Positions 1-64,000 of a stretch of DNA of 64,000 bases are shown in pieces. The stretch lies in the IMG/VR virus record IMGVR_UViG_3300045999_009829; one strand, written 5' to 3'. Position 1 is the stretch's first letter; every line of letters starts with the position of its first letter. The notes under the pieces are model-generated. The model was given only the letters and a program-made list of their open reading frames with translations. It was not told the DNA's origin and ran no database searches. This DNA is from a virus. A program made the position numbers and the translations under genes.

Positions 1-216
1 CAGTGATCCGGTGACCGTTGATCCGATCGTGGGCTGAAACAGCCTCTCTCCGATGTTGGTGAGGACCAGGTTCTTCACAGACTGCTTTACAGATTGGTCG
101 TTCCTCACCCGCATCAGGTCCTTGGTGACTGGATGCGGCGTTAGGTCATCAAAGAAGTCCGAGTATAGGTCCGGGACCTTCTGTATCTGTGTGTACCTGT
201 CGGCTCTAGTTGACAT
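1..216 (-). CDS. gp25: Baseplate wedge subunit gp25 (N-terminal part; runs off the window)
   Basis: Not in the ORF track. Manual translation from ATG 216: MSTRADRYTQIQKVPDLYSDFFDDLTPHPVTKDLMRVRNDQSVKQSVKNLVLTNIGERLFQPTIGS. The YSD..HP.T.D and VKQSVKNLVLT..GER.FQP.IGS motifs are gp25 signatures. Confidence 0.9.
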   Translation of the reverse strand, partial: MSTRADRYTQIQKVPDLYSDFFDDLTPHPVTKDLMRVRNDQSVKQSVKNLVLTNIGERLFQPTIGSTVTGSL

Positions 217-231
217 CTCTGATTATCCTAC

Positions 232-954
232 CTAGTCGTTCAGGCGAATCTGCGTGCCGTTGATGTAGACAACACCCTGGGCAGTAACTGTAATCGGACC
301 GCCTGCAGTTGTTATGGTGATGGAACTGCCCGCCTTAATCTCCACAGTATCTGATGCATCAATCTCCATGGTCCTGCACTTGACCTTGAACAGGCCTGTC
401 ATGTTGATCTCTGCATTCTTGCCCGTGACGAACCAGTCGTCGTTCAGCACGTCCGTCCTTGTGCCCTTCACGTCGGTCGAGCATGCGCCTTCAATCCCGG
501 TATTCATGTCGCCGCGGATAGCAGTCGTGCAAGATCCGTTGATGCTCTCGGTCTTGTCCCGCTCCGTGTGCACCTCTCTGACACCGCCCACGCCGTCAAC
601 TAGATCATCGCCCACTGCGGTGAACTTCTTGCCCGCCACGTTCTCATACGATGACTTGTCGATGTTCAGTGCGTAGGTGCCGCCGATCTTTATGTCTGCA
701 TGCGAGTCTATGGTCTGCGTAAACGTGCCCTTGAAGTAGTTGTAGACTTTCTCCACCACAGTTTGAACCCATCGACCAGATTTCTCTATCTCGACGTATG
801 TGCCAGTGGTGTGCGCTACCCTCAAGCTCTCGTTTCCGGGAGCGTCGTTGATGTGGAACTCGTGACCACTTCTGGTGATCGTCGCTTGGTTGTAGGGATA
901 CTCAGTCGAGAAAGTAGACTGTGGGTGTCTCCTGTTGGAGCCGCTGTCTGACAT
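232..954 (-). CDS. gp5 C-terminal beta-helix central spike, encoded as a separate gene
   Basis: YPYNQATITRSGHEFHINDAPGNESLRVAHTTGTYVEI resembles the T4 gp5 post-lysozyme region and is followed by 8-residue V/I-x-G beta-helix repeats. Confidence 0.85.
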   Translation of the reverse strand: MSDSGSNRRHPQSTFSTEYPYNQATITRSGHEFHINDAPGNESLRVAHTTGTYVEIEKSGRWVQTVVEKVYNYFKGTFTQTIDSHADIKIGGTYALNIDKSSYENVAGKKFTAVGDDLVDGVGGVREVHTERDKTESINGSCTTAIRGDMNTGIEGACSTDVKGTRTDVLNDDWFVTGKNAEINMTGLFKVKCRTMEIDASDTVEIKAGSSITITTAGGPITVTAQGVVYINGTQIRLND

Positions 955-955
955 G

Positions 956-2491
956 TCAAATGCTCCTGAACGCGTTTTCCATCTGAGCCCTTCTTATAGC
1001 TAGAACAGACTGAGCTTGTGTGAACCTCTGCATGGACTGCTGTATGGCTCCCGAGTTAGGGAGCACGGACACGGAGATGCTTGGGTTGAAGAGTCCAGTC
1101 AGGCTTGCATATATCTGCGGGACAAGTCTGGCTGCAGCCGCAAGAATCTGAACTGGGTTACCGCCGCCGATTACGCTACGGAGAGCCGATGCCTGCGCCA
1201 CTCCAGTTGCCTGACTCAGTATTGATTGTAGGTTGGTCGTATTTAGAGTTCCAGTTCGTATCGCGTTGAACAGGCTGGATCTGATGGCGCCGCTTACGTC
1301 AAAGCTAGCCTGCTGTTGGGCGCTCACGAAGTTCGGCTGCCCATTTCTAAGAGTGAAGGCAGGAGTGCCCGCACCAGTCGGGTCGTTCCATCTGATGTAT
1401 CCGGGGTATGGATCTCTAGCAAATGAGTGATACTCTTGGACATAGCCGGCCGGCGCCGTTAAGACTACAGACACGGGCCTAAAGGCTTCTGTTGGAGCCC
1501 TTGACCGGATCTCTTGCTGAGTCTGACCAAGTCTCCTGCGCAGCGTCTGCGGGGTGTTTGACCCACGCTGGATTGCAGTCTGGATGTTGGTGTACGAGCG
1601 AAGCAGCGCCCTGGTGCCGGTGTCGATGGAGTTTAGTGCAGCAGGTGCGCCGCAGATGCCCCCTGACTGCAGTGCATCAAATGCCGCTCTGAAGTTAGCG
1701 AGGGCAAACGCCGCTTGATCTAGTGCTCTCAGGACGCTGTTGACACCTAACTGCTCCATCAGATCAAGTATGGTCCTAGTTAGAGCATCGGCAACCACGT
1801 TGATGAAACCTGCGGCAATTGCGCCCAGATCTATGGATATGGTGAGTCTTGTCGCCGCACCCGGAAAGCACTGCAGCGCTGCTATCTGATTCTGCGGATC
1901 TACCTGATTCAGTATGGCGAGGATGTCTCCAGCCTGCGGATCGGCAGATGCAGTTGTCGGCGCCTCAGCGTATGTCATCCCCTCCTCTACGGCGGAAGTG
2001 ATCACGGCGCCCTCGGTGTTGTTGACCTCGTCGACGCTTATCTCACCGGAGTTAATCGAGGACACAAGGATCCTCTCTGGCGCTAGGGATGAGTACGGGT
2101 TGTTTGGACTGTTTACAGTAGCAGATGGAATGCTGCCGAATGCGGTATTGACCGCTGGGGCGCCGCCTTCAGTCTGACCTGAAACCGGTGCGCCTGCCCG
2201 ACCGACCGTCCCCATCACCAGCGGATACTGCTGGTCCCTATCGAGCCAGTGTCCGAATACTCTAGTCCCCACCACTATTCCAACTGGTGCAGTTCCTATT
2301 CTACCGATAGCAGCAGAAGTAACCGGCTGAATGACCTGGGCCCAGGGTAGATCCTCATCTGGAATGTTGATGACGTCGTCATGGCGACCGAACACACGAA
2401 CCTGGACTCTGCCAGACTCGTGTGGATCCATGACGTTGGCGACAATGCCGATCCAGGTGGTGGTGTTCTCTCCGAAGTTTCTCTCAGTCAT
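956..2491 (-). CDS. gp5: gp5 N-terminal OB-fold baseplate hub protein with a long unknown C-terminal domain
   Basis: WIGIVANVMDPHESGRVQVRVFGRH...LPWAQVIQP...GTRVFGHWLD...PLVMG is the Gp5_OB signature. Confidence 0.85.
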   Translation of the reverse strand: MTERNFGENTTTWIGIVANVMDPHESGRVQVRVFGRHDDVINIPDEDLPWAQVIQPVTSAAIGRIGTAPVGIVVGTRVFGHWLDRDQQYPLVMGTVGRAGAPVSGQTEGGAPAVNTAFGSIPSATVNSPNNPYSSLAPERILVSSINSGEISVDEVNNTEGAVITSAVEEGMTYAEAPTTASADPQAGDILAILNQVDPQNQIAALQCFPGAATRLTISIDLGAIAAGFINVVADALTRTILDLMEQLGVNSVLRALDQAAFALANFRAAFDALQSGGICGAPAALNSIDTGTRALLRSYTNIQTAIQRGSNTPQTLRRRLGQTQQEIRSRAPTEAFRPVSVVLTAPAGYVQEYHSFARDPYPGYIRWNDPTGAGTPAFTLRNGQPNFVSAQQQASFDVSGAIRSSLFNAIRTGTLNTTNLQSILSQATGVAQASALRSVIGGGNPVQILAAAARLVPQIYASLTGLFNPSISVSVLPNSGAIQQSMQRFTQAQSVLAIRRAQMENAFRSI

Positions 2492-3729
2492 TAAAGCGCC
2501 TCCTCATAGCGACCCTTGATTCCCTCGATGGAGCACGTGTATCTAGGCCTGTCAGTTGCCGTACCGATCCTGTGGTGTATCCTAGTGATCAGCACCTTAC
2601 CAGTGATCAAGGGATCTTCTGATGGAGCGTCGGTGAATGACTTGCGGTTAGGCAAGGTGCAATTGATCGTGGCTCCGGCGGTGAGCACCGTATCTCCTAT
2701 GACCTTGATCCTCAGCGAGTTCTGCATCAATAGCGCTATGAGCGCCTGAGTGTCGGGCGTAGCCTCTGGGATGAACGTCTCGGGCCTCTGCGAGATGTCT
2801 ACCGGGATCATCGACTGCGGTGGAGTATCTGAGGTAAAGTACTTGTTTTGGAATGCCCGACTGTCTAGCGATCCTGCACCGCCGACAGCAGCAAAGGTAG
2901 ACTCGCTTGTCTCGACATTCCTGGTCTCAAACTGCCACGTGGTAAAGTTGAACGTGACTATTCTTCTTGGACCGCCGTACGCGATTCGATCTGTGGAGCT
3001 GAACTGGTTTGGGATCCTGAACGCGATTATGTTGTCATCGCCCCTGGCAAAGATGGAGGTGTTGATGGCGTCGGACATCTGAAAGTCCTTGACCGTGGAT
3101 TCGCTAAAAAGCTTTTCAAGCGTCACAAAGTTGAACGTCTGCTGCTCGTTCCTTCTGTTCTCAAAGAACACATAGAAGGATGACCTCTGGTCCGCGGATA
3201 CGGATCTCTTCTTGATCATGCTTATGGCGTCGTACGGGTTCTTGTTTGGGACCAATATCTTCTGAGGCGCCCTGGTGGTCTCTATCTCTATGGGCTTAGA
3301 GCTGCGCAGGTAGTTGTAGTAAATGTCCTCCACCATCTCGGAGCAAAGCTGGTTGTAACTCTTCTGCACGAAGTTGGTCTTTGCATACATGGCTTCTTCA
3401 GACACGCACTTGAGAGTGTAAGTCTTGCCCTTCTGTGAGCCGACGCTCTCTAGCTCCGACAGCTCGTGGAGAGCAAACCTATACAGGGCATTCTGCGAAC
3501 CCATCACGTAGATCTCAAAGATGACTACCTCGTCGCCGACAAGTCTTGCTTGACCGAGCAAGTCGTTCATGTCCAGCACTCGTATGTCGCACACCATGCC
3601 GGGGGTGAACACGCTCTCGTATATTGACGCTCCCACAAACGATGACTTGAGGTCGATCGTACCCCTCTCGGAGGTGATCGTCAGTGTTACTATTTGTACA
3701 TCGCCGTTTCTGTAGTTGAGGTTTGTCAT
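2491..3729 (-). CDS. Baseplate hub protein (gp27-like)
   Basis: Lies between gp53 and gp5. Has IYESVF, YVFFEN...FNFVTLE and GDTVLTAG..I....P...SG.VLIT.IHH motifs of T4-like hub proteins. Confidence 0.7.
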   Translation of the reverse strand: MTNLNYRNGDVQIVTLTITSERGTIDLKSSFVGASIYESVFTPGMVCDIRVLDMNDLLGQARLVGDEVVIFEIYVMGSQNALYRFALHELSELESVGSQKGKTYTLKCVSEEAMYAKTNFVQKSYNQLCSEMVEDIYYNYLRSSKPIEIETTRAPQKILVPNKNPYDAISMIKKRSVSADQRSSFYVFFENRRNEQQTFNFVTLEKLFSESTVKDFQMSDAINTSIFARGDDNIIAFRIPNQFSSTDRIAYGGPRRIVTFNFTTWQFETRNVETSESTFAAVGGAGSLDSRAFQNKYFTSDTPPQSMIPVDISQRPETFIPEATPDTQALIALLMQNSLRIKVIGDTVLTAGATINCTLPNRKSFTDAPSEDPLITGKVLITRIHHRIGTATDRPRYTCSIEGIKGRYEEAL

Positions 3730-3730
3730 G

Positions 3731-4612
3731 CTACCTCAGTAGGTTCTTCAGTTCTCGAGCCACGCCAGGAGCAAACTCGCTCTTCAGGACAAGTATGGAC
3801 TTGTTTCGCTCGTTGACTTCGTTCTCGTGCTCGTACATGGTGACCGGGCTCCAGTACGGTAGCTCGACTGCAGGTATGTTGCTTATGACCACGTTGGCGG
3901 AGGTGAAGCCAGTGTTTGCAAGTGACTCTCTGCCCTTGATGTAGCTGGATCCTGATATACTACCGCCGGTGGCAGTGCCCGCTAGATTCTCTAGCATGAC
4001 AGTCGTGGTGTTGGCGAACGTGACCTGCCCCGTGCCTCTGTTGTTGCTGTCATACACTACATCAGCAACCTCACCACTGGTAAACCCTGCCCCGTTTGCA
4101 GTTGAGTATCTGGCGATGGAGTTAGTCTTTATGGTCCAGTCGACCTTTGTTCTGGTGTACTCTCTGGGGTTAGAGGTGACTACGCCGTTGATCGGCACGG
4201 GTTCGTAGAACCTGACCAGAGATGCATCCAGGCTGTTATATGTCGTGGACGATATGGTCGGACTCGAGTCAGAGTACCAGTTGTTCCTGTAGTACTTGAT
4301 CTTTGTCAGTGCGTTGGCCAGAGAGCCGTACTTCTTGACAATGAACTCCTCAAACGTAGTCTGGTCCAGATACCAGTCGTGGTATGGGTCTATCACCTTG
4401 TTTGACATGTAAAGTAGCCATGATAGGTACTGGTCGCTGTAGTACCTGTTGGCTATGATGTCCGGTCTCTCTCCCTGGGCTACGTCGTAGGGATAGTAAA
4501 ACACGGGATTGTTGTATACCGTATTCAGAAATGCCGTGCGCTGCGTGATGTCCCGCACTTCCGTATTGGCGTATCTGATACGCTGAAACTTGTCGAAGTA
4601 TCTCTCAGGCAT
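3731..4612 (-). CDS. gp53: Baseplate wedge subunit gp53
   Basis: YFDKF..I.Y, YDVAQGERPDIIANRYY...WL.YMSN..IDPY.DW (LysM-like) and C-terminal YEHE...NE..KSI..LK. Confidence 0.88.
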   Translation of the reverse strand: MPERYFDKFQRIRYANTEVRDITQRTAFLNTVYNNPVFYYPYDVAQGERPDIIANRYYSDQYLSWLLYMSNKVIDPYHDWYLDQTTFEEFIVKKYGSLANALTKIKYYRNNWYSDSSPTISSTTYNSLDASLVRFYEPVPINGVVTSNPREYTRTKVDWTIKTNSIARYSTANGAGFTSGEVADVVYDSNNRGTGQVTFANTTTVMLENLAGTATGGSISGSSYIKGRESLANTGFTSANVVISNIPAVELPYWSPVTMYEHENEVNERNKSILVLKSEFAPGVARELKNLLR

Positions 4613-4623
4613 CTACTACTTCC

Positions 4624-5550
4624 TTACGGCTCAAAAAAATTGCCGGCTATGGTGGCATTATTGAATATGCCTTGAGGGTTTCGAAGGAAATCAGCCTTGG
4701 TCCAGATCTCTATCTCTTGAACTCGGATGGTGAACTGGACTGCGGTCGGAGCACCTGTCCTGTTGAAGAATGACGGGCCGTTTGGCGTGTAGTTCACCGC
4801 AACTGATTCGACCACACACGGCTTGAATTCGTACATGTAGTTTGCAGTCTCTTGCGGCCTGAAGTTGATCGTGAGTATCTCCGGGTATGAAAAGATCACA
4901 CCGCCTGCGCCTAGAACTCCTGGAAGAGCGTGATACCTAAATGCCTTGATGATGTTGTTTACGGTGTCAGTTTCGTTCCTGTTCTTCGGCGCAAATTGCC
5001 AGCTGAACGTGTGTGCCCTAAACTCCGGTGACTTGAAGAGGACAACCTGAAACGGGTTTGCCGTTATACCAGTCAGAGCTGAAGCCGCGTTGCCTATGTT
5101 GGGACTCAATGCATTGGCTAGCCTTCGTATTGCAGATGCGGCTATTCCGGTCGCAACAGTTTCAGCTGATCTTAGGCCCTCTTGAAGATTTGCAGGAACG
5201 CCCTGTGACAGGCCCTCGACTACAGATCCAGCAACGGAACCAAGTTCAGTGCTCTTGTCATAGCTTACACTTGTCTGCTCGGTCAGATTGTCTGGAAGTG
5301 GCAGTGCAATCCTCATCACATCTCTATAGAATGGCTGCTGGTAGATAGAGCGCCTCTCGTACGAGCTGAAGCCCATGGTCATGTACGGCACTTCTACGCT
5401 ATCAGCATTCAATCTGCTAAATGATGTTCTGTTTAGGTCTTCTGGGAAAACAAGTCTAGTTGTTCCCCCAAACGGGGCACTGTATCCAACACCACCGTCT
5501 CTGAGGCGACGAAAGTCTGAAACAGCGCTTTCAATTAACTGTCGTACCAA
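4624..5550 (-). CDS. gp48: Baseplate tail-tube cap gp48
   Basis: I.LPLP, NPFQVVLFKSPEFR.H.F.WQFAPKN..E, FKPCVVESVAVNYTP, P.AVQFTI..QEIEI. Confidence 0.85.
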   Translation of the reverse strand: MVRQLIESAVSDFRRLRDGGVGYSAPFGGTTRLVFPEDLNRTSFSRLNADSVEVPYMTMGFSSYERRSIYQQPFYRDVMRIALPLPDNLTEQTSVSYDKSTELGSVAGSVVEGLSQGVPANLQEGLRSAETVATGIAASAIRRLANALSPNIGNAASALTGITANPFQVVLFKSPEFRAHTFSWQFAPKNRNETDTVNNIIKAFRYHALPGVLGAGGVIFSYPEILTINFRPQETANYMYEFKPCVVESVAVNYTPNGPSFFNRTGAPTAVQFTIRVQEIEIWTKADFLRNPQGIFNNATIAGNFFEP

Positions 5551-5563
5551 CTGACGCCTCTCT

Positions 5564-5591
5564 TATAAATATTCCGACCTCGCTATTTATA
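5564..5591. promoter_or_regulatory. Back-to-back T4-type late promoters: TATAAATA on + (5564-5571) and on - (5584-5591)
   Basis: Two perfect gp55 consensus boxes in inverted orientation between the divergent gp48 and gp4 genes. Confidence 0.8.
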
Positions 5592-5608
5592 TGTGTTCAT
5601 GAGACCCC

Positions 5609-6067
5609 ATGCCGAAATACAACCAGGGCTTCTTCAAGCCAAAGAACCCCGACAAGTACAGGGGCGATCCCTCTAACATCGTATACCGATCCGGATGGGA
5701 GCTCAGGCTCATGAGCTACTTTGACCTGCACTCAGATGTCCTCTGGTGGTCGTCCGAGGAGAGGATCATACCCTATCGCTCACCGGTCGACAACAGAGTC
5801 CACAGGTACTTTCCAGACTTCCTAGTCCACATGCGTACGAGGAAGGGCATCAACGAGACGGTGCTGGTCGAGGTGAAGCCAAAGGCGCAGACAGTCGAGC
5901 CAAAGAGACCAGAGAACCCAAGACAGTCTCGCAGGTACCTGACTGAGGTGATGACGTGGGGCGTGAACAAGGCCAAGTGGACAGCCGCCGAGGACTACTG
6001 CAAGGACCGAGGATGGAAGTTCATGATCATGACTGAGGATCAGATCTACGGTCGTGGTGATAAATAG
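5609..6067 (+). CDS. gp4: Head completion protein gp4 (TnsA-like nuclease fold)
   Basis: F.PKNP.KY.GD..NIVYRSGWE...W.SEE..IPY.SP.D..HRYFPDF...EVKP..QT...NKAKW.AA..YC..RGW.F...TE. Confidence 0.93.
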   Translation: MPKYNQGFFKPKNPDKYRGDPSNIVYRSGWELRLMSYFDLHSDVLWWSSEERIIPYRSPVDNRVHRYFPDFLVHMRTRKGINETVLVEVKPKAQTVEPKRPENPRQSRRYLTEVMTWGVNKAKWTAAEDYCKDRGWKFMIMTEDQIYGRGDK

Positions 6068-6088
6068 GGTGAAGAAGCGAGAGACACC

Positions 6089-6697
6089 TTGGCAAGTTAC
6101 ATCTTTCAGAAGATAGCTAAGACTGGCAAGGCTGATGGCATCGACCAATCAGTCCGTCAGAGGGATGCAAGAACCTGGTTCCGCAATCAGGCGGCTGCTG
6201 TCAAGTCAGTAAATCGCAACAAGCTCATGCAAGATCCGGACGACAACAACCTGGAGACCAGCATAGACGGTGGGTCGATCGGAAGCATGTACTCGTTCTT
6301 CTACGACCCAAAGAACAAAAAGACCCTGCCTTACTACGACATGTTTCCTCTGGTGTTCGTGATCGGTCCAAAGCCAGGTGGCTTCCTCGGCATGAACCTC
6401 CACTACCTGCCGCCGGTGCTCAGGGCAAAGCTCATGGACCAGCTCTATGGGATCACCAACAACAAGAAGTTCAACGACTCCACGAAGCTGGTTGTGAGCT
6501 ACGAGTTACTGTCCAAGGCATCAAGGTTCAGATACTTCGAGCCGTGCGTCAAGCACTACCTGCTCGATCACGTGCAGTCCAAGTTTCTCAGGATACAGCC
6601 CAACTTCTGGGACGTTGCCCTCATGCTGCCCACCGAAAAGTTTGCCAAGGCTGATGTCAATACGGTCTGGAATAGGTCTAGGAGCCAAGTAGTCTAA
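6089..6697 (+). CDS. gp2: DNA end protector protein gp2
   Basis: MY.FFYDPK.K..LPYYD.FPLV...GF.G.NLHYLPP..R...PCVKHYL..HV.S. Confidence 0.92.
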   Translation: MASYIFQKIAKTGKADGIDQSVRQRDARTWFRNQAAAVKSVNRNKLMQDPDDNNLETSIDGGSIGSMYSFFYDPKNKKTLPYYDMFPLVFVIGPKPGGFLGMNLHYLPPVLRAKLMDQLYGITNNKKFNDSTKLVVSYELLSKASRFRYFEPCVKHYLLDHVQSKFLRIQPNFWDVALMLPTEKFAKADVNTVWNRSRSQVV

Positions 6698-7329
6698 TGG
6701 CGTTCAACATTCAAGAGTTTTCCGATAACATCGGAAGGTACGGCACACTCCCCGTAAATAAGTTCAACGTCGAAGTACCAGTTCCAGGCGTACTAGCCGG
6801 CTCATACGGCGTTGAGGCGTCTCGTGTCATGACCATGAGAGCCGAAAGGGTTAACATCCCCGGGATAGTGTTTGACACATACGAGTCAAGAAGATACGGC
6901 GTAGGGCCCAGGATCAAGACGCCGACTGGAAAGAGTAGGTTCAACGAGGTCTCCATAGACTTCATCGACACGTCTGAGATGGCCATAGCAAAGTTTTTCT
7001 ATGACTGGATGTACAACATAGTCGACATCTCAGGATCGGGAGGCGCTGTTGTCAGAATACCCACTTTCATGACCGGGTACAAAGAAGATTACTGCGTCGA
7101 CATGGACATAAAGGTCTACAACAGCACCGGTACCGAATCTGGCGTTGGTGGAGAAGTAACTCCTATCTTGAGATTTGGCTTGGTCGAAGCCTTTCCCATA
7201 TCAATGGCTGATGCAGGTCTTGCATGGTCAAGGACCAACGAGCTGTTCAAGACCAGTGTCGTGTTTGCATATACGAATCACCAGCTCCTACAGGGATCCG
7301 GATCCTCACTGGCGATACAAAACACGTGA
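6697..7329 (+). CDS. gp54: Baseplate tail-tube initiator gp54 (tube-protein fold)
   Basis: N.F.V..P, RAERVNIPG, FF..W...IV, EAFPISM....L.W; lies between gp2 and gp26. Confidence 0.7.
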   Translation: MAFNIQEFSDNIGRYGTLPVNKFNVEVPVPGVLAGSYGVEASRVMTMRAERVNIPGIVFDTYESRRYGVGPRIKTPTGKSRFNEVSIDFIDTSEMAIAKFFYDWMYNIVDISGSGGAVVRIPTFMTGYKEDYCVDMDIKVYNSTGTESGVGGEVTPILRFGLVEAFPISMADAGLAWSRTNELFKTSVVFAYTNHQLLQGSGSSLAIQNT

Positions 7330-7368
7330 TTCAACTAACAACAACACAATGCGTTTGGAGATTAGATA

Positions 7369-8079
7369 ATGCCACTACCTAAAGTCAAGCACCCAATCTA
7401 CGAGTTCACGGTTCCGTCCACGGGCAAGAAGGAGTCGTTCAGACCCTTTCTCGTCAGGGAAGAGAAGATCCTGCTGATTGCAAAGTCGTCAGAGGATCCA
7501 GCAGACTCACTGCGAGCCGTGAAGCAGATAGTCAACAACTGCGCCATCAGTGAGGCGTTCGACGTGGACAAGCTGCCGATCTTTGACCTCGAGTACCTGT
7601 TCCTTCAGCTGAGAGCTGTGTCTGTAAGCAACATCGTCCAGGTATCTTATAGGGACAGCGAGGACAGGAAGGTATACGACTTCACTATCGACCTCAAGGA
7701 AGTCAAGGTCCAGTTTCCAGAGAATGTGGACCCTGTCATCAAGGTCACCGATTCCATGGGATTCGTGATGAGGTGGCCCGCTGCGTCCCTGCTGGACGAC
7801 AAGCAGTACTTCACCGCAGGCGACGAAGCCTACTACGAGCTGATCCTTCGCTGCGTCGACAAGATCTATGACGGGGATGACCTGTACAATCCTGCGGACT
7901 ACTCTCTCAAGGAGATTGAGGAGTTCCTGGATGACTGCGGCGTTGAGACCCTGGAGAAGATCCAAAACTTCATGGCTGCGGCGCCTCGTCTGCACCACAA
8001 ACTGACCTACACCAACTCTAGCGGCAATGAGAGAGTGATTGAACTTACGAGCCTAACTGATTTTTTTACGTTGCGCTGA
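7369..8079 (+). CDS. gp26: Baseplate hub assembly protein gp26
   Basis: MPLPK..HP.YE..VPSTGK...FRPFLVREEKILL.A...FDLEYLFLQLRA.SV, ending L.DFF. Confidence 0.93.
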   Translation: MPLPKVKHPIYEFTVPSTGKKESFRPFLVREEKILLIAKSSEDPADSLRAVKQIVNNCAISEAFDVDKLPIFDLEYLFLQLRAVSVSNIVQVSYRDSEDRKVYDFTIDLKEVKVQFPENVDPVIKVTDSMGFVMRWPAASLLDDKQYFTAGDEAYYELILRCVDKIYDGDDLYNPADYSLKEIEEFLDDCGVETLEKIQNFMAAAPRLHHKLTYTNSSGNERVIELTSLTDFFTLR

Positions 8080-8255
8080 ATCACAACACGCTAGAGAACT
8101 ACTACCTAACTCTCTTTGCCCTGATTCAGCACCATAAGTACTCAATTAAAGAAGTAGAGGGACTCATACCATTCGAGCGTGACGTCTTCGTCCAAATGCT
8201 TCTGCAATTCCTTAAAGAGCTAAAGGAGCAGAGGGAAAATGCAAACAAGCGCTGA
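8061..8255 (+). CDS. gp51: Baseplate hub assembly chaperone gp51-like ORF in the -1 frame of gp26, with no canonical start codon
   Basis: Manual translation: FFYVALNHNTLENYYLTLFALIQHHKYSIKEVEGLIPFERDVFVQMLLQFLKELKEQRENANKR*. LENYY...FAL.QHHKYS..E.E.LIP.ER is the gp51 signature. A TGA at 8058 closes the frame upstream. Confidence 0.85.
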   Translation, partial: FFYVALNHNTLENYYLTLFALIQHHKYSIKEVEGLIPFERDVFVQMLLQFLKELKEQRENANKR

Positions 8256-8583
8256 CACACAGAAACCAGAGGAACACTGGGTTAGGGCATACTGGAGACC
8301 AGCCATGGGCTGGCTCTACATGCTCATCTGCTTTATGGACTTTGTGATGTTTCCGCTACTTGCTATGTTCATTCCGATCATCATGAAGAGCTTTGGACTT
8401 GCTGACACAGCCTATGCCGCTTGGGAGAGCCTGTCTCTGTCCAACGGCGGCATCATTCACCTTGCGTTCGGTGCCATCCTCGGCGTCGCTGCATGGACTC
8501 GTGGGCAGGAGAAGATCAAGTCCATTGAGAACAATGACGACGATGATGACATGAGACGTCACCGTAGGGTTGAAAGAGACTAA
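8239..8583 (+). CDS. Holin-like membrane protein (3TM/GTA-holin-like)
   Basis: WRPAMGWLY, hydrophobic segments and GAILGVAAWTRGQEKI. Confidence 0.6.
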   Translation: MQTSADTQKPEEHWVRAYWRPAMGWLYMLICFMDFVMFPLLAMFIPIIMKSFGLADTAYAAWESLSLSNGGIIHLAFGAILGVAAWTRGQEKIKSIENNDDDDDMRRHRRVERD

Positions 8584-8585
8584 CT

Positions 8586-11003
8586 ATGGCGGAGTCACCG
8601 GCAAGCAACAGACCACTGCCGTCGCCGGTGGCTCCTGCCTCCGATAGGCCTAGGGTCAGTACCAGAGCCGCAGCTGGTACTGACGCCTCCAAGTCAGCAT
8701 TTCGTAGGTTTGGCTCTCTAGCCAGTACATTTGCAAAGAAGGTGGTAGTCGACGCAGCTCAGGCATACCGCGAGAGTAGACTTCAGACTATCAAGTCTAA
8801 GGAGATGGAAGTTGCGGCGGCAAATGTCCTGCGCATAAGTGAATCTGTGGAACTGCAGGACAGACAAAATGATATCCTAGCCAAGATCATTGCTGAGCTG
8901 AAAGGTCTTGATCTCAACCCTGACGGTGCAGGTGGAGAGTTGCCAGGTATCGGTGGTGGGCGTCCGAGACCTAGGCTTAGAGGTCGAAGAGGTAGGTTTG
9001 GCGCGCGTGGTCGCGAAAGACTGCGCCGCATGAGAGCTGCACAGAGAGTTCGTCGTGTGCAGGCAATAAGACAGCAAATCTCCAGACAGACACAAGCCGT
9101 CAGACAGGTTGTAAGAGAAACTGTAACTAGGGTAAGACCCCCAGTTCAGGCTAGACCCACTAGAATAGAGCCTACAATTCGAGCTCCAAGTCCTGCAGCA
9201 GCACCTAGACCCATTTTGATTCCTTCGGTGACACCGAGTCCTCGAGCACCCGAAGCTTCTAGACTTAGCGCCCAACAGTTAAGAGCGCAAATAAGATCCA
9301 GGATTCCAGCAGCTGCAAGAAGGGCGGCGGTTAGTTCCTTCAGGAGAATCATACCAGGACTTGCTATAGCTCTTGCAGCAATTCCTGTCTTGAATCGACT
9401 TAGAAACGGTGATTTTGTCGGTGCAGGCATAGAATTAGGAGCTGCTTTACTTGGCGCTATACCAGTTGTTGGTATCGCGGCTGGTGCAGCTGCAGCCACG
9501 GTGAACGAGTCACGAGAGATATACAGAGAACTCATCGGCGTATACCCGGAAAATGATCCCCATAACCCCGAAAGAGAAGAAATCTTCAGGGAAATAGTCA
9601 TACAGGTCGCTTCATATCTAAGTGAGGCTGCTGAAGAGCAAGCAAGAAGCAATAGGGAAAGAGTAGCTACAAGAGAGGCAGGACCTGCAGCTGGAGCTGC
9701 AGCTGAGTTTTATTCTGACCAGCCAGCGCCGTCACAGCTCGAAGTTCAAGCAGGCGGGGAAACGGACGCTGAAAGATCCGTAAGGGAAGCTCAGCGAGGT
9801 CAGGAAAGAAGGGTAGAGGAATCTAGACGCGAAACTGAAGAGATACAGAGACTCTGGCCAGAGATAACAGAGGCAACCAGAGACGTTACAGATCAGACCC
9901 TTCTTGAGAACTTACCCAGAGAATTGAGCGGCGGAGCTAGAATAGCGGAAAGAGAACTGTGGCTCAGAAGACAAAGGTATCAGCTTTACCTCGATAGGTC
10001 GAGAAGACAGAGTCCGGAAGCATCGGCACCGGTTCGAACAGAATTGACTCCTCCGCAGTCGGCGGAGACGGCACCTGATAGCGCTGCAAGACCATTGCCT
10101 GTTACGAGGCCTCCGACTAGTGGCACTACGCCAAGCGTATATGGAAACATTTCTAGAGTCGGCAGGGCTGTTTTTGGCGGTGTCACACCCAGAGCAACTA
10201 CTACACCATCAACCTCACCTATATCTCAAGTATCTGCATCGGCGCAGCGAACTGCAACGGTGCCTGTAACTCCGTCTATCAGTGGAGATGGCACCGGTGC
10301 GGGCGCATCAACTGGTACCATAACTGAGGTTGTGGAGAGGGGTCCTGGATTCAACGTGGTCAGGTACGATGACGGTAGGGTAGAGCGCAGAACCGGCGCT
10401 AGAAACTGGAGAAACAACAACCCGGGCAACATCGAGTTTGGTGACTTTGCTAGACGCCAGGGAGCCATCGGAACTGACGGTAGGTTTGCCATCTTCCCGA
10501 CGTACGATGTGGGTAGAAGAGCAAAAGAAGCGCTGCTGTTTAAGGGCAGGAATTACAGCGGTCTGACCATAGCTCAAGCTATCACTAGGTATGCACCGCC
10601 GTCCGAAAACGACACTGCGATGTACATCAGAGTCGCGGCCGCGGCTGCAGGTGTAGCGCCTAGCACGATGATGAGGGACCTAAACTCTGGCCAGAGACAG
10701 GCGCTGCTTGCTGCAATGGAGAGGATCGAAGGATTCCGTGTGGGCAGTGTCCAGGTCATACAGCAGGGAACCGCAGTAGCCTCAGCTGAACAAGCGCCGC
10801 CTGGTCCTGGTCCCGCTCTAGCTGCAGAGGGCGCACAGATGGCGGCAGCAGACCAGGCGCAAGCACGAGGTCAGGGCCAGGAAGTTGTAGTGCAGATTCC
10901 GCCTGCATCCTTGCCGCAGAGGATTGTTGCCGGCGAGCAACAAGCATCTATTGATAGAGGTGAAGTGTCCTTAAATAGAAGACTAGAAAAGCAGGTGGCG
11001 TGA
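8586..11003 (+). CDS. Tape-measure/gp29-like tail protein with a C-terminal lysozyme-like domain
   Basis: Ala/Arg-rich with a hydrophobic GAGIELGAALLGAIPVVG segment. The RNWRNNNPGNI...GRFAIFP....G...TIAQAITRYAPPSENDT..Y domain is typical of virion lysozyme-like domains. Follows gp26/gp51. Confidence 0.6.
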   Translation: MAESPASNRPLPSPVAPASDRPRVSTRAAAGTDASKSAFRRFGSLASTFAKKVVVDAAQAYRESRLQTIKSKEMEVAAANVLRISESVELQDRQNDILAKIIAELKGLDLNPDGAGGELPGIGGGRPRPRLRGRRGRFGARGRERLRRMRAAQRVRRVQAIRQQISRQTQAVRQVVRETVTRVRPPVQARPTRIEPTIRAPSPAAAPRPILIPSVTPSPRAPEASRLSAQQLRAQIRSRIPAAARRAAVSSFRRIIPGLAIALAAIPVLNRLRNGDFVGAGIELGAALLGAIPVVGIAAGAAAATVNESREIYRELIGVYPENDPHNPEREEIFREIVIQVASYLSEAAEEQARSNRERVATREAGPAAGAAAEFYSDQPAPSQLEVQAGGETDAERSVREAQRGQERRVEESRRETEEIQRLWPEITEATRDVTDQTLLENLPRELSGGARIAERELWLRRQRYQLYLDRSRRQSPEASAPVRTELTPPQSAETAPDSAARPLPVTRPPTSGTTPSVYGNISRVGRAVFGGVTPRATTTPSTSPISQVSASAQRTATVPVTPSISGDGTGAGASTGTITEVVERGPGFNVVRYDDGRVERRTGARNWRNNNPGNIEFGDFARRQGAIGTDGRFAIFPTYDVGRRAKEALLFKGRNYSGLTIAQAITRYAPPSENDTAMYIRVAAAAAGVAPSTMMRDLNSGQRQALLAAMERIEGFRVGSVQVIQQGTAVASAEQAPPGPGPALAAEGAQMAAADQAQARGQGQEVVVQIPPASLPQRIVAGEQQASIDRGEVSLNRRLEKQVA

Positions 11004-13942
11004 TGTCAGACAAGTACCCGGATAGCGATGAGGGAGTTGCGCAAAAGCCTCTTCCCAGGCGCAACAGAAAGCCTTATGAGGAATATACACCTGAAGATGT
11101 CAAGCTGCGACTGGATGAAGCAAGGAAGGATCTGACGGATCCGAAGAGTCCTCTTGCAAAGTTACTTTCCGATCCCGATGATCTCGAGAAGCATCTGGAG
11201 AAGGTAGAGAGACTTCTCATATCGTCAATAGAGAGGGCCTTTATAAAGGTCGGCAAAAAGTTTGACAGAAAAAGGTTCGTCAAGAGAGTATCAACCCTTC
11301 AGGGTAAGAGCAGACCTGCAGTCTCTAGTGATACAACTCCCGTAGAGCAAGCAGCGCCCATAGAGCAAAAGGTCATACCAGAAAAGAAAGAGCAGCCCAA
11401 GGCTGGCGCAGGTAAAACAATGCCTGTTCCGGACAAGACGTCAAAGCCGAAAGAAATTGAAAAGGTAGTAGTCGTAGACAAGAAGGGTGACCTCTCCAGC
11501 GTAAAAGTCGGTAATCTAGTTTCACCTCAGAAACCTGCGGGTGAGGAAGAGGATGAGGAAGAGGATGATACAAAGTCGAGGAGTCTTCTCGGTCGTGTCG
11601 GTAGAGATATGTTCTCCACGGCATTTCCTACCCTCACTAAACTAACTAAGACAATCAAGGGTGAGAAGAAGGGTGAGACGACAAAGGATAAGATGAAGCG
11701 TCTGGGTGGAGACGTTTTTAGAACTGCGTTTCCCACACTTGCTAAGGTCATTGAATACGTCAATGATGAAAAGAAAAAGAAGAGTACAGAGGGTGTAAGG
11801 GAAGCGACTAGAAGCCGTAAGGCTTTGGACAAGACAATGTCCATGGCAGAAGCCTTAAATGCTCTGTCAACTGAACAGAGAAAGAGTGTCGATCTTTTAG
11901 AGGATCTTTTGGAAGCAGTCAAGGGACTTCGCGGTCGACAAAGAGTTGGCATGCTTGGTCGATTTGGCAGAATGCTTGGAAGAGCGGCAGGCCTTGCTAG
12001 AAGCGCGGCGCCAGTGCTGGCAGGAGCCGCTGTAGTCGGTGCGGCAGGTTACGCGTTAACACAAAATCAAGCTAGACGTGAATCTGAAACACAGCCGCCA
12101 TCGCCTTCACCGGTGGGAAATACAAGAGTGGGGTCGAATGATGCACCGCCACCCATTGTTCAGCTATCAGAAGAGCAGAGGGAAATCTACAATCAGCTTG
12201 AATCTGCAATTTCAAGTGGCGTCTTGACTAGAGAACAGGCCGATCGAATTACAATAGGTCTACACTATGGAACGATGACAGCTGAGCAGGCTAGGGAAGA
12301 AATTGTTAATAACATTGCCATACCTCAAGCCAACAATGTACCAGCCGCTGGTACATCTGCAGTTCCGGCATTACCAGCACCACCAGCGCAAGTACCAGCA
12401 GTACCAGGCCCTGTAGCCACAGAGGTACCAGCACCACCAGCGCCACCAATCCAAGTACCAGCAGTACCAGCACCACCAGCGCTACCAATCCAAGTACCAG
12501 CAGTACCAGCACCACCAATCCAAGTACCAGCAGTACCGGGACTAGTGCCACCAGCGGTGCAAGTACCAGCAGTACCAGCACCACCAATCCAAGTACCAGC
12601 AGTACCAGCACCACCAATCCAAGTACCAGCAGTACCGGGACTAGTGCCACCAGCGGTGCAAGCACCTGCAGCACCAGCAACACCAGTAGCTCCGACACAA
12701 GTACCAGCAATTCCGAGTTCGGTAGCCACAGAGGCGCCAGCTTCAGCAACACCGGTGCAAGTACCTGCAGTGATTCCCAGTAACAATGCCGATCTTGTAA
12801 CCAGAGCAGCCGCAGGTGGAATGCTTAAAGATAGTGATTTGGTCTCAGATTCTAAGTCTTCGGTGACGACAATAACAGCAGAATCTCTTATCAAGAATGC
12901 ACCAACTCCAGACAGGACAAGTCCATCTGGGATGGGGCTGATCACAAAAACCAAAGCTGTAACATTTAAGGGCGGTGAGATTGAATTTGTCGGATCAGCA
13001 CCTAATCAGGTAGCAAAGTCGAATGTATCAACCATGCCTAGTATTGTTCCGTTTGGAGCCGCAGGTAGTGGTACTGTTACACCTGCACCCGCCCCTTCGG
13101 GCAGTGATTCATCTGAGGGAAGCGGCTCTCAGCAGCTCGCAAAAGAACAAGAAGGCGCTGCTGAAACCGGCAGTCTGACATTCGCGTCGGGTGTCGATCC
13201 CAGGATCAAGAAGGACATCGCTCAGAAGGTCCAGCAGATTGAGAGTGCATTCGGCAAGAAGCTCACGATCACCAGCGGCTTTAGAGATCCACATCGCAAC
13301 GCCGCCGCGGGAGGTGCAAGGAACTCCTCTCATACAAGAGCCAGCGCGGTCGACATCAGGTTCCAGGGCAACGAGGAAGAGACAAACAAGCTAGTTGAAG
13401 CGGCCTCGGCTGCGGGTATCGGCGGCATCGGTGTCTACAGGCCTGGTTGGGTCCACCTCGACGTAGAGTCCAGGCGAGTCTGGGGACCTGACTTTTCCGC
13501 TAGATCGGTTCCCGAGTGGTCCAAGGATACACTCCAGGCTCACATGACGGGACAGATCCAGAAGTCACCAGCGGGTGAGACTGCAGCAGAGCCAGTGGCG
13601 ACTAGTCCAGCATCGCCATCCATGGCAGAAGCGCCTAGCTCTGGCGGTAGCGAGGGTGGCGGTCAGATGGAGACCGGCGGTGGATCTTCACCAGTTCCGG
13701 CGCCAAAAGCCTCAGGAAACGAGATGGGTGCTGCAGTTGCAGGGGCATCCCAGGAAAATGCAATGGCTGAGAGAACGCCAGTGCCGCCCACCGTCACGGC
13801 CGTACAATCAGAATCTCCAGGTCAGGCGACTCCAGGTGCGGCGGTGTCGGGCGGTCCTGCGCAGAATCCAAATGATCCCGGTAATGTCGAGCCGGATGAT
13901 GCCGCAGAGAGATACGCCAAGCTGTTCAACATGGCGGCTTAA
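11000..13942 (+). CDS. Second long tail protein with Pro/Ala/Val repeats and a Peptidase_M15 (D-Ala-D-Ala Zn peptidase) domain
   Basis: ITSGFRDP..N...GGARNSSH....AVDI...GIGVY...WVHLD gives the M15 H-D-H ligand set. Confidence 0.7.
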   Translation: MMSDKYPDSDEGVAQKPLPRRNRKPYEEYTPEDVKLRLDEARKDLTDPKSPLAKLLSDPDDLEKHLEKVERLLISSIERAFIKVGKKFDRKRFVKRVSTLQGKSRPAVSSDTTPVEQAAPIEQKVIPEKKEQPKAGAGKTMPVPDKTSKPKEIEKVVVVDKKGDLSSVKVGNLVSPQKPAGEEEDEEEDDTKSRSLLGRVGRDMFSTAFPTLTKLTKTIKGEKKGETTKDKMKRLGGDVFRTAFPTLAKVIEYVNDEKKKKSTEGVREATRSRKALDKTMSMAEALNALSTEQRKSVDLLEDLLEAVKGLRGRQRVGMLGRFGRMLGRAAGLARSAAPVLAGAAVVGAAGYALTQNQARRESETQPPSPSPVGNTRVGSNDAPPPIVQLSEEQREIYNQLESAISSGVLTREQADRITIGLHYGTMTAEQAREEIVNNIAIPQANNVPAAGTSAVPALPAPPAQVPAVPGPVATEVPAPPAPPIQVPAVPAPPALPIQVPAVPAPPIQVPAVPGLVPPAVQVPAVPAPPIQVPAVPAPPIQVPAVPGLVPPAVQAPAAPATPVAPTQVPAIPSSVATEAPASATPVQVPAVIPSNNADLVTRAAAGGMLKDSDLVSDSKSSVTTITAESLIKNAPTPDRTSPSGMGLITKTKAVTFKGGEIEFVGSAPNQVAKSNVSTMPSIVPFGAAGSGTVTPAPAPSGSDSSEGSGSQQLAKEQEGAAETGSLTFASGVDPRIKKDIAQKVQQIESAFGKKLTITSGFRDPHRNAAAGGARNSSHTRASAVDIRFQGNEEETNKLVEAASAAGIGGIGVYRPGWVHLDVESRRVWGPDFSARSVPEWSKDTLQAHMTGQIQKSPAGETAAEPVATSPASPSMAEAPSSGGSEGGGQMETGGGSSPVPAPKASGNEMGAAVAGASQENAMAERTPVPPTVTAVQSESPGQATPGAAVSGGPAQNPNDPGNVEPDDAAERYAKLFNMAA
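12340..12770 (+). repeat. Coding tandem repeat, ~30-bp unit CAAGTACCAGCAGTACCAGCACCACCAATC (QVPAVPAPPI), with a higher-order duplication
   Basis: Directly visible; a ~70-bp block at ~12491-12563 recurs at ~12591-12663. Confidence 0.9.
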
Positions 13943-13949
13943 ACTAAGA

Positions 13950-13969
13950 GGGGGAGCCGAAGCTCCCCC
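13950..13969. terminator. Intrinsic terminator hairpin between convergent genes (cUUCGg tetraloop on the - strand)
   Basis: GGGGGAGC-TTCG-GCTCCCCC followed by TCTTAGTTT on the - strand, just after the gp32 stop. Confidence 0.85.
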
Positions 13970-13975
13970 GTAGTG

Positions 13976-14911
13976 TCAATCTGCAAGTCGCTTGAAGAAC
14001 GCCAAATCTTCGTCATCGTCGTCGACCGACTCAGTCTTGGCGGGAGCCGCCCTCGGAGCCTTGGGCTCCTGCCACGGCAGGTCGTCCTCGGTCGGAGAGG
14101 GCTTGCGAGCCGCTGCAGCCTGGCGGGCGGCCGCGGGCGCCACCGAGTCACCGGTCTCGTTCAGACCGAGTGCCCGATTGAGCTTGGCCTTGAGCTCGTC
14201 ATAGCTCTTGAAGTTTTCGGGAGCCAGGAACGGCTGCAGGAGGTGCTCAGACTTCCAAACAGACTCGAGCTTCTTGTCATCATCAAACAGAGGACCAGCG
14301 TCCGCAAACTCAGACTTGTCGTAGTTGCGGTAGCCCTCGACAGTGCGGATCTTGAGCTTGAAGTTAGCGCCCTCCCACATGTCGAACGGGTTCATCGGCT
14401 TCTCGTCCGCAAACTGAGGATTCATCGCCTCATTCAGCTTGTCGAAGATCTTCTTGCCGAACTTGAAGAGTTTGACCTTGCCGTTGTTCTCGGGATTGGC
14501 CTGGTCCTGCACGATGTAGATGTTGCAGATGTAGTTGAGCTTGCGCTTCTGTGCCCGGGCCTGCTTGCGACCAGGAGAGTTGTCGTCGGTCGACTCATTC
14601 CAGAGCTTGGAGTTGAGTTCACCGACCGGATCCTGCTTGCCGATGGTGGTCAGAGAGTTCTCGATGTACCAGACGCCGGTCGGGCCCTTGAAGCCGTGCT
14701 CAAACATCCGGACGAACGGAACGTCCTCATCACCAGGAGCGGGAAGGAAGCGAATGACAGCGTAGCCGTTGCCAGCCTTGTCGACCGCAGGATACCAGAA
14801 GCGGTCATCACCGCCCTTGGATTCAGACTGAGTGTTGAGCTTGGATAGCTCCTGCGTGAGCTTTTCGAGAGAGCTCTTGCCGCTGCGGTTCTTGAGTGCA
14901 GAAAAGTCCAT
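13976..14911 (-). CDS. gp32: Single-stranded DNA-binding protein gp32
   Basis: DDRFWYP..DKAGNGYAVIRFLPAP, HGF.GP.G.WYIENSLTT, FGKKIFDK, GANFKLKIR, acidic tail. Start placed at MDFSALK (GGAG upstream). Confidence 0.97.
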   Translation of the reverse strand: MDFSALKNRSGKSSLEKLTQELSKLNTQSESKGGDDRFWYPAVDKAGNGYAVIRFLPAPGDEDVPFVRMFEHGFKGPTGVWYIENSLTTIGKQDPVGELNSKLWNESTDDNSPGRKQARAQKRKLNYICNIYIVQDQANPENNGKVKLFKFGKKIFDKLNEAMNPQFADEKPMNPFDMWEGANFKLKIRTVEGYRNYDKSEFADAGPLFDDDKKLESVWKSEHLLQPFLAPENFKSYDELKAKLNRALGLNETGDSVAPAAARQAAAARKPSPTEDDLPWQEPKAPRAAPAKTESVDDDDEDLAFFKRLAD

Positions 14912-14978
14912 GTGTATGTCTCCGTATGTTTGTATGTTCTGTTTGTGTGTATCGGGGTCTGTATTGGCGACCCAAATG

Positions 14979-15010
14979 TATTTATACATCACTCAGAGAA
15001 GAAGTCAACC
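14979..15010 (-). promoter_or_regulatory. Overlapping early (TTGACT-16-TATAAA) and late (TATAAATA) promoters of gp32
   Basis: The - strand reads GGTTGACTTCTTCTCTGAGTGATGTATAAATA. Confidence 0.65.
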
Positions 15011-15567
15011 AAAGTCTTCTTGATCTTCTCTCTGTCGTACCTGACGAACGGGGTGTACTTCCTGATGAAGAGTCCCATCTCGTCCCAAACTGGGTCAAAC
15101 ACTAGCTCTTGATCCCAGTGCTTTAGGCAGCCAGTGAGGTCCGCTATGATGCAGACGGTCTCTGGCTGTACTTCCTCAGAGAATAGCAGTCTGAGGAGAG
15201 TCGGATGCTCGTTGTCCTTGACTATCAAGTTGGAATCGAAGGGTGCATCGAGTTTGGAAAGGTCTGACTTGAACGCGTAGGTCAGGGACTGCATGCGCTT
15301 GGTCCAGTCCAAGTAAGTCTGTTCGGCTTCTTCCGAGTACGCGATGTCACGAACCCAGAGCTTTGGATTCCTGACAAAGTTTGCCAGCATGAGTCCGTGT
15401 GGATCCCTATGCTTGGCGATCTTCTGGAAGAACATGGCGTCCTTCCTCTTACTGAAGGACTCTGGGCTGGCGCCGCTCTTGCCGTTGTACTTGAAGTAGT
15501 CGTACTTGGGGTTGTTGAAATGGCTCTTCAGGGCAAGGTAGTTTCTATAGACCTCGAAGGGTGTCAC
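14989..15567 (-). CDS. gp59: Helicase loader gp59
   Basis: FEVY..YLALK.HF....YDYFKY.GK...SF.KRKD..FF.K...KY.PF. Probable GTG start overlaps the gp33 stop. Confidence 0.92.
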   Translation of the reverse strand: MTPFEVYRNYLALKSHFNNPKYDYFKYNGKSGASPESFSKRKDAMFFQKIAKHRDPHGLMLANFVRNPKLWVRDIAYSEEAEQTYLDWTKRMQSLTYAFKSDLSKLDAPFDSNLIVKDNEHPTLLRLLFSEEVQPETVCIIADLTGCLKHWDQELVFDPVWDEMGLFIRKYTPFVRYDREKIKKTLVDFFSE

Positions 15568-15788
15568 AGCGGCAACCGAGCAGTCTTCTTCAGGTAGTTG
15601 AGGCTCTCTGCGTCGAGCTGGATCTCGTGTAGGATGTTGGGATCCGTCTTGACTAGAGACGCCGCAAGCTCGACTTCGACCTTGTTGATGTCGCACCAGT
15701 GCACCACCGCGTCGATGAAGTCCATATCAAAGTCCTTGATCATCTTATAGATGTCAGAGCGAAAGTTGCTGATCTTTTCCTGTAGCAT
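15564..15788 (-). CDS. gp33: Late transcription coactivator gp33
   Basis: IDAVVHWC..N.VEVE.AA.L.....AE.LNYLKKTARLPL; conserved gp33-gp59-gp32 order. Confidence 0.85.
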   Translation of the reverse strand: MLQEKISNFRSDIYKMIKDFDMDFIDAVVHWCDINKVEVELAASLVKTDPNILHEIQLDAESLNYLKKTARLPL

Positions 15789-15789
15789 G

Positions 15790-16470
15790 TCAATCCCAAA
15801 GGCTCTGGTAGTACTTGGCAAACAGACGCCGTCCATTCTCAATGCGCTTGTAGGCAGCATTCCTGCCTTCTAGGTCAATCTTGAATGTGTGATTTGGTCC
15901 CTCAACCAACTTGCTGTATCCTGTCCCCTCGACCTTTTCAAGGACAAGGTCCGTATCACCGGAATAGTATTGAGTTTCCCAGTCATCCGCAGCATGCTGC
16001 TCAAATGCCCAGATCATCTCGTCGAGGACCCAATTCCAGCGCTGTTCCCAAAGATCATCGGTGTGTCCGGTATTCTTCTCCTCCTCAGTCAGAGGTGTGG
16101 CAGCAGTGGCACGAAGACGCTCAGGAACATCCTCATCGTCGACAAATGGGGAACCTTGCTTCTGCTCCTTGAGCTTCTTCAGAACAGGAACAATGATCAG
16201 TGCAAGAGTGTGTTCTGCGTTCCAAACATCGTAACCGTCAATGTGAACGTTGATCCTCCGCTTCTGCCTCTCATAGTTCCACTCGCAAAATCTACTGAGA
16301 CCTGGGATTTTGCAAAGCAGATCTGCAAGCTTGTGGATTGCGATAGAGTCTGGATGGTTCTCAAGGGGGTTGTCTTTGTTGATTGCATACCTGTTCTTCC
16401 AAAATAGGATCTTTTCAGCAATCTGGACAGTTCCGACCCACTCTGTGTATGGTCCGATGTAGACCTTCAT
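15790..16470 (-). CDS. Conserved hypothetical phage protein
   Basis: 226-aa ORF with TLA.II.P.LK.LK..K.GSP.VDDEDVPE and RW.WVLDEMIWAF motifs. Confidence 0.7.
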   Translation of the reverse strand: MKVYIGPYTEWVGTVQIAEKILFWKNRYAINKDNPLENHPDSIAIHKLADLLCKIPGLSRFCEWNYERQKRRINVHIDGYDVWNAEHTLALIIVPVLKKLKEQKQGSPFVDDEDVPERLRATAATPLTEEEKNTGHTDDLWEQRWNWVLDEMIWAFEQHAADDWETQYYSGDTDLVLEKVEGTGYSKLVEGPNHTFKIDLEGRNAAYKRIENGRRLFAKYYQSLWD

Positions 16471-16646
16471 CGCGTCACCTCAATCATGCAGAATGTGGTG
16501 GACACCTCGGCGCCGAGAGCCGTAAGTGTGGATTCAACCGCAAGTGCATCGGTCACACACTGCTGCACGTTTGGGGTCTCCAGACGGACGGTCTTGATCT
16601 CTCCATTGAGAATAAAGACTGCCACTACAAACATAGCCAAGTTCAT
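16467..16646 (-). CDS. Small hypothetical protein
   Basis: ATG at 16646 with AAGGA upstream; the upstream extension in the track overlaps a tRNA. Confidence 0.5.
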   Translation of the reverse strand: MNLAMFVVAVFILNGEIKTVRLETPNVQQCVTDALAVESTLTALGAEVSTTFCMIEVTR

Positions 16647-16667
16647 GATATATTCCTTCACGCATTT

Positions 16668-16743
16668 TGGTGGGCCCGGCAGGACTTGAACCCGCAACCA
16701 AACCGTTATGAGCGGTCCGCTCTGACCATTGAGCTACAGGCCC
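16668..16743 (-). tRNA. tRNA-Ile2 (CAT anticodon, probably lysidine-modified to read AUA); Met is the alternative
   Basis: GGGCCTGTAGCTCAATGGTCAGAGCGGACCGCTCATAACGGTTTGGTTGCGGGTTCAAGTCCTGCCGGGCCCACCA forms a full cloverleaf with encoded CCA. Confidence 0.88.
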
Positions 16744-17024
16744 TATTCGTCATCACCCTCATGCATTATGGCATGGGTGGCTTCTAAGTCAATCCTACAG
16801 ATGGTAAAGAAGAGTGCTGCAAAAAATGCAACAACGGCCGTAGAGGCAACATCAAAGAAAAACCAGGTCACAAGGACCACCGCAATGCCGTTGTAGACCG
16901 TCATGAGGACCCTGCTTACAAACTCTTCAAAGTCTTCGTTGTAAGCCGCTAATGAAGCTACCGTGAACAGAGCGCAGTGATGCGCTACATATCCAAGGGC
17001 CAGGTAGAGAAATAAAAGCCACAT
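16743..17024 (-). CDS. Hypothetical membrane protein
   Basis: 93 aa with three hydrophobic segments; SD GGAG upstream. Confidence 0.55.
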   Translation of the reverse strand: MWLLFLYLALGYVAHHCALFTVASLAAYNEDFEEFVSRVLMTVYNGIAVVLVTWFFFDVASTAVVAFFAALFFTICRIDLEATHAIMHEGDDE

Positions 17025-17046
17025 GGCCTAAGCTCCGTGAGAAATT

Positions 17047-17120
17047 TGGCGAAGGTGCCCAGATTCGAACTGGGACTAGCGGTTTTGGAGACCGCCGTGC
17101 TACCGTTACACCACACCGAC
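17047..17120 (-). tRNA. tRNA-Trp (CCA)
   Basis: GTCGGTGTGGTGTAACGGTAGCACGGCGGTCTCCAAAACCGCTAGTCCCAGTTCGAATCTGGGCACCTTCGCCA; G73 discriminator; two acceptor-stem mismatches. Confidence 0.85.
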
Positions 17121-17122
17121 AC

Positions 17123-17178
17123 AGCAAGAGGCTCCGTTTGGTATCTTTCGATACGACTGCCGAGGTGTTCCTCTTGCT
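17123..17178 (-). ncRNA. Structured inter-tRNA element (possible small RNA)
   Basis: A 9-bp closing stem AGCAAGAGG/CCTCTTGCT encloses the hairpin GTATC-GAAA-GATAC. Confidence 0.4.
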
Positions 17179-17182
17179 AACT

Positions 17183-17258
17183 TGGCGGTCCCGGAGGGAT
17201 TCGAACCCCCACCTTACAGCTTAGAAGGCTGTTGCCCTATCCATTGGACCACGGGACC
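17183..17258 (-). tRNA. tRNA-Arg (TCT)
   Basis: GGTCCCGTGGTCCAATGGATAGGGCAACAGCCTTCTAAGCTGTAAGGTGGGGGTTCGAATCCCTCCGGGACCGCCA. Confidence 0.92.
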
Positions 17259-17260
17259 AT

Positions 17261-17297
17261 AAGTTGACTATATAACCTTTCTGGCTCAAGTCAACTT
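17261..17297 (-). promoter_or_regulatory. Sigma70-type promoter of the tRNA cluster (TTGACT-16-TATAGT), framed by an inverted repeat
   Basis: AAGTTGACT...AGTCAACTT immediately 5' of tRNA-Arg. Confidence 0.65.
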
Positions 17298-17564
17298 AAA
17301 ACACTGCATGGCTACAAGCGGATCGGTGGTTGGGCGTTGCACCATGGCATAGCGCTCGACTGAGCCGTCCAGTCCCTTGGTGACGTAGACCATAGCGGAC
17401 TGGCTACTGCCGTCGTGTGTCTTTACGGTTCGCTTGTAGCCGTATGGGGCATCGAGTCGGTCGTAGGTCCGCCCGTACTTTGTCTCAGTGATGTGCTTGG
17501 CGATCACGACTCGGCGGCCGTCAATGATCGTGTACTCTGGCTGGACGTATTCGCGGTTGATCAT
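17286..17564 (-). CDS. Hypothetical protein
   Basis: 92-aa ORF translationally coupled to the upstream gene. Confidence 0.55.
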   Translation of the reverse strand: MINREYVQPEYTIIDGRRVVIAKHITETKYGRTYDRLDAPYGYKRTVKTHDGSSQSAMVYVTKGLDGSVERYAMVQRPTTDPLVAMQCFKLT

Positions 17565-17565
17565 G

Positions 17566-18726
17566 TCATGTCACCTTCAATAGGATCATGTTTTCGTTGC
17601 TTCGGGCTTGCAGTGCGGTCGGCTTGAGCTTGTCTAGGATCTTGCCCAGGGCTCGCTTGCCAGCCTTAGAGATCTCTTCGATCAGCTTTTCGGGCTTCCT
17701 GCCGAGTCGGTACGACTTGCTTGCAGTTTCGTCGTAGTTCTTGAAGGATGACCCAGACACGTCGAAGGAGTTGCCTTCTGACCGCTTGAGGATCGTGAGT
17801 ACCATGTACTTAGTGTTCAGCATCATGAGCTCGTCCGACTCGAAGATCTTCTCTGGGTTGATGGAGACCAGACGGAGGTCCTTGCTCTCCTTCTGGAACT
17901 TGAAGTTCTTGAGTCGCTTTTCGGGCGGCGCCACCTTGCGGGCTCGAGGCACCCTCTGCTTCTTGGTGTTGCCGAGGTAGCGGTCAAACTCCTCCATCAG
18001 CTTCATATAGAACAGGTGAGCTTGCTTAACTTCAGTCTTGGTCCAGCTGGCATAGCCCTCAAGCAACTGGGGGTCTGCTCCCTTGGTGCTTATGACTCGA
18101 GCATGATGAAGCTTTGCAAATTCCTCTGCAATGGGCTTGAAGAATCGGATCATGTGAGGCACCAGGGCTGCAGATGCCTGCTTTTTGGTCAGCCAGTCGT
18201 ACACGGAGAAGGTCGGCGAGTAGCCATGGTCGTCGATCATCTTCTCGATCTCGTACATCAGATCAGATGCCTTGTCGGAGACTCGTGTCTGAATGCTGAC
18301 CGTGTGCTCAGTCTTGGCAGCCTTTACAGGCTCGAATGGGATCTTGGTGAATGCCTCGGCAAGGCGCTTCTCGAAAGCGTCCAGGGTGCGCTGCTTGAGC
18401 TTGACGCCACGAGACGCCATACGAGCAATCCATCCGATGTGGACAGGGAACCACACATCAGGGACCTGCTTTAGAAACTTGACATCGCCAGTCCTGCCGG
18501 AAGACTTTAGGTACCTTTCCGCATACTCACGGGCGTCGTCGCGAGAGCACACGGTGTTGTACCACAGCAGAGCCTTGGTGTACTCAGAGTCAGGCAGTTC
18601 AGAGTGGTGTGAGAGGGTGGGTTCGTCTCCCATCTGCTTCAAGTTAAGCAGGAACTCAGTCGTCTTAGACGTCTTGATCTTTCGGTCCTTGACCTTGGAC
18701 TGAATGTGGGATGGGAGACGAGCCAT
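17566..18726 (-). CDS. Conserved hypothetical protein of T4-like phages
   Basis: 386 aa; D.QL.EGY, S.NP.KI, NTKY..L, V.G....NYD...S...LGRKP and C-terminal R.NENMILLKV. Confidence 0.7.
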   Translation of the reverse strand: MARLPSHIQSKVKDRKIKTSKTTEFLLNLKQMGDEPTLSHHSELPDSEYTKALLWYNTVCSRDDAREYAERYLKSSGRTGDVKFLKQVPDVWFPVHIGWIARMASRGVKLKQRTLDAFEKRLAEAFTKIPFEPVKAAKTEHTVSIQTRVSDKASDLMYEIEKMIDDHGYSPTFSVYDWLTKKQASAALVPHMIRFFKPIAEEFAKLHHARVISTKGADPQLLEGYASWTKTEVKQAHLFYMKLMEEFDRYLGNTKKQRVPRARKVAPPEKRLKNFKFQKESKDLRLVSINPEKIFESDELMMLNTKYMVLTILKRSEGNSFDVSGSSFKNYDETASKSYRLGRKPEKLIEEISKAGKRALGKILDKLKPTALQARSNENMILLKVT

Positions 18727-18729
18727 CAG

Positions 18730-18990
18730 TTATACCTTTCCGCCTGGGTGGATCGTGAACGTGGTGGTCATGGAGTCCTCGGCAAGAAACCCTAGACCAC
18801 TTGAATTATCAACCGAGTCATCATCCTTGTCAACAAGGTTAAGCATCTTGCCGTCAAGTACAAAGCCGAGAGCCGCCAGCATGATCTCTAGCTTGTCGAA
18901 GATCTCACCGAGAGACTCCTCCTTGAGGTCAAAACTGAGCTGGAAATTCTCGTCGTTTCGGTAGAACGATAGTTGAACCAGTGTGGACAT
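18730..18990 (-). CDS. Hypothetical protein
   Basis: Start MSTLVQ with AAGGAG SD. Confidence 0.55.
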   Translation of the reverse strand: MSTLVQLSFYRNDENFQLSFDLKEESLGEIFDKLEIMLAALGFVLDGKMLNLVDKDDDSVDNSSGLGFLAEDSMTTTFTIHPGGKV

Positions 18991-19000
18991 ATTTGTCTCC

Positions 19001-19957
19001 TTAGGCCGCTTCGGCCATCTCGATTGCAGTCTCAAGCGCCCGAGTCTTGAGCACCTTATTGGAGCCGTACCAGGCGGACTGCAGTCGGGTGTCCGCCGTC
19101 TTGCCGGCAAGGTGGTCGGTGAGGTAGGTCACCGTGTTAAACAGCTGCCAGAAGCTGCCGCGAGCAAACTCGGCGCCGGGCTGAGTGTCGACCACACCGA
19201 GAGCCGTCTTGGCGGACTTGCTGATCTCCTTCTTGGAGTTCTCCGGTCCGGAGACCGGGAAGACCGACTTGAAGTAGTCCACCATGGAGTCGGCGGTGTA
19301 GCGCTTGGCGCCGAGGAACTTGGCCATCTCCTTGTACTTGGAGAGCTTCTCTTGGGCAACACCCAGCATCAACTTCACGTTGTCGCCGTCAAACTCGCGG
19401 CGGTGGCTGATCTTGACCATCCGCTCCACCTTGGTGTTCAGCGAGAGAGTCAGGGTGTTGTTGCAGACCACACGGATCGGGGTGAACCGCACGTCGGTCG
19501 AGCAGCCGTACTTGTGGAAGTTGGTGAAGTGGAGATAGGAATCCACACGGTCACCGCCGAACAGCTCGAAGCTGTCCTTGACCTTGGCGAGCGCCCACAC
19601 GATCTGACCGCCACGGAGCGAGCCAGCGGTGTGCATCTCCATGTCACCCTCTGCAATGAAGTCGTTGAAGAACTCGAACGCTTCCTGGTTCTGCACCGGG
19701 TTCCAGTCGTCGGAGACCACGTCCAGGACCTTGTTGTCCTCAGAGCGGACCAGGGCCGACCAGCCCACCGCGGTCTGCTTGCCAGCGATGTTGGCGAAGG
19801 CCGGGACCTTGGAGACTTCCCAGTCCAGACCAGCTTCGGCCAGGACCTGGTCGGGCGTCAGATCCGGAGAGATCTGCTTGCCCAGGCCGTGCCAGGGGGT
19901 TTCACCGACGAAGACCATCTTGGCCTTGCCGTTCACAACTTCAAGTTCGTGAGCCAT
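19001..19957 (-). CDS. DUF932/DUF945-family phage/plasmid protein
   Basis: TPWHGLG, AGLDW.V, PVQN.EAF.FF, TAGSL..G..VW.LA, TPIRVVCNNTL. Confidence 0.88.
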   Translation of the reverse strand: MAHELEVVNGKAKMVFVGETPWHGLGKQISPDLTPDQVLAEAGLDWEVSKVPAFANIAGKQTAVGWSALVRSEDNKVLDVVSDDWNPVQNQEAFEFFNDFIAEGDMEMHTAGSLRGGQIVWALAKVKDSFELFGGDRVDSYLHFTNFHKYGCSTDVRFTPIRVVCNNTLTLSLNTKVERMVKISHRREFDGDNVKLMLGVAQEKLSKYKEMAKFLGAKRYTADSMVDYFKSVFPVSGPENSKKEISKSAKTALGVVDTQPGAEFARGSFWQLFNTVTYLTDHLAGKTADTRLQSAWYGSNKVLKTRALETAIEMAEAA

Positions 19958-19989
19958 GGTATGTGTCCTCTGTTTCCGTTGACTTGTTG

Positions 19990-20020
19990 AATTTACACCG
20001 GTTTAAAAAGAAAGTCAACC
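19990..20020 (-). promoter_or_regulatory. Early promoter (TTGACT-17-TAAATT)
   Basis: Copy of the GGTTGACTTT motif upstream of DUF932. Confidence 0.6.
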
Positions 20021-20024
20021 GCTT

Positions 20025-20186
20025 TTATCGGCGGCTGAACGGCGAGTTGTCCTTGAACTCGACCGTATAGGAGTAGGCCATGGTCTCCTCGATGAACTCG
20101 AGAAGCCGCATGGCATCGGTGTAGTCTTCCCGCTGGTGCCGCTCGATGATCTTGCGGCCCTTCTTGATCAGGACTTCGTAGCGCAT
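20025..20186 (-). CDS. Small early hypothetical protein (53 aa)
   Basis: MRYEVLIKKGRKIIERHQREDY... with GAGGAG SD; below the ORF-track cutoff. Confidence 0.6.
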   Translation of the reverse strand: MRYEVLIKKGRKIIERHQREDYTDAMRLLEFIEETMAYSYTVEFKDNSPFSRR

Positions 20187-20198
20187 CTCTGCTTCTCC

Positions 20199-20375
20199 TC
20201 AGATGGAAATGAGACGCTTGACCATCGCCATCTCGGCGTCAGTCAGGGGCTTCTCAAACAGGGCGCCCTGGTGACCGACACGATCCGCCAGTCGGTAGAG
20301 CTCGTTGGCCTCGGCATCAAGCTTACAGCTCTTGGCAAGGTCGGTGATCTTGGTGGTCAGAGTATGGATATTCAT
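20199..20375 (-). CDS. Small early hypothetical protein (58 aa)
   Basis: MNIHTLTTKITDLAKSCKLDAEANELYRLADRVGHQG... with AAGGA SD and its own promoter. Confidence 0.6.
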   Translation of the reverse strand: MNIHTLTTKITDLAKSCKLDAEANELYRLADRVGHQGALFEKPLTDAEMAMVKRLISI

Positions 20376-20402
20376 GTAAGGTTTCCTTTTTTGTCACTAA
20401 CC

Positions 20403-20434
20403 ATTATACACAGGCTGAGAATAAAGTCAACCCC
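20403..20434 (-). promoter_or_regulatory. Early promoter (TTGACT-16-TATAAT)
   Basis: GGGGTTGACTTTATTCTCAGCCTGTGTATAAT. Confidence 0.75.
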
Positions 20435-20656
20435 TCACTTGTAGATCTTGGAGACGTAGAGCTGCCCGGTGAACATCTCGCGAGCCTCCATCTCCTCCAG
20501 GGTGATGCCGCGGCAAGCGATCTGGTTAAGGAAGTCACCCTTGTTGACCTTCACGAAGATGTGGGTGTTCAGGGTCTCCACCTCGACGAGGACATCGCCG
20601 CGGAACTTCTGGATCAGGCTGTAGAGGTCGGTCTTCATGTTGCATCCCTTGTTCAT
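20435..20656 (-). CDS. Small early hypothetical protein
   Basis: ORF directly below a promoter; may start at the internal MKTDL. Confidence 0.6.
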   Translation of the reverse strand: MNKGCNMKTDLYSLIQKFRGDVLVEVETLNTHIFVKVNKGDFLNQIACRGITLEEMEAREMFTGQLYVSKIYK

Positions 20657-20662
20657 AGTCTC

Positions 20663-20694
20663 TTTATACCCCTAGCCGCTTTAAAAGTCAACCG
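20663..20694 (-). promoter_or_regulatory. Early promoter (TTGACT-17-TATAAA), leftward
   Basis: CGGTTGACTTTTAAAGCGGCTAGGGGTATAAA. Confidence 0.75.
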
Positions 20695-20696
20695 GT

Positions 20697-20915
20697 ACAA
20701 AATCAATGACTTAGCCGTAAACCGTTGATCTATAACGGAAACTTTTTTAGAAAAAGATTTTGCGGCTACTATCGCGCTAAGCCATCCTAGTGGGTTTCCC
20801 ATCAGTCTAGCCGACTTAGATCGTTGGTAGCTGATTTTCCTGGCTAAACCATTGATTTTGTTGGTTTCCGCTCTAACCCATAGTCTAGCTAAACCATTGA
20901 AATCATTGACTTTTT
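20697..20915. repeat. AT-rich non-coding island with IHF-consensus-like repeats
   Basis: AATCAATGACTTA at 20701; direct repeat GCTAAACCATTGA at 20843 and 20888; TAAACCGTTGATC at 20718. Confidence 0.65.
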
Positions 20916-20978
20916 GTCCCAGGGGCGGGTGGACTGGCGGGCGCCCGATAGCCCTGTTACAAAACTGTGCCCGGGCCC

Positions 20979-21010
20979 GGGTTGACTTTAATCCCGAATA
21001 GGGGTATAAA
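20979..21010 (+). promoter_or_regulatory. Early promoter (TTGACT-17-TATAAA), rightward
   Basis: GGGTTGACTTTAATCCCGAATAGGGGTATAAA. Confidence 0.75.
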
Positions 21011-21036
21011 GGGACTATCAACACGGAGACAGACAG

Positions 21037-21213
21037 ATGACCACCCGGCAGTTGCGTATCAACAAGATCAAGGCCCTGCTTCAGACCATGTACCGCAACG
21101 GCCACAGCGGGCTTGAGGCTGAACTTGCCCAACTCCTCACCAAGAGCTGCAAGCAGTACGAGGCTGAATTCCAGCGGAAAAAGAATGCACGCCTCGCCGA
21201 ATTGAGGGGTTGA
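21037..21213 (+). CDS. Small early hypothetical protein (58 aa)
   Basis: MTTRQLRINKIKALLQTMYRNGHSGLEAELAQLL... with GGAG SD. Confidence 0.6.
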   Translation: MTTRQLRINKIKALLQTMYRNGHSGLEAELAQLLTKSCKQYEAEFQRKKNARLAELRG

Positions 21214-21238
21214 CTTTAATCTCGGTTTGGTATAGAGT
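21206..21238 (+). promoter_or_regulatory. Early promoter
   Basis: GGGGTTGACTTTAATCTCGGTTTGGTATAGAGT. Confidence 0.65.
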
Positions 21239-21267
21239 TCAATAGTCAAACAACGGAGACAGACATC

Positions 21268-22128
21268 ATGCCTCGCGGCGTTTACCAGCGGAAGCCCAAG
21301 ACCGAAAAGCTGCAGATCAACAAGATGCTGCAGGTCCAGATCGCCGAACCGGTGACTCAGGAGACCGACGAAGAGATCGAGAAGCGGCTCGAAGAGCGCT
21401 TTGAGGTCCTCCAGGAGCTGACCGACGCGGCTATCGCCAGCGACGTCAACGCCATGATCGTCTCGGGTCCTGCCGGCCTCGGCAAGTCCTTCACGGTCGA
21501 GCGGGCTCTGGAGAGCTGGGACCCCAACGGCACCAGCCACCGCATCGTCAAGGGCTACATTCGCGCCACGTCGCTCTACAAGCTGCTCTACCAGCACCGA
21601 GCTCGCGGTCAGGTCCTCGTGTTCGACGACGCTGACGACGTGTTCCTCGACGAGACGGCGCTCAACCTGCTCAAGGCTGCTCTCGACTCGAACGACCGTC
21701 GGATCATCTCCTACATGACCGAGGGCTCGCTGATTGACGACGAGACGGCCGAGCGGCTGCCCAAGTCGTTCCAGTTCGAGGGCACGGTGATCTTCGTCAC
21801 CAACTACGACTTCGACGGCATGATCGCTCGCGGCTCCAAGCTCGCGCCGCACCTGCAGGCGCTGGTGTCTCGGGCCCACTACGTCGACCTGGCGATGAAG
21901 ACCAAGCGAGACTACATGGTCCGCATCAAGCAGGTCATCCGTCAGGGCCTGCTGACCAACGTCGGCCTGTCCTCGACCGCTCAGGCCGAGGTCCTGGACT
22001 TCCTCGAGTCCAACCAGGACCGACTCCGTGAGCTCAGTCTCCGGATGGCGCTCAAGGTCGGCACCATCCGCCGCCGCTCTGAGTCCAACTGGCGCAAGGT
22101 GGCTCGTGTCACCTGCTGCCGTAACTGA
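21268..22128 (+). CDS. P-loop AAA+-like ATPase
   Basis: Walker A GPAGLGKS, Walker B VLVFDDAD, LLKAALD, F.F.G.VIFVTN, ALVSR. Confidence 0.85.
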   Translation: MPRGVYQRKPKTEKLQINKMLQVQIAEPVTQETDEEIEKRLEERFEVLQELTDAAIASDVNAMIVSGPAGLGKSFTVERALESWDPNGTSHRIVKGYIRATSLYKLLYQHRARGQVLVFDDADDVFLDETALNLLKAALDSNDRRIISYMTEGSLIDDETAERLPKSFQFEGTVIFVTNYDFDGMIARGSKLAPHLQALVSRAHYVDLAMKTKRDYMVRIKQVIRQGLLTNVGLSSTAQAEVLDFLESNQDRLRELSLRMALKVGTIRRRSESNWRKVARVTCCRN

Positions 22129-22140
22129 GGAGACAAAGAC

Positions 22141-22476
22141 ATGCTCAACGAAGAGAACCTTCTTGCCGCCGGATACAAGAAGTTCAACGACACCTTTAAG
22201 CGGGCGGCTGCCTCTTATCAAAAGCGTGTCCTGGTAGAAAAAGCAGATAATGAATGGCGCACCGAGTACTTCATTAATGTCTATCACTACAAGTTCGACC
22301 TGCCCGGACACTATCACGAGTCGTGGGAACTGAACATGGCGTTTGATCGCCACAGCAGGTTGGCGTCGTATGCATGGGTAAATTACAGTCTTGAGGCTGA
22401 TACTCCGGTCAACATGCTAGACCTGATTGCTGCTGATCTGTTTGTCGGTAACAACGGCAAGTCCTATGACGATTAG
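22141..22476 (+). CDS. Hypothetical protein
   Basis: 111-aa ORF with GAGGAG SD. Confidence 0.6.
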   Translation: MLNEENLLAAGYKKFNDTFKRAAASYQKRVLVEKADNEWRTEYFINVYHYKFDLPGHYHESWELNMAFDRHSRLASYAWVNYSLEADTPVNMLDLIAADLFVGNNGKSYDD

Positions 22477-22477
22477 C

Positions 22478-22508
22478 GGTTGACAGATCGGCAATCCCTT
22501 ATTATAAG
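22478..22508 (+). promoter_or_regulatory. Early promoter (TTGACA-17-TATAAG), probably giving a leaderless mRNA
   Basis: The -10 box ends 6 nt before ATG 22515 and there is no SD. Confidence 0.6.
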
Positions 22509-22514
22509 AGACCC

Positions 22515-23009
22515 ATGATCCACTTCAAATCCAAGAGGCGCTCTATTGGAGTTCGGGAGCCTAAGGTGTTCTCGAACCTCAACGAGTACTTGGCGGCGCT
22601 GCCCAAGGTGGAGCTAGAGTCTCGGGACTACCGCTACCTCAGCATGGCAGAGCAGTGGAGCCGACTCTCAACCCGTGGTCACCACAAGGTCGGCTGCGTC
22701 ATCGTGCAGAAGGGCGAGGTCGTCGGGACTGGCTTCAACGAGATCAAGACCCATCCCTTCCAGGCAAGGTGGAATCAGTTCAGCTCTTGCCTGCACGCCG
22801 AGATGTCTGCCCTGCTAAGCGCAATGCGAGTGCCTGACTTTCAGCCCGAGCGCTCTGTTGCCTACGTGTCTAGATACACCAAGAGGCGAGGAGTGCTTGG
22901 GTGCAGTTACCCGTGTCGGAGTTGCTGGTCGGCTCTTCGGCACGTGGGGATCAGGCGAGTCGTGTGCTACGACGAGTTGGACCGACCGACAAAGTTCATA
23001 GCGGAGTGA
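22515..23009 (+). CDS. Zn-dependent cytidine/dCMP-deaminase-fold protein
   Basis: KVGCVIV..G..VG.GFN, HAE, PCRSC. Confidence 0.8.
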   Translation: MIHFKSKRRSIGVREPKVFSNLNEYLAALPKVELESRDYRYLSMAEQWSRLSTRGHHKVGCVIVQKGEVVGTGFNEIKTHPFQARWNQFSSCLHAEMSALLSAMRVPDFQPERSVAYVSRYTKRRGVLGCSYPCRSCWSALRHVGIRRVVCYDELDRPTKFIAE

Positions 23010-23013
23010 TGAG

Positions 23014-23241
23014 ATGAGCAATATTGTTGAACGCCTCCGTGATCCATTTCCAAGTAACAGGGACATGGAACGTAAGGAAGCCGCTGATGAAATCGAACGC
23101 CTGCTAGAGATATTGACCAGTCTCATTGACGCTGTTGACTGGGCTAATTCTGCTCTCGCTCGGGGTGATGATGAGCAGTGGATCCATCATAATCTAATGA
23201 AGGCCGCGGGTAAGGCTAGAGAGGCATTAAAAAATGGATAA
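23014..23241 (+). CDS. Hypothetical protein
   Basis: IVERLR...EAADEIERL motif common in phage small proteins. Confidence 0.6.
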   Translation: MSNIVERLRDPFPSNRDMERKEAADEIERLLEILTSLIDAVDWANSALARGDDEQWIHHNLMKAAGKAREALKNG

Positions 23242-23422
23242 CACACCGTGGTCTGATGAGACCGTAGCTCGTCTCAATGAATACCAAAAGACGGGCACCT
23301 TTCATCCCTACACGTGTCCCGGTGACTACAAGGTCTGTGCAAACCAGCGAGAGCTGATTGCCACTACCAACGGCTGGGTTTGCGCATGCGGCAAGTACAC
23401 TCAGAAGTGGGCGAACATCTGA
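23234..23422 (+). CDS. Hypothetical protein (possible metal-binding)
   Basis: HPYTC...L.AT..GWVC.CG.Y.Q.WA. Confidence 0.6.
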   Translation: MDNTPWSDETVARLNEYQKTGTFHPYTCPGDYKVCANQRELIATTNGWVCACGKYTQKWANI

Positions 23423-23435
23423 AAAGGAGCCGATC

Positions 23436-23936
23436 GTGCCTGAGTTCATTGTGTGTGGAAAGTCGGAGGTAAAGAAGACGGCAAAGAAGTTTGCTGCTAC
23501 TCATCTTCTTAGCACTCTTGATCCTGGCGATTGGGTCTTCCGGCCGCCTCGGATTGATGGGCAGAACCACCTGCAGCTTTGGTTTGATGATGAGGAAGAC
23601 TTGACCAAGGCTAATGCACCCACGATTCAACACGCCAAGACTATCCTCGAGTGGGGTTCAAAGCTTCCGGAGGATGCCCGGGTAGTCGTGCACTGCTTTG
23701 CAGGTGCTTGTCGTAGTACTGCTATTGCTATGGCTCTTTGGCTCCAGCACAACGGAACAAAGGATCTTCAAGGCGCTGCTAAGTGGATCAAGGAAATTCG
23801 GCCGCAAGCGTGTCCCAACCTGCTGCTAGCTCAGCACTTTGATACACTGCTTGGACACGACGGTCAATTTGTTAGCCTATGTAGTGATGTAGGAATTGAT
23901 ACGATTAATCGGCAGTGGAAGATCAACAACCCATGA
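23436..23936 (+). CDS. Protein-tyrosine/dual-specificity phosphatase-like protein
   Basis: CX5R motif VHCFAGACRST and RP.A.PN; GTG start after AAGGAG. Confidence 0.85.
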   Translation: MPEFIVCGKSEVKKTAKKFAATHLLSTLDPGDWVFRPPRIDGQNHLQLWFDDEEDLTKANAPTIQHAKTILEWGSKLPEDARVVVHCFAGACRSTAIAMALWLQHNGTKDLQGAAKWIKEIRPQACPNLLLAQHFDTLLGHDGQFVSLCSDVGIDTINRQWKINNP

Positions 23937-24151
23937 GATACTGGTCATACAACGAGCAGACCGAGTCACTAGATGATGCAGTCGTGGTCACCGTGTCTGA
24001 GGATGAGATCCTTGACATGTACTGGGCCTGGTGGTATAGTAAGATGTGTGAGAAATTTGGACCTGAGGTAGTCTATCGTGACTACACCAAGCAAGACTGC
24101 ATCGACGATTGGGTTGTAAGTCGTTGGGCTTGGGAGGTCGAGAATAAATGA
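23933..24151 (+). CDS. Hypothetical protein
   Basis: SE.EIL..YW.WW...M...CIDDWVV..WA. Confidence 0.6.
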   Translation: MRYWSYNEQTESLDDAVVVTVSEDEILDMYWAWWYSKMCEKFGPEVVYRDYTKQDCIDDWVVSRWAWEVENK

Positions 24152-24351
24152 ATACCATGAAACTGACACCACAAAAGCTGACACAGTTTCTTGTGACTTA
24201 CTACACTGGTGGTTATCCATATCTCAAACTGGGTCAGGCATTCACCAACCAGTACACTACGATCGACTCCCTGCAAAACCTAACCGAAATACATACCATA
24301 CATGATGACGTTGAAGCTCTCAAGGTCATAGTTGCAAAGTACGTCAAATGA
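24148..24351 (+). CDS. Hypothetical protein
   Basis: Coupled 67-aa ORF; LGQAF.N. Confidence 0.5.
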   Translation: MNTMKLTPQKLTQFLVTYYTGGYPYLKLGQAFTNQYTTIDSLQNLTEIHTIHDDVEALKVIVAKYVK

Positions 24352-25088
24352 CAAAATACAGATCAATATTCATCTCCGACGTCCATCTCGGTACAATCTC
24401 CTGCAAGCACAAGCAGCTTCTCGAGTTCTTAAAGACTCTGGAGACTGAGCCGCCGGATAACCTATACCTCGTCGGAGACATCATTGATCTGTGGAAGCTA
24501 GGTAAGGGCTACTCGTGGAAGCCTGAACACAACACAGTGGTGCAAAAGCTACTTCGTCTAGCCAGAAAGGGTGTCAGGATTCACTACATCATCGGCAACC
24601 ATGACGAGTACTTTCGTTCGCTGCCAAAGGGCTTTCGATTCGGTGATATCGAGCTGCACTGGTCGATGGACTACATCACAGCCAACGGTAGAAGGTTTCT
24701 GATCATACACGGCGACCAGTACGACACGTTTCTGATACAGAATACGTTCATCGCCAAGCTTGGTTCGTTCGCGTATGACTGGCTTGTGGCATTGAACTCC
24801 TGCTTGTCCTTTATCAGGAGAAAGTTTGGGTTTGGCTACTGGTCTCTCTCACAGTACGTGAAGCTAAGAGCCAAGACCGCAACTAACGTTGTTGACATCT
24901 TCGAGAACACCATGTGTGACGCTATAAGGAAAGACGGATACGACGGTGTCATCTGCGGTCACATACACATGCCCAAGATAATGGAACGCGCAGACGGTTT
25001 CAAGTACATCAACTGCGGCGACTGGACAGAGTCATGCACTGCCGTTGCTGAAACGTATGATGGTAAGTTCGTACTACTGTATATATGA
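24348..25088 (+). CDS. LpxH/YbbF-like metallophosphoesterase (UDP-2,3-diacylglucosamine hydrolase family)
   Basis: FISDVHLG, LVGDIID.W, GNHDE, HGDQYD, ICGHIH, N.GDW.ES. Confidence 0.85.
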   Translation: MTKYRSIFISDVHLGTISCKHKQLLEFLKTLETEPPDNLYLVGDIIDLWKLGKGYSWKPEHNTVVQKLLRLARKGVRIHYIIGNHDEYFRSLPKGFRFGDIELHWSMDYITANGRRFLIIHGDQYDTFLIQNTFIAKLGSFAYDWLVALNSCLSFIRRKFGFGYWSLSQYVKLRAKTATNVVDIFENTMCDAIRKDGYDGVICGHIHMPKIMERADGFKYINCGDWTESCTAVAETYDGKFVLLYI

Positions 25089-25097
25089 GGGAATCCT

Positions 25098-25274
25098 ATG
25101 ACACCTGAAGAGATCCAACGGGCTCTTGACTACGACCTGTTTGTAGCCAGAGACAAGCGGACAGTCTTTCTACTGTCGGTCATCGTGTCGTTCTGTGATG
25201 ACAGCCAATGGTGGACACTGCCTCAGCACGTCAGAGATGCCGTCAACGAACTGAAGGAACTTAGCAATGCCTGA
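25098..25274 (+). CDS. Small hypothetical protein (58 aa)
   Basis: MTPEEIQRALDYDLFVARDK... with GAGG SD. Confidence 0.45.
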   Translation: MTPEEIQRALDYDLFVARDKRTVFLLSVIVSFCDDSQWWTLPQHVRDAVNELKELSNA

Positions 25275-25755
25275 ATTGATCATGCTTGTCGGACTGCCTG
25301 GCACCGGCAAGTCGACCTGGGTTCAGTCCCAGGGCTACTTTGAAAAGCCGGACTGGATGGTCCTATCGACCGACAACTTCATCGAATCTTGCATCATCGG
25401 CACGAACGACACATACAGCGCTGTGTTTCCGTCCCTGATCAGACTGGCAGAAAGGAACCTGGTGGAGGGACTTAACTACGCCTGCAGGGCTCGGATGAAC
25501 ATCGTGTGGGACCAGACCAACCTCTCTGCAGCCGGCCGAGCAAAGAAGCTCAAGCAGCTGCCCATCTGCTACAAGAAGACGGCCCGAGTGTTCCCCGTGC
25601 CGTCCAACCACTCTGAGTGGCTCAACTCGGAAGAGCGCTACGGTAAGGTCATCCCGCAGAACGTGCTTGACAGCATGCATGCCATCTTCGAGCAGCCCAC
25701 CATCTACGAGGGGTTTGATGAGATCATCACCCCGTACGTGTTCAGGGATCCCTGA
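25267..25755 (+). CDS. AAA_33/polynucleotide-kinase-like P-loop protein
   Basis: LVGLPGTGKSTW, LSTD, IVWDQTNL...R, P...EGFDEI. Confidence 0.82.
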   Translation: MPELIMLVGLPGTGKSTWVQSQGYFEKPDWMVLSTDNFIESCIIGTNDTYSAVFPSLIRLAERNLVEGLNYACRARMNIVWDQTNLSAAGRAKKLKQLPICYKKTARVFPVPSNHSEWLNSEERYGKVIPQNVLDSMHAIFEQPTIYEGFDEIITPYVFRDP

Positions 25756-26557
25756 TCCAGTCTAGAACATCAGTCCAGTCCATAGAGCAGACCTCATCCA
25801 ACCGGGTGCGGTCTGCTTTAGTATAGCGCTGATACTGCGCCTTGAGTTCCTCGGGCATGTCTATCTCTGCTATCTTGGAGTTCTCCTTGATGGCGATAGT
25901 CACCGCAACCTGCAGGAAGCTCTTGGGTGATCCTGTACCCACATTCCATATGTCGGACTGATTTACATACAGAAGCCTGTCGTGAACTTGGCACACGTCG
26001 TCGACGTGAACAAAGTCGCGGAAGTACTTGTCTGAATCCTTAAACACCTTGATGGTGCCGGTCTCTCTGGCTTGCTTCCTGAACTTGGTCACAGGACTTG
26101 CTTGATCGCCCTTGTGGTCCTCGTGGTCTCCATACACGTTGAAGTACCTGAACCCTTGAACCGGCACTCTCCAGTTGCCGGCTTTCACGTATTGGTCGAA
26201 CGCATACTTCGACCACGCATATGGACTACGAGGTTGACCCGGCGCTGACTCGCTGAAGTCGGGTCCAGGTCCGTACACACTAGCGCTGCTGGCGTATTGG
26301 AACCTTACCCCCAGTTCGTTGCACATGGACAGCAGGTCGATGCTGAACAGCAGATTCTGCTCTAGTATCTTGTTGATGTCCTTCTCGGTCGTACTGGATA
26401 TGGCGCCTAGATGGATGACAGCATCTAGTCCTGACACGCGAGGCAAGGTCTTGTCTGGGTCATACTCATAGCCCTCAACCTCGTGCCCACGGGCAGTCAA
26501 GTGCTTGACCATGTTCTGCCCGATGAAGCCCTGGTGACCGGTGACTAGTACCTTCAT
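25742..26557 (-). CDS. hldD: ADP-L-glycero-D-manno-heptose 6-epimerase
   Basis: GHQGFIG, HLGAISSTTE, YASSASVYG, YAWSK, GFRYFNVYG..E.HKG.QAS, RDFVHV.D, YQ.YT.AD. Confidence 0.88.
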   Translation of the reverse strand: MKVLVTGHQGFIGQNMVKHLTARGHEVEGYEYDPDKTLPRVSGLDAVIHLGAISSTTEKDINKILEQNLLFSIDLLSMCNELGVRFQYASSASVYGPGPDFSESAPGQPRSPYAWSKYAFDQYVKAGNWRVPVQGFRYFNVYGDHEDHKGDQASPVTKFRKQARETGTIKVFKDSDKYFRDFVHVDDVCQVHDRLLYVNQSDIWNVGTGSPKSFLQVAVTIAIKENSKIAEIDMPEELKAQYQRYTKADRTRLDEVCSMDWTDVLDWIRDP

Positions 26558-27723
26558 CTTAACTTCTCTATGATGCTGGTGGTGGAGAGATTGCCCACAA
26601 GTGGGATGATGACCACCTCAGCCAAGTCGTTGCCCACCACAGTCTCGGTGGTGTAGTCACCACCCTTGGTGATCACGTCTGGTCGCAGGTTCTCTATGAC
26701 TCTTCTGGGCGTGTCCGCGTCAAAGATCACCACCTCGTCAACCGACTCTAGAGACTCAAGCAGAGCCTTTCGATCCTCCTGCTTGTTCACGGGTCTGTCG
26801 TTGCCCTTGAGTCTTCTGACTGACTCATCCGAGTTGAGACCCACAACAAGTCTACCGCCGAGCTTCTTGGACTCTCTCAACAGCTCTATGTGACCTCGAT
26901 GGAGGATGTCAAAGCATCCGTTTGTAAAGACGGTCTTGACTCTCCTGATGTCGTCTTGTGTCAGGACGTAGGTGCCGAACTTGGTCACGCTGAGTCCCGC
27001 CAGCTTGTTTGCTTTGGTGCACGCCATGACCAGATCGTCACCCAGTGACAAGTAGTAAGTCATGCTGGCAATGAACACGTCACCTGCGCCCGTGACGTCG
27101 CTGACCGAGTGCTCGTCGCCCTTTATGTGTGTTGTAGAGTCCTTGGTGTACACAGACACACCATCTCTACCTCGTGTGACAACCAGAGCTCCTATCTGAT
27201 ACTTGTAGAGCATTCTTGCAGGACTGTTTTGGTAGTCCTCCTTGTCCGTGTAGTCAACCAGTTCCTTCTGGTTGAGCTTGACGATGTCTGCGCCGATGTA
27301 GTTCTCGAGGCGCTTCTTGGGATCTACAATGACCTTACAGCCGAAGCTCTTGCACCGAGTGATGATCCTATGGGTGTAGTGCAGGTAACCCTTGTTGTAG
27401 TCGCTCAGTACGCAGTACTCGATTCCAGTCAGATCAAGGTAGTCTACATCATTGTTTATGGTGTACTGCTCGTTGTCAGAGCGAAACACGAGGTGATTAT
27501 CACACACGTACCTCTTCTTGATGGCGTGGTTCGTCACATCAAAGTAGTGATCCACTTCGGCTCCTAGGGCCTGCAAGTTTGCCACCACGTTGCCCGAGCC
27601 ACCGTCACGGCACTCGTACGACACCTCCTTGAAGATGGGTATGGGCGACTCCGGCGAGATCCTCTCCACCTTGCCCGTGATGTACTCATCTAGAATGTAG
27701 TCACCTATGACTGCTATTGTCAT
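26554..27723 (-). CDS. hldE: Bifunctional heptose-7-P kinase / heptose-1-P adenylyltransferase
   Basis: PfkB part GD.ILD.Y..G.V.RISPE.P, LSDYNKG, DVTGAGD; transferase part TNGCFDILH.GH, GLNSD.SV.RLKG..RP, KGGDY, STT. Confidence 0.92.
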   Translation of the reverse strand: MTIAVIGDYILDEYITGKVERISPESPIPIFKEVSYECRDGGSGNVVANLQALGAEVDHYFDVTNHAIKKRYVCDNHLVFRSDNEQYTINNDVDYLDLTGIEYCVLSDYNKGYLHYTHRIITRCKSFGCKVIVDPKKRLENYIGADIVKLNQKELVDYTDKEDYQNSPARMLYKYQIGALVVTRGRDGVSVYTKDSTTHIKGDEHSVSDVTGAGDVFIASMTYYLSLGDDLVMACTKANKLAGLSVTKFGTYVLTQDDIRRVKTVFTNGCFDILHRGHIELLRESKKLGGRLVVGLNSDESVRRLKGNDRPVNKQEDRKALLESLESVDEVVIFDADTPRRVIENLRPDVITKGGDYTTETVVGNDLAEVVIIPLVGNLSTTSIIEKLR

Positions 27724-28385
27724 TCTGCAAAAATCTCTAGTGCTCTGTCAACATAATCGTCCCTGTTCTTCACAAAGATCTGGGCGTCGTCGTGGTCGAC
27801 CGCAATGGCCACCACGATCTGAGGAAACTTGTGCTCGGTCAGCTCTTCAGCCATCATCGAGTAGACCGTAGCCTGAAGGAAGTAAGACTGAATGTCTTCC
27901 TCTTCTTTCCTGCGCTTGGAGGTCTTGAAGTCGATCACCGAGTTGACACCCAGCCAACCAGCAAGCAAGTCAGTCCGACCTGCGGTCCCCAGTCTCTTGG
28001 ACCAGAGCGGAACCTCTAGTCCGTATACGGTGCCGATGCAGAGGTCGAGGTGCTTCTTGATCGAGCTGAAGGTGACCAGGTTGAAGGGCATCGCACCCCT
28101 CTTGTAGTCCGGATCATTGCTCAGGTACTTCTCACAGAGGAGATGGACTGCAGATCCCCGCCCGGCCGCCTGAGTGGACACCCTCTTGGCCTCTTCCTCA
28201 CCGACTCGAGCCTTCCAAGCCTCAAGCCCTGGATTCTTGAGCTTCTGACCCAGTACTGTGGTCACCGACGGCAAGTTACCAGCAGGCGTCTTGTAGTATC
28301 GCTTGCCGTCTACATACTCAGTCTCTAAGTCCGGCAGATACACCGGGTTGTGAAGGAATCCCTTGTGTCGATTTGTCGTGATCAT
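27720..28385 (-). CDS. PD-(D/E)XK exonuclease of T4-like phages
   Basis: G.RYY.TP.G..PSVTTVL, RG.AVH...E.YL, AGRTD, IDFKTS. Confidence 0.85.
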   Translation of the reverse strand: MITTNRHKGFLHNPVYLPDLETEYVDGKRYYKTPAGNLPSVTTVLGQKLKNPGLEAWKARVGEEEAKRVSTQAAGRGSAVHLLCEKYLSNDPDYKRGAMPFNLVTFSSIKKHLDLCIGTVYGLEVPLWSKRLGTAGRTDLLAGWLGVNSVIDFKTSKRRKEEEDIQSYFLQATVYSMMAEELTEHKFPQIVVAIAVDHDDAQIFVKNRDDYVDRALEIFAE

Positions 28386-28822
28386 GCCAGCTTTATCTCA
28401 ACCCCCGCTTCTAGAGCCATGACGTGACTGTACTCAAAGCTTTCTTGCCACTTCTCCGTGGCGTCACCTGAAATGCACACGAATATCCGCTTGACGCCAG
28501 ACTGGATCAGCCCTCTGGTGCAGTCTGCACAGGGTAGTAGAGTGACGTATGCTGTGCACCCCTCAAGTGGGATTCCGTTCCTGGCTGCATTAAATATAGC
28601 ATTACGCTCTGCATGCTCGGTCCAGAAGTACTTCTCTGGCTTCTCGTGCCTGATGTCGATGTCGTCGTTGACGCCTCGACAAAAGCCGTTGTAGCCAGTA
28701 GTCCGAACTTCGTGGTTAGGTCCGACTATGACGCACCCGACCTTAGTCGATCGGTCCTTGGACTTGGTGGCCACCAGTTCGGCCATCTGCATGAAGTACT
28801 CGTCCCAATTCACCTGTTTCAT
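28382..28822 (-). CDS. cd: dCMP deaminase
   Basis: WDEYFM..A..VA.KSKD.STKVG, GYNG, HAERNAI, PCADC. Confidence 0.9.
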   Translation of the reverse strand: MKQVNWDEYFMQMAELVATKSKDRSTKVGCVIVGPNHEVRTTGYNGFCRGVNDDIDIRHEKPEKYFWTEHAERNAIFNAARNGIPLEGCTAYVTLLPCADCTRGLIQSGVKRIFVCISGDATEKWQESFEYSHVMALEAGVEIKLA

Positions 28823-28840
28823 CCTATTGAGGGTTCAATC

Positions 28841-29287
28841 ATGAAGACACTAGTTGCTCTACTTCTTATTTTAGGCCTCACGGCTACGTCAGCTCTAGCT
28901 CAGAGGCGCAACCCAGAGTTCATTCAGTACGACTGGAAGGTCATCAGGGTGATCGACGGCGACACGATCGAGTTTGAAGCCCCATGGGTGCCACCGCCCA
29001 TCCGTCAGAGGATTGCCCTTCGAGTGTTTGGGGTCGACACGCCAGAGAAGGGTCACAGAGCGCAGTGTCCGCAGGAAGCGACCAGAGCTCAAGCGGCGAC
29101 CGAGTTCACCAGGCAGGCCATATCAAACAGCCGTACTGTCCGAGCGGCCATTACCGACTGGGACAAGTACGGCGGTAGGATCCTCGGTGACGTCATCCTA
29201 GACAACGGCGTGAGCCTCAGGGCATTGCTGATCCAGAACGGTCACGCCCGTGCCTACTTTGGTGAAACCAAGCAGAGCTGGTGCTAG
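28841..29287 (+). CDS. Secreted thermonuclease (SNase) family protein
   Basis: Signal peptide MKTLVALLLILGLTATSALA; RVIDGDT, RVFGVDTPE, DKYGGRILG, L..NG.A. Confidence 0.85.
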   Translation: MKTLVALLLILGLTATSALAQRRNPEFIQYDWKVIRVIDGDTIEFEAPWVPPPIRQRIALRVFGVDTPEKGHRAQCPQEATRAQAATEFTRQAISNSRTVRAAITDWDKYGGRILGDVILDNGVSLRALLIQNGHARAYFGETKQSWC

Positions 29288-29685
29288 TCTTTACTCTTGT
29301 ACTTGTCAAAGTTTGAGTGGTCGTAGCAGGTGAGTCTGTAACCACCATCACTTGGCCACCCACAGGTAGCATGGCTGAAGCAGTTTGGCTCGTCACACAC
29401 CCGGGCAAACTTCTTCAGCTCCTTGTTCTCTATTGCCTGCTCTTGAATGACTTTTATAAGAGCAGGCGCCGTGCTGTAGTCCAGCTCGTTGGTGATGTTC
29501 ATGCCGCCCGCCTCATAGAGAGGTACATATGCGTCAGGACCAAAGCCAAGTAGATTGTAGATCAGATAGCGAAACGAACCTGGATTCTCTCCGTGCTCGT
29601 CGATCTTCGAGATGACCCAGGCTGCAATCTCGAGCTTGGTATCATAGTCATACTTGGCCACAAGGGCGTCGTAGTCCTCACTCAT
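29284..29685 (-). CDS. Hypothetical protein with a C-terminal Cys/His cluster
   Basis: G.FRYLIY..LGFGP.AY and C..P.C...C...C..H. Confidence 0.6.
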   Translation of the reverse strand: MSEDYDALVAKYDYDTKLEIAAWVISKIDEHGENPGSFRYLIYNLLGFGPDAYVPLYEAGGMNITNELDYSTAPALIKVIQEQAIENKELKKFARVCDEPNCFSHATCGWPSDGGYRLTCYDHSNFDKYKSKD

Positions 29686-29861
29686 TTCTCTTCCTCCCAG
29701 AATCGGCAGTAGAAGTGTGCGCCGAACGCCTCGATCTCTGGTCGAGGATATCCCTCCTCGACCAGCCACTCTACCAAATCACTCATCCTATCATTCGGGA
29801 TGGCCTTAGGAAACCCGTATTTCCATCCCGACGGTGGATCAACATATCTAACAGTCTTCAT
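29682..29861 (-). CDS. Small hypothetical protein (59 aa)
   Basis: MKTVRYVDPPSGWKYGFPK...WLVEEGYP; coupled to both neighbours. Confidence 0.6.
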   Translation of the reverse strand: MKTVRYVDPPSGWKYGFPKAIPNDRMSDLVEWLVEEGYPRPEIEAFGAHFYCRFWEEEK

Positions 29862-30628
29862 AGTACGGTGATCATACCCCTGTCCTCTAGGTCCTCTCTG
29901 GCGATGATGTACTCCTTCACCAGGTCAGACCTCACGATATCATCTCGATTGAACTCGATGACGTTGAAGCTTCTCATCTTGTTAATGACCTTAAAGAAGT
30001 CCTTGAAGCCCGATACGTCCCTGCGGCCGTCCAAGTCGTTCTGCTTGATGTCGCCCGCAAACACCACCTTGCAGTTCTTGCCGATGCGAGTGAACACGCT
30101 GTGCAGCTCACCTGGAGTCATGTTCTGGAACTCATCAACAATGATCACGGCGTCGTTGATGGTGATGCCTCGGACGAACGATGTGGTCATGAACTCGACT
30201 ACGTTCTTAGTCTTCATGTACTCGTAGGCGTCGCCTCTGCCGAAGAGCTCCGAGAAGATGGAGTAGTAGGGCGCCTCGTAGACCTTGGACTTTTCCTTGT
30301 TGGATCCAGGCAGGAATCCCATGTCTCTGGTAGGGACCACGCTCCTGACGATGATCATCTTGTCGTGGGTCTTCCTCTCCATGATATCGGTCATGCCGAG
30401 GTATATGGACAGGAATGACTTACCAGTGCCAGCGGTGCCGACCAGGAGAAGGTGTTGGTCTTGGTCGTAAGCGTCAAACGTCAGCCGCTGATTGTCAGTG
30501 AGTGGTCGGAACTGTTTGAGGGTAAAGTTAAGTCGTTCAGATATCTGTGTGGCACCCCCTCCCTCTCCCGACTGTCTCTGGATCCTGCGCTCTTTCTTTG
30601 TGAGCTTTCTTTGTCTGGGTGCCTGCAT
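29858..30628 (-). CDS. phoH: PhoH-like ATPase
   Basis: PLT.NQ, GTAGTGKS, GFLPG, RG.T, IVDEFQN, TRIG, GD..Q.D, DIVRS.LV. Confidence 0.93.
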   Translation of the reverse strand: MQAPRQRKLTKKERRIQRQSGEGGGATQISERLNFTLKQFRPLTDNQRLTFDAYDQDQHLLLVGTAGTGKSFLSIYLGMTDIMERKTHDKMIIVRSVVPTRDMGFLPGSNKEKSKVYEAPYYSIFSELFGRGDAYEYMKTKNVVEFMTTSFVRGITINDAVIIVDEFQNMTPGELHSVFTRIGKNCKVVFAGDIKQNDLDGRRDVSGFKDFFKVINKMRSFNVIEFNRDDIVRSDLVKEYIIAREDLEDRGMITVL

Positions 30629-30637
30629 GAGGACTCT

Positions 30638-30886
30638 CTAAAACGTGTTGATGTTGCTCCGAGTGAGGCCGCGTGAGTGAGCCTTCTTGATTTCCTTCAG
30701 ACGATCCCGGAAGCCGCTATCCGGTTTCTTGAGCCCCAGGCGGATTGAGTCGCCTAGGGCGGGAGCGCTGTGGAACACTTGCTGCATGTGTGGATTGCTA
30801 GCCACAAACTCCTCGCGCTCGTTCATCGACATTATGACGGTGAACTCCTCACTTGTATTTAGGTCTTTGAAGGTGTAAGACGGCAT
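30638..30886 (-). CDS. FmdB-like small regulatory protein
   Basis: MPSYTF....T.E.F...M.M.E...F...NP and KPD.GF...L..IK. Confidence 0.65.
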   Translation of the reverse strand: MPSYTFKDLNTSEEFTVIMSMNEREEFVASNPHMQQVFHSAPALGDSIRLGLKKPDSGFRDRLKEIKKAHSRGLTRSNINTF

Positions 30887-31089
30887 CAGCGGTGCCTCCG
30901 GTTGTCATCCAAGTCATCCTCGTCATCGTCGATCTCTAGTAGACCGTTGACATTCTTTGCTCGGATCAGGTTCTTGATCTTCTTGGATCGTCGGTGCTCG
31001 TTGAGGCTCTTTCGATCAATGTAGTCGTAGTGGGCATAGTCGTCGTACCAGTTGTTGTGACCGTAACCCTTAGGCTTAGACTTGCTCAT
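30886..31089 (-). CDS. Hypothetical protein
   Basis: Coupled 67-aa ORF. Confidence 0.5.
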   Translation of the reverse strand: MSKSKPKGYGHNNWYDDYAHYDYIDRKSLNEHRRSKKIKNLIRAKNVNGLLEIDDDEDDLDDNRRHR

Positions 31090-31502
31090 GTATCAATCAG
31101 TCCCGGGAATGCTAGATTTACTACCTCAATGGTGATGCCTGGATAAGGGATCTTCTTATCCTTTGCCGCTAGAACCAACTTGGCGTCCTCTGGATCCAGT
31201 GATTCTAGAAGTTCGATGAACAGCGCCTCACGGCGGAGCTGCTTCAGGTTGGGGTTGCCGTTCTCTAGGAACAGGTAAAACTTTCGGGCCTCCGTGAAGA
31301 GCCTGTGCTGCTGATCAACTAGATCACACGGCCTGTAGGGAGGATCACCCTCTGGCAATAGCCACTTGACTCGTGGGTCAAGCGCTACCCAGAGAACTTG
31401 TCGGAGGGGAACTGTGTCATGAGCCCTGAGTACGTTGGCTCGGTCTTGATCCGTCGTGCCTTGAGAGGCCTTCTTTAGGATCTCACTGATACTGAGTTTC
31501 AT
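31086..31502 (-). CDS. Conserved T4-like hypothetical protein next to rnh
   Basis: LP.G.PPY, L..EARK.Y.F, RRE.LFI.LLE.L...A.L....KDK. Confidence 0.75.
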   Translation of the reverse strand: MKLSISEILKKASQGTTDQDRANVLRAHDTVPLRQVLWVALDPRVKWLLPEGDPPYRPCDLVDQQHRLFTEARKFYLFLENGNPNLKQLRREALFIELLESLDPEDAKLVLAAKDKKIPYPGITIEVVNLAFPGLIDT

Positions 31503-32357
31503 TTAGACAAAGTCTCCAATGGAGTCTGTGAGGTTGCGAAGTCGGTTGACGATGAAGTAGTTGAGCAAGTTCGGGCTCTTCTTGCCGCCCTGTGAGGTGT
31601 AGCTCTCAAGGATGTTCTGGCGCACGTTGGCGGGAATCTGAGTCAGGTCGATGAGCTGCTTGTTCCGAATGTAGTTCCGGAAGTTCGGGTGGTCGTACTT
31701 GCCATCTAGATTTAGGGCAGCCAAAGTGTCCAGCTTCTTCTGTGTGACTGGAGACTGGCGCTTGCCGATCACGAAGCTGTTGTCATCACTGAGGATGTTG
31801 GGAATGCCGTCACCAGCGTCGCCCTTGATGATGTGCTCGAGCAGGAAGCGATCAGGGTCGTTGCAGATGATCTTCTTCTTGCGGACCGGGTCGTACTGCT
31901 GAACGTTGATGTACTGCTGCAGCTGCTGGAAGTCCTTGTCGCCAGAGAGGATCAGGATCTTCTCGTTGGTGTTGCCGAACTCCTGGCAGAGCGTTCCGAT
32001 TACGTCGTCGGCCTCGGCAGACTCCACGTCGATCACTCGGTAGGGGAAGAACTCCTTGAGCTCGCCACGAATCTTACCCAGACACTCGAAGATGGCCTTC
32101 CAGTCAAGCTCGGATTCGGCCTGGGACTTCTTGCGATTGGCCTTGTAGTAGGGAAACAGCTGACGGCGCCAGTAGTTCTTGTTGTCGCAGGCGATCACGA
32201 ACTCGCCGAAGTCAGGGCCGAACTTGGTCTTGTACATGCGGATGGAGTTGAGCACCATGTGGCGCACCATCCCCTCATCCACCTTGGCGTTGGTGTGGTT
32301 GCCAAGCTGGACCATGATGTTGGAAAGCATTACCTGGGACAGGTCAAGAATGATCAT
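31503..32357 (-). CDS. rnh: T4-type RNase H / 5'-3' exonuclease
   Basis: YWRR..FPYYKANRKK, EADDVIG, SGDKDF.QLQ, KGD.GDGIPN.LSDD, RN..LIDL. Confidence 0.95.
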   Translation of the reverse strand: MIILDLSQVMLSNIMVQLGNHTNAKVDEGMVRHMVLNSIRMYKTKFGPDFGEFVIACDNKNYWRRQLFPYYKANRKKSQAESELDWKAIFECLGKIRGELKEFFPYRVIDVESAEADDVIGTLCQEFGNTNEKILILSGDKDFQQLQQYINVQQYDPVRKKKIICNDPDRFLLEHIIKGDAGDGIPNILSDDNSFVIGKRQSPVTQKKLDTLAALNLDGKYDHPNFRNYIRNKQLIDLTQIPANVRQNILESYTSQGGKKSPNLLNYFIVNRLRNLTDSIGDFV

Positions 32358-32372
32358 TGTGTATAGAGCTCT

Positions 32373-32756
32373 TCAGCTCTGCTCCTCTGTGGGTGTGATG
32401 ATGATCTTTACTTTGTCAGACACTTCTAGGTTCCCTTCGCTGTCAAGCTGAACGAAGAGGTTGTCGGCAATGATCTGCAGTGGGTGACTCATGCCGTAGA
32501 CTTTGTTGAGAAAGGATCGAGCAGCCTCTACGATGAGAGCGCCGTCCTTGAGGAAGACCATCTCATCGGAGGGCTGAAAGCCCGCTAGAGCAAGGTTGTC
32601 AAACATCATGGGGATGACTTGCTCTAGTGTCTGCTGTATGTGGGCTTGCCTGACAACGTCTACTGTGTCCTCAACTTCTTCCATGCTCTGGGGAGCCATC
32701 TCACCCAGAGGCGACTGGCGCTTCCTGGGAAAGGGAATGACGTTGTCAATTTCCAT
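32373..32756 (-). CDS. Hypothetical protein (DNVIPFP N-terminus)
   Basis: Start MEIDNV lies 6 nt after the -10 box of the adjacent promoter. Confidence 0.6.
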   Translation of the reverse strand: MEIDNVIPFPRKRQSPLGEMAPQSMEEVEDTVDVVRQAHIQQTLEQVIPMMFDNLALAGFQPSDEMVFLKDGALIVEAARSFLNKVYGMSHPLQIIADNLFVQLDSEGNLEVSDKVKIIITPTEEQS

Positions 32757-32762
32757 GATTGT

Positions 32763-32791
32763 ATTGTATCTCACCTGGGATTAGAAGTCAA
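32763..32791 (-). promoter_or_regulatory. Early promoter (TTGACT-17-TACAAT)
   Basis: Same motif family as the other early promoters. Confidence 0.6.
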
Positions 32792-32798
32792 TCAATAT

Positions 32799-33383
32799 TT
32801 ATAGCTTTAGAGACTCACGGTCTGTAGCGTCTCGGTACCTGATCCGCTGAGAGATGGCGTGTAGGATCATCATGTGCACATCTTCTACTACGCCGTAGTT
32901 GAATGAAGGAACGTGCACGTTGATTTGGGACATCAGTGATGCATACCCACCGGTAAAGCCGGTAAGGGCAATCGTTTTAGCGCCCAGCTCGTTTGCCGCG
33001 GTGATACCATTTATGATGTTCTGTGAATTGCCGCTGGCTGACATCGCCAGCACCACGTCGCCGTATTGACACCGATGGTAGCGCAACTGCTTGGCAAAGA
33101 TGTGCTCGTAGCCTATGTCGTTGGCAAGAGCGGTCACAAGCGGCCCGTTGCTCGCTAGACTGATAGCCTTCGCGGTGAGGATGTCGTGCTTGTTGGTGTC
33201 CTCGTTGAGGCCCTTCATGTAGTCGCAGACCCAGTGATCTGCATTGGCTGCCGATCCGCCGTTACCCATGATGTAGAGTCTGGCACAGCCGTCGATTGCT
33301 TTAAAGGCTTGCTCTAAGATCTCTCGGTTGATCCCTGCTGTAGCAAGATTGACTGCCCCAAAGTACTCGTCAAAGCTGTTCAT
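32799..33383 (-). CDS. gmhA: Sedoheptulose-7-phosphate isomerase (SIS)
   Basis: GNGGSAANA.H, TALANDIGY..IF..QL, S.SGNS.NI, LTGF.GG, VED.H....H. Confidence 0.88.
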   Translation of the reverse strand: MNSFDEYFGAVNLATAGINREILEQAFKAIDGCARLYIMGNGGSAANADHWVCDYMKGLNEDTNKHDILTAKAISLASNGPLVTALANDIGYEHIFAKQLRYHRCQYGDVVLAMSASGNSQNIINGITAANELGAKTIALTGFTGGYASLMSQINVHVPSFNYGVVEDVHMMILHAISQRIRYRDATDRESLKL

Positions 33384-34354
33384 AGCTTGAATGCCTCACT
33401 TCCGATGTCTGTGAACGAGATGTGGAACTGCTTGTAGTGCTTCCGCATGTGGGTCTTGAAGCTGGCGTGGCGCTCGTGCGGGACGTAGAAGAGCATGTAC
33501 CCACCGCCGCCTGCGCCCAATAGCTTGCCGCCGATGGCTCCCGCCTTCCTCCCCTCCTCGTACATCGCGTCAATATGAGGGTTAGAGATAGAGCTTGCCA
33601 GCTTCTTCTTTTGCTCCCAGGTCGTGTGCAGCAGGGCGCCGAAGTCATGAAGCTTTTCAGACTTCAGGAGCTTGAGACCTTCCTCTGCAATTTGGACCAG
33701 CTCCTTGGTGGCATCAACCGTCGACTTGGTCTGCAGGTTGGCGACCTGCTCCCCGAGTATATCAGACGTCTTTCTATTCACGCCGGTTGAATAGCAGATG
33801 AGTCGCTCGTTGAGCACGCCAAGGATTGCGGAGCTCAGTGGTATTGGGGTCACCTCTACACCAGAGCTGTCGAACCGGATGCAGTTGAATCCACCGTAAG
33901 CTGCCGCATACTGGTCCTGCTTGCCGATGGGCTCTCCGCAGAAGTCGATCTCGATGTTGCTTGCAAGCTCTGCTAGGTCTCTCTTATTATACGGCAGGCA
34001 CTTGAGCTTGTAAAGGGCATTCACCAGCGCTACGGTGAAAGTCGACGACGAGCCGAGACCCGTGCCCTTGGTCGGAACGTCAGAGAAAGAGCAGATCTCT
34101 ATCTTGCGCTGAGTCTCAAATATGCCAAGGGCATGCCTGATCCTGTCGTGCTTGAGTTCACTGGCGTCCTTGACCACTTCCATCTCTGAGTAGACTGCAC
34201 GAACGTGGTCAGTCTCGCAGGGGTTTACGGCTATCTTGATGCGTCGGTCAATAGCCGTAGAGATCACCATCCCGGGTGAGTTCCTGTAGAACTGCGGGAT
34301 GTCACTGCCCCCTCCGAAGAACGAGATCCGGAGGGGAGCCGAGGAGATGATCAT
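33380..34354 (-). CDS. hddA: D-glycero-alpha-D-manno-heptose-7-phosphate kinase (GHMP family)
   Basis: APLRISFFGGGSD, GTGLGSSS, GKQDQYAAAYGG.N, GGKLLGAGGGG. Confidence 0.88.
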   Translation of the reverse strand: MIISSAPLRISFFGGGSDIPQFYRNSPGMVISTAIDRRIKIAVNPCETDHVRAVYSEMEVVKDASELKHDRIRHALGIFETQRKIEICSFSDVPTKGTGLGSSSTFTVALVNALYKLKCLPYNKRDLAELASNIEIDFCGEPIGKQDQYAAAYGGFNCIRFDSSGVEVTPIPLSSAILGVLNERLICYSTGVNRKTSDILGEQVANLQTKSTVDATKELVQIAEEGLKLLKSEKLHDFGALLHTTWEQKKKLASSISNPHIDAMYEEGRKAGAIGGKLLGAGGGGYMLFYVPHERHASFKTHMRKHYKQFHISFTDIGSEAFKL

Positions 34355-35352
34355 GCTGTCTTGTACGTGAACTTGGGCGTTGGAAATGCCCTGGACTCTA
34401 CAGTTGGGTATTCGGCTCGAAGTGACCGAATGAGGTCTTCCCACTGACTGGCGATCTTTGTCGCGTTAAACCTGACATCTGCATACTGCTTGACAAAGCC
34501 CAGGTAGTTGATGGCATTATCCTGGTGCACCACCTGAATGGCATTCTCCAGTAGGTGATAGAACTTAGAGGCATGCTGATTGTGGTCGTCGATGAACTGG
34601 TACATGGATGTCAATCCACCAGACGTGTCAGCAAGACCAGCCAGATTTGGATGCAGACACAGGCATCCAGCGCTCATGGCCTCAATCAGTGCTCGGGAGT
34701 TGCACTCCTGCCAGATTGAGGGGTAAGCAAAGATGTGAGCCTTCTGAAGGTGCTCTCGGACCACGTCGTTCGGCTGAGAGCCGTGGTACGTGATCTGCGG
34801 GTGGGACTTGCAGCGCTCGAAGAGCTCCTGGTATGGCTTGTCGGACTCTTCCCACCCGTAGATGGAGAAGCTAGAGAACACGTCCAGGTGGATGTTCTTG
34901 TGCTTTTTCGCTAGTTCCTCAAAGACCGGGATCAGCAGGGCAAGGCCGCGCTGAGGTGTCGAGGTGTAGATGAGTCGGACTTCATCCTTGGACTTCTCTA
35001 CCCACTGGATCGGTTCGATGGGTGTCTCGATGGTGACGCACTTGTCGTTCTGCGGTACACCCAGATATGTGACGTACTGGTTGTACTGCCAGTTGCCACA
35101 GAATACCAGCTTGTGGAACCTATCCCTACTGGACTGATCCTTGAGGTGGTTGGTCTCAGGGTCAAGTGGGAGGTCATGGAGCCAGTAGACTCGAATCTTG
35201 CTCTCGTCAAGGCCTCGAACACGACTGCAGATGACCTGCATGTTGTCCTGGGCTAGTAGGTCGGGTGATAGCTTTGCCGCCACCATCCTCTTGGTCTGCT
35301 CGGTTCCTCCGTTAGACTTTACGGAGATTTCGTTCTCTTCAAAGATTGCCAT
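34351..35352 (-). CDS. Glycosyltransferase (GT-B, GT4-like)
   Basis: GGTE, WLHD, LIYTSTP.RGL, FAYPS.W.E....A.IEAM.AG. Confidence 0.85.
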   Translation of the reverse strand: MAIFEENEISVKSNGGTEQTKRMVAAKLSPDLLAQDNMQVICSRVRGLDESKIRVYWLHDLPLDPETNHLKDQSSRDRFHKLVFCGNWQYNQYVTYLGVPQNDKCVTIETPIEPIQWVEKSKDEVRLIYTSTPQRGLALLIPVFEELAKKHKNIHLDVFSSFSIYGWEESDKPYQELFERCKSHPQITYHGSQPNDVVREHLQKAHIFAYPSIWQECNSRALIEAMSAGCLCLHPNLAGLADTSGGLTSMYQFIDDHNQHASKFYHLLENAIQVVHQDNAINYLGFVKQYADVRFNATKIASQWEDLIRSLRAEYPTVESRAFPTPKFTYKTA

Positions 35353-36316
35353 TGCGATACTCCCATGCAGACCGCATCATGAGATCAAGGTCATCAGCAC
35401 CGTACTGGTACTTGAAGCCGGTCTGCTTTATGAACTTGTTTGGATTTGCTACAAGGAAAGGCGGATCGCCTACTCGGCGTGGGCCTTCAACCACCTCAAC
35501 TTCTGCACAGGCCTTGCTGAAGCAGTCAATCATCTGGCGGACAGAGTAGCCCATGTTTGTGCCGAGATTGAACTTGTGGTGGCAGGGATTTGAGCCCTCT
35601 AGGTATTTATCCGCGTGAATCAGAGCTCGGGCTACGTCGACCACGTGGAGGTAGTCGCGAATCGGTGTGCCGTCATGCGTATCGTAGTCGGTGCCGTTGA
35701 TGATGAACGGCTCCTTCTTCATCGACCGGTCACATAGCTGGTTGACGATGTGCGGTGTCTCAGGTAGCTGGCCGACATCCCCGTATGCGCCTACGACACA
35801 GAAGAAGCGGAACGACACCGCACGGATGTGACCCAACTTGTAGTAGGAGTCAAGCATCTGCTCGGTCCAGAGTTTGGACAAGCCGTAGTTGTTGGGAGGA
35901 TCCAGACGACTAGTTTCCCTGAGCACTCGGTCAGAGATGCCGTATGTCGCCGCCGTGCTGGCAAAGATAAACTTGTTTGAAGGGGTGAGCTCTCTGATCA
36001 AATTGAGAGTCTTGGCGGTGTTGTTCTTAAAGTAGAGTAGAGGCTCGATGGCACTTGGGCCAAGGAGACTGTTTGCGGCTAGGTGAAAGATGGTTGCATC
36101 CTTGTACTCGTGGTACACGTGCATCGCTTGCTCGGATACAAAGTCTGCTGCCAGGAAGTCGTCGCAGTACTTCACCCTGTTTGCGCCGTTGATCCAGTCA
36201 AGCTGACAGTTTGGGTCGTTGTCAATGCCGACGACGTAGTAGCCGTTCTCCTTGAGCAACTTGCACAGAACAGAGCCGATGTAGCCGTAGGCTCCGGTTA
36301 CAATAGCTGTCTTCAT
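35339..36316 (-). CDS. galE: NDP-sugar 4-epimerase (GalE-like)
   Basis: TGAYGYIGS, HLAA, S...PL.Y..NN, FASTAA.YG, YGLSK, GTDY.T.DGT.IRDYLHV.D.A, RR.GDP. Confidence 0.85.
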   Translation of the reverse strand: MKTAIVTGAYGYIGSVLCKLLKENGYYVVGIDNDPNCQLDWINGANRVKYCDDFLAADFVSEQAMHVYHEYKDATIFHLAANSLLGPSAIEPLLYFKNNTAKTLNLIRELTPSNKFIFASTAATYGISDRVLRETSRLDPPNNYGLSKLWTEQMLDSYYKLGHIRAVSFRFFCVVGAYGDVGQLPETPHIVNQLCDRSMKKEPFIINGTDYDTHDGTPIRDYLHVVDVARALIHADKYLEGSNPCHHKFNLGTNMGYSVRQMIDCFSKACAEVEVVEGPRRVGDPPFLVANPNKFIKQTGFKYQYGADDLDLMMRSAWEYRNGNL

Positions 36317-36729
36317 TGCTTCAGTCTCTCCCTCAATTTGGTGGAGCTGAAGTCATGGAGTCGAGGAATGTAGGAGACTTCGATGCCCCTGGCGTTGCAG
36401 ATATCCTCGCCAGTGATCCTCTTACCGTCATAATCAGATCCGACAAAGCGAGCCTGAATATCCAGAGTCGCCATCATGTTGACCAGATCACGCTCGGTAT
36501 CATACGGCACAATCAGGTCAACGCAAGACAAGCCATCCAGCTGTAGGTATCTCTCGAATACAGACTGGATGGGCTTGTTCTTTGAGTCAGGCCTGTCGAT
36601 TGTTGGATCTGTGTGGAGTCCGACAATCAGCAGGTTGCATCGTCGACGACACTCTTGAATAAAGTGCACGTGGCCCGGATGCAGTAGATCAAACGCTCCG
36701 CAAGTGAAGCCGTTGCGATAGCTTTCCAT
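36313..36729 (-). CDS. Stand-alone cytidylyltransferase (TagD-like)
   Basis: GFTCGAFDLLHPGH, LIVGL..DP..DRP..KNKPIQS..ER, R.H..SST.LR. Confidence 0.85.
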   Translation of the reverse strand: MESYRNGFTCGAFDLLHPGHVHFIQECRRRCNLLIVGLHTDPTIDRPDSKNKPIQSVFERYLQLDGLSCVDLIVPYDTERDLVNMMATLDIQARFVGSDYDGKRITGEDICNARGIEVSYIPRLHDFSSTKLRERLKQ

Positions 36730-36743
36730 GATGTAGGGTGCCT

Positions 36744-37103
36744 TTAGGCCTGACGCGTTACAAAGTTCTTTCTGATCTTTGTGGCGCCGAAGTACGCTAC
36801 GACTAGGTCCTCAACCACCTGCTCGTCGTAGGGCTTGCAGCTGAACACGTCTAGGTACATCGTGTCGTTCTCGTCCACAAAGTGAGCGCAGATGTTGCTG
36901 GTCTCAATCAACTGGACCAGGGTATAGCCCGCCTTATTGCCGCTGCCGAACTTTACAATCTGAGGCTCGCCGTAGGCCACCATGTCGATGTCCTTGACGA
37001 GCTTCTTAGTAAAGTCATAGATGACCTTGTCGTTTGTAATAGCGGCATGACTGCATCCCGAGCAGTCGAGCATGAGGTGGTAACCCCAGTGAGACATCAG
37101 CAT
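36744..37103 (-). CDS. speD: S-adenosylmethionine decarboxylase-like proenzyme
   Basis: G.HL.LD..GC, G.T...LIETSNI.AH, DVFSCK; pyruvoyl class 1b size. Confidence 0.8.
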   Translation of the reverse strand: MLMSHWGYHLMLDCSGCSHAAITNDKVIYDFTKKLVKDIDMVAYGEPQIVKFGSGNKAGYTLVQLIETSNICAHFVDENDTMYLDVFSCKPYDEQVVEDLVVAYFGATKIRKNFVTRQA

Positions 37104-37115
37104 TGTTTCCTTTGG

Positions 37116-37391
37116 TTAGTAGTTGTCGAGGACTTGACAGTACGTGACCGACTCGATCCGGAAGGAGCGCCAGGCTGCCTTCTCTAGATCCCAAGCCGCA
37201 ATCACGTCTGTGTTTTGGTTGTGGAAGTTCTTCTCGCTCTGCTGCTCTTCAAGGCTCTTCACGTAGGAAGCAGGGAGAAGTCGGGGCATGAGAGTGCACC
37301 GCATCGCGCGGTTCTCGCCGTTCACCTTGGTGAAGTGAACCTCAATGGCGTTGTTCCTGAGATCAGACAGGAGCTTGTCACGCTGGTACAT
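37116..37391 (-). CDS. SH3/WYL-like small protein of T4-like phages
   Basis: V.FTKV.GE.R.M.CTL and WDLEK.AWRSFR. Confidence 0.75.
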   Translation of the reverse strand: MYQRDKLLSDLRNNAIEVHFTKVNGENRAMRCTLMPRLLPASYVKSLEEQQSEKNFHNQNTDVIAAWDLEKAAWRSFRIESVTYCQVLDNY

Positions 37392-37405
37392 TATATAGGG
37401 TTCCT

Positions 37406-37657
37406 CTACTCGTTGAGAAGGATCTGTGAAGAGCCCTTGTTGAGCTCCTCACTGAGTTCATTATAACCGCCGATGTACATGCCGTCAACTACAATGACAG
37501 GGAATGTCTTGGCGTCCGGGAACTTCTCGAGAAGCATCTCTCTGGTGAAGTGGACATTCAGCTCTTGGACATTAAACTGGATGCCCTTCTGCATCATGAG
37601 TCGAGCTGCAGCCATGCAGTAGTTGCAGCCGTCCTTAGAGTACATCTCGACCTTCAC
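37406..37657 (-). CDS. nrdC: Glutaredoxin
   Basis: YSK.GCNYC, TFP.I.VDG.YIGGY..L. Confidence 0.88.
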   Translation of the reverse strand: MKVEMYSKDGCNYCMAAARLMMQKGIQFNVQELNVHFTREMLLEKFPDAKTFPVIVVDGMYIGGYNELSEELNKGSSQILLNE

Positions 37658-38079
37658 AGAATGGTCTCCGAGGCGCCCGCCTGGACCACAGTGTAGCGCT
37701 GTGCCGGGTTCGACATGCTAGCAAAGTAGTTGACGAACTTGGAGAGAGCCTCATCCACGTTTGCAGCATTCACGATCCTGCGCTGGTCTGCAATTACGGG
37801 AGGATCGCCGCCCTGATCTAGACGAACCTTGCCTTCAACGAGGTATGTCGACGATGTCGCGACAGCCACCGCGGGAATAGCAACTTGAGGGGTGGGAACA
37901 TTAGGCTCAGTACGAGCAATCACATCATCCAGCACGTTTGCTGGATCTTCAAATGCAGGAGCCACAGCGCCGCTGCTCATGACCTGCTGATACAGGGCAT
38001 CGCTGTCCTCATAGTTGAACTCTGCTGCAGGATCTTGAGTCTCTGCAGGCTTGTTCTTTGAACCCTTTGGTCTTGCCAT
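37654..38079 (-). CDS. Hypothetical protein with an N-terminal AT-hook-like motif
   Basis: Start MARPKGSKNK. Confidence 0.55.
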   Translation of the reverse strand: MARPKGSKNKPAETQDPAAEFNYEDSDALYQQVMSSGAVAPAFEDPANVLDDVIARTEPNVPTPQVAIPAVAVATSSTYLVEGKVRLDQGGDPPVIADQRRIVNAANVDEALSKFVNYFASMSNPAQRYTVVQAGASETIL

Positions 38080-38080
38080 T

Positions 38081-38566
38081 TCACCTATTCTCCTGAAAAA
38101 TTTCGATATCAAGCGTTGCAACCCCTCTTTCAAGTATACCCAGGCGCCGCGCCGTTCCCATGCTCAGGTCGAACTCTCGCCCTCTGACGTAGGGCCCTCG
38201 ATCATTGACTCTTGCAATGACCTCAGCGCCAGTCTCGGGATTCGTGAATCTGACCCATGTGTTGAACGGGAGAGTCCTGTGAGCGACCGTCAGGTCGTTA
38301 GGGTTGTACCTCTCTCCGTTGGCTGTCACGGTGCCGTGTCTGTACCACGAGACCACCGCTCTGTATTTAGTTCGTGTAACTACACTCCTAGAAGGGCGAA
38401 CCCTTCTAGTCTCTTGAGTAAGAGCATTCGCGTTTCCGACTCGGGCGTCGGGTCTTGTCACCTCTGATGGCGAGTTGTTTCTGTTGTTCAATGTGGACGC
38501 CGTAGTGGGTCCGTATATTGCTATGCTCAAACCCAAAAGTGCAGCAATAAAGATGCACTTTTGCAA
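38081..38566 (-). CDS. rlpA: RlpA-like lytic transglycosylase (DPBB) with a signal sequence
   Basis: SWY..G..TANGE.Y....LT.AHRTLPF.T.V...RVNDRGPY..GR..DLS. Confidence 0.88.
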   Translation of the reverse strand: MQKCIFIAALLGLSIAIYGPTTASTLNNRNNSPSEVTRPDARVGNANALTQETRRVRPSRSVVTRTKYRAVVSWYRHGTVTANGERYNPNDLTVAHRTLPFNTWVRFTNPETGAEVIARVNDRGPYVRGREFDLSMGTARRLGILERGVATLDIEIFQENR

Positions 38567-38590
38567 GGTTTGTCTCCTTCGTTGGTTTAT

Positions 38591-39055
38591 TTAGGCGGCA
38601 AGATCCTTGAACCGATCCGCTGCAATTGAGGCAGCAAACGCGTCAGGCTTTATCTTGGGCCGCATGTTACAGGTGCCAGCGATGTAGCCGATGGCCTGTG
38701 AGACTACGCAAGAAGATCCGTAGCGCTCGTTTGGGTTGATGTCTAGATGTATTTCACAGGGCCTAGCTCCTATAGCTTCTGCCAGCTTGAAGTAAAGACT
38801 GGCGACTTTGGTCACCTCGTTCATCAGTCTGATTGATGGCTTGTTTGGTCTATAGTCGTAGTCCCTTTCCCTTGTTACCTCTCCAAAGATCTTGCACCCA
38901 TGCTTGCCGTCTATGTGGATCACCACGACTGTGGCGTAGTCAGCAAACCACTGGTCTCCGACTTTGAAGCGCTCGGAATCGCCTCCGATGTATATCTTGG
39001 ACTCGTGCGAGGACCGCATGATGTAGTCTCGCGCCTCATCTAGATCAAGTTTCAT
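38591..39055 (-). CDS. YkuK/DUF458 RNase H-like protein
   Basis: IYIG.DS, RLM.EV, EIH.DIN, KP.A.AAS..AD. Confidence 0.8.
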   Translation of the reverse strand: MKLDLDEARDYIMRSSHESKIYIGGDSERFKVGDQWFADYATVVVIHIDGKHGCKIFGEVTRERDYDYRPNKPSIRLMNEVTKVASLYFKLAEAIGARPCEIHLDINPNERYGSSCVVSQAIGYIAGTCNMRPKIKPDAFAASIAADRFKDLAA

Positions 39056-39084
39056 TGGTGAATTCCGAACTCAGTCACTTGGTA

Positions 39085-39114
39085 ACTATATATCAAGTTG
39101 AGCTGAAGTCAACC
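39085..39114 (-). promoter_or_regulatory. Early promoter (TTGACT-16-TATAGT)
   Basis: GGTTGACTTCAGCTCAACTTGATATATAGT. Confidence 0.55.
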
Positions 39115-39506
39115 TTTTTCAGGTGGACCTTGTGGATCTTACAAGAGACCCACTCGTTGTAGAAGCGCTCAGACTCTAGAGCGCCCATGGTGAACTGGTA
39201 CCTGGCCTCAAAGTAGTTTAGCTCGCCCTTCGACTTACAGAGCCGAACTATCTCTCTCTTGTACTTGTCCTGACCAAGAGACTGGACTTCCTCGATGAGG
39301 ACCTTGTTAGATCCCCAGTAGGTCTTCCAGTCGGAGTCGACAAGGATCTTTTTCTTCTTGCCCTTGACCGTCTTGGTCCTCTTGAACTTTAGGAGCTTCT
39401 TGCCGATGTACTGGCGTCCAGAGTCAAGGTTGGTTATGATGTACACGAAGCCGATGAAGTCACTGAGCGAGTCCTCGATGACCGGCTCCCCATAGTAAAG
39501 CCACAT
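39093..39506 (-). CDS. GIY-YIG (Seg-like) endonuclease
   Basis: GFVYIITN...GR.YIGKK, SDW..YWGS, F/Y.REI..LC..KG...Y.E, YN. Confidence 0.8.
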   Translation of the reverse strand: MWLYYGEPVIEDSLSDFIGFVYIITNLDSGRQYIGKKLLKFKRTKTVKGKKKKILVDSDWKTYWGSNKVLIEEVQSLGQDKYKREIVRLCKSKGELNYFEARYQFTMGALESERFYNEWVSCKIHKVHLKKVDFSST

Positions 39507-39533
39507 GGGAAAGTCTCCTTTCCCATACTTATG
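39505..39533 (-). promoter_or_regulatory. RBS-sequestering hairpin overlapped by a late-promoter variant
   Basis: The - strand reads CATAAGTATGGGAAAG-GAGA-CTTTCCCATG; a 9-bp stem covers the SD and the start codon. Confidence 0.7.
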
Positions 39534-39539
39534 GCTCCC

Positions 39540-39761
39540 TTACTCGTCTTCTTCCAGATCCGCAATGATGCCCTCTTCAATGAGGACCTCATCTAGAACG
39601 AAGTCGATGTCTGCACACTCATCCAGGTTGTCACAGTCGTAGTCCTGGAAGAGCTCGACGAGCTCCTTGTAGATTGTCTTCCTGTCGTCTTCGTCGCCGA
39701 CATATCGGGCGATCGTTTCCGCTATTTCAGCAAATATGCTAGCGCCTGTGCTCCATCCCAT
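39540..39761 (-). CDS. Acidic hypothetical protein
   Basis: MGW..G...F and LV..F...DCD.L.EC. Confidence 0.6.
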   Translation of the reverse strand: MGWSTGASIFAEIAETIARYVGDEDDRKTIYKELVELFQDYDCDNLDECADIDFVLDEVLIEEGIIADLEEDE

Positions 39762-40882
39762 CAGAGTGACATCCCCTTAAGTGACTCGGTTGACACGTCC
39801 TTCTTTACACCGCCGATGATGTAGGACGTGATTTGGGTTTCCTGAGGCGCTACCTGCACCTCACTGCCGCTGATCCACTTCTGTGTCCATGGCAGTGGAT
39901 TAGATCCGCTCTTATATAGGAGCGGCAAGCCGACCGCCTGCAGTCGACGGTTGGTGATCCACTCGACGTAGTCAGACAAGAGCTCCATGTTGAGGCCGAT
40001 CATCGAGCCGTCCTTGAACAGGTAATTGGCCCAGGCCTTCTCCTGCTCTGCGGCGGACTTGAACATTGCCAGGCACTCCTCGCGAGTCTCCTCACGGATC
40101 TTAGCGAAGTCTGGATCATCCTGCGGCAGAATCTTGAGCAACTGTTGTGTGCCCGCCAGGTGGAGGTTCTCATCACGGGCAATCAGCTTGATGATCTTGG
40201 CATTGCCCTCCATCTTCTTCAGTTCGGCAAATGCCCAGGAGCAGGCAAAGCTGACATAGAAGCGGATGCCCTCCAGGATGTTGACCGACACTAGAGCCAG
40301 CCAGAGAGACTTCTTGTGATTATACAGCACTTCCTCTGAGTGTAGGAAGGCATCGCCATGGTAACCTGTTATCTGCGCCAGGTTGTTGTAGTGGATCAGG
40401 TCATCGTAGTTCTTTGAGATGTCCTTGGCGCAGTCGACGATCTCCTGCATGTCCGTAATCTCGTCGAGCACCTTAGACGGGTCGCTGAAGATGTTGCGGA
40501 TGATGTGAGTATAGGACCGAGAGTGTACCGACTCGCTGAACGTCCACGCCACGATCCAGTTCTCGAGCTCGGGTAGTGAGCAGATGGGCCCGAAGGCGAC
40601 CGTGGGCGCCCGACCCTGCACCGAGTCGAGCAGGATCTGACGCTTGAGGTTACTAGTGAAGATGTGCTGCTCGTGCTTGCTGAGAGAACGGTAGTCCTTG
40701 GTGTCCTTGGTAAGGTCGACCTCTTCCGGCACCCAGAAGAAGCCCATCTGCTGACGGGTGAGCTTCTCTAGGAACGGATACTTCTGCTTGTCGAACCTGG
40801 CAATGGTCGGAGCGTCGTCAAAGAACGCCTTGACGCTCAGGTGGTCCTTCTTGTTATTAGAGTCGAATACGCTGTATGTCAT
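39761..40882 (-). CDS. nrdB: Ribonucleotide reductase class Ia beta subunit
   Basis: FFW.PEEVD, LDSVQGR, E.VHSRSY, LEGIRFYVSFACS, RDENLH, QVAPQE; start MTYSVF. Confidence 0.96.
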   Translation of the reverse strand: MTYSVFDSNNKKDHLSVKAFFDDAPTIARFDKQKYPFLEKLTRQQMGFFWVPEEVDLTKDTKDYRSLSKHEQHIFTSNLKRQILLDSVQGRAPTVAFGPICSLPELENWIVAWTFSESVHSRSYTHIIRNIFSDPSKVLDEITDMQEIVDCAKDISKNYDDLIHYNNLAQITGYHGDAFLHSEEVLYNHKKSLWLALVSVNILEGIRFYVSFACSWAFAELKKMEGNAKIIKLIARDENLHLAGTQQLLKILPQDDPDFAKIREETREECLAMFKSAAEQEKAWANYLFKDGSMIGLNMELLSDYVEWITNRRLQAVGLPLLYKSGSNPLPWTQKWISGSEVQVAPQETQITSYIIGGVKKDVSTESLKGMSL

Positions 40883-40884
40883 CT

Positions 40885-41541
40885 CTATTCCCGTTGATCG
40901 TCTTCTGATTTCATGTACATGACTGTATCCGTATCGCCGAGGGACCACTTTGACTCGGCTTCGACCGACCACTTAGTCTTTGCAACTCGGAAGTCCGGGA
41001 ACTTCAGGGTGCTCGGGTTGTTGGACGGCTCGAGGATGATGGTGCGGTTGTTGGGCTGTGCGGCAAACTGACCGTTGTCGCACTTGATGAAATTGAAGGA
41101 CTTGTGGTCCTCCGTATCCTCACTGAACCCTGTATTCAGTATATTACCATCTGGAAAGCTACTGTCAACCGTAAACATGTAGGTGCCCCAAGTCCACTGC
41201 TTGTTCTTGTTTAGGAACTTGCACCGCAGACCACTGATGAGCTTTTTCTCTAGGATCGTAACGTCATATGACATGCAGTCCCAGATCTGCAGGTAATCAA
41301 GCGGTAGTAGTTCATCAGGGTTCACGTCCGTCCGCCAGACGTAGGCGTGGATCGGGAGCTTGTCATACAGCGCACCGTAGTTGTGCAGGTACGACTCGAT
41401 CCTAAACGCCTCGCCTCGGATGGACTTCAGAGAGACCCAGAAGCACGGCTCAAACTCGCCGTGCCCCTTCTCGAAGTCATAGAGAAACTCTCTGCGAACA
41501 TAGCACCTCACAGGCGGTAGGTTCGCGATCAGGTGAGCCAT
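40885..41541 (-). CDS. Conserved hypothetical protein between nrdA and nrdB
   Basis: L.ANLPP..C.VR.E.LYD..GHGE, GAL.DKLP, LQ.WDC, HKSFN....NGQFAAQPNNR. Confidence 0.75.
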   Translation of the reverse strand: MAHLIANLPPVRCYVRREFLYDFEKGHGEFEPCFWVSLKSIRGEAFRIESYLHNYGALYDKLPIHAYVWRTDVNPDELLPLDYLQIWDCMSYDVTILEKKLISGLRCKFLNKNKQWTWGTYMFTVDSSFPDGNILNTGFSEDTEDHKSFNFIKCDNGQFAAQPNNRTIILEPSNNPSTLKFPDFRVAKTKWSVEAESKWSLGDTDTVMYMKSEDDQRE

Positions 41542-41553
41542 TGTTCAGTTCCT

Positions 41554-43851
41554 TCAGATGGTGCAGGAGTCACAGGTCTCGTTGTCAAGTTCGGTCGACT
41601 GGATAGTCTCTGGCTGCTTCACCTCGAGCTCGCCGGCGCCGTCAGCGGTGTTGAAGTAGTATAGTTGCTTGCCGCCGTACTTATAGAACATGATGACGTG
41701 GCGGATGAGCTCCGACATGGGAATCTGCTCGTCCTCGTAGTGCTTCGGGTTGTAGCTCGTGTTCACCGAGATGCCCTGGTCAATGAACTTTTGCAGGACG
41801 GCGCAGATCTTCAGGTAGCCCTCAGGTGACTTCTGATCCCAGAGCAGGTCGTACTTGTTCTTGAGTCGACGAACCTCTGGCGCCACCTGCTTCAGCACGC
41901 CGTCCTTGGAGGTCTTGACGGAGACCAGGGCACGGATGGGCTCGATGCCGTTGGTCGAGTTGCTGATCTGTGCCGATGTCTCGGACGGCATGAGCGCCAT
42001 CAGAGTCGAGTTGCGGATGCCATGGATCCTCAGCTCTTCCCTCAGCAGGTCCCAGTCAAAGTCGTACGAGGGCTCTACCAGAGAGTCGACGTCTCGCTTG
42101 TACGTGTCGATGGGTAGGATGCCCTGGCTGTACTTTGTCTCGTTGAGAGCAAGGCACGACCCCTTCTCCTTGGCAAGCTCGATGGATGCCTTGATCAGGC
42201 TGTATGACCAGGCTTCTGTCCACTCGTGAAGTTTCTTCAAACCCTCCTCAGTGATGTTCTGGTATGACAGGTCATTCCTTGCCAGCCAGTAGGCCAAGTT
42301 GATAATGCCGATGCCGAGTGGGCGACGGTTCATCGTACCGATTTCAGCCGCACGGACGGGATAGTCTTGGTAGTCAAGGATCTCATCCAGACCGCGAACC
42401 GCCAGTTCACAAACTCGAGCAAAGTCATACTTGGACCTGATCTTACCCCAGTTGACGGCAGCCAGGGTGCAGAGCGAGATCTCACCTTCCTCATCGAACA
42501 CGTGCTTCAGTGGCTTGGTGGGCAGATCAATCTCCTGGCAGAGGTTGCTCATCTTGATCGGAGCAACTTCCTTGAGGAACGCGCCGTGGTCGTTGGCGTG
42601 ATCCACGTTCATCAGATAGATACGTCCAGTATCCTTCCTCTCCTGTATGAAGGATGAGAAGAGGTCAATGGCGCTGATTGACTTCTTTCGTATCGAAGCG
42701 TCAGCTTCATACCCTTCGTAGAGAGTACGAAAGCGATCACAGTCAGTAAAGAATGCATCGTATAGTCCTGGGACATCTGATGGACTGAATAGGGTGATGT
42801 TGCCGCCTGTGAGCAAGCGCTCGTACATCACCTTGTTGAACTGCACCGAGTAGTCCATGTGGCGCACTCGGTTGTCGTCGGTGCCCTTGTTGTTCTTGAG
42901 GACAAGCAGGTCCTCGACCTCAAGGTGCCAGATGGGATAGTGTAGAGTTGCGGCGCCGCCGCGGACGCCGCCCTGACTGCACGACTTTACAGCGGACTGA
43001 AAGAGCTTATAAAATGGAATAACACCAGTATGAGCAGCATCTCCATTGCGAATTGGAGAGCCAATAGCGCGAATACGCCCAGCGCCAATGCCGATGCCAG
43101 CTTTTTGCGAGACGTACTTGACAATTGCGGAGGCTGATGCGTTGATGGAGTCGAGAGAGTCATCTGTCTCGATGAGGACGCATGAACTAAACTGCTTTTG
43201 TGGCGTCCTAAGCCCAGCCATGATCGGCGTGGGGAGAGAGATTTCAAAGGTTGAGATTGCGTCATAGAAGTCCTTGACCCACTTCAAACGGGTTGTCTTT
43301 GGATAGTTGCGGAAGAGCGTCATCGAGATCAGCATGTACGCCATCTGAGGCGTCTCATAGAACTGACCGGTGACTCGGTTCTTTACTAGGTACTTGCCAC
43401 GAAACTGCTCCATGCCGGCATAGGCGATGGCAAAGTCGCGCTCGTGGTCGAGTTGCTTGTTGAGCCAGTCGAACTGTGCCTGGGTGTAGTGTTGCCCGAG
43501 TTCCTTTGAGTAGTAGCCCCAGTCAGCAACGTGGTCGTAGTGTTCATATAGAGAGCATGGCTCGGGTTGCCCATAGATCTCTTTGCGGAGATTGTAGTTG
43601 ATTAGTCGTGAAGCAGCATACTGGTAGTTTGGAGCATCCTCAGAGATCAACTCTGCAGTTGCCTTGATCAGAGTCTCCTGAATGTCCACGGTCTTGATCT
43701 TGTCGTAGAACTGGACCTGTGAGCGGATCTCAATCTCACTGGCGCTGGTGCCAGCCAGACCCTCACACGCCCAGGCGACCACCTTGTGGAATTTCTGGAG
43801 GTCCAGAGGCTCTAGTCGGCCGCCACGCTTAGTCACTCTAGTTGTTGTCAT
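41554..43851 (-). CDS. nrdA: Ribonucleotide reductase class Ia alpha subunit
   Basis: ATP cone VTKR.G, QFSSCV, SNLC.EI, LCTL, MPSETS.QISN.TNGIEP, C-terminal CDSC. No intron or intein is visible. Confidence 0.97.
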   Translation of the reverse strand: MTTTRVTKRGGRLEPLDLQKFHKVVAWACEGLAGTSASEIEIRSQVQFYDKIKTVDIQETLIKATAELISEDAPNYQYAASRLINYNLRKEIYGQPEPCSLYEHYDHVADWGYYSKELGQHYTQAQFDWLNKQLDHERDFAIAYAGMEQFRGKYLVKNRVTGQFYETPQMAYMLISMTLFRNYPKTTRLKWVKDFYDAISTFEISLPTPIMAGLRTPQKQFSSCVLIETDDSLDSINASASAIVKYVSQKAGIGIGAGRIRAIGSPIRNGDAAHTGVIPFYKLFQSAVKSCSQGGVRGGAATLHYPIWHLEVEDLLVLKNNKGTDDNRVRHMDYSVQFNKVMYERLLTGGNITLFSPSDVPGLYDAFFTDCDRFRTLYEGYEADASIRKKSISAIDLFSSFIQERKDTGRIYLMNVDHANDHGAFLKEVAPIKMSNLCQEIDLPTKPLKHVFDEEGEISLCTLAAVNWGKIRSKYDFARVCELAVRGLDEILDYQDYPVRAAEIGTMNRRPLGIGIINLAYWLARNDLSYQNITEEGLKKLHEWTEAWSYSLIKASIELAKEKGSCLALNETKYSQGILPIDTYKRDVDSLVEPSYDFDWDLLREELRIHGIRNSTLMALMPSETSAQISNSTNGIEPIRALVSVKTSKDGVLKQVAPEVRRLKNKYDLLWDQKSPEGYLKICAVLQKFIDQGISVNTSYNPKHYEDEQIPMSELIRHVIMFYKYGGKQLYYFNTADGAGELEVKQPETIQSTELDNETCDSCTI

Positions 43852-43864
43852 TCGTTACCTCTTT

Positions 43865-43872
43865 TATAAATA
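43865..43872 (+). promoter_or_regulatory. T4-type late promoter TATAAATA
   Basis: Perfect consensus upstream of the membrane-protein pair. Confidence 0.75.
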
Positions 43873-43880
43873 GCTGAAAA

Positions 43881-44180
43881 GTGGAGGACACCATGGACGT
43901 AAACTCTTGGTTCAAGTTGGTAGCCGATTTAGGCTTTCCGATAGCCTCGGCTCTTGCGGGAGGCTACTTCGTGTTTCTGACCATGAAGTTCATCCTGTCA
44001 GGAGTCTTAAGTTCGGTGAAGAGCCTCAGCGGCATCATTACGGCTCTCGACAACAGAGTCAAGACAATGAACCACGACGTCATCCGAATTGATACCCTTG
44101 TCAGTAACGCGATGGGCGTCAAGCCTGACGTCGAGCGAATTGCAAGGGCAGACGGAAAGAACGACGCCCGTAGAGATTGA
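43881..44180 (+). CDS. Small membrane protein (GFPI family), paralog 1
   Basis: LGFPIASALAGGYFVF transmembrane segment plus a coiled coil. Confidence 0.7.
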   Translation: MEDTMDVNSWFKLVADLGFPIASALAGGYFVFLTMKFILSGVLSSVKSLSGIITALDNRVKTMNHDVIRIDTLVSNAMGVKPDVERIARADGKNDARRD

Positions 44181-44236
44181 CTATATATTCTTCCCACGCA
44201 AATTGAAACCAAAAAATCAGCACAAGGGTCAAAAAG

Positions 44237-44566
44237 ATGGGCGGTGTAGTAGAACTCATAAGCAAGTATGGGTTTCCGATCGTGGCGGCCGGCGGGCTTG
44301 GCTACTTTGTCTACTACGTTTGGATCTGGGCCACCAAGGAAATCAAGCCCGTCCTCTCAGACGCAAGCAGTGTACTTATAGCGCTCATAGACCGAATCCG
44401 AATGCTTGACAACGACTTGATCAGGCTCAACCAGAAGGTCAACGTAGTCCTCATGCTGCGAGAGATGGAGCATGAGGAACTGGTCAAGAAGGCGGCTGAG
44501 TTCCGTCAAGCGGATCGGGAGACCAAGAAGGAAGCGCCTCCCGAAAAGCCGCCTACTTCGAAGTAG
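44237..44566 (+). CDS. Small membrane protein (GFPI family), paralog 2
   Basis: YGFPIVAAGGLGYFVY transmembrane segment plus LIDRIRMLDNDLIRL. Confidence 0.7.
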   Translation: MGGVVELISKYGFPIVAAGGLGYFVYYVWIWATKEIKPVLSDASSVLIALIDRIRMLDNDLIRLNQKVNVVLMLREMEHEELVKKAAEFRQADRETKKEAPPEKPPTSK

Positions 44567-46577
44567 CCCTGTACACGCCGTCAAAGCCCTTCGGCGGAGA
44601 GTAACTTTCCATTCTCTCCGCCATCATCTTGTAGTAGTCAACCAGCTCGCCGTCAAACAGCGGCTTGAGGTTGGGCAGCATTGACCTGGCAATGTCCCAC
44701 CTGCCCTTGCGATACGCGGTCAGGAACTCCTGATGCAGGTTCATCGCCAGTATGTCTCTGTTCTTGACTACGGTATAGATCGACACGGGCTCGGTCTTGC
44801 CCTTGACCGCTAGTAGGTCAAGCTCGACCACGTTGAACTCTCCCATGACTTGCTCTGCGGTCTTTGGACCAAGGACCAACTTCACGCCGTATGGCTTTGA
44901 CTGTCCCTCAAGCCTTGCCGCTAGGTTCACGCTGTCGCCCAAGCACGTGTAGTCAAACCTCTGGTCACTGCCCATGTTGCCGACCACGACTGAACCCGTA
45001 TTGATGCCCAGGCCCATGCCGAACGCAGGCACTCCCTCCTTGGCGATCTCGTCGTTGAACCTCTTTAGGTCGTCAAGCATAGCAAGTGCCGTGCGGACTG
45101 CATCGACTGCGTGCTTTTCGTTGTCAAGCGGAGCATTCCAGAATGCCATCTGGGCATCGCCGATGTACTTATCAAGAGTGCCGTTGTTCTCTAAGATCTT
45201 TGCTGTCATGGCAGTCATGTAGCGATTCATGATCTGAGTCAGGCCCTGGACGTTGTCGCCGTAGTGCTCAGAGATGGTGGTGAATCCTCGAACGTCGGTG
45301 AACATGATCGACAGCTCTCTGGTCTCACCGCCGAGCTTCAAGAGCTCTGGATTCTTCTGCAGCTTCTCCACCATGTCGGGAGACAGGTACGTGCCGAACT
45401 GCTTCTTGATCTGCTGCTTGAGTCTGAACTCCTCCATGGCTCTAGAGAATGCGGCAGCGGAGAACACAAGTATTGCTGCGGTGATAGGGAACACGGCGTC
45501 AAATAGGACCATGTACTCGGCTCTGGCAAACAGCGAGGCGTAGGCGACCCACCCGATTACAAACACCACGACTGGTCCGCCGACTATCAGTCTCGTCCGT
45601 AGGGCCATCAGTATTACCAGTAGACCGACAAGGAGCGATACAGCTAGCTCGTACGTGTCTGCCTCTGCCTGTCTGGTCACAAACAGTCGATTTATGACAG
45701 ATGACAGCTCAGTCGCTATGACCTTTGCCGGCAGCATCTCGCCGTGACTTGTGGCGACCGGGTTGCTGAATCCCTCGGCGGTCAGTGACAGGATGACTAT
45801 CGTTCCGTCCAGATCATCCGGGAGGTCCAGCACTGAGTATGATTCGTACCTGAACGAGCGAACGGGCCAAAGTCGACTGTTGGGGTCTGTGTATAGCAGA
45901 GGTTGCCCGGGTATCCTCAGCACCTCTACACCCAGATCGTTTGATCTGATCTGAAAGCTGACCTCGTCGGACAGCACTCGAAGAGTCTCTAGAATCAGTG
46001 ATGGATAGACCTTGTCGCCCACCGACACAAGCATCGGACTGCGACGAACTACGCCGTCGGGCTCTGGCATGGTGGCTATCATGCCCACGCCAGATGCCGC
46101 TTCAGCAAACTGAGGCAGCGGCGGTATGGCGCCGGGCCATGAGGGCAGGACGTCGTTGATAGGAGGACCGATCAGGGCATAGCCTCTGTCCCTGGCAAAC
46201 GGCTCTCTTGCCTGTGTTGTCGGCGCCTGAGCCAGGATGACCGTGTGCTCTCTCAGGGCATTCTCTAGGTCTGAGTCCTTGCCTGACCTATCAGTCTCCG
46301 AGAACAGTATGGGCACCACTATAGCCGCGGCGCCTCTGTCCATGATGTCGTTGATGTATCGGGCGACAACATCTCTGGGCCATGGCCATTGACCGTTCTG
46401 CTGTAGAGCCGCCTCGTCTATGTTGACTAGCACTATCCCCGGATCGTTGATGACGGCCTGCTGGCGCTCGAGGAAGTCAAAGTACTTCATCCTTGCAACC
46501 TCAACGGGCCATGGATCAAAAGCTCTGATCGCCAGTAAGGCGACTAGGATCAATGCGGAGAGGATGTATTTCTTCAT
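44553..46577 (-). CDS. CHASE2-domain class III adenylate cyclase
   Basis: IV.V.IDE..L...GQWPWPR, D.DGVVR, three TM helices, F..YLSP..V..L, FTDVRGFT, DKYIGDA.MAFW, DYT.LGD.VN.AARLE. Confidence 0.93.
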   Translation of the reverse strand: MKKYILSALILVALLAIRAFDPWPVEVARMKYFDFLERQQAVINDPGIVLVNIDEAALQQNGQWPWPRDVVARYINDIMDRGAAAIVVPILFSETDRSGKDSDLENALREHTVILAQAPTTQAREPFARDRGYALIGPPINDVLPSWPGAIPPLPQFAEAASGVGMIATMPEPDGVVRRSPMLVSVGDKVYPSLILETLRVLSDEVSFQIRSNDLGVEVLRIPGQPLLYTDPNSRLWPVRSFRYESYSVLDLPDDLDGTIVILSLTAEGFSNPVATSHGEMLPAKVIATELSSVINRLFVTRQAEADTYELAVSLLVGLLVILMALRTRLIVGGPVVVFVIGWVAYASLFARAEYMVLFDAVFPITAAILVFSAAAFSRAMEEFRLKQQIKKQFGTYLSPDMVEKLQKNPELLKLGGETRELSIMFTDVRGFTTISEHYGDNVQGLTQIMNRYMTAMTAKILENNGTLDKYIGDAQMAFWNAPLDNEKHAVDAVRTALAMLDDLKRFNDEIAKEGVPAFGMGLGINTGSVVVGNMGSDQRFDYTCLGDSVNLAARLEGQSKPYGVKLVLGPKTAEQVMGEFNVVELDLLAVKGKTEPVSIYTVVKNRDILAMNLHQEFLTAYRKGRWDIARSMLPNLKPLFDGELVDYYKMMAERMESYSPPKGFDGVYRATSK

Positions 46578-47971
46578 TATTGCCCCTGTATCACCGTTAT
46601 GGCTGCACAACTAGCGGTAGCGCAGTTGTGAGTGATTGAGTAGTGCTGTTGGGTGCTGCCCGTCTGTGTAGTCGTGATGGAAGTTGAACCGCCGCTTAAC
46701 TCGATCCTCGCCATGTGGTTGCCAGAACCAGACTGATTCACGTTTACGGTCTTGTTGCCGCCCAATAGGTTGATCTCAGCATAGTGTGACCCTGCGTTCT
46801 GTTGCTGCACCGTTATGGAGTTCACGTTGTTGCCTACAGTAGCAAGAACTCCTCTGGAACCACCGGTGCCTGATTGATTTATGGTTGTAGAGTTATTGCT
46901 TCCTTGGATGGTGGTCTCTATGTAGTTTGTGCTGTTATTGGAGTTCTGTGTGATGTTGGCGATGTTATTGGATCCATTGACTGTGTACTGCGTAAAGTTC
47001 CTTGTGCCCAGCTGAGTGACATTGGCTGTATTGGAGTTGCCGACCTGCTCGATGATCACTCTGCTGTCACCAGTTGCAGTAAACGTCTGCACACGTCCTG
47101 TAAATGCGGCATTGGAGTTGAATGGCGTGGCACTACCGCCGCAGCAAAGAGAGGGTGCGGCCGCGGGCGGGGGCGGGGCGGATGAGCCAGCATTTGGCTG
47201 GACGGGAGCAAACGTCTGCCCGTTCAGTGTGGTCGTGCCCTGAATCTCATCAACTAGTAGGATCGGACTCAAAGCTGTATCACCAAGGTTAAAGCTAGCA
47301 AACCCCAGTGTGTATGTTCCTGTTTCCGGAACCGTAAATGTTGCCACCTGCCATCCAGTTGAGCCGTAGCTGCCGGTAGAGTAGTTGCCCGTGCCGGGAT
47401 TAGTAAACCCAAGCAGTCCGTATCTGCGCTGTAGGTTGTTCAGCGTTGGAATCTTGCTTGCATCCGTAGAGTGGACCAACGTGATCAGAGAGCCGTCATT
47501 GAACGGCGTGTAGTCAGAGGAGATGTACTGCCACGCTATGCTGTAGGTTACCCCGACTTGTAGTGCAACTGATCGCCTCAACCAGACTCCGTTTGTTGGG
47601 GTAGGATTACCACCACCGGTTTGAGCTTGCTGCTGCAGCATAGTTCTTATGGCTGTATTGTCTGCCTGCAGCAATCCAAGGCTAGACACTATGGAATCAA
47701 ATCCAGGAGCTCCGGAGCCAGCTTGTAGTGAGGCCATGTGTGTTCCATGCGGCGTGACATTCCATGTCTTACCGCCACCTGGCGCAAAGTTAGTTACTCC
47801 TGTGACAACAGCCACGCCCACACCATTGGCGCCCCAACCTGTAGGACCACGGGTTGCATTGTTGCTTGCGGTCCATCCAGTTAGGTTGCCAAGCTCAAAT
47901 CCATAGTTGTCCTGAGCCGTTGCTGTGGTAGCAAACAGCAGTACAAACAATGCGGCAAGTAATCTGATCAT
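46577..47971 (-). CDS. Secreted protein: N-terminal beta-sandwich-like domain, Pro linker and C-terminal curlin repeats
   Basis: Signal peptide; FE.G.L.GW start; IEQVGNSN, TQLG..N, NQSG, QSGSGNH repeats. Confidence 0.75.
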   Translation of the reverse strand: MIRLLAALFVLLFATTATAQDNYGFELGNLTGWTASNNATRGPTGWGANGVGVAVVTGVTNFAPGGGKTWNVTPHGTHMASLQAGSGAPGFDSIVSSLGLLQADNTAIRTMLQQQAQTGGGNPTPTNGVWLRRSVALQVGVTYSIAWQYISSDYTPFNDGSLITLVHSTDASKIPTLNNLQRRYGLLGFTNPGTGNYSTGSYGSTGWQVATFTVPETGTYTLGFASFNLGDTALSPILLVDEIQGTTTLNGQTFAPVQPNAGSSAPPPPAAAPSLCCGGSATPFNSNAAFTGRVQTFTATGDSRVIIEQVGNSNTANVTQLGTRNFTQYTVNGSNNIANITQNSNNSTNYIETTIQGSNNSTTINQSGTGGSRGVLATVGNNVNSITVQQQNAGSHYAEINLLGGNKTVNVNQSGSGNHMARIELSGGSTSITTTQTGSTQQHYSITHNCATASCAAITVIQGQ

Positions 47972-49053
47972 CTGTTCCAGATCCTTACTGTTACTCTGCT
48001 TCCACCGTCACCGCTGACCCTAGACTGAGTGTCGACCTCATTGATAGAGATGCTGTATGTCGTGTTGTCGGTGCGCTCGCCGGTGTAGATTCTGATCACG
48101 TTGTTGCGCTGCTCGTCCTCTCTGTGATACCAGTTTCTACCCCTCTCGTTCCCACAAGCGTTGAATGGCCAACACGGGTTCGTGGGGGACACGTCGCCTT
48201 GCATCTCCGCTGTGGATGACACAAGCAATCTAGTCGATGAAGATGACTCTGATTGTTGGTGATTGGATTCAGCGCTACTGGAGGAAGTCGCTCTCTGCTC
48301 CTCGCTCGACACAGCACTGCGGTTGCGGTCCCTTTCTCTAGCCTCATTGCGCTGCTGCTCTGCAGCCAATATGCCCTCGGGCTTGCGCAGGGCTAGATCA
48401 TTGCTGATGGTGGCTATGTTTGCTTCTATTCGGACTGGGGGCAGGGGTTGCTGATTAGCGTCTGTAACGTACGTGGCTGTAAATGGCTGAGTCAGGGTAA
48501 CAGACCCCGCTGCCGTTATGACGTCGATTATGCCCACTGTGCAGTTGCCAGAGATCTCAAAGCGATTGATTTCTCTGGGGTCATTGCACGAGGGAAGCAG
48601 CACCACAAAGCTACGCCCCGCTTCATCCACCGACATCGCCATGTCAGTTCCCCTTACAGCAACTGTGGCTGTAGGAGTTGAGATGTTTAGGTTCTGTCGA
48701 TTGGATCTAGCTATCTGACCAGACGTGTACTGAACTGTGCCCAGAGTGACTCTCATCGCCATCCTGCCAGCATCGGATCGGTTGGGATCGAACACGAAGC
48801 TGTCGATGACTAGTCTGGAGTTCTCTTTGATCTTGACTCTGGTGTTGTCCTGGAACGTGATGTTGGTCTCCGCTCTGGAGCCAACAAGCACGGTGTCCAT
48901 GCTCTCTATGCTTGTGTTCTGTTGACCCGGTATAGAGTTTGAACCTCGTCTGATTTCAACGGTTGTCCCCGTCTGCTCAGAGACTCTGCCGACGGCAGCG
49001 TGAGCCACCGTCGGCATTAGGCATAACAATAATCCCACCAGTAGCTTTTTCAT
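47968..49053 (-). CDS. FecR-domain secreted/periplasmic protein
   Basis: Signal peptide; I.F.D.T.V.I.ENS.L.ID.FVFDP, G....SG.IA, TPTATVAVRGTD. Confidence 0.88.
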   Translation of the reverse strand: MKKLLVGLLLCLMPTVAHAAVGRVSEQTGTTVEIRRGSNSIPGQQNTSIESMDTVLVGSRAETNITFQDNTRVKIKENSRLVIDSFVFDPNRSDAGRMAMRVTLGTVQYTSGQIARSNRQNLNISTPTATVAVRGTDMAMSVDEAGRSFVVLLPSCNDPREINRFEISGNCTVGIIDVITAAGSVTLTQPFTATYVTDANQQPLPPVRIEANIATISNDLALRKPEGILAAEQQRNEARERDRNRSAVSSEEQRATSSSSAESNHQQSESSSSTRLLVSSTAEMQGDVSPTNPCWPFNACGNERGRNWYHREDEQRNNVIRIYTGERTDNTTYSISINEVDTQSRVSGDGGSRVTVRIWNR

Positions 49054-49057
49054 GCTA

Positions 49058-49726
49058 CTATCTGCCGGTGGAGATCGTTACTGCGTTTGAGTTACCGGTT
49101 GTAGTTAGATTAACAGTCGTGTCTGCGGTGCCATGCTGAGTGATAGAGTGCGTGTTGCTTGTGCCGGTGATTGCGGCGACAAGTACGTGACCTGCACCAG
49201 CGCTTGCCCCAGTCATTGAGCTTGTAAGTGTGTTAGAGTCACCGAGGATCGTGATAGAGCTTGAGCTGCTGTTTGTGGTGATGGTCTGTGTCACAGCATT
49301 TGAGTTGCCTGTGATGTCAAGTGTGTTGGTGATGTTGCTGCCTCTGATAGTTGAGGTAACGGTGTTGAGATCACCAGCGATCGTCATTGTGCTAGTTACG
49401 GCCGTGCATGCAGTCGTGTTGTTGCCGCAGTTGAACGTGATCTGGTTTGTGTCGCCAGTCACGGTCTTTGTGATGGTGTTGTTGTCACCGATCACCTCAT
49501 AGTCAATGATGTTGGCGTCACCTGTCTGAGTTGTCGATAGTGTGTTGTTGCTACCAGTGATGCTAGATGGGGACTGTGCAGTTCCTACGCGGTTGGTGTT
49601 TCCCATCTGTGTGATGTTAACTGTATTGGTGCTACCGACCTGCTCGATGTGAACTAGGTTCTGAGCAAGCAGAGGTGAAGCTGTTAGTAGAAAAAGACCT
49701 ACTGCAGCTACTATTTTTCTGAGCAT
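49058..49726 (-). CDS. Curlin-like (CsgA/CsgB-type) repeat protein
   Basis: Signal peptide ending in LA-Q, then many 11-residue I/V-x-Q/I-x-G-x-x-N repeats. Confidence 0.8.
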   Translation of the reverse strand: MLRKIVAAVGLFLLTASPLLAQNLVHIEQVGSTNTVNITQMGNTNRVGTAQSPSSITGSNNTLSTTQTGDANIIDYEVIGDNNTITKTVTGDTNQITFNCGNNTTACTAVTSTMTIAGDLNTVTSTIRGSNITNTLDITGNSNAVTQTITTNSSSSSITILGDSNTLTSSMTGASAGAGHVLVAAITGTSNTHSITQHGTADTTVNLTTTGNSNAVTISTGR

Positions 49727-49742
49727 TTTCCGTCCTATTTGA

Positions 49743-50552
49743 TTATGGTGAAGTGGGTGCAAATTGCCAGACGCCTCTTCGTTCACCATCAAATATTATT
49801 TCAGTTACAGCGCCCAAAATAGCCAATTGTACTGCATAGTTCATGCTTTCATTAGAAGCAGCACCGGTCTCCATCTCCAATGACCGTGTGCCGAGTTCAT
49901 TGAACCTGAGCACACTTACCTTGTCTTGCCAGCTGACAACAGTCTTGCTGACAGTTACCGACGAAAGAACTTCGCCCGTGGCTACGCTTACAGCACGAAG
50001 GTTGACCACTACTTCATCTTGCCTGTACTCGGTTAGACCGCCGATGCCCAGGACCCTGGCGCCAAGACCGCCACTCATTAGATTTGAGTCGTAGCCTATG
50101 ATGCCGCCTTCAAAGATCATGCCGGCAAACACGAGCGGTGGGAGTGGTCTTGCGTTTGGACCCTCATACAGCTCGCGCATCTGACGAATCAGCTGGCGCT
50201 CCTTGATCAGGTTGTCCAATCCGCCTCGCTCGACTACTCGGAACCAACGGCCGTTGCCAACCGTCTGCAGCGTACGAACTAGATACGCGTCAGCACCCTG
50301 AGTCACTGCGGAGCTCAAGGTGGCTATGTTTTGACTTGCTCTTCTCTGACCTGTTAGGTCTCTGAACTGATACACGGCAACCGTGACTGCACCTGTGGCA
50401 GGCGCCGGTATCTCTCTGGGAGTTTCTAGTGCTGGATTGACAAGCTCCGGGTCTCTTGTTCCGAGCCCGACTTGCTCTCGTAGGTCTCTACCGAGCTGAC
50501 CGCAGCCAGACAGTAGCAGACCCGCTAAGATGATGATGGGGATGTTCTTCAT
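49743..50552 (-). CDS. csgG: Curli secretion channel lipoprotein CsgG
   Basis: Lipobox LSGC; VAVY.F.DLTGQR, SSAVTQG, WF.VVER.GL.NL.KERQLIR, EGGI.GYDSN, YR.D.V.V.LR.VSV.TGE.L..V...KT. Confidence 0.95.
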   Translation of the reverse strand: MKNIPIIILAGLLLSGCGQLGRDLREQVGLGTRDPELVNPALETPREIPAPATGAVTVAVYQFRDLTGQRRASQNIATLSSAVTQGADAYLVRTLQTVGNGRWFRVVERGGLDNLIKERQLIRQMRELYEGPNARPLPPLVFAGMIFEGGIIGYDSNLMSGGLGARVLGIGGLTEYRQDEVVVNLRAVSVATGEVLSSVTVSKTVVSWQDKVSVLRFNELGTRSLEMETGAASNESMNYAVQLAILGAVTEIIFDGERRGVWQFAPTSP

Positions 50553-51001
50553 GGCGCCATCCACCCAAAGTCCCCGATGGGCACATTCATGGTGGTGACT
50601 GAACCGGCAGAGTCCCTGATGGTCACTGCTATCAGATTACCGGTCTTTGAGTACGATATAGTACCGCCATTGAAGGCAAAGGTACCCGAGGCTTGAGCAC
50701 CAGTGCCTTCAAATAGCTTTTCGGTAATCTGTCTGGCTAGTTCGTTGTAGACTCTACTCTCTAGGTTTGTGATGAACCTAGCCATAGTGGTGTTCTGAGC
50801 TGTCTGCTCGGCTCTGAGCTGCGCTGCCTTTCTTTCGGCTTCGACAGCTATCCTTCTTGACAGCTCCATGTTGTAGACAGTAAGCACATGACTGCTGTAG
50901 CCAACACCCGAGAAGGCAGGCGAGTTGAATTGGAAGAGTATTTCACTTGATTTCGCGGGATTAATGATGAAGACCATAACGATGAGAAGCAGTGCTCTCA
51001 T
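50549..51001 (-). CDS. csgF: Curli assembly component CsgF
   Basis: Signal peptide; F.F.SPAFSG.G...H.L, F..NLESR.Y..LA.Q, G..T...VP. Confidence 0.85.
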   Translation of the reverse strand: MRALLLIVMVFIINPAKSSEILFQFNSPAFSGVGYSSHVLTVYNMELSRRIAVEAERKAAQLRAEQTAQNTTMARFITNLESRVYNELARQITEKLFEGTGAQASGTFAFNGGTISYSKTGNLIAVTIRDSAGSVTTMNVPIGDFGWMAP

Positions 51002-51006
51002 TCGAT

Positions 51007-51047
51007 GTCTCCTGGACCACTATTGGTCCTTGCGGAGACTATTTATG
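51007..51047 (-). promoter_or_regulatory. Late promoter CATAAATA plus an SD-sequestering two-part hairpin in front of csgF
   Basis: The - strand reads CATAAATA-GTCTCC-GCAA-GGACCA-ATAG-TGGTCC-A-GGAGAC-ATCGA-ATG. Confidence 0.75.
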
Positions 51048-51049
51048 GT

Positions 51050-51700
51050 TTAACTCTGGGTTAGGAACTTGAAGTACTTACTAATTTCACCCCAGGCAGA
51101 CGTGGCGACCTCGATGTGCTCCTTCTGTGTGCCGTTCTCCATGCGGAGCTCACAGTAGTGGATCCAGGAACGCAGAGTGCCGTTCATATACATTCGTGAG
51201 AGAGTCAGGCCCTCAGGCAGTACTGCACGTGCCTGTTCCTTAGCGATACCAGCTTTGATAGCTTCACTGTATACAAATTCAGCAGTATCCCACACGCTAC
51301 GCTGATGGAAATGCCACCAGTCTTGCAGTTCTTGGTCTTCAACCTCAATGCTGTTCTGTCGATTCTTGGTGTCCTGCAGTCGAGCCTCGCGAGTCACAAA
51401 GCCGAGGTCCTTGGTCGGATCGGCGTAGCGCTGGGAAAACTCCTGGAAAGAGAATGAGCGGTGCCGAAGGATCTGTCGGGCAATGTCACGTGTCGTCTCG
51501 ATTTCCATGACCACGTTGACCATCTCGAACACGCTGAAGTGCTTGTGGCGGATGCAGTATCGAAGAAGCTTCTCGCTTGTCTCGGAGTTGATCTGGTTGG
51601 ATGGATTGGAGACTCGAGCCGCATACGCAATGAACTGATCTGAGGTATCTACGCCCTCGATCAGTGGGTTGGTGATGGCTACAATCTTAGCGCTGTTCAT
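51050..51700 (-). CDS. thyX: Flavin-dependent thymidylate synthase
   Basis: ARVSNP, H.S.FE, RQILRHRSFSFQEFSQRY, KE.AR.VLP, RSWIHY..LR, Q.EH. Confidence 0.95.
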   Translation of the reverse strand: MNSAKIVAITNPLIEGVDTSDQFIAYAARVSNPSNQINSETSEKLLRYCIRHKHFSVFEMVNVVMEIETTRDIARQILRHRSFSFQEFSQRYADPTKDLGFVTREARLQDTKNRQNSIEVEDQELQDWWHFHQRSVWDTAEFVYSEAIKAGIAKEQARAVLPEGLTLSRMYMNGTLRSWIHYCELRMENGTQKEHIEVATSAWGEISKYFKFLTQS

Positions 51701-51875
51701 TCTGAATGTTCCTCTCATGGTATCCTGTCGTGAACATGTGCCAGAGCTTCATGTCACGCTTTGGTAGGTCAAGCGCCATCTTCATGTAGAAACGGCCGTT
51801 ATCTCGATCGTCGTCGTCTGCACAGTGACGACCCTCAAGGTAAGCGTAGAGGACTTCCTGGTCCTTAAGCTTCAT
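51687..51875 (-). CDS. Hypothetical protein
   Basis: Coupled small ORF. Confidence 0.45.
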   Translation of the reverse strand: MKLKDQEVLYAYLEGRHCADDDDRDNGRFYMKMALDLPKRDMKLWHMFTTGYHERNIQNEQR

Positions 51876-52098
51876 CGGTCGGCGGTCCATTTTGCTTGAG
51901 TGTCTCCTGCGCTGCTTCATTCATGGCTTCCATGAGCCCGATATCGGAATCCTTTACGGCATCTGTCAGGACTTTCATGATTCCGATCTTTGCAAAGGCA
52001 CGGATTGCATCCCATTCCATTTCAAACATGACCGTTGCAGATCCGTCCTCGTTGTCGATGATCTTTGTGATTTCCATCTTACCAAGCTCGTTGCTCAT
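51865..52098 (-). CDS. Hypothetical protein
   Basis: NEDGSAT motif common in phage small proteins. Confidence 0.55.
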   Translation of the reverse strand: MSNELGKMEITKIIDNEDGSATVMFEMEWDAIRAFAKIGIMKVLTDAVKDSDIGLMEAMNEAAQETLKQNGPPTDEA

Positions 52099-52432
52099 GT
52101 TTGGCTCCCATCTTCTCAATTACAAACTTAGCCAGTTGCTCTATTCGTTGGCGCTCTGGATGACCGTGGATCCACATGCCCGTGAAGGGATCAAAGTTCT
52201 TGCGGAACCATTTATCCAGGTCAGGTCGTCGCGTGTCTACACTCAGGTCGATCGACTTAGCAAGCTCGTCAAACTCGGAGTCCGACATGACGGGGCAGTG
52301 CAGAATTTCATAGGCAAATGCGGCTACCGTAAGCCGAATCCTGCGCCGAGTCTCATCACACACCCTGTCACTATAGGGCCCGTTGTCGACTTCGTCAACC
52401 AAAAAGGCTTCCAGGTTCATGCTTTGCTCCAC
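52079..52432 (-). CDS. Stand-alone NAD-ligase domain Ia-like protein
   Basis: AAFAYE...P.MSDSEFD.L resembles LigA subdomain Ia (YY..D.P..SD.EYD.L). Confidence 0.55.
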   Translation of the reverse strand: MEQSMNLEAFLVDEVDNGPYSDRVCDETRRRIRLTVAAFAYEILHCPVMSDSEFDELAKSIDLSVDTRRPDLDKWFRKNFDPFTGMWIHGHPERQRIEQLAKFVIEKMGAKHEQRAW

Positions 52433-53448
52433 TTGGTGAGCTCGAGTCGGGCTCGGAGGTCACTGAAGGTGTGAGTGTCGATGATGTACCGAATGAAGTC
52501 CTGGCTCAGGCCTGACATGACCATGTCGTTCACGTCCTTGGCCTCTAGGTTCTCTGGCCAGATGCAGACCCTGTAGCCGTTGATGATGGCACGCTCTAGC
52601 TTCTTGCGAGTCTCTGCACTACGAGGCTCGTTGTCGTACACGACCACCATGTTCTTCTTCGGCATGTCCTTGACTGCCGCAACTAGATCACCGCCTGCGG
52701 TGGCGATGGCGTTGGGGATGAACATGGAGTCGATCGGGCCCTCTAGCACGTAGGTAGTCTTGTTGAAGTCGACGTCGTCCAGCCCGTAGACCTTGGGCAC
52801 AGACTCGTCGTTGACTATGGTAATATACCTCACTTTGCTGTTGGAGTCAATAGACCTGCCCTGGAAAGCGTGCATCTTCTGGTCCTTATCCAGGAAGGGG
52901 ATAAGTAACCTTGCCTCGTCCTTCTCGGTAGTCTTCTCACTGAACTTGCCAGGAATCACCTCGTTGCACCAAGAGTAGAAGTTCGGGCACAAGAACATCT
53001 TGGCGTGGAACCGGTTGGGGATCTTGCGGGACTCGACATAGACCTTAACAGGATGGTCGTGGTGAAGCTGACTGATCTTCTTCAGTCCCTTGAGCGGACC
53101 GCCCTTGAGGTACACGGGCTTGGCGAGCTTCTTGACGAACTCATCCAGCTCACTCTTCCTGATGTCGACCTTCTTCTCGTCCTTGAGCTTCTCTAGGACA
53201 AACTCGGAGTAGAGCCTGACGTCGAGCTCTTCGAGGAACTTGTTGAAGTTGGTGGACTTGCCGCAGTTGTGACAGTGGTAGAGGGTGTTTCCCTTCTTCG
53301 AGTACATGAAGCCTCGAGCCTTGCGGTTGTCCGACAAGGAGTCACCGCAGAAGGGACACGAGAAGTTGTATAGGGTGTTGGACTTGCGCTTGTAGTTTCG
53401 GAGCCTATTGGACACCAGTCCAATGTATTTCTGTTCCAGCCAGTGCAT
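52417..53448 (-). CDS. gp61: DNA primase gp61
   Basis: CPFCGDS...KARG, CHNCG, RL.IPF, QGR, EGPIDS.F, YDNEPR, KDVNDM. Confidence 0.96.
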   Translation of the reverse strand: MHWLEQKYIGLVSNRLRNYKRKSNTLYNFSCPFCGDSLSDNRKARGFMYSKKGNTLYHCHNCGKSTNFNKFLEELDVRLYSEFVLEKLKDEKKVDIRKSELDEFVKKLAKPVYLKGGPLKGLKKISQLHHDHPVKVYVESRKIPNRFHAKMFLCPNFYSWCNEVIPGKFSEKTTEKDEARLLIPFLDKDQKMHAFQGRSIDSNSKVRYITIVNDESVPKVYGLDDVDFNKTTYVLEGPIDSMFIPNAIATAGGDLVAAVKDMPKKNMVVVYDNEPRSAETRKKLERAIINGYRVCIWPENLEAKDVNDMVMSGLSQDFIRYIIDTHTFSDLRARLELTKWSKA

Positions 53449-53482
53449 ATTGGTAAAGATCCATGTTTATCGGTCACTAACC

Positions 53483-53511
53483 ATTATACCGATCCAGGAT
53501 CAAAAGTCAAC
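53483..53511 (-). promoter_or_regulatory. Early promoter of primase (TTGACT-16-TATAAT)
   Basis: GTTGACTTTTGATCCTGGATCGGTATAAT. Confidence 0.7.
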
Positions 53512-53893
53512 TGAAGATTTTGAAGTACTTTTCTACCATGCCAAGGATGAAGCCGACTGTTATAGCGGATCCAGTTACAAGTAAAGCGAGCTTCTCGAGC
53601 TTGGAGACCTTGGCCTCTAAGCGCTCGTGGTGTGCGTCGGACGCTTCTCTGGACTTCTTGATCTCTTCGAGGATGGCGCCGTCCTCTTCCTTCATGGTCA
53701 CGTAGACCTCCTTGAGCTTTGCCTCGAGGTCCTCACGTCGCTTTTCTATCATGAAGTTGATGTGGTCCGTACTCTTCTCTTGCTGTGAGAGCCTGAGCTC
53801 CTGGACCGCAAGCATCTTTGACAGGTCCGCCGAGACTGCGGCAAGTCTCTGTATGGCGTCGTCAATCTTTGAAAAGCGAAGCTCGTCCGACAC
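53507..53893 (-). CDS. Coiled-coil protein with a C-terminal TM helix
   Basis: K.D.AI..L...S.D...MLAV.E.RL heptads and a terminal hydrophobic stretch. Confidence 0.65.
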   Translation of the reverse strand: MSDELRFSKIDDAIQRLAAVSADLSKMLAVQELRLSQQEKSTDHINFMIEKRREDLEAKLKEVYVTMKEEDGAILEEIKKSREASDAHHERLEAKVSKLEKLALLVTGSAITVGFILGMVEKYFKIFS

Positions 53894-53895
53894 GA

Positions 53896-54081
53896 CTACA
53901 TTTCCTTGGAGATGTCGCGAAGTGTCTTTCGCTTCAGCATGGGAAACAGGACTCTGAGCTTTTTGCCCTTCTTGGGAACTCCGGGCTCACCCTTGGGACC
54001 GACGCCGATTCCCTCGATGCCGCCGCTGCCTACGTTGTTCAACGGAACAGAGGATTGAAGGTCTTCTTTTAGCTTACTCAT
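53896..54081 (-). CDS. Small hypothetical (possible head-internal) protein
   Basis: LKED..P.NNVG.G.I.G.G....GEPGV. Confidence 0.55.
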   Translation of the reverse strand: MSKLKEDLQSSVPLNNVGSGGIEGIGVGPKGEPGVPKKGKKLRVLFPMLKRKTLRDISKEM

Positions 54082-54481
54082 TCCTGATTCCTCTGAGTGC
54101 GTCGACAATCTTTTGGTCTAGCGGTATCTCATCTGTATCGACTACGGTGTATTTACCGACATTGTGAATCACGGGCGGTAGGGCATTCAGCAGTATCAGA
54201 AACGGCTTTATGCAGTGGTACTGCTTCTCCGTCTTTAAAAACAGTATCTTCGCAAGGTGAATGCCGAAGCAGTTGTGGAGAGTGATCACGTGGTTCAGGA
54301 TCAGTCTCTCTTTCAGTTCACCCGCATCCTCATACCTAGTGAGTAGTTTCTTGATATAGCGGATCCTGTTCAGGTCCTCAAGAAATTCCTCGGATGACTG
54401 CATTCCAGGGTTGTCATACACCTTGGCGCAGTAAACGAGGAAGTTCTCTTCTGTCAGGCGCTCTCTTGGATCCACTACCAA
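54074..54481 (-). CDS. Conserved T4-like hypothetical protein
   Basis: L...NF..Y..K.YDNP....EEF.EDL.R..Y.K.LL.RY...G.L.ERLILNH...L.N.FG. Confidence 0.8.
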   Translation of the reverse strand: MVVDPRERLTEENFLVYCAKVYDNPGMQSSEEFLEDLNRIRYIKKLLTRYEDAGELKERLILNHVITLHNCFGIHLAKILFLKTEKQYHCIKPFLILLNALPPVIHNVGKYTVVDTDEIPLDQKIVDALRGIRNE

Positions 54482-54753
54482 GAGAGAGTCAGTGTCGTCT
54501 TACCCCAGCGATTGTTAGCTACACACACGTATAGGCTGGTGCCGTCGTAAGCTATCTGACCGGGGGAGCCGTTTGCCGTGTTGCTAGCGGGCGCACTGTT
54601 TGAGATGAGCCTGGCAGCAACTGAGTTGGCAAAGTTGGCGGTGGTAATCGTCCTAACGCTGGCGTTAGAAGCGGGGTTGACTAGCACAACTACCCTGTCC
54701 GTAGTGGACAGGGTGTTGGCTATCGGTAGTGCAGATATCTTTACGTCGGCCAT
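54475..54753 (-). CDS. Probable small virion/fibre protein
   Basis: KIS.LP and G..GQIAYD...LYVCVA.N.W. Confidence 0.6.
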   Translation of the reverse strand: MADVKISALPIANTLSTTDRVVVLVNPASNASVRTITTANFANSVAARLISNSAPASNTANGSPGQIAYDGTSLYVCVANNRWGKTTLTLSW

Positions 54754-54767
54754 AACAAATTAGTTCC

Positions 54768-55490
54768 TTACACGCCAGGGAATAGTGTGTTGTCAGATGC
54801 GGCGTCGTTGACCGCAGCGGGTGTACCGAATGCTGCAGTCTGAGCGCCGAGAGATCCCATGGCGATGATCGTCTCGTGATGGATCCTGCCGGCACGACCA
54901 CCAGCTGTAACCACCAGATTTGTGACTGTGTTGTTACCGGCTGCTGTTCCACCTGTGGCATTTGTCACCGAGATGTTTGATGTCGGAATAGTCACCAGGT
55001 CAAACCCAGCGCCTGAATTGGCGATCGTGAACGATAGAGACCCACCGGTGGCGTTTGTCGTGAACGTGATGCGCGCATTTGCACCGCCGACGGCGGGTGA
55101 CCTCACGGTGATGATGTCGGCGTTGTTGTAGCCGGTTAGTGTGGCATTGGCTGCAATGCTCGCGATCGGGCCCGTGCCAGCTCTGCGGAAGTTCCAGCCA
55201 GCATGAGCGCCACGCTCCTTGCTGTTGTTGAGAACGTTGTTTGACATTTCCGTAGCGGATACGCCGAACACGCCAGTTTCAAGGCCAGGAATAAAGGCGC
55301 CCGGTGTGGTGTTGCTGAACAGGTTAACGTCGGTCGCTGCACGTGTTCCGCTCGTGTTACCGAAGTCGGCGTTCGGACCACCGCCGCCATTGACCAGTGC
55401 GTATAGACCGATAGGCGCACCGGTGGATGTGACCCTGACCGTAGTCGAGTTGGCTGTAACGGCCTGGTCGTTTCTGCCCCAAGATGACAT
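54768..55490 (-). CDS. Probable virion structural protein
   Basis: MSSWG..D, H.GW, GR...ET..AM; late-promoter variant AATAAATA at 55518-55525. Confidence 0.65.
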   Translation of the reverse strand: MSSWGRNDQAVTANSTTVRVTSTGAPIGLYALVNGGGGPNADFGNTSGTRAATDVNLFSNTTPGAFIPGLETGVFGVSATEMSNNVLNNSKERGAHAGWNFRRAGTGPIASIAANATLTGYNNADIITVRSPAVGGANARITFTTNATGGSLSFTIANSGAGFDLVTIPTSNISVTNATGGTAAGNNTVTNLVVTAGGRAGRIHHETIIAMGSLGAQTAAFGTPAAVNDAASDNTLFPGV

Positions 55491-55526
55491 TTAGCTACTC
55501 CTTATGAGTGTTTTTCTTATTTATTA

Positions 55527-57914
55527 TTAGAAGAGCTTGCTCACCGCGGACTTCATTGAGTCCTTGCTGGCGTGAAGCTTGTTAGCAAAGTCATCCTTTT
55601 CCTGCGAAGTCCTCATGGAGCCATAGACTGCCATGACGTGCTTGGCTAGGTGCTTACCGACCTTGGTCTTTGCGCCGTCCTTGTGCTCGAAGTGTGGCTC
55701 AGATCCCTCGATTGCATGGGAAATCTTTGTGAGCTGCTGGATGGGATGCCTGTGAGTGTCGTCACCCTCTGCCTCACCGCCGGACTTCTTCGGACGCCCG
55801 CGACCCTCCTCGAGCTCGATTTCCTCGTTGGTGCTCTTGCGTGTGGGATTGAGCTTGGTGTGCCAGTGTTCCTTGCTGGCAACGGCATAATCAGCTCCTC
55901 TCTTTTCGGCATGCTTTTTTGCTGTTGCTGTATTTGCATGCGTCGAGACCACCTTCTTTGAGTCCTTGTGGTAGACTACAAACTGCTCCTCGATCTCGAC
56001 TTCTTCCTTGCGGACCTTCTTCTCGTCGGAGATGGTGTAGTCAGCCGTGTTCTTCTTCACGCCAAATCCTGACTGGTCCTGGTTGGCGCCGCGGATAGGG
56101 GCGGAAACGATCGTGGGCTTAGCTTCGTCGAGCTGTGCGGCAATGGACTCGATGCGCTCTAGCTCTTCAGCTGTAAACTCGAACTCTTCGCGAGCAGGAA
56201 CGTTGGCGTGCATGTATCCAGACCTGCCGCTCTTGTTCATCTTGGCCTTAGCGAGATCAGTCCCGAGAGTCCTCTTGCGGATTGTCGTCTGCAGGTCTTT
56301 TACGTCGGACTTTTGGCCAAAATCACGGGCCATCCTGTTGCTATACTGGAGTTCCTTCCTTGCAGAATCTGCTTCTTTCTTAGCGCCCTTGGTGTAGGAC
56401 TGCAGCGTTGCCTTGCTGATCTCATCAAGCTGTTCTTCTTCCTTCATGCCCTGTGCAGCCTTGTGAGCCTTCATGGCCTTCTGCTTGCGAATTGCAAGAG
56501 CCTTTCTTTCGGGAGAGATCCCAGCGGGTAGCTTCTTTTCCTGCTTGGCGATTAGGTCAAGGCGACGCTTTGTCGCGAACTGATCACCTTCCTCGATCTC
56601 GACTTCTTCGTTGCGCTGCTTGGCGTAGTATGCGCCAAGGGCCTGCTTCATGCGCTCCTTCTTGGACTTGCCCTCAAACTTGGGATTCTTTGAGTGCACG
56701 AAGTCACTGATCCACTTGCCGGCAGGATCGGACTTCTTCAGGACTTCCTCGAGCTGCTCTTCGGTGAGGGAGTCGACATCGGATTCAACTTCCTCGCTGT
56801 GGAGCTTCTTCATGTTCTTCTTGAAGTAGTCCATGGCCTTCTGCTTGTAGTCGGCGCCGTGCTCGTCCTTGCTGAACGTCTTGTGCGGCTTCTCACCTGC
56901 AGCCATGACCGTGGCTGATGGGGACTTACCTGGGCGGGGACCTGAGTACGAGACGTATGGCTTGATTGCTTCCTCGATCTCTGTCTCTTCCTTCTTCAGG
57001 ACACCGCGGCCGACCAGCACGTCCTTGTGCGTGATCTTGTCCTTGGGATGAGCAAGGGCAGCTAGCTTCTTCTCCTTGTGTGACTTAGGAGAAGTGTGCT
57101 TCTTGCTTTCCTTCTTCACATCATCATCGTCGTCGCCGTTCTCGTCGTCCAACTTGTCATTGGTCTCCGGATCAAGGTCGACATCGGTCTTGGCTTCCTT
57201 GGCGTGCTTCTTTTCCATGATGCTTCTAGTGGCGTTGATCAGGCTGGAAGACAGCCCAAAATCAATCTTTGACATGGTGGGTCTCTCCTCGACAATCTTT
57301 GTTTTGATTTCAGCCTGCTTTGACAGCTTTGATTTCTCTGATGTGGACTCTGCATCGTCGGGTCTAGCGACGTTCTTGATCTTGACACGAGCCTCGGTGC
57401 CAGATGATTCTTCCTTGACATAGCTGGTTCTGCCAAGATTTCTGTGCTGAGGGAGATCGGGCACACTTTCTCCACGCTTCTTGAGGACGTGGTGAACTGC
57501 TAGGAGGCGCTCACTTGTGCTAGGGTCGGACTTCTTGTCTATGTGATCGCCTGACCACCTGTCATGCATGCCCTTGAGATCGGCCGTATCTCTCTTATCC
57601 ATTGCTGCAACGTGGACCTTCATGGGCCTATCTGGAATCCACTTGCCCTTTGCCTCGCTGATCTCTTCCTTAGCCATACGCAGTGTCTCCTTGGCTCGCT
57701 GTGCGGCCGCTTTAGTTCTGTTGATGATGTCTTGCTCTTTCTTGGCCTTGGAGTCATTTGCTTTATTAACAGCGGCCTTTTCGTGAGCAAAGTTTCTTGC
57801 TGCTCCTACGTCCTTACCGGAGTTATCCGACCAGTCATCTGGCTTAGAAGTAGATGTCCTGCGAAACGCAGCATCCTTTGATCCGACTAGTTTGCCTTGA
57901 CTTACAGTGCTCAT
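55527..57914 (-). CDS. Large Lys/Glu-rich modular protein, probable capsid-internal polyprotein
   Basis: Many (I/L)-x-E and EE-x-E linkers separate basic modules. Confidence 0.6.
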   Translation of the reverse strand: MSTVSQGKLVGSKDAAFRRTSTSKPDDWSDNSGKDVGAARNFAHEKAAVNKANDSKAKKEQDIINRTKAAAQRAKETLRMAKEEISEAKGKWIPDRPMKVHVAAMDKRDTADLKGMHDRWSGDHIDKKSDPSTSERLLAVHHVLKKRGESVPDLPQHRNLGRTSYVKEESSGTEARVKIKNVARPDDAESTSEKSKLSKQAEIKTKIVEERPTMSKIDFGLSSSLINATRSIMEKKHAKEAKTDVDLDPETNDKLDDENGDDDDDVKKESKKHTSPKSHKEKKLAALAHPKDKITHKDVLVGRGVLKKEETEIEEAIKPYVSYSGPRPGKSPSATVMAAGEKPHKTFSKDEHGADYKQKAMDYFKKNMKKLHSEEVESDVDSLTEEQLEEVLKKSDPAGKWISDFVHSKNPKFEGKSKKERMKQALGAYYAKQRNEEVEIEEGDQFATKRRLDLIAKQEKKLPAGISPERKALAIRKQKAMKAHKAAQGMKEEEQLDEISKATLQSYTKGAKKEADSARKELQYSNRMARDFGQKSDVKDLQTTIRKRTLGTDLAKAKMNKSGRSGYMHANVPAREEFEFTAEELERIESIAAQLDEAKPTIVSAPIRGANQDQSGFGVKKNTADYTISDEKKVRKEEVEIEEQFVVYHKDSKKVVSTHANTATAKKHAEKRGADYAVASKEHWHTKLNPTRKSTNEEIELEEGRGRPKKSGGEAEGDDTHRHPIQQLTKISHAIEGSEPHFEHKDGAKTKVGKHLAKHVMAVYGSMRTSQEKDDFANKLHASKDSMKSAVSKLF

Positions 57915-58348
57915 GACTTCAGCGTAGCCCTCAGCATCCAGCCGTGCTTCTCGTGCACGTCGATCCTGCCAGCGAGGTAATCTGCAAGACCTTCCTTACC
58001 AGCCTTTACTGCTAGATTAAAGGCCTTGGTGAGCTCTGCAATGACCTTGACGTTGTCTGATAGGAGCTCTTGGACCATACCACGAGCTGTGGGAATGTTG
58101 ATCTGATCGTCGACCACAGACAGTTGAGCAAACCTGCTCATGCTACCAGGCGCATACTGATCTAGTGTCCTGATCCTCTCGGCAACTTCATCGACCGATC
58201 CCCAGATGTCCTCATAGATGTCACCGAACAGCTTGTGGTACTCGCTGAAGTTGGGCCCTTCAACGTTCCAGTGGAAGTTATGAGCCTTGAGGTACATGGC
58301 AAAGTTGCTTGCCAGTACCACCTTCATCTGCTGAATTAGGTCGGCCAT
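57911..58348 (-). CDS. dps: Dps-family ferritin-like protein
   Basis: KAHNFHWNV.GP.F...H..F...Y......D..AERIR.L and HEK..WML. Confidence 0.92.
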   Translation of the reverse strand: MADLIQQMKVVLASNFAMYLKAHNFHWNVEGPNFSEYHKLFGDIYEDIWGSVDEVAERIRTLDQYAPGSMSRFAQLSVVDDQINIPTARGMVQELLSDNVKVIAELTKAFNLAVKAGKEGLADYLAGRIDVHEKHGWMLRATLKS

Positions 58349-58725
58349 TGCTTCTTTGCCTTCTTGGTTGTCTTCTTAGCGGGAGAGGCAGGTGCCTTCG
58401 GTGCGGCTGCCTTCCTCTTAGCCTTTGGGGCAGGCGGCGGAGCCTCTACGACAACTGGCGCTGGAGGTGCAACTGGTGCAGGCTCAGGCTTTGCTGCCTC
58501 CGCTGCAATCACCTTGACCTGCTCAACGACCGCCGTAACCGCAGCCTTGGCGTCTGCATCAGTGACCTTGCCGTCCTTGTTTACGTCGGCGACTGCCTTC
58601 ACATCATCCATATTCACCTTGCCGTCCTTGTTTACGTCAAGGGCGCCGTCGGGTGATGCCTTCTTGAAGAAGAACCAAGCGCCGACCGCAGCAACGCCAA
58701 AAGCCAAAAGTGTTAGATACCACAT
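58336..58725 (-). CDS. Membrane-anchored protein with EF-hand-like DVNKDGKV repeats and a Pro/Lys tail
   Basis: N-terminal TM; DVNKDGKVNMDD and DVNKDGKVTDAD. Confidence 0.65.
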   Translation of the reverse strand: MWYLTLLAFGVAAVGAWFFFKKASPDGALDVNKDGKVNMDDVKAVADVNKDGKVTDADAKAAVTAVVEQVKVIAAEAAKPEPAPVAPPAPVVVEAPPPAPKAKRKAAAPKAPASPAKKTTKKAKKQWPT

Positions 58726-58750
58726 ATTATCCTCCGTTGATCAAATGTTC

Positions 58751-59674
58751 TTACCACGCCCTGCAAGACCAGTACCTGGCCTTCGTGCGAGGACCTGGGT
58801 TGTCGCAGTTGTGTCTAGCTCTGAAGTTCTTTCTGCGGCCCGGAATGTGCTTCTTGATCGTCATGTTCGGATCGCCGAACTCGACCTTGACCACGTTGCC
58901 CTTCTCGTTCTTGACGTAGACCTTGGACTTCTTCACGTCGCCCTTCATGGGCTTACCGAGAGCAACATTTCTGCCCTGGTACTCCGCCTCGTCCATGCCC
59001 AGGCACTCACGGACCACTCTCTTGACTACCTGCCCCGGCGTGCTCTTCTTGTAGATGCTTGTCAAGGAATCTGTTCCTATCATCCGATTGATCGGCTTGT
59101 TGGGGTCGATGGACTCCTTTGCAGACCTAAGCGCATCGGGTGTAGGAGCACCCTTCTCGCCGGGCTTCCTCATCTTCTCGCCAGATCCTGCAGCAATGCG
59201 CTTCCTCTTGGCATGGATGTTTGCCCATAGGCTCTCACGCAGGTCCTTGTCAGCGCCGTGGTATGTTCCCTTGCCCTTAGTTATGTAGGAGTTGACTCTA
59301 GCCATTCCCCACTGCTGCGGCGTGGTGCCGGGACGATGACCTGTGCGCCAGGCTGCAACGCCGCGGTTATAGACCTTGCGGAGGGTGCCGATAGAGACGC
59401 CAGATGCCTTAGCCTTCTTGGCGAGCCCTGCCGTCGCTGTCTCGTCGATCTCTGCTTCCTCACCGAACTTAGCCCTGTACGCCTTGGTGTGCTTTGATTC
59501 CTTGGTCTTGGCGGTCTTGTCGCCAGGGGCGGGCTCGTAAGCGGCTGGGTTCTTTGGGTCCATCTTGCTTGTCTTCTTCCAATGAGCAGCACGAGCCTTC
59601 GCGGTCGACGATGAGAGACCTGACACGTATGCCTTGGTCAGCCCAGATTCTTTGTCTTTTGGGTTCTTCTTCAC
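58751..59674 (-). CDS. Basic modular protein, probable capsid-internal polyprotein
   Basis: Modules GL.KKA..SG.....L..VY.RG.AAW.TGHRPG.T..QW..ARVNS, LWANIHAKRKRI and FRARH.C..PG...KARYWSC, joined by E-rich linkers. Confidence 0.7.
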   Translation of the reverse strand: MKKNPKDKESGLTKAYVSGLSSSTAKARAAHWKKTSKMDPKNPAAYEPAPGDKTAKTKESKHTKAYRAKFGEEAEIDETATAGLAKKAKASGVSIGTLRKVYNRGVAAWRTGHRPGTTPQQWGMARVNSYITKGKGTYHGADKDLRESLWANIHAKRKRIAAGSGEKMRKPGEKGAPTPDALRSAKESIDPNKPINRMIGTDSLTSIYKKSTPGQVVKRVVRECLGMDEAEYQGRNVALGKPMKGDVKKSKVYVKNEKGNVVKVEFGDPNMTIKKHIPGRRKNFRARHNCDNPGPRTKARYWSCRAW

Positions 59675-59721
59675 GTCAGTCTCCGCTGATTTTCACTATT
59701 TATTCAATTTAGCCCTTCGAC

Positions 59722-61032
59722 CTATCGAGTGATCTCTTCCCAGTCCATGGATCCATACACCAATTCGGTGTTTGTAGAAGCTGATACCTCTAGAGTAAGT
59801 GCACTGGGTGTACCTGTTAGTCCGTTGCGCTCCAACTGAAACTTAAAGAGTGCTTCTCTTAGGATGTCGATGGATGTACTGCCCTGTGTTGTAGAGGTGA
59901 AGAATCCACTGGCTAGAATTCTTCCACCTGAAACGGCTGTGCCAGCAATCGTGTACTCAATCGCAGAATCTGCGCCTGCATCAGCCCATGACCCAGTTGT
60001 TACAGTAGCACCTGATGTCACCCTCCATGCGTAGATACCTGTAGAAACACCCATTAGTGATATAGCGGTGGGAATAACGATAGCATCCAGCGCTGTAGAT
60101 TTGAGTCTTATGGAAACAACGGGATAGTAAGTTCCAGCTGTCGTTAATGCCTTGGGTGCAGTGATAGCTGTACCTACTGCCTGTTGAAGCCCTCTAAGCT
60201 CGTAGCCGCCTTCTGAAATAACGGTGGAACAGACCTGCTTCATTTTGCTAGACGTGGCTGTAGCTCCACCGTTATTCTTGATCTCGTACCTCAGTGGAAG
60301 GCTAGCTGTAGTCATGTACGTGGAGTCAATAAGATTAGCGTGGTGGAATGAGTGACAGTGGATTAGCTTGCCGTCAATGACGAATCCACACCTTACAGTT
60401 CCTACACCTAACCACTCGATGTCAAAGAATGAAATCTGAGCCTTGGTCACGTCGAGGCTGATCTTCGATGGGCTTGAAGTTACGTTGCCGAGAAGTGTGT
60501 CGACATTCCAGTTTTGCTGGGCGACGCGTGTCTCGGTGACGACCCCACTTACAAGTGACCTCTCAACGAAGTTGACTGTTGTACCGTCCACTTCCAGATA
60601 GATGCCGTTCTGAGCACCAAAGTAACCCACTCTCTGTCTCAGATTGGTCTTGGGTGCATTAAAGACAAAGGTGTTCAGGACCTGTAGAGACTTACCTGGC
60701 TGATATGAAAATACCTTGTTGGTCTCACGGACAATCTCTGCATCAGCTGTGGTGGGTAGATTCAACTCGATCAGACCAGCATTGGCATTGAACGCGTATG
60801 TGGTGCCTGCCGTATTAGACGTGTGCCACAGCCCGTTGTCTTTATAGCGATGAGAGGAATCAAATAGTGTGAAGGGCAACGCTACTCTACTGCGGCCGAA
60901 TGCATCGACAGCAACACCGCTTGGGTTGGCTGGTCCGACCAGATTGCCGTACTGGTCTGCAAGCATGACCACCTCAAAGATGGTCTTCCCATCGGGGAGA
61001 TACTGGTGTGAGTCTTTTCTAAACTGCGCCAT
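59722..61032 (-). CDS. Probable virion structural protein (beta-rich)
   Basis: DAFGR.RV..P.TLFD, YQPGKS, EWLGVG.VR.GF, M.TA.LP.RYEI, CS.VISEGG. Confidence 0.7.
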   Translation of the reverse strand: MAQFRKDSHQYLPDGKTIFEVVMLADQYGNLVGPANPSGVAVDAFGRSRVALPFTLFDSSHRYKDNGLWHTSNTAGTTYAFNANAGLIELNLPTTADAEIVRETNKVFSYQPGKSLQVLNTFVFNAPKTNLRQRVGYFGAQNGIYLEVDGTTVNFVERSLVSGVVTETRVAQQNWNVDTLLGNVTSSPSKISLDVTKAQISFFDIEWLGVGTVRCGFVIDGKLIHCHSFHHANLIDSTYMTTASLPLRYEIKNNGGATATSSKMKQVCSTVISEGGYELRGLQQAVGTAITAPKALTTAGTYYPVVSIRLKSTALDAIVIPTAISLMGVSTGIYAWRVTSGATVTTGSWADAGADSAIEYTIAGTAVSGGRILASGFFTSTTQGSTSIDILREALFKFQLERNGLTGTPSALTLEVSASTNTELVYGSMDWEEITR

Positions 61033-61035
61033 GAC

Positions 61036-61737
61036 TTATCTCTTGACCTGCTCTCTGATGACTTGCATGACCGTCTGATAGCACTCGGACACCCGAGACC
61101 TCATGGGCCTGATGTTCTTGTTCTTGTGGGCGACGAGTATCATCGACTGAGTCTTCTTGATGTCGCCGTACTCTTTCTTCCTCTGGGCCGCGGTGCCACC
61201 CTTGGTCTTCCTGAACTTCTCCAGCTCTGAGTGACTGACGTGGCTGAGCTCGGGCCTGCGCACTATGTCAACGTGTTGGGCTCTACCCGTCTTTGGATGA
61301 TACCCGTGCACGTTGACGCCGCCCATCTTCCTCATCTTCTGCCAGATACCCAAGCCGCCGACTGACTGCTCTTTACCGGTCAGAATGTGGTTGTGCTTCG
61401 TGATGAGATGGTGATACAGCTTGTGCACACCCGCCCCCGGGCGGGCGACCGCCATCTCGATGGCGTGGGACTTGCCCTGTTTGACTGCATTGACGTGGGC
61501 GTCCACCTTGTCGTCGTGACCGACTACGCTGAAGTGGTGATCACCTGCTTCATCAACGCCGTGGTAGACCTTGCGACCGTCTTCCATGGTGGAGTGCAGC
61601 TTCATCTTCTTTTTGGCGCCTGGATCGACCGACTTCTTTACGTCAGCGATGCCCTTACCCAAGAGCTTCTTGTATGCAAATCCGCCTGCTGTTCTCTTGA
61701 TGTCGGTCCTCAGAACCGCTTCGTCTAGGTCTTCCAT
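61036..61737 (-). CDS. Hypothetical protein with a GNAT-like segment
   Basis: G.GV..LY..L......L..G..QS.GG..IW.KM; N-terminal LDE. Confidence 0.5.
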   Translation of the reverse strand: MEDLDEAVLRTDIKRTAGGFAYKKLLGKGIADVKKSVDPGAKKKMKLHSTMEDGRKVYHGVDEAGDHHFSVVGHDDKVDAHVNAVKQGKSHAIEMAVARPGAGVHKLYHHLITKHNHILTGKEQSVGGLGIWQKMRKMGGVNVHGYHPKTGRAQHVDIVRRPELSHVSHSELEKFRKTKGGTAAQRKKEYGDIKKTQSMILVAHKNKNIRPMRSRVSECYQTVMQVIREQVKR

Positions 61738-63824
61738 CAGAACACGGTTCCCTTTGCCTTTTTAGCATTTATGGACTTTGAGTGATCAATGAAGCCTCTG
61801 AGTCCCCACTTCTGGAGTCTCTTGTTTAGGTCCTTGACCTCTGCGTCGTACACCTTGAGATTCTTGTCGTGGTAGTCATTGATTGCATCGGATGAAACGA
61901 CGGGATTGCCGGTCACCAATCCGAGACCTCGGATATCAGCTGTGGACTCCTCATTGAGCTTGCCGCGACGCTTTAGCTCCGCTCTGGCTCTGGTACCGAT
62001 AACATCATTCCTCTTGGCATATTTACCTAGCGATATGTTGCTGGTCTCAGGCCCTATCCTTATGTCCATGGCCTTACGCACGTCGTCGTATAGTTCTCTG
62101 GAATGCTCTGGGTTGACGTGCTGTGGAATTCCCTTCTTGAACTCGCCGAACTTACCTGTCATGGCATGACCGCGCATCTTCGATGCAGACATTCCAGACA
62201 CGCCTTCGGCATCAGGATCTCTCTCACCCGCGGAAACCACGTTGATCGACTTGAAGTTGAACTCCTTGTGTGGTCCGTTGTAGCGGTCAAGCAACTTCTT
62301 GTACTCGTCGATCCTGTCGGAGCCAGCGACCATTGTGACGTGCGTGACGCCTCGGCTGTGCAGGTCCTTGAGCTGATGTATGAACGTCGGAGCTTCCTTA
62401 CTTGCAACGGACATGTTAGCATTGGGAAAGAACCTCTGAGCGTGCTTGAGCTTCTGCTCTGCTGACAGCGGATTTTTCTCTGGATCTTGAGAGTGTGAGA
62501 GAACTATCGAGTGACCTGCCTTGTTTGCGTTGGCCAACTCCATGACTCGATCGACCAGGGCGCCGTGACCGACGGTCGGTGGGTTCATCCGCCCGAACGC
62601 GAACACGTGGTGGATCTCGCTCTCAGTCGGTGCAGTTGCCTCTGGGTCGCCCTTGCCTCTGTTATTGGCAAAGTTGAGTCTGGAGAACTCCGCCCTGTCA
62701 ACCAGCTTTGTTGGTCTGCCGTTTCTGATGGAAACAAATCCCTCGGGCTTGACTTGCTTGCCGCCCACGGTGTGCTCAAACTCTGTAGGATTACCTAAGG
62801 CTTTAACCAGAGTGTCCTTGGCCTGCTGCAGGTGACTGTGAAGCTCTAGAGCCTTAGAGAACTGATCGGCATTCCCTCCCACGTCGTCGATAAACTTGTT
62901 GTACTGATCCTCTTTTCTTTTCTTTGCGGAATCAGTCTTTACCTTCGAGACGTCGGACTCCCTCTTGGCCTCTAGGTGCTTGCTGTATCCCGCAGCTGTG
63001 GGCTTGGTTCCGTCCCTGACAGTTTGGTTGATGTAAGGCTTTAGGTACTGATCGTGTGCAGAGAGCTTGTCAAACATGCCCAAGTCGAGAGCCCTGTAGG
63101 CTTCCAGAGCATTGTCCTTGTGACCCTGGTATTCCTGCTGCACCTTGCTGGTGTATCTGGATGGATCAACTTCCTTGATCTCTGGGTTCACCAGGTTGAC
63201 GTGCGGATCCTGCTTGAACGCACCGTGGTCTACATCAAAGCCCGCTTTCATGTCGGCCAGCTTCTTGCCGGAGTACTTGGTGTGTACCACAAATCCGATC
63301 TTTGATGCGGCAATCTTTCTACCCTGAGGCGAGTCCTTATCGGCGGAGTACGTTATGGTGTTGGGCGCAAACTTGTATCTGCCGTTCTCATCTTCTACGT
63401 CGGGTCTCTCGTACAGGAAGTCTCCCTGATAGACTCCGCCCGTGTGCGGCATGACCTTGGGGAGGTGCTCTAGGGCGGCCTTCAGCTTTGCTGCCAGACC
63501 AGGAGCGTGACCGTGATTCCTGTCAACGTCTTCTGGGGTGTAGTTGATCTTGGGATTGACATTGAACGCCGACTTTGATGCCACAAAGAAGTTGCCAGTC
63601 TCTGGGTCCTTGCCGAATACCACACTGGGTGATCCGTCATACTTCACAGTCAGTCTTGACTTTGACTTCTTGCCCAACAGAATGTTGTGGACATCTTCAA
63701 GGTTGTCAGCTGCATGGGCAACGCCCTCGTCACCGCCGTGGATGATGTGATCCTCTGCGTGCTCTAAGTGCTTAAGCTTGTCAACGTCTAGGGATTCAGT
63801 AAGAAATCTTGCAAATGCTAGCAC
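61737..63824 (-). CDS. Fusion of a conserved T4-like domain (HLEH.ED, K.DG.P, EGFV, KLVDR.EFS..NF) with a cytidylyltransferase-like domain
   Basis: C-terminal FGRMNPPT.GH, S.SQD..KNPL, GSDR..E, VSAG.RDPD.EG..GMSASKMR. Confidence 0.8.
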   Translation of the reverse strand: MLAFARFLTESLDVDKLKHLEHAEDHIIHGGDEGVAHAADNLEDVHNILLGKKSKSRLTVKYDGSPSVVFGKDPETGNFFVASKSAFNVNPKINYTPEDVDRNHGHAPGLAAKLKAALEHLPKVMPHTGGVYQGDFLYERPDVEDENGRYKFAPNTITYSADKDSPQGRKIAASKIGFVVHTKYSGKKLADMKAGFDVDHGAFKQDPHVNLVNPEIKEVDPSRYTSKVQQEYQGHKDNALEAYRALDLGMFDKLSAHDQYLKPYINQTVRDGTKPTAAGYSKHLEAKRESDVSKVKTDSAKKRKEDQYNKFIDDVGGNADQFSKALELHSHLQQAKDTLVKALGNPTEFEHTVGGKQVKPEGFVSIRNGRPTKLVDRAEFSRLNFANNRGKGDPEATAPTESEIHHVFAFGRMNPPTVGHGALVDRVMELANANKAGHSIVLSHSQDPEKNPLSAEQKLKHAQRFFPNANMSVASKEAPTFIHQLKDLHSRGVTHVTMVAGSDRIDEYKKLLDRYNGPHKEFNFKSINVVSAGERDPDAEGVSGMSASKMRGHAMTGKFGEFKKGIPQHVNPEHSRELYDDVRKAMDIRIGPETSNISLGKYAKRNDVIGTRARAELKRRGKLNEESTADIRGLGLVTGNPVVSSDAINDYHDKNLKVYDAEVKDLNKRLQKWGLRGFIDHSKSINAKKAKGTVF

Positions 63825-63844
63825 GGTTGAGGATCTCCAGGGAT

Positions 63845-64000
63845 TCAGTGACCAAGAATCTTCTTTATCTTTTTGGCGCCCTCATCCGTACCGATGTGGG
63901 TGTGTGACTTGTCTAGCTTCCTGATCATGAACTGAACGGTGCGGGCATTGTCGTTTACCCTGTCCTTCTGTCGGATCCTAAATCTACCGACACCCTCCAT
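63845..64000 (-). CDS. C-terminus of a hypothetical protein (truncated by the window)
   Basis: Open frame ...GRFRIRQKDRVNDNARTVQFMIRKLDKSHTHIGTDEGAKKIKKILGH*. Confidence 0.5.
   Translation of the reverse strand: MEGVGRFRIRQKDRVNDNARTVQFMIRKLDKSHTHIGTDEGAKKIKKILGH

Follow-up and report, generated by a model that had tools for sequence, protein, structure and literature searches.

What a curli secretion apparatus is doing in phage DNA, joined to a FecR-domain protein and a receptor adenylate cyclase, is the question raised by six ORFs that all lie on the minus strand of the window (the whole 64,000-nucleotide stretch analysed): csgF, csgG, curlin 1, a FecR-domain protein, curlin 2 and a CHASE2 cyclase. 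An earlier note had described six tightly packed same-strand genes and proposed that they sense signals across the cell envelope. The ORF positions bear out the packing: once the likely ATGs are used, gaps and overlaps between the genes are at most 16 nt, and the six genes are translationally coupled. The domain calls made for the cassette were also right, as judged from the Pfam, profile and structure matches given below, and CsgE, CsgC/H and CsgD, which the earlier note could not find, were not recognised among the eight ORFs of the locus. The DNA itself is of phage origin, with T4-like baseplate and tail genes, RNR and thyX. The window has a GC content of about 53% and is therefore not pelagiphage-like; the carrier is a divergent T4-like phage.

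The two genes at the head of the cassette were assigned most readily. CsgF (50549..51001, minus strand) matched PF10614 (1.9e-17) and carried a signal peptide and a mature N-terminus with an FQF..P.F.G-type motif, and had no PDB match by sequence. CsgG, an outer-membrane lipoprotein pore (49743..50552, minus strand; ORF 49743-50564, likely ATG at 50552), matched PF03783 (1.3e-47) and the E. coli CsgG structures (5.5e-45), and its lipobox (LLSGC) contains the LSGC noted earlier. At the constriction, however, E. coli Y51, N55 and F56 aligned with S, T and L. Given these residues and the missing csgE, gating of the pore may differ from that in E. coli.

Both curlins are predicted from sequence and are better backed by matches of their profiles to solved structures than by Pfam. 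Curlin 1 (49058..49726, minus strand; ORF 49058-49792, likely ATG at 49726) is a secreted CsgA/B-like repeat protein with a signal peptide and half-repeats of about 11 residues (G..N.[ILV].[ILVT].Q). Its Curlin_rpt match (8e-4) fell under the Pfam cut-off, whereas the profile of its homologues matched the CsgA-like solved fibre 8c50 (6e-12) and E. coli CsgA 8enq (6.6e-4). Curlin 2 (46577..47971, minus strand) has a signal peptide, a beta-sandwich passenger domain of about 240 aa, which is the globular domain of the earlier description, a Pro-rich linker and C-terminal curlin repeats; here too Curlin_rpt (2.8e-3) was under the cut-off, whereas the C-terminus matched 8c50 (1e-7). The model of its N-terminal domain (pLDDT 67) weakly resembled CBM4 and gingipain-adhesin jelly rolls (TM 0.3-0.38), so that a jelly-roll fold can be suggested only weakly. 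The passenger domain occurs in a subset of relatives, and in locus L037 it is fused instead to another C-terminal region, which is not curlin and ends in F. Many relatives lack curlin 2 or have only a mini-protein (about 87 aa) in its place, which means that the module can do without it.

The last gene encodes a receptor adenylate cyclase (44553..46577, minus strand; ORF 44553-46610, likely ATG at 46577) with matches to CHASE2 (1.2e-34) and Guanylate_cyc (2e-19). Its layout is TM1, a periplasmic CHASE2 domain, three TM helices (the count of one before and three after CHASE2 was judged by eye), a class III cyclase domain and a conserved C-terminal tail of about 70 aa. The motifs FTD, KYIGD, T..GDSVNLAARLE and KGK were found and aligned with those of P. 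aeruginosa CyaB (3r5g, 2.2e-30). Among 32 viral homologues the catalytic D, K, D, T, N, R and K were invariant, and the cyclase domain was far more conserved than CHASE2.

The locus is almost certainly a copy of a published viral module. The earlier note had said that the curli part alone is not new; nor is the link of FecR and cyclase to curli: a viral T8SS (curli) module with FecR and adenylate cyclase was described by Wittmers et al. 2022 (PMC9599517), and the genes are annotated in the GenBank records of Methylophilales phage Melnitz (MZ577095-98). Melnitz and Pelagibacter phage HTVC008M (KC465899) share the six-gene order, both have two small genes homologous to our o99 and o109, and thyX lies upstream in Melnitz, as it does here. 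The present copy is an additional member, whose proteins are only 31-50% identical to those of the cultured phages and whose GC content contrasts with the 35-37% of those phages. Furthermore, o99 and o109 are inverted and lie downstream of the cyclase, not before csgF, RNR genes rather than baseplate genes follow the cassette, and curlin 2 carries the 240-aa passenger domain that only some relatives have. Like the E. coli CsgBAC-CsgDEFG system, the locus encodes a lipoprotein pore (CsgG), CsgF and repeat subunits that resemble CsgA/B and bear Sec signal peptides; it differs in the unrecognised CsgE, CsgC/H and CsgD and in the constriction residues, and the phage adds FecR, the cyclase and the pair of small TM proteins.

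Trans-envelope sensing by the cassette is plausible, and a specific role in lysis timing or superinfection sensing is speculation. Late in infection, Sec-exported CsgG would form an outer-membrane pore capped by CsgF, through which curlin 1 would leave and polymerise as curli-like fibres on the infected cell. Curlin 2 would enter the fibre via its C-terminal repeats and display its putative jelly-roll domain, which is adhesin- or carbohydrate-binding-like. The secreted FecR protein and the CHASE2 cyclase would make up an envelope sensor that is encoded by two genes and derives from bacteria; it would turn a cue from the periplasm, or one related to the fibre, into cAMP. The signal would presumably be read by host cAMP receptors, since no cNMP-binding protein (PF00027) was found in five large cassette-carrying phage records, four of them at least 90% complete. 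The two small membrane proteins would also belong to this late unit. We give this chain as a whole about an even chance of being correct. CHASE2 signalling across the envelope has a working precedent in the NsrA-CyaD1/D2/K-Clr cascade of S. meliloti, in which a CHASE2 cyclase depends on an outer-membrane beta-barrel protein for its response to an external signal and cAMP passes to a CRP-family regulator (PMC13001267); that cascade, however, is cellular and without curli, and NsrA is not CsgG. Deletion of CHASE2 in S. meliloti gives a constitutively active cyclase (PMC5498481). The chain is favoured by the late-promoter motifs before csgF and o99, the restriction of the small pair to cassette loci and the PupR-like fold of the FecR protein; against it stand the absence of csgE, the CsgG constriction residues unlike those of E. 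coli, the weak jelly-roll call and the dispensability of curlin 2. Two published observations also weigh against it: the FecR-domain protein SMc02177, whose gene adjoins CyaD1, is not required for signal perception in S. meliloti (PMC5498481), and no clumping was seen in Melnitz-infected cells (Buchholz et al. 2022, PMC9004378).

The gene order of the cassette is very strongly conserved among phages. Cyclase relatives were encoded on at least 590 IMG/VR contigs. Among the 48 informative loci, defined by at least 4.6 kb upstream of the cyclase, 47 had csgF, csgG and FecR upstream on the same strand; with Melnitz and HTVC008M added, FecR and the cyclase are seen to be conserved alongside csgG in other phages, an outcome in favour of the earlier note. 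In bacteria, FecR-profile and CHASE2-cyclase-profile matches lay at most 3 kb apart in at least 22 of 401 genomes (one class), on contigs that gave no csgG match, and seven bacterial csgG loci with csgF and curlins had neither gene. Similar pairings are known: Burkholderia and PA4035-4036 have a LysM-FecR operon with a CHASE2 histidine kinase (PMC5192318). As in the phage, a FecR-domain protein with a signal peptide stands beside a CHASE2 membrane sensor, although the bacterial pairs lack the csgG linkage and their FecR protein lacks the long linker and extra C-terminal beta domain. That FecR and CHASE2-cyclase recur as a bacterial gene pair supports treating both as one sensor unit. It also fits the idea that the two form a self-contained sensor of bacterial type, flooding or tuning host cAMP, with the fibres separately serving aggregation, sibling capture or superinfection exclusion and adjacency reflecting only joint inheritance and expression; podoviruses, moreover, are reported to have the second curlin and cyclase less frequently (Wittmers et al. 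2022, PMC9599517). We consider this fairly unlikely, as the gene order is near-invariant, with FecR between the two curlin genes and not beside a separable cyclase unit, and the genes are translationally coupled.

The FecR-domain protein (47968..49053, minus strand; PF04773, 2.6e-10) comprises a signal peptide, a beta domain (20-215), a helix (226-260), a disordered linker (264-297) and a small C-terminal beta domain (301-358). Its model (pLDDT 78.7) matched the C-terminal (periplasmic) signalling domain of PupR (6ovk; Z 15.2, rmsd 2.6, 135 residues). A FecR-type anti-sigma regulator was considered and rejected, as the protein has a signal peptide and neither an anti-sigma domain nor a TM anchor. 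Could this protein itself span the envelope? A folded, disulfide-locked FecR domain too big for the CsgG constriction would stay periplasmic while the helix, linker and C-terminal domain were threaded to the surface, so that a single polypeptide would mechanically connect the fibre or cell surface to the CHASE2 sensor. The confidently modelled N-terminal domain, a linker of 45 to >150 aa across homologues, the small C-terminal domain, a Cys pair that homologues either have or lack as a pair, and FecR-profile matches at the N-termini of giant bacterial ORFs (600-6900 aa) are consistent with such a tether. Residues 18-116 also superposed on 5ix9 (Z 7.2, rmsd 2.3, 74/76 residues, 22% identity), the MpIBP retention module used to model the periplasmic plug of LapA, in which the N-terminal beta domain is likewise followed by a flexible segment. 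LapA and MpIBP, however, are type I secreted giant adhesins held in a TolC-like pore, and homology to the FecR protein is not established by a Z of 7.2, a value that matches between common folds also reach. Moreover, the C-terminal domain is no curlin repeat by hhalign (probability 6%), and its model has a pLDDT of only about 60. We regard the tether as improbable.

The late-promoter motifs and small membrane proteins were not part of the earlier note's finding. A T4/cyanophage-type late-promoter motif, CATAAATA (NATAAATA), lies at 51039..51046 (minus strand), about 38 nt upstream of the csgF ATG, and in 17 related loci the same motif precedes csgF by 21-30 nt; the window has 10 copies of ATAAATA where 1.5 would be expected. 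The exact T4 late motif TATAAATA (5 copies in the window against 0.22 expected) lies at 43865..43872 (plus strand), 21 nt upstream of the ATG of o99 (43893..44180, plus strand; phrog_18771, 7.6e-32). Its paralogue o109 (109 aa; 44237..44566, plus strand; phrog_18771, 1.2e-31) has one TM helix with a GFPI motif and a coiled-coil tail, had no Pfam match, and its stop overlaps that of the cyclase, on which the pair converges. Relatives with the o99-o109-csgF...AC arrangement have a late-promoter motif at the head, and it preceded o99 in 16 of the 21 loci where the pair precedes csgF. The pair (43893-44566) travels with the cassette: o109 was linked to it in 41 of 44 loci, and among 50,697 phage records o99 homologues were confined to the six with the curli cassette. 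In metagenomes, o109 formed at least 8000 clusters.

These features, together with the missing csgE, the unclumped Melnitz-infected cells and a weak match of the o109 N-terminus to a holin PHROG (0.0046), could also suit a lysis-timing device (Buchholz et al. 2022, PMC9004378), in which CsgG/CsgF would be a gated outer-membrane channel, the small proteins holin/antiholin or i-spanin partners and the cyclase the timer, with fibres not the main product. This is quite improbable, as the curlin matches solved curli fibres, nearly every IMG/VR locus with sufficient upstream sequence (exceptions L022 and L041) retains a curlin gene whose repeats are canonical, as do Melnitz and HTVC008M, and an outer-membrane pore of about 1 nm alone is insufficient for cell lysis. 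That the phage recently and passively picked up the cassette from a host, or carries it as decaying cargo without function, is extremely improbable: CsgG resembles bacterial CsgG (42-49%) no less than many viral copies (45-57%), but the viral contigs carry diverged, intact copies (39-72% identity to one another) with invariant catalytic residues, phage late-promoter motifs are present, the seven bacterial csgG loci lack both sensor genes, and the sample searched held no bacterial locus of this arrangement.

Finally, a hairpin at 51007..51039 (minus strand; outer stem GUCUCC/GGAGAC) was predicted to sequester the csgF Shine-Dalgarno sequence in read-through RNA, the fold of 50992-51050 (minus strand) having -18.1 kcal/mol and a z of -3.9. 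A transcript begun just past the late motif, the start point we infer, would lack the 5' arm of this hairpin, and in the fold of RNA without that arm GGAGAC was unpaired.

Six minus-strand open reading frames were present between positions 44553 and 51047, and their Pfam identities agreed with those proposed in an earlier note on this DNA: CsgF (PF10614, 1.9e-17, profile positions 2-132 of 132), CsgG (PF03783, 1.3e-47), a curlin protein, a FecR-domain protein (PF04773, 2.6e-10), a second curlin protein and a CHASE2 adenylate cyclase. The tight packing described there was also borne out, with every junction being an overlap or a gap of ≤16 nt when the likeliest start codons were used. In the translations, Sec signal peptides were found on CsgF, both curlins and the FecR protein, and CsgG carried the expected lipobox (LLSGC) and matched the E. 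coli CsgG structures at 5.5e-45. The E. coli-type constriction residues Y51/N55/F56 were not found in the phage CsgG, where the aligned residues were S/T/L; these are predicted to form a variant constriction and give no ground for removing the protein from the CsgG family. No sequence match was found between CsgF and solved structures. Its N-terminal segment is secreted and carries a motif of the CsgG-binding type, which, from the CsgG-CsgF structures, we presume to be the segment that binds CsgG. CsgE, CsgC/H and CsgD, reported as unrecognisable in the note, were likewise not recognised among the eight open reading frames scanned with Pfam.

Both curlins scored 18 to 19.7 bits against the Curlin_rpt model, below the Pfam cut-off of 20.7. 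Their identity as curlin repeat proteins, as claimed, has a stronger footing than the Pfam scores in matches to solved curli subunits: the curlin 1 profile (23 homologues) matched the solved CsgA-like fibre 8c50 at 6e-12 and E. coli CsgA at 6.6e-4, and the C-terminus of curlin 2 matched 8c50 at 1e-7, giving both proteins CsgA/B-like repeats. The fifth gene, which encodes curlin 2 in the window, was variable among loci. It was missing from the closest relatives, encoded in many loci an ~87-aa mini-protein matching the last repeats of curlin 2, and in a subset, as in the window, was longer and included a 240-aa passenger domain. The model of this passenger (pLDDT 67) showed a weak likeness to CBM4-type and gingipain-adhesin jelly rolls, and structure comparison returned jelly-roll/CBM/adhesin matches too weak for family assignment; our best guess from the model, a tentative one, is a surface-displayed binding domain. 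In one IMG/VR locus (L037:2838-4700, just upstream of csgF), the passenger was fused instead to another C-terminal region, which is not of curlin type and ends in ...GLTARF. By eye, this region looks like an outer-membrane autotransporter-type beta-barrel ending, in which case the same passenger would be displayed through a different secretion route.

The cyclase protein contained a CHASE2 domain (PF05226, 1.2e-34, positions 3-256 of 257) and a class III cyclase domain (2e-19, Pfam), with one transmembrane helix ahead of CHASE2 and three behind it, as read by eye. Alignment with P. aeruginosa CyaB (3r5g) confirmed that the catalytic motifs were intact, as had been claimed, and the metal-binding Asp pair, the Lys/Thr pair, the Asn, the Arg and the KGK Lys were invariant across 32 viral cyclase homologues. 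With the metal Asp, the substrate Lys plus Thr/Asp, the Asn and the Arg all in place, the protein is a predicted class III adenylate cyclase; the Lys/Thr pair is what we take to be the ATP-specific class IIIb signature. The cyclase domain was followed by a tail of ~70 aa (residues ~615-685; window 44553-44765, minus strand) with invariant H, Y, YY, R and DG..R...K residues, which had no Pfam match and was missing from the cyclase copy of the cultured Pelagibacter phage HTVC008M. A search for a cNMP-binding domain (PF00027) drew a blank in five other large phage records with the cassette, four of them ≥90% complete, and gave matches in 11 of 14 control genomes. The predicted cAMP, if made, would probably be read by host proteins.

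The FecR protein started with a cleavable-type signal peptide, followed directly by a beta domain. Its model (pLDDT 78.7) comprised a confident beta domain (20-215), a helix (226-260), a disordered linker (264-297) and a small C-terminal beta domain modelled at ~60 pLDDT. Residues 50-219 matched PupR, an anti-sigma regulator, over its periplasmic signalling domain (6ovk; Z 15.2, rmsd 2.6, 135 residues). The FecR domain call was thus upheld by both PF04773 and the PupR fold, but an anti-sigma regulator of the FecR/PupR type had to be rejected. Since neither a cytoplasmic anti-sigma domain nor a membrane anchor was present, we describe the product as a secreted FecR-domain protein and not as a FecR regulator. 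FecR was the sole Pfam domain in 32 of 32 homologues. Residues 18-116 also superposed on 5ix9 (Z 7.2, 74/76 residues, 22% identity), the MpIBP N-terminal domain that has served as template for the periplasmic retention module of LapA. The C-terminus, with its 'N..G....ITI.Q' ending, was considered as a curlin repeat and rejected (hhalign probability against the curlin profile, 6%; no homologue matched Curlin_rpt).

In tblastn searches, CsgG and the cyclase led to one and the same pair of cultured phage groups: Methylophilales phage Melnitz and Pelagibacter phage HTVC008M. GenBank annotates the six cassette genes in both, in identical order; in Melnitz they are named CsgF, CsgG, curlin repeat protein, FecR domain protein, curlin repeat protein and adenylate/guanylate cyclase. 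A viral type VIII secretion (T8SS) module has been described in pelagiphage podoviruses and myoviruses (Wittmers et al. 2022, PMC9599517). In that account, csgF is preceded by one or two short 'histidine kinase' genes, FecR and the adenylate cyclase are put forward as putative regulators, the module is of alphaproteobacterial origin, its expression shows in metatranscriptomes and every one of the 65 GOV2.0 stations has it. The window cassette belongs to this module, with csgF, csgG, curlin, FecR, the second curlin and adenylate cyclase co-oriented in order. Cyclase relatives were found on at least 590 IMG/VR contigs, the closest (loci L003 and L004) being 72% identical and those of Melnitz and HTVC008M 39 to 40%. 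We examined 80 IMG/VR loci, 48 of which had ≥4.6 kb upstream of the cyclase. The co-occurrence of csgG, FecR and cyclase genes held in this survey, with csgF, csgG and FecR preceding the cyclase in the same orientation in 47 of the 48; in the remaining one (L065), the three genes were inverted and downstream of the cyclase. The csgG-FecR-cyclase linkage is real, ancient in phages, under selection and already published. The genes were as the earlier note described them and its sensing interpretation was supported in part, but the linkage of FecR and the cyclase to curli was not new, given Wittmers et al. 2022 and the Melnitz annotation.

We also searched 401 bacterial genomes of the class that holds G001, a metagenome-assembled genome titled Rhodobacteraceae. 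The FecR profile matched in 137 genomes, the cyclase profile in 163 and CsgG in 8. By coordinates among the matches listed, a FecR match lay ≤3 kb from a CHASE2-cyclase match in at least 22 genomes, compared to a rough chance estimate of ~2. Seven chromosomal csgG loci carried csgF and curlin genes, and within ±10 kb no FecR, cyclase or o99/o109 (a small gene pair beside the phage cassette) was found by tblastn, nor FecR or cyclase by hmmsearch. Because the FecR-cyclase pair and the csgG loci occur apart, we read the phage cassette as a curli unit joined to a FecR-CHASE2-cyclase sensor pair, both bacterial. A pairing of FecR with a CHASE2 sensor agrees with the literature: Burkholderia and P. 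aeruginosa have LysM-FecR paired with a histidine kinase of the CHASE2 type (PMC5192318), and in S. meliloti SMc02177, with a FecR domain, adjoins CyaD1 (SMc02176) and Clr (PMC5498481). The S. meliloti CHASE2 cyclases answer a plant protein via the outer-membrane protein NsrA (PMC13001267), and deletion of CHASE2 makes CyaD1 constitutively active (PMC5498481). SMc02177 was dispensable for signal perception (PMC5498481), which weakens a simple FecR relay model.

The bacterial FecR matches were often at the N-terminus of giant open reading frames (2000 to 6900 aa in genomes G269, G006, G387 and others), which fits LapA-like adhesins with a FecR-like retention module. Genome contigs searched with the cyclase gave five loci only, all on short or metagenome-assembled contigs resembling binned phage DNA. 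In G001 (Rhodobacteraceae bacterium Water_Bin34), csgG was present on five contigs (C87, C129, C173, C200 and C240), two of which also held FecR and cyclase matches, and this bin evidently contains DNA of several cassette-carrying phages.

Downstream of the cyclase and on the opposite strand lay the paralogous genes o99 (43893-44180, plus strand) and o109 (44237-44566, plus strand), encoding proteins of 99 and 109 aa. Each protein has a single transmembrane helix, which bears a GFPI motif, and a coiled-coil tail. Matches to phrog_18771 (~1e-31), a family with at least 8000 metagenome clusters, were found for both, whereas Pfam gave none for either up to E = 0.1. Identity among relatives was 45 to 91%, higher conservation than in the cassette proteins. 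The pair adjoined the cassette in 41 of the 44 IMG/VR loci having both flanks, either ahead of csgF on the same strand (22 loci, like Melnitz and HTVC008M) or downstream and inverted (19 loci, like the window). Among 50,697 phage records, homologues were confined to the six that carry the cassette. From their position and the wording of Wittmers et al., o99 and o109, two short paralogues linked to the cassette, are probably the short 'histidine kinase' genes of that module. In the window they are downstream and inverted. The 'histidine kinase' label itself was rejected, as the two proteins have no HisKA/DHp or HATPase_c domains. RI-like antiholins or i-spanins were considered as possible identities.

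The T4 late-promoter motif TATAAATA occurred 5 times in the window (0.22 expected) and ATAAATA 10 times (1.5 expected). One late-motif copy lay 21 nt ahead of o99, making o99-o109 a predicted late-promoter unit (43865-44566, plus strand), and CATAAATA was found ~38 nt ahead of csgF. Among relatives, the position of the motif tracked the gene arrangement. In 17 loci, none of which had the small pair upstream of csgF, the motif stood 21 to 30 nt ahead of csgF. Of 21 loci with the pair ahead of csgF, 16 had the motif upstream of o99; in this arrangement, all genes are predicted to form one late unit. In the window (51007-51046, minus strand), CATAAATA was followed by a predicted hairpin (-18.1 kcal/mol, z -3.9) in which the csgF Shine-Dalgarno is paired with the six bases after the late motif. 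The late transcript probably does not include those six bases of the hairpin arm, and the Shine-Dalgarno would be hidden in read-through RNA only, a style of late-only translation design also seen in T4 e/soc.

We consider it about an even chance that the cassette is one late-expressed envelope system, predicted to combine a curli-type fibre, in some phages bearing an adhesin-like passenger, with a FecR-CHASE2 sensor pair that would make cAMP. The separate bacterial occurrence of the two units is also what would be seen if the curli unit and the FecR-cyclase unit shared the cassette without mutual signalling; we hold this to be rather unlikely, and in phages the two are kept together. Complex prediction for the CHASE2 periplasmic domain (cyclase residues 21-306) with the FecR domain (20-226) gave a score of 0.31 against a mark of 0.32 and speaks neither way. 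We give a low probability to the FecR protein acting as a trans-outer-membrane tether. Like the LapA/MpIBP retention module, its folded N-terminal domain would stay on the periplasmic side, with the linker and C-terminal domain threaded through the phage CsgG pore. Fibre or cell-surface events (contact, aggregation or a second phage) would then be relayed mechanically to the CHASE2 cyclase, raising cAMP late in infection and possibly affecting lysis timing together with the small GFPI membrane proteins o99 and o109. The 5ix9 superposition is in keeping with such a tether. Unlikely as well, and ranked after the tether, is a pore and lysis-timing device; the Melnitz CsgGF pore has been proposed as a lysis regulator, and infected cells did not clump (Buchholz et al. 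2022, PMC9004378). That the cassette is passive cargo is highly improbable, given its conservation in phages.

By the contig and station counts, few multi-gene envelope modules of aquatic T4-like phages are as widespread as this cassette. Infected cells would gain a surface structure, and probably also second-messenger signalling, for which at least the cultured phages' own hosts, SAR11 and OM43, lack the capacity. The function of the cassette, once known, would bear on plankton aggregation, particle formation, superinfection and lysis control. Compared to the published description, the window makes a small addition: the module reaches a high-GC T4-like lineage, there are pointers to two further conserved components (o99/o109) and to late expression, and the analysis tells the bacterial FecR-CHASE2 sensor pair apart from the curli part. 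The window is of phage origin; it has a GC content of ~53% and carries genes for a T4-like baseplate hub, a tail protein, ribonucleotide reductase (RNR) and thyX. No nucleotide-level relatives were found among the 50,697 phage records (blastn of the cassette; megablast of 25 kb of the window), and one virion protein was 62% identical to its counterpart in cyanophage S-RIM50. A 218-aa protein annotated as 'ferredoxin' (40885-41541, minus strand), which matched phrog_3704 at 7.7e-83, is encoded between the genes for the two RNR subunits, small and large.
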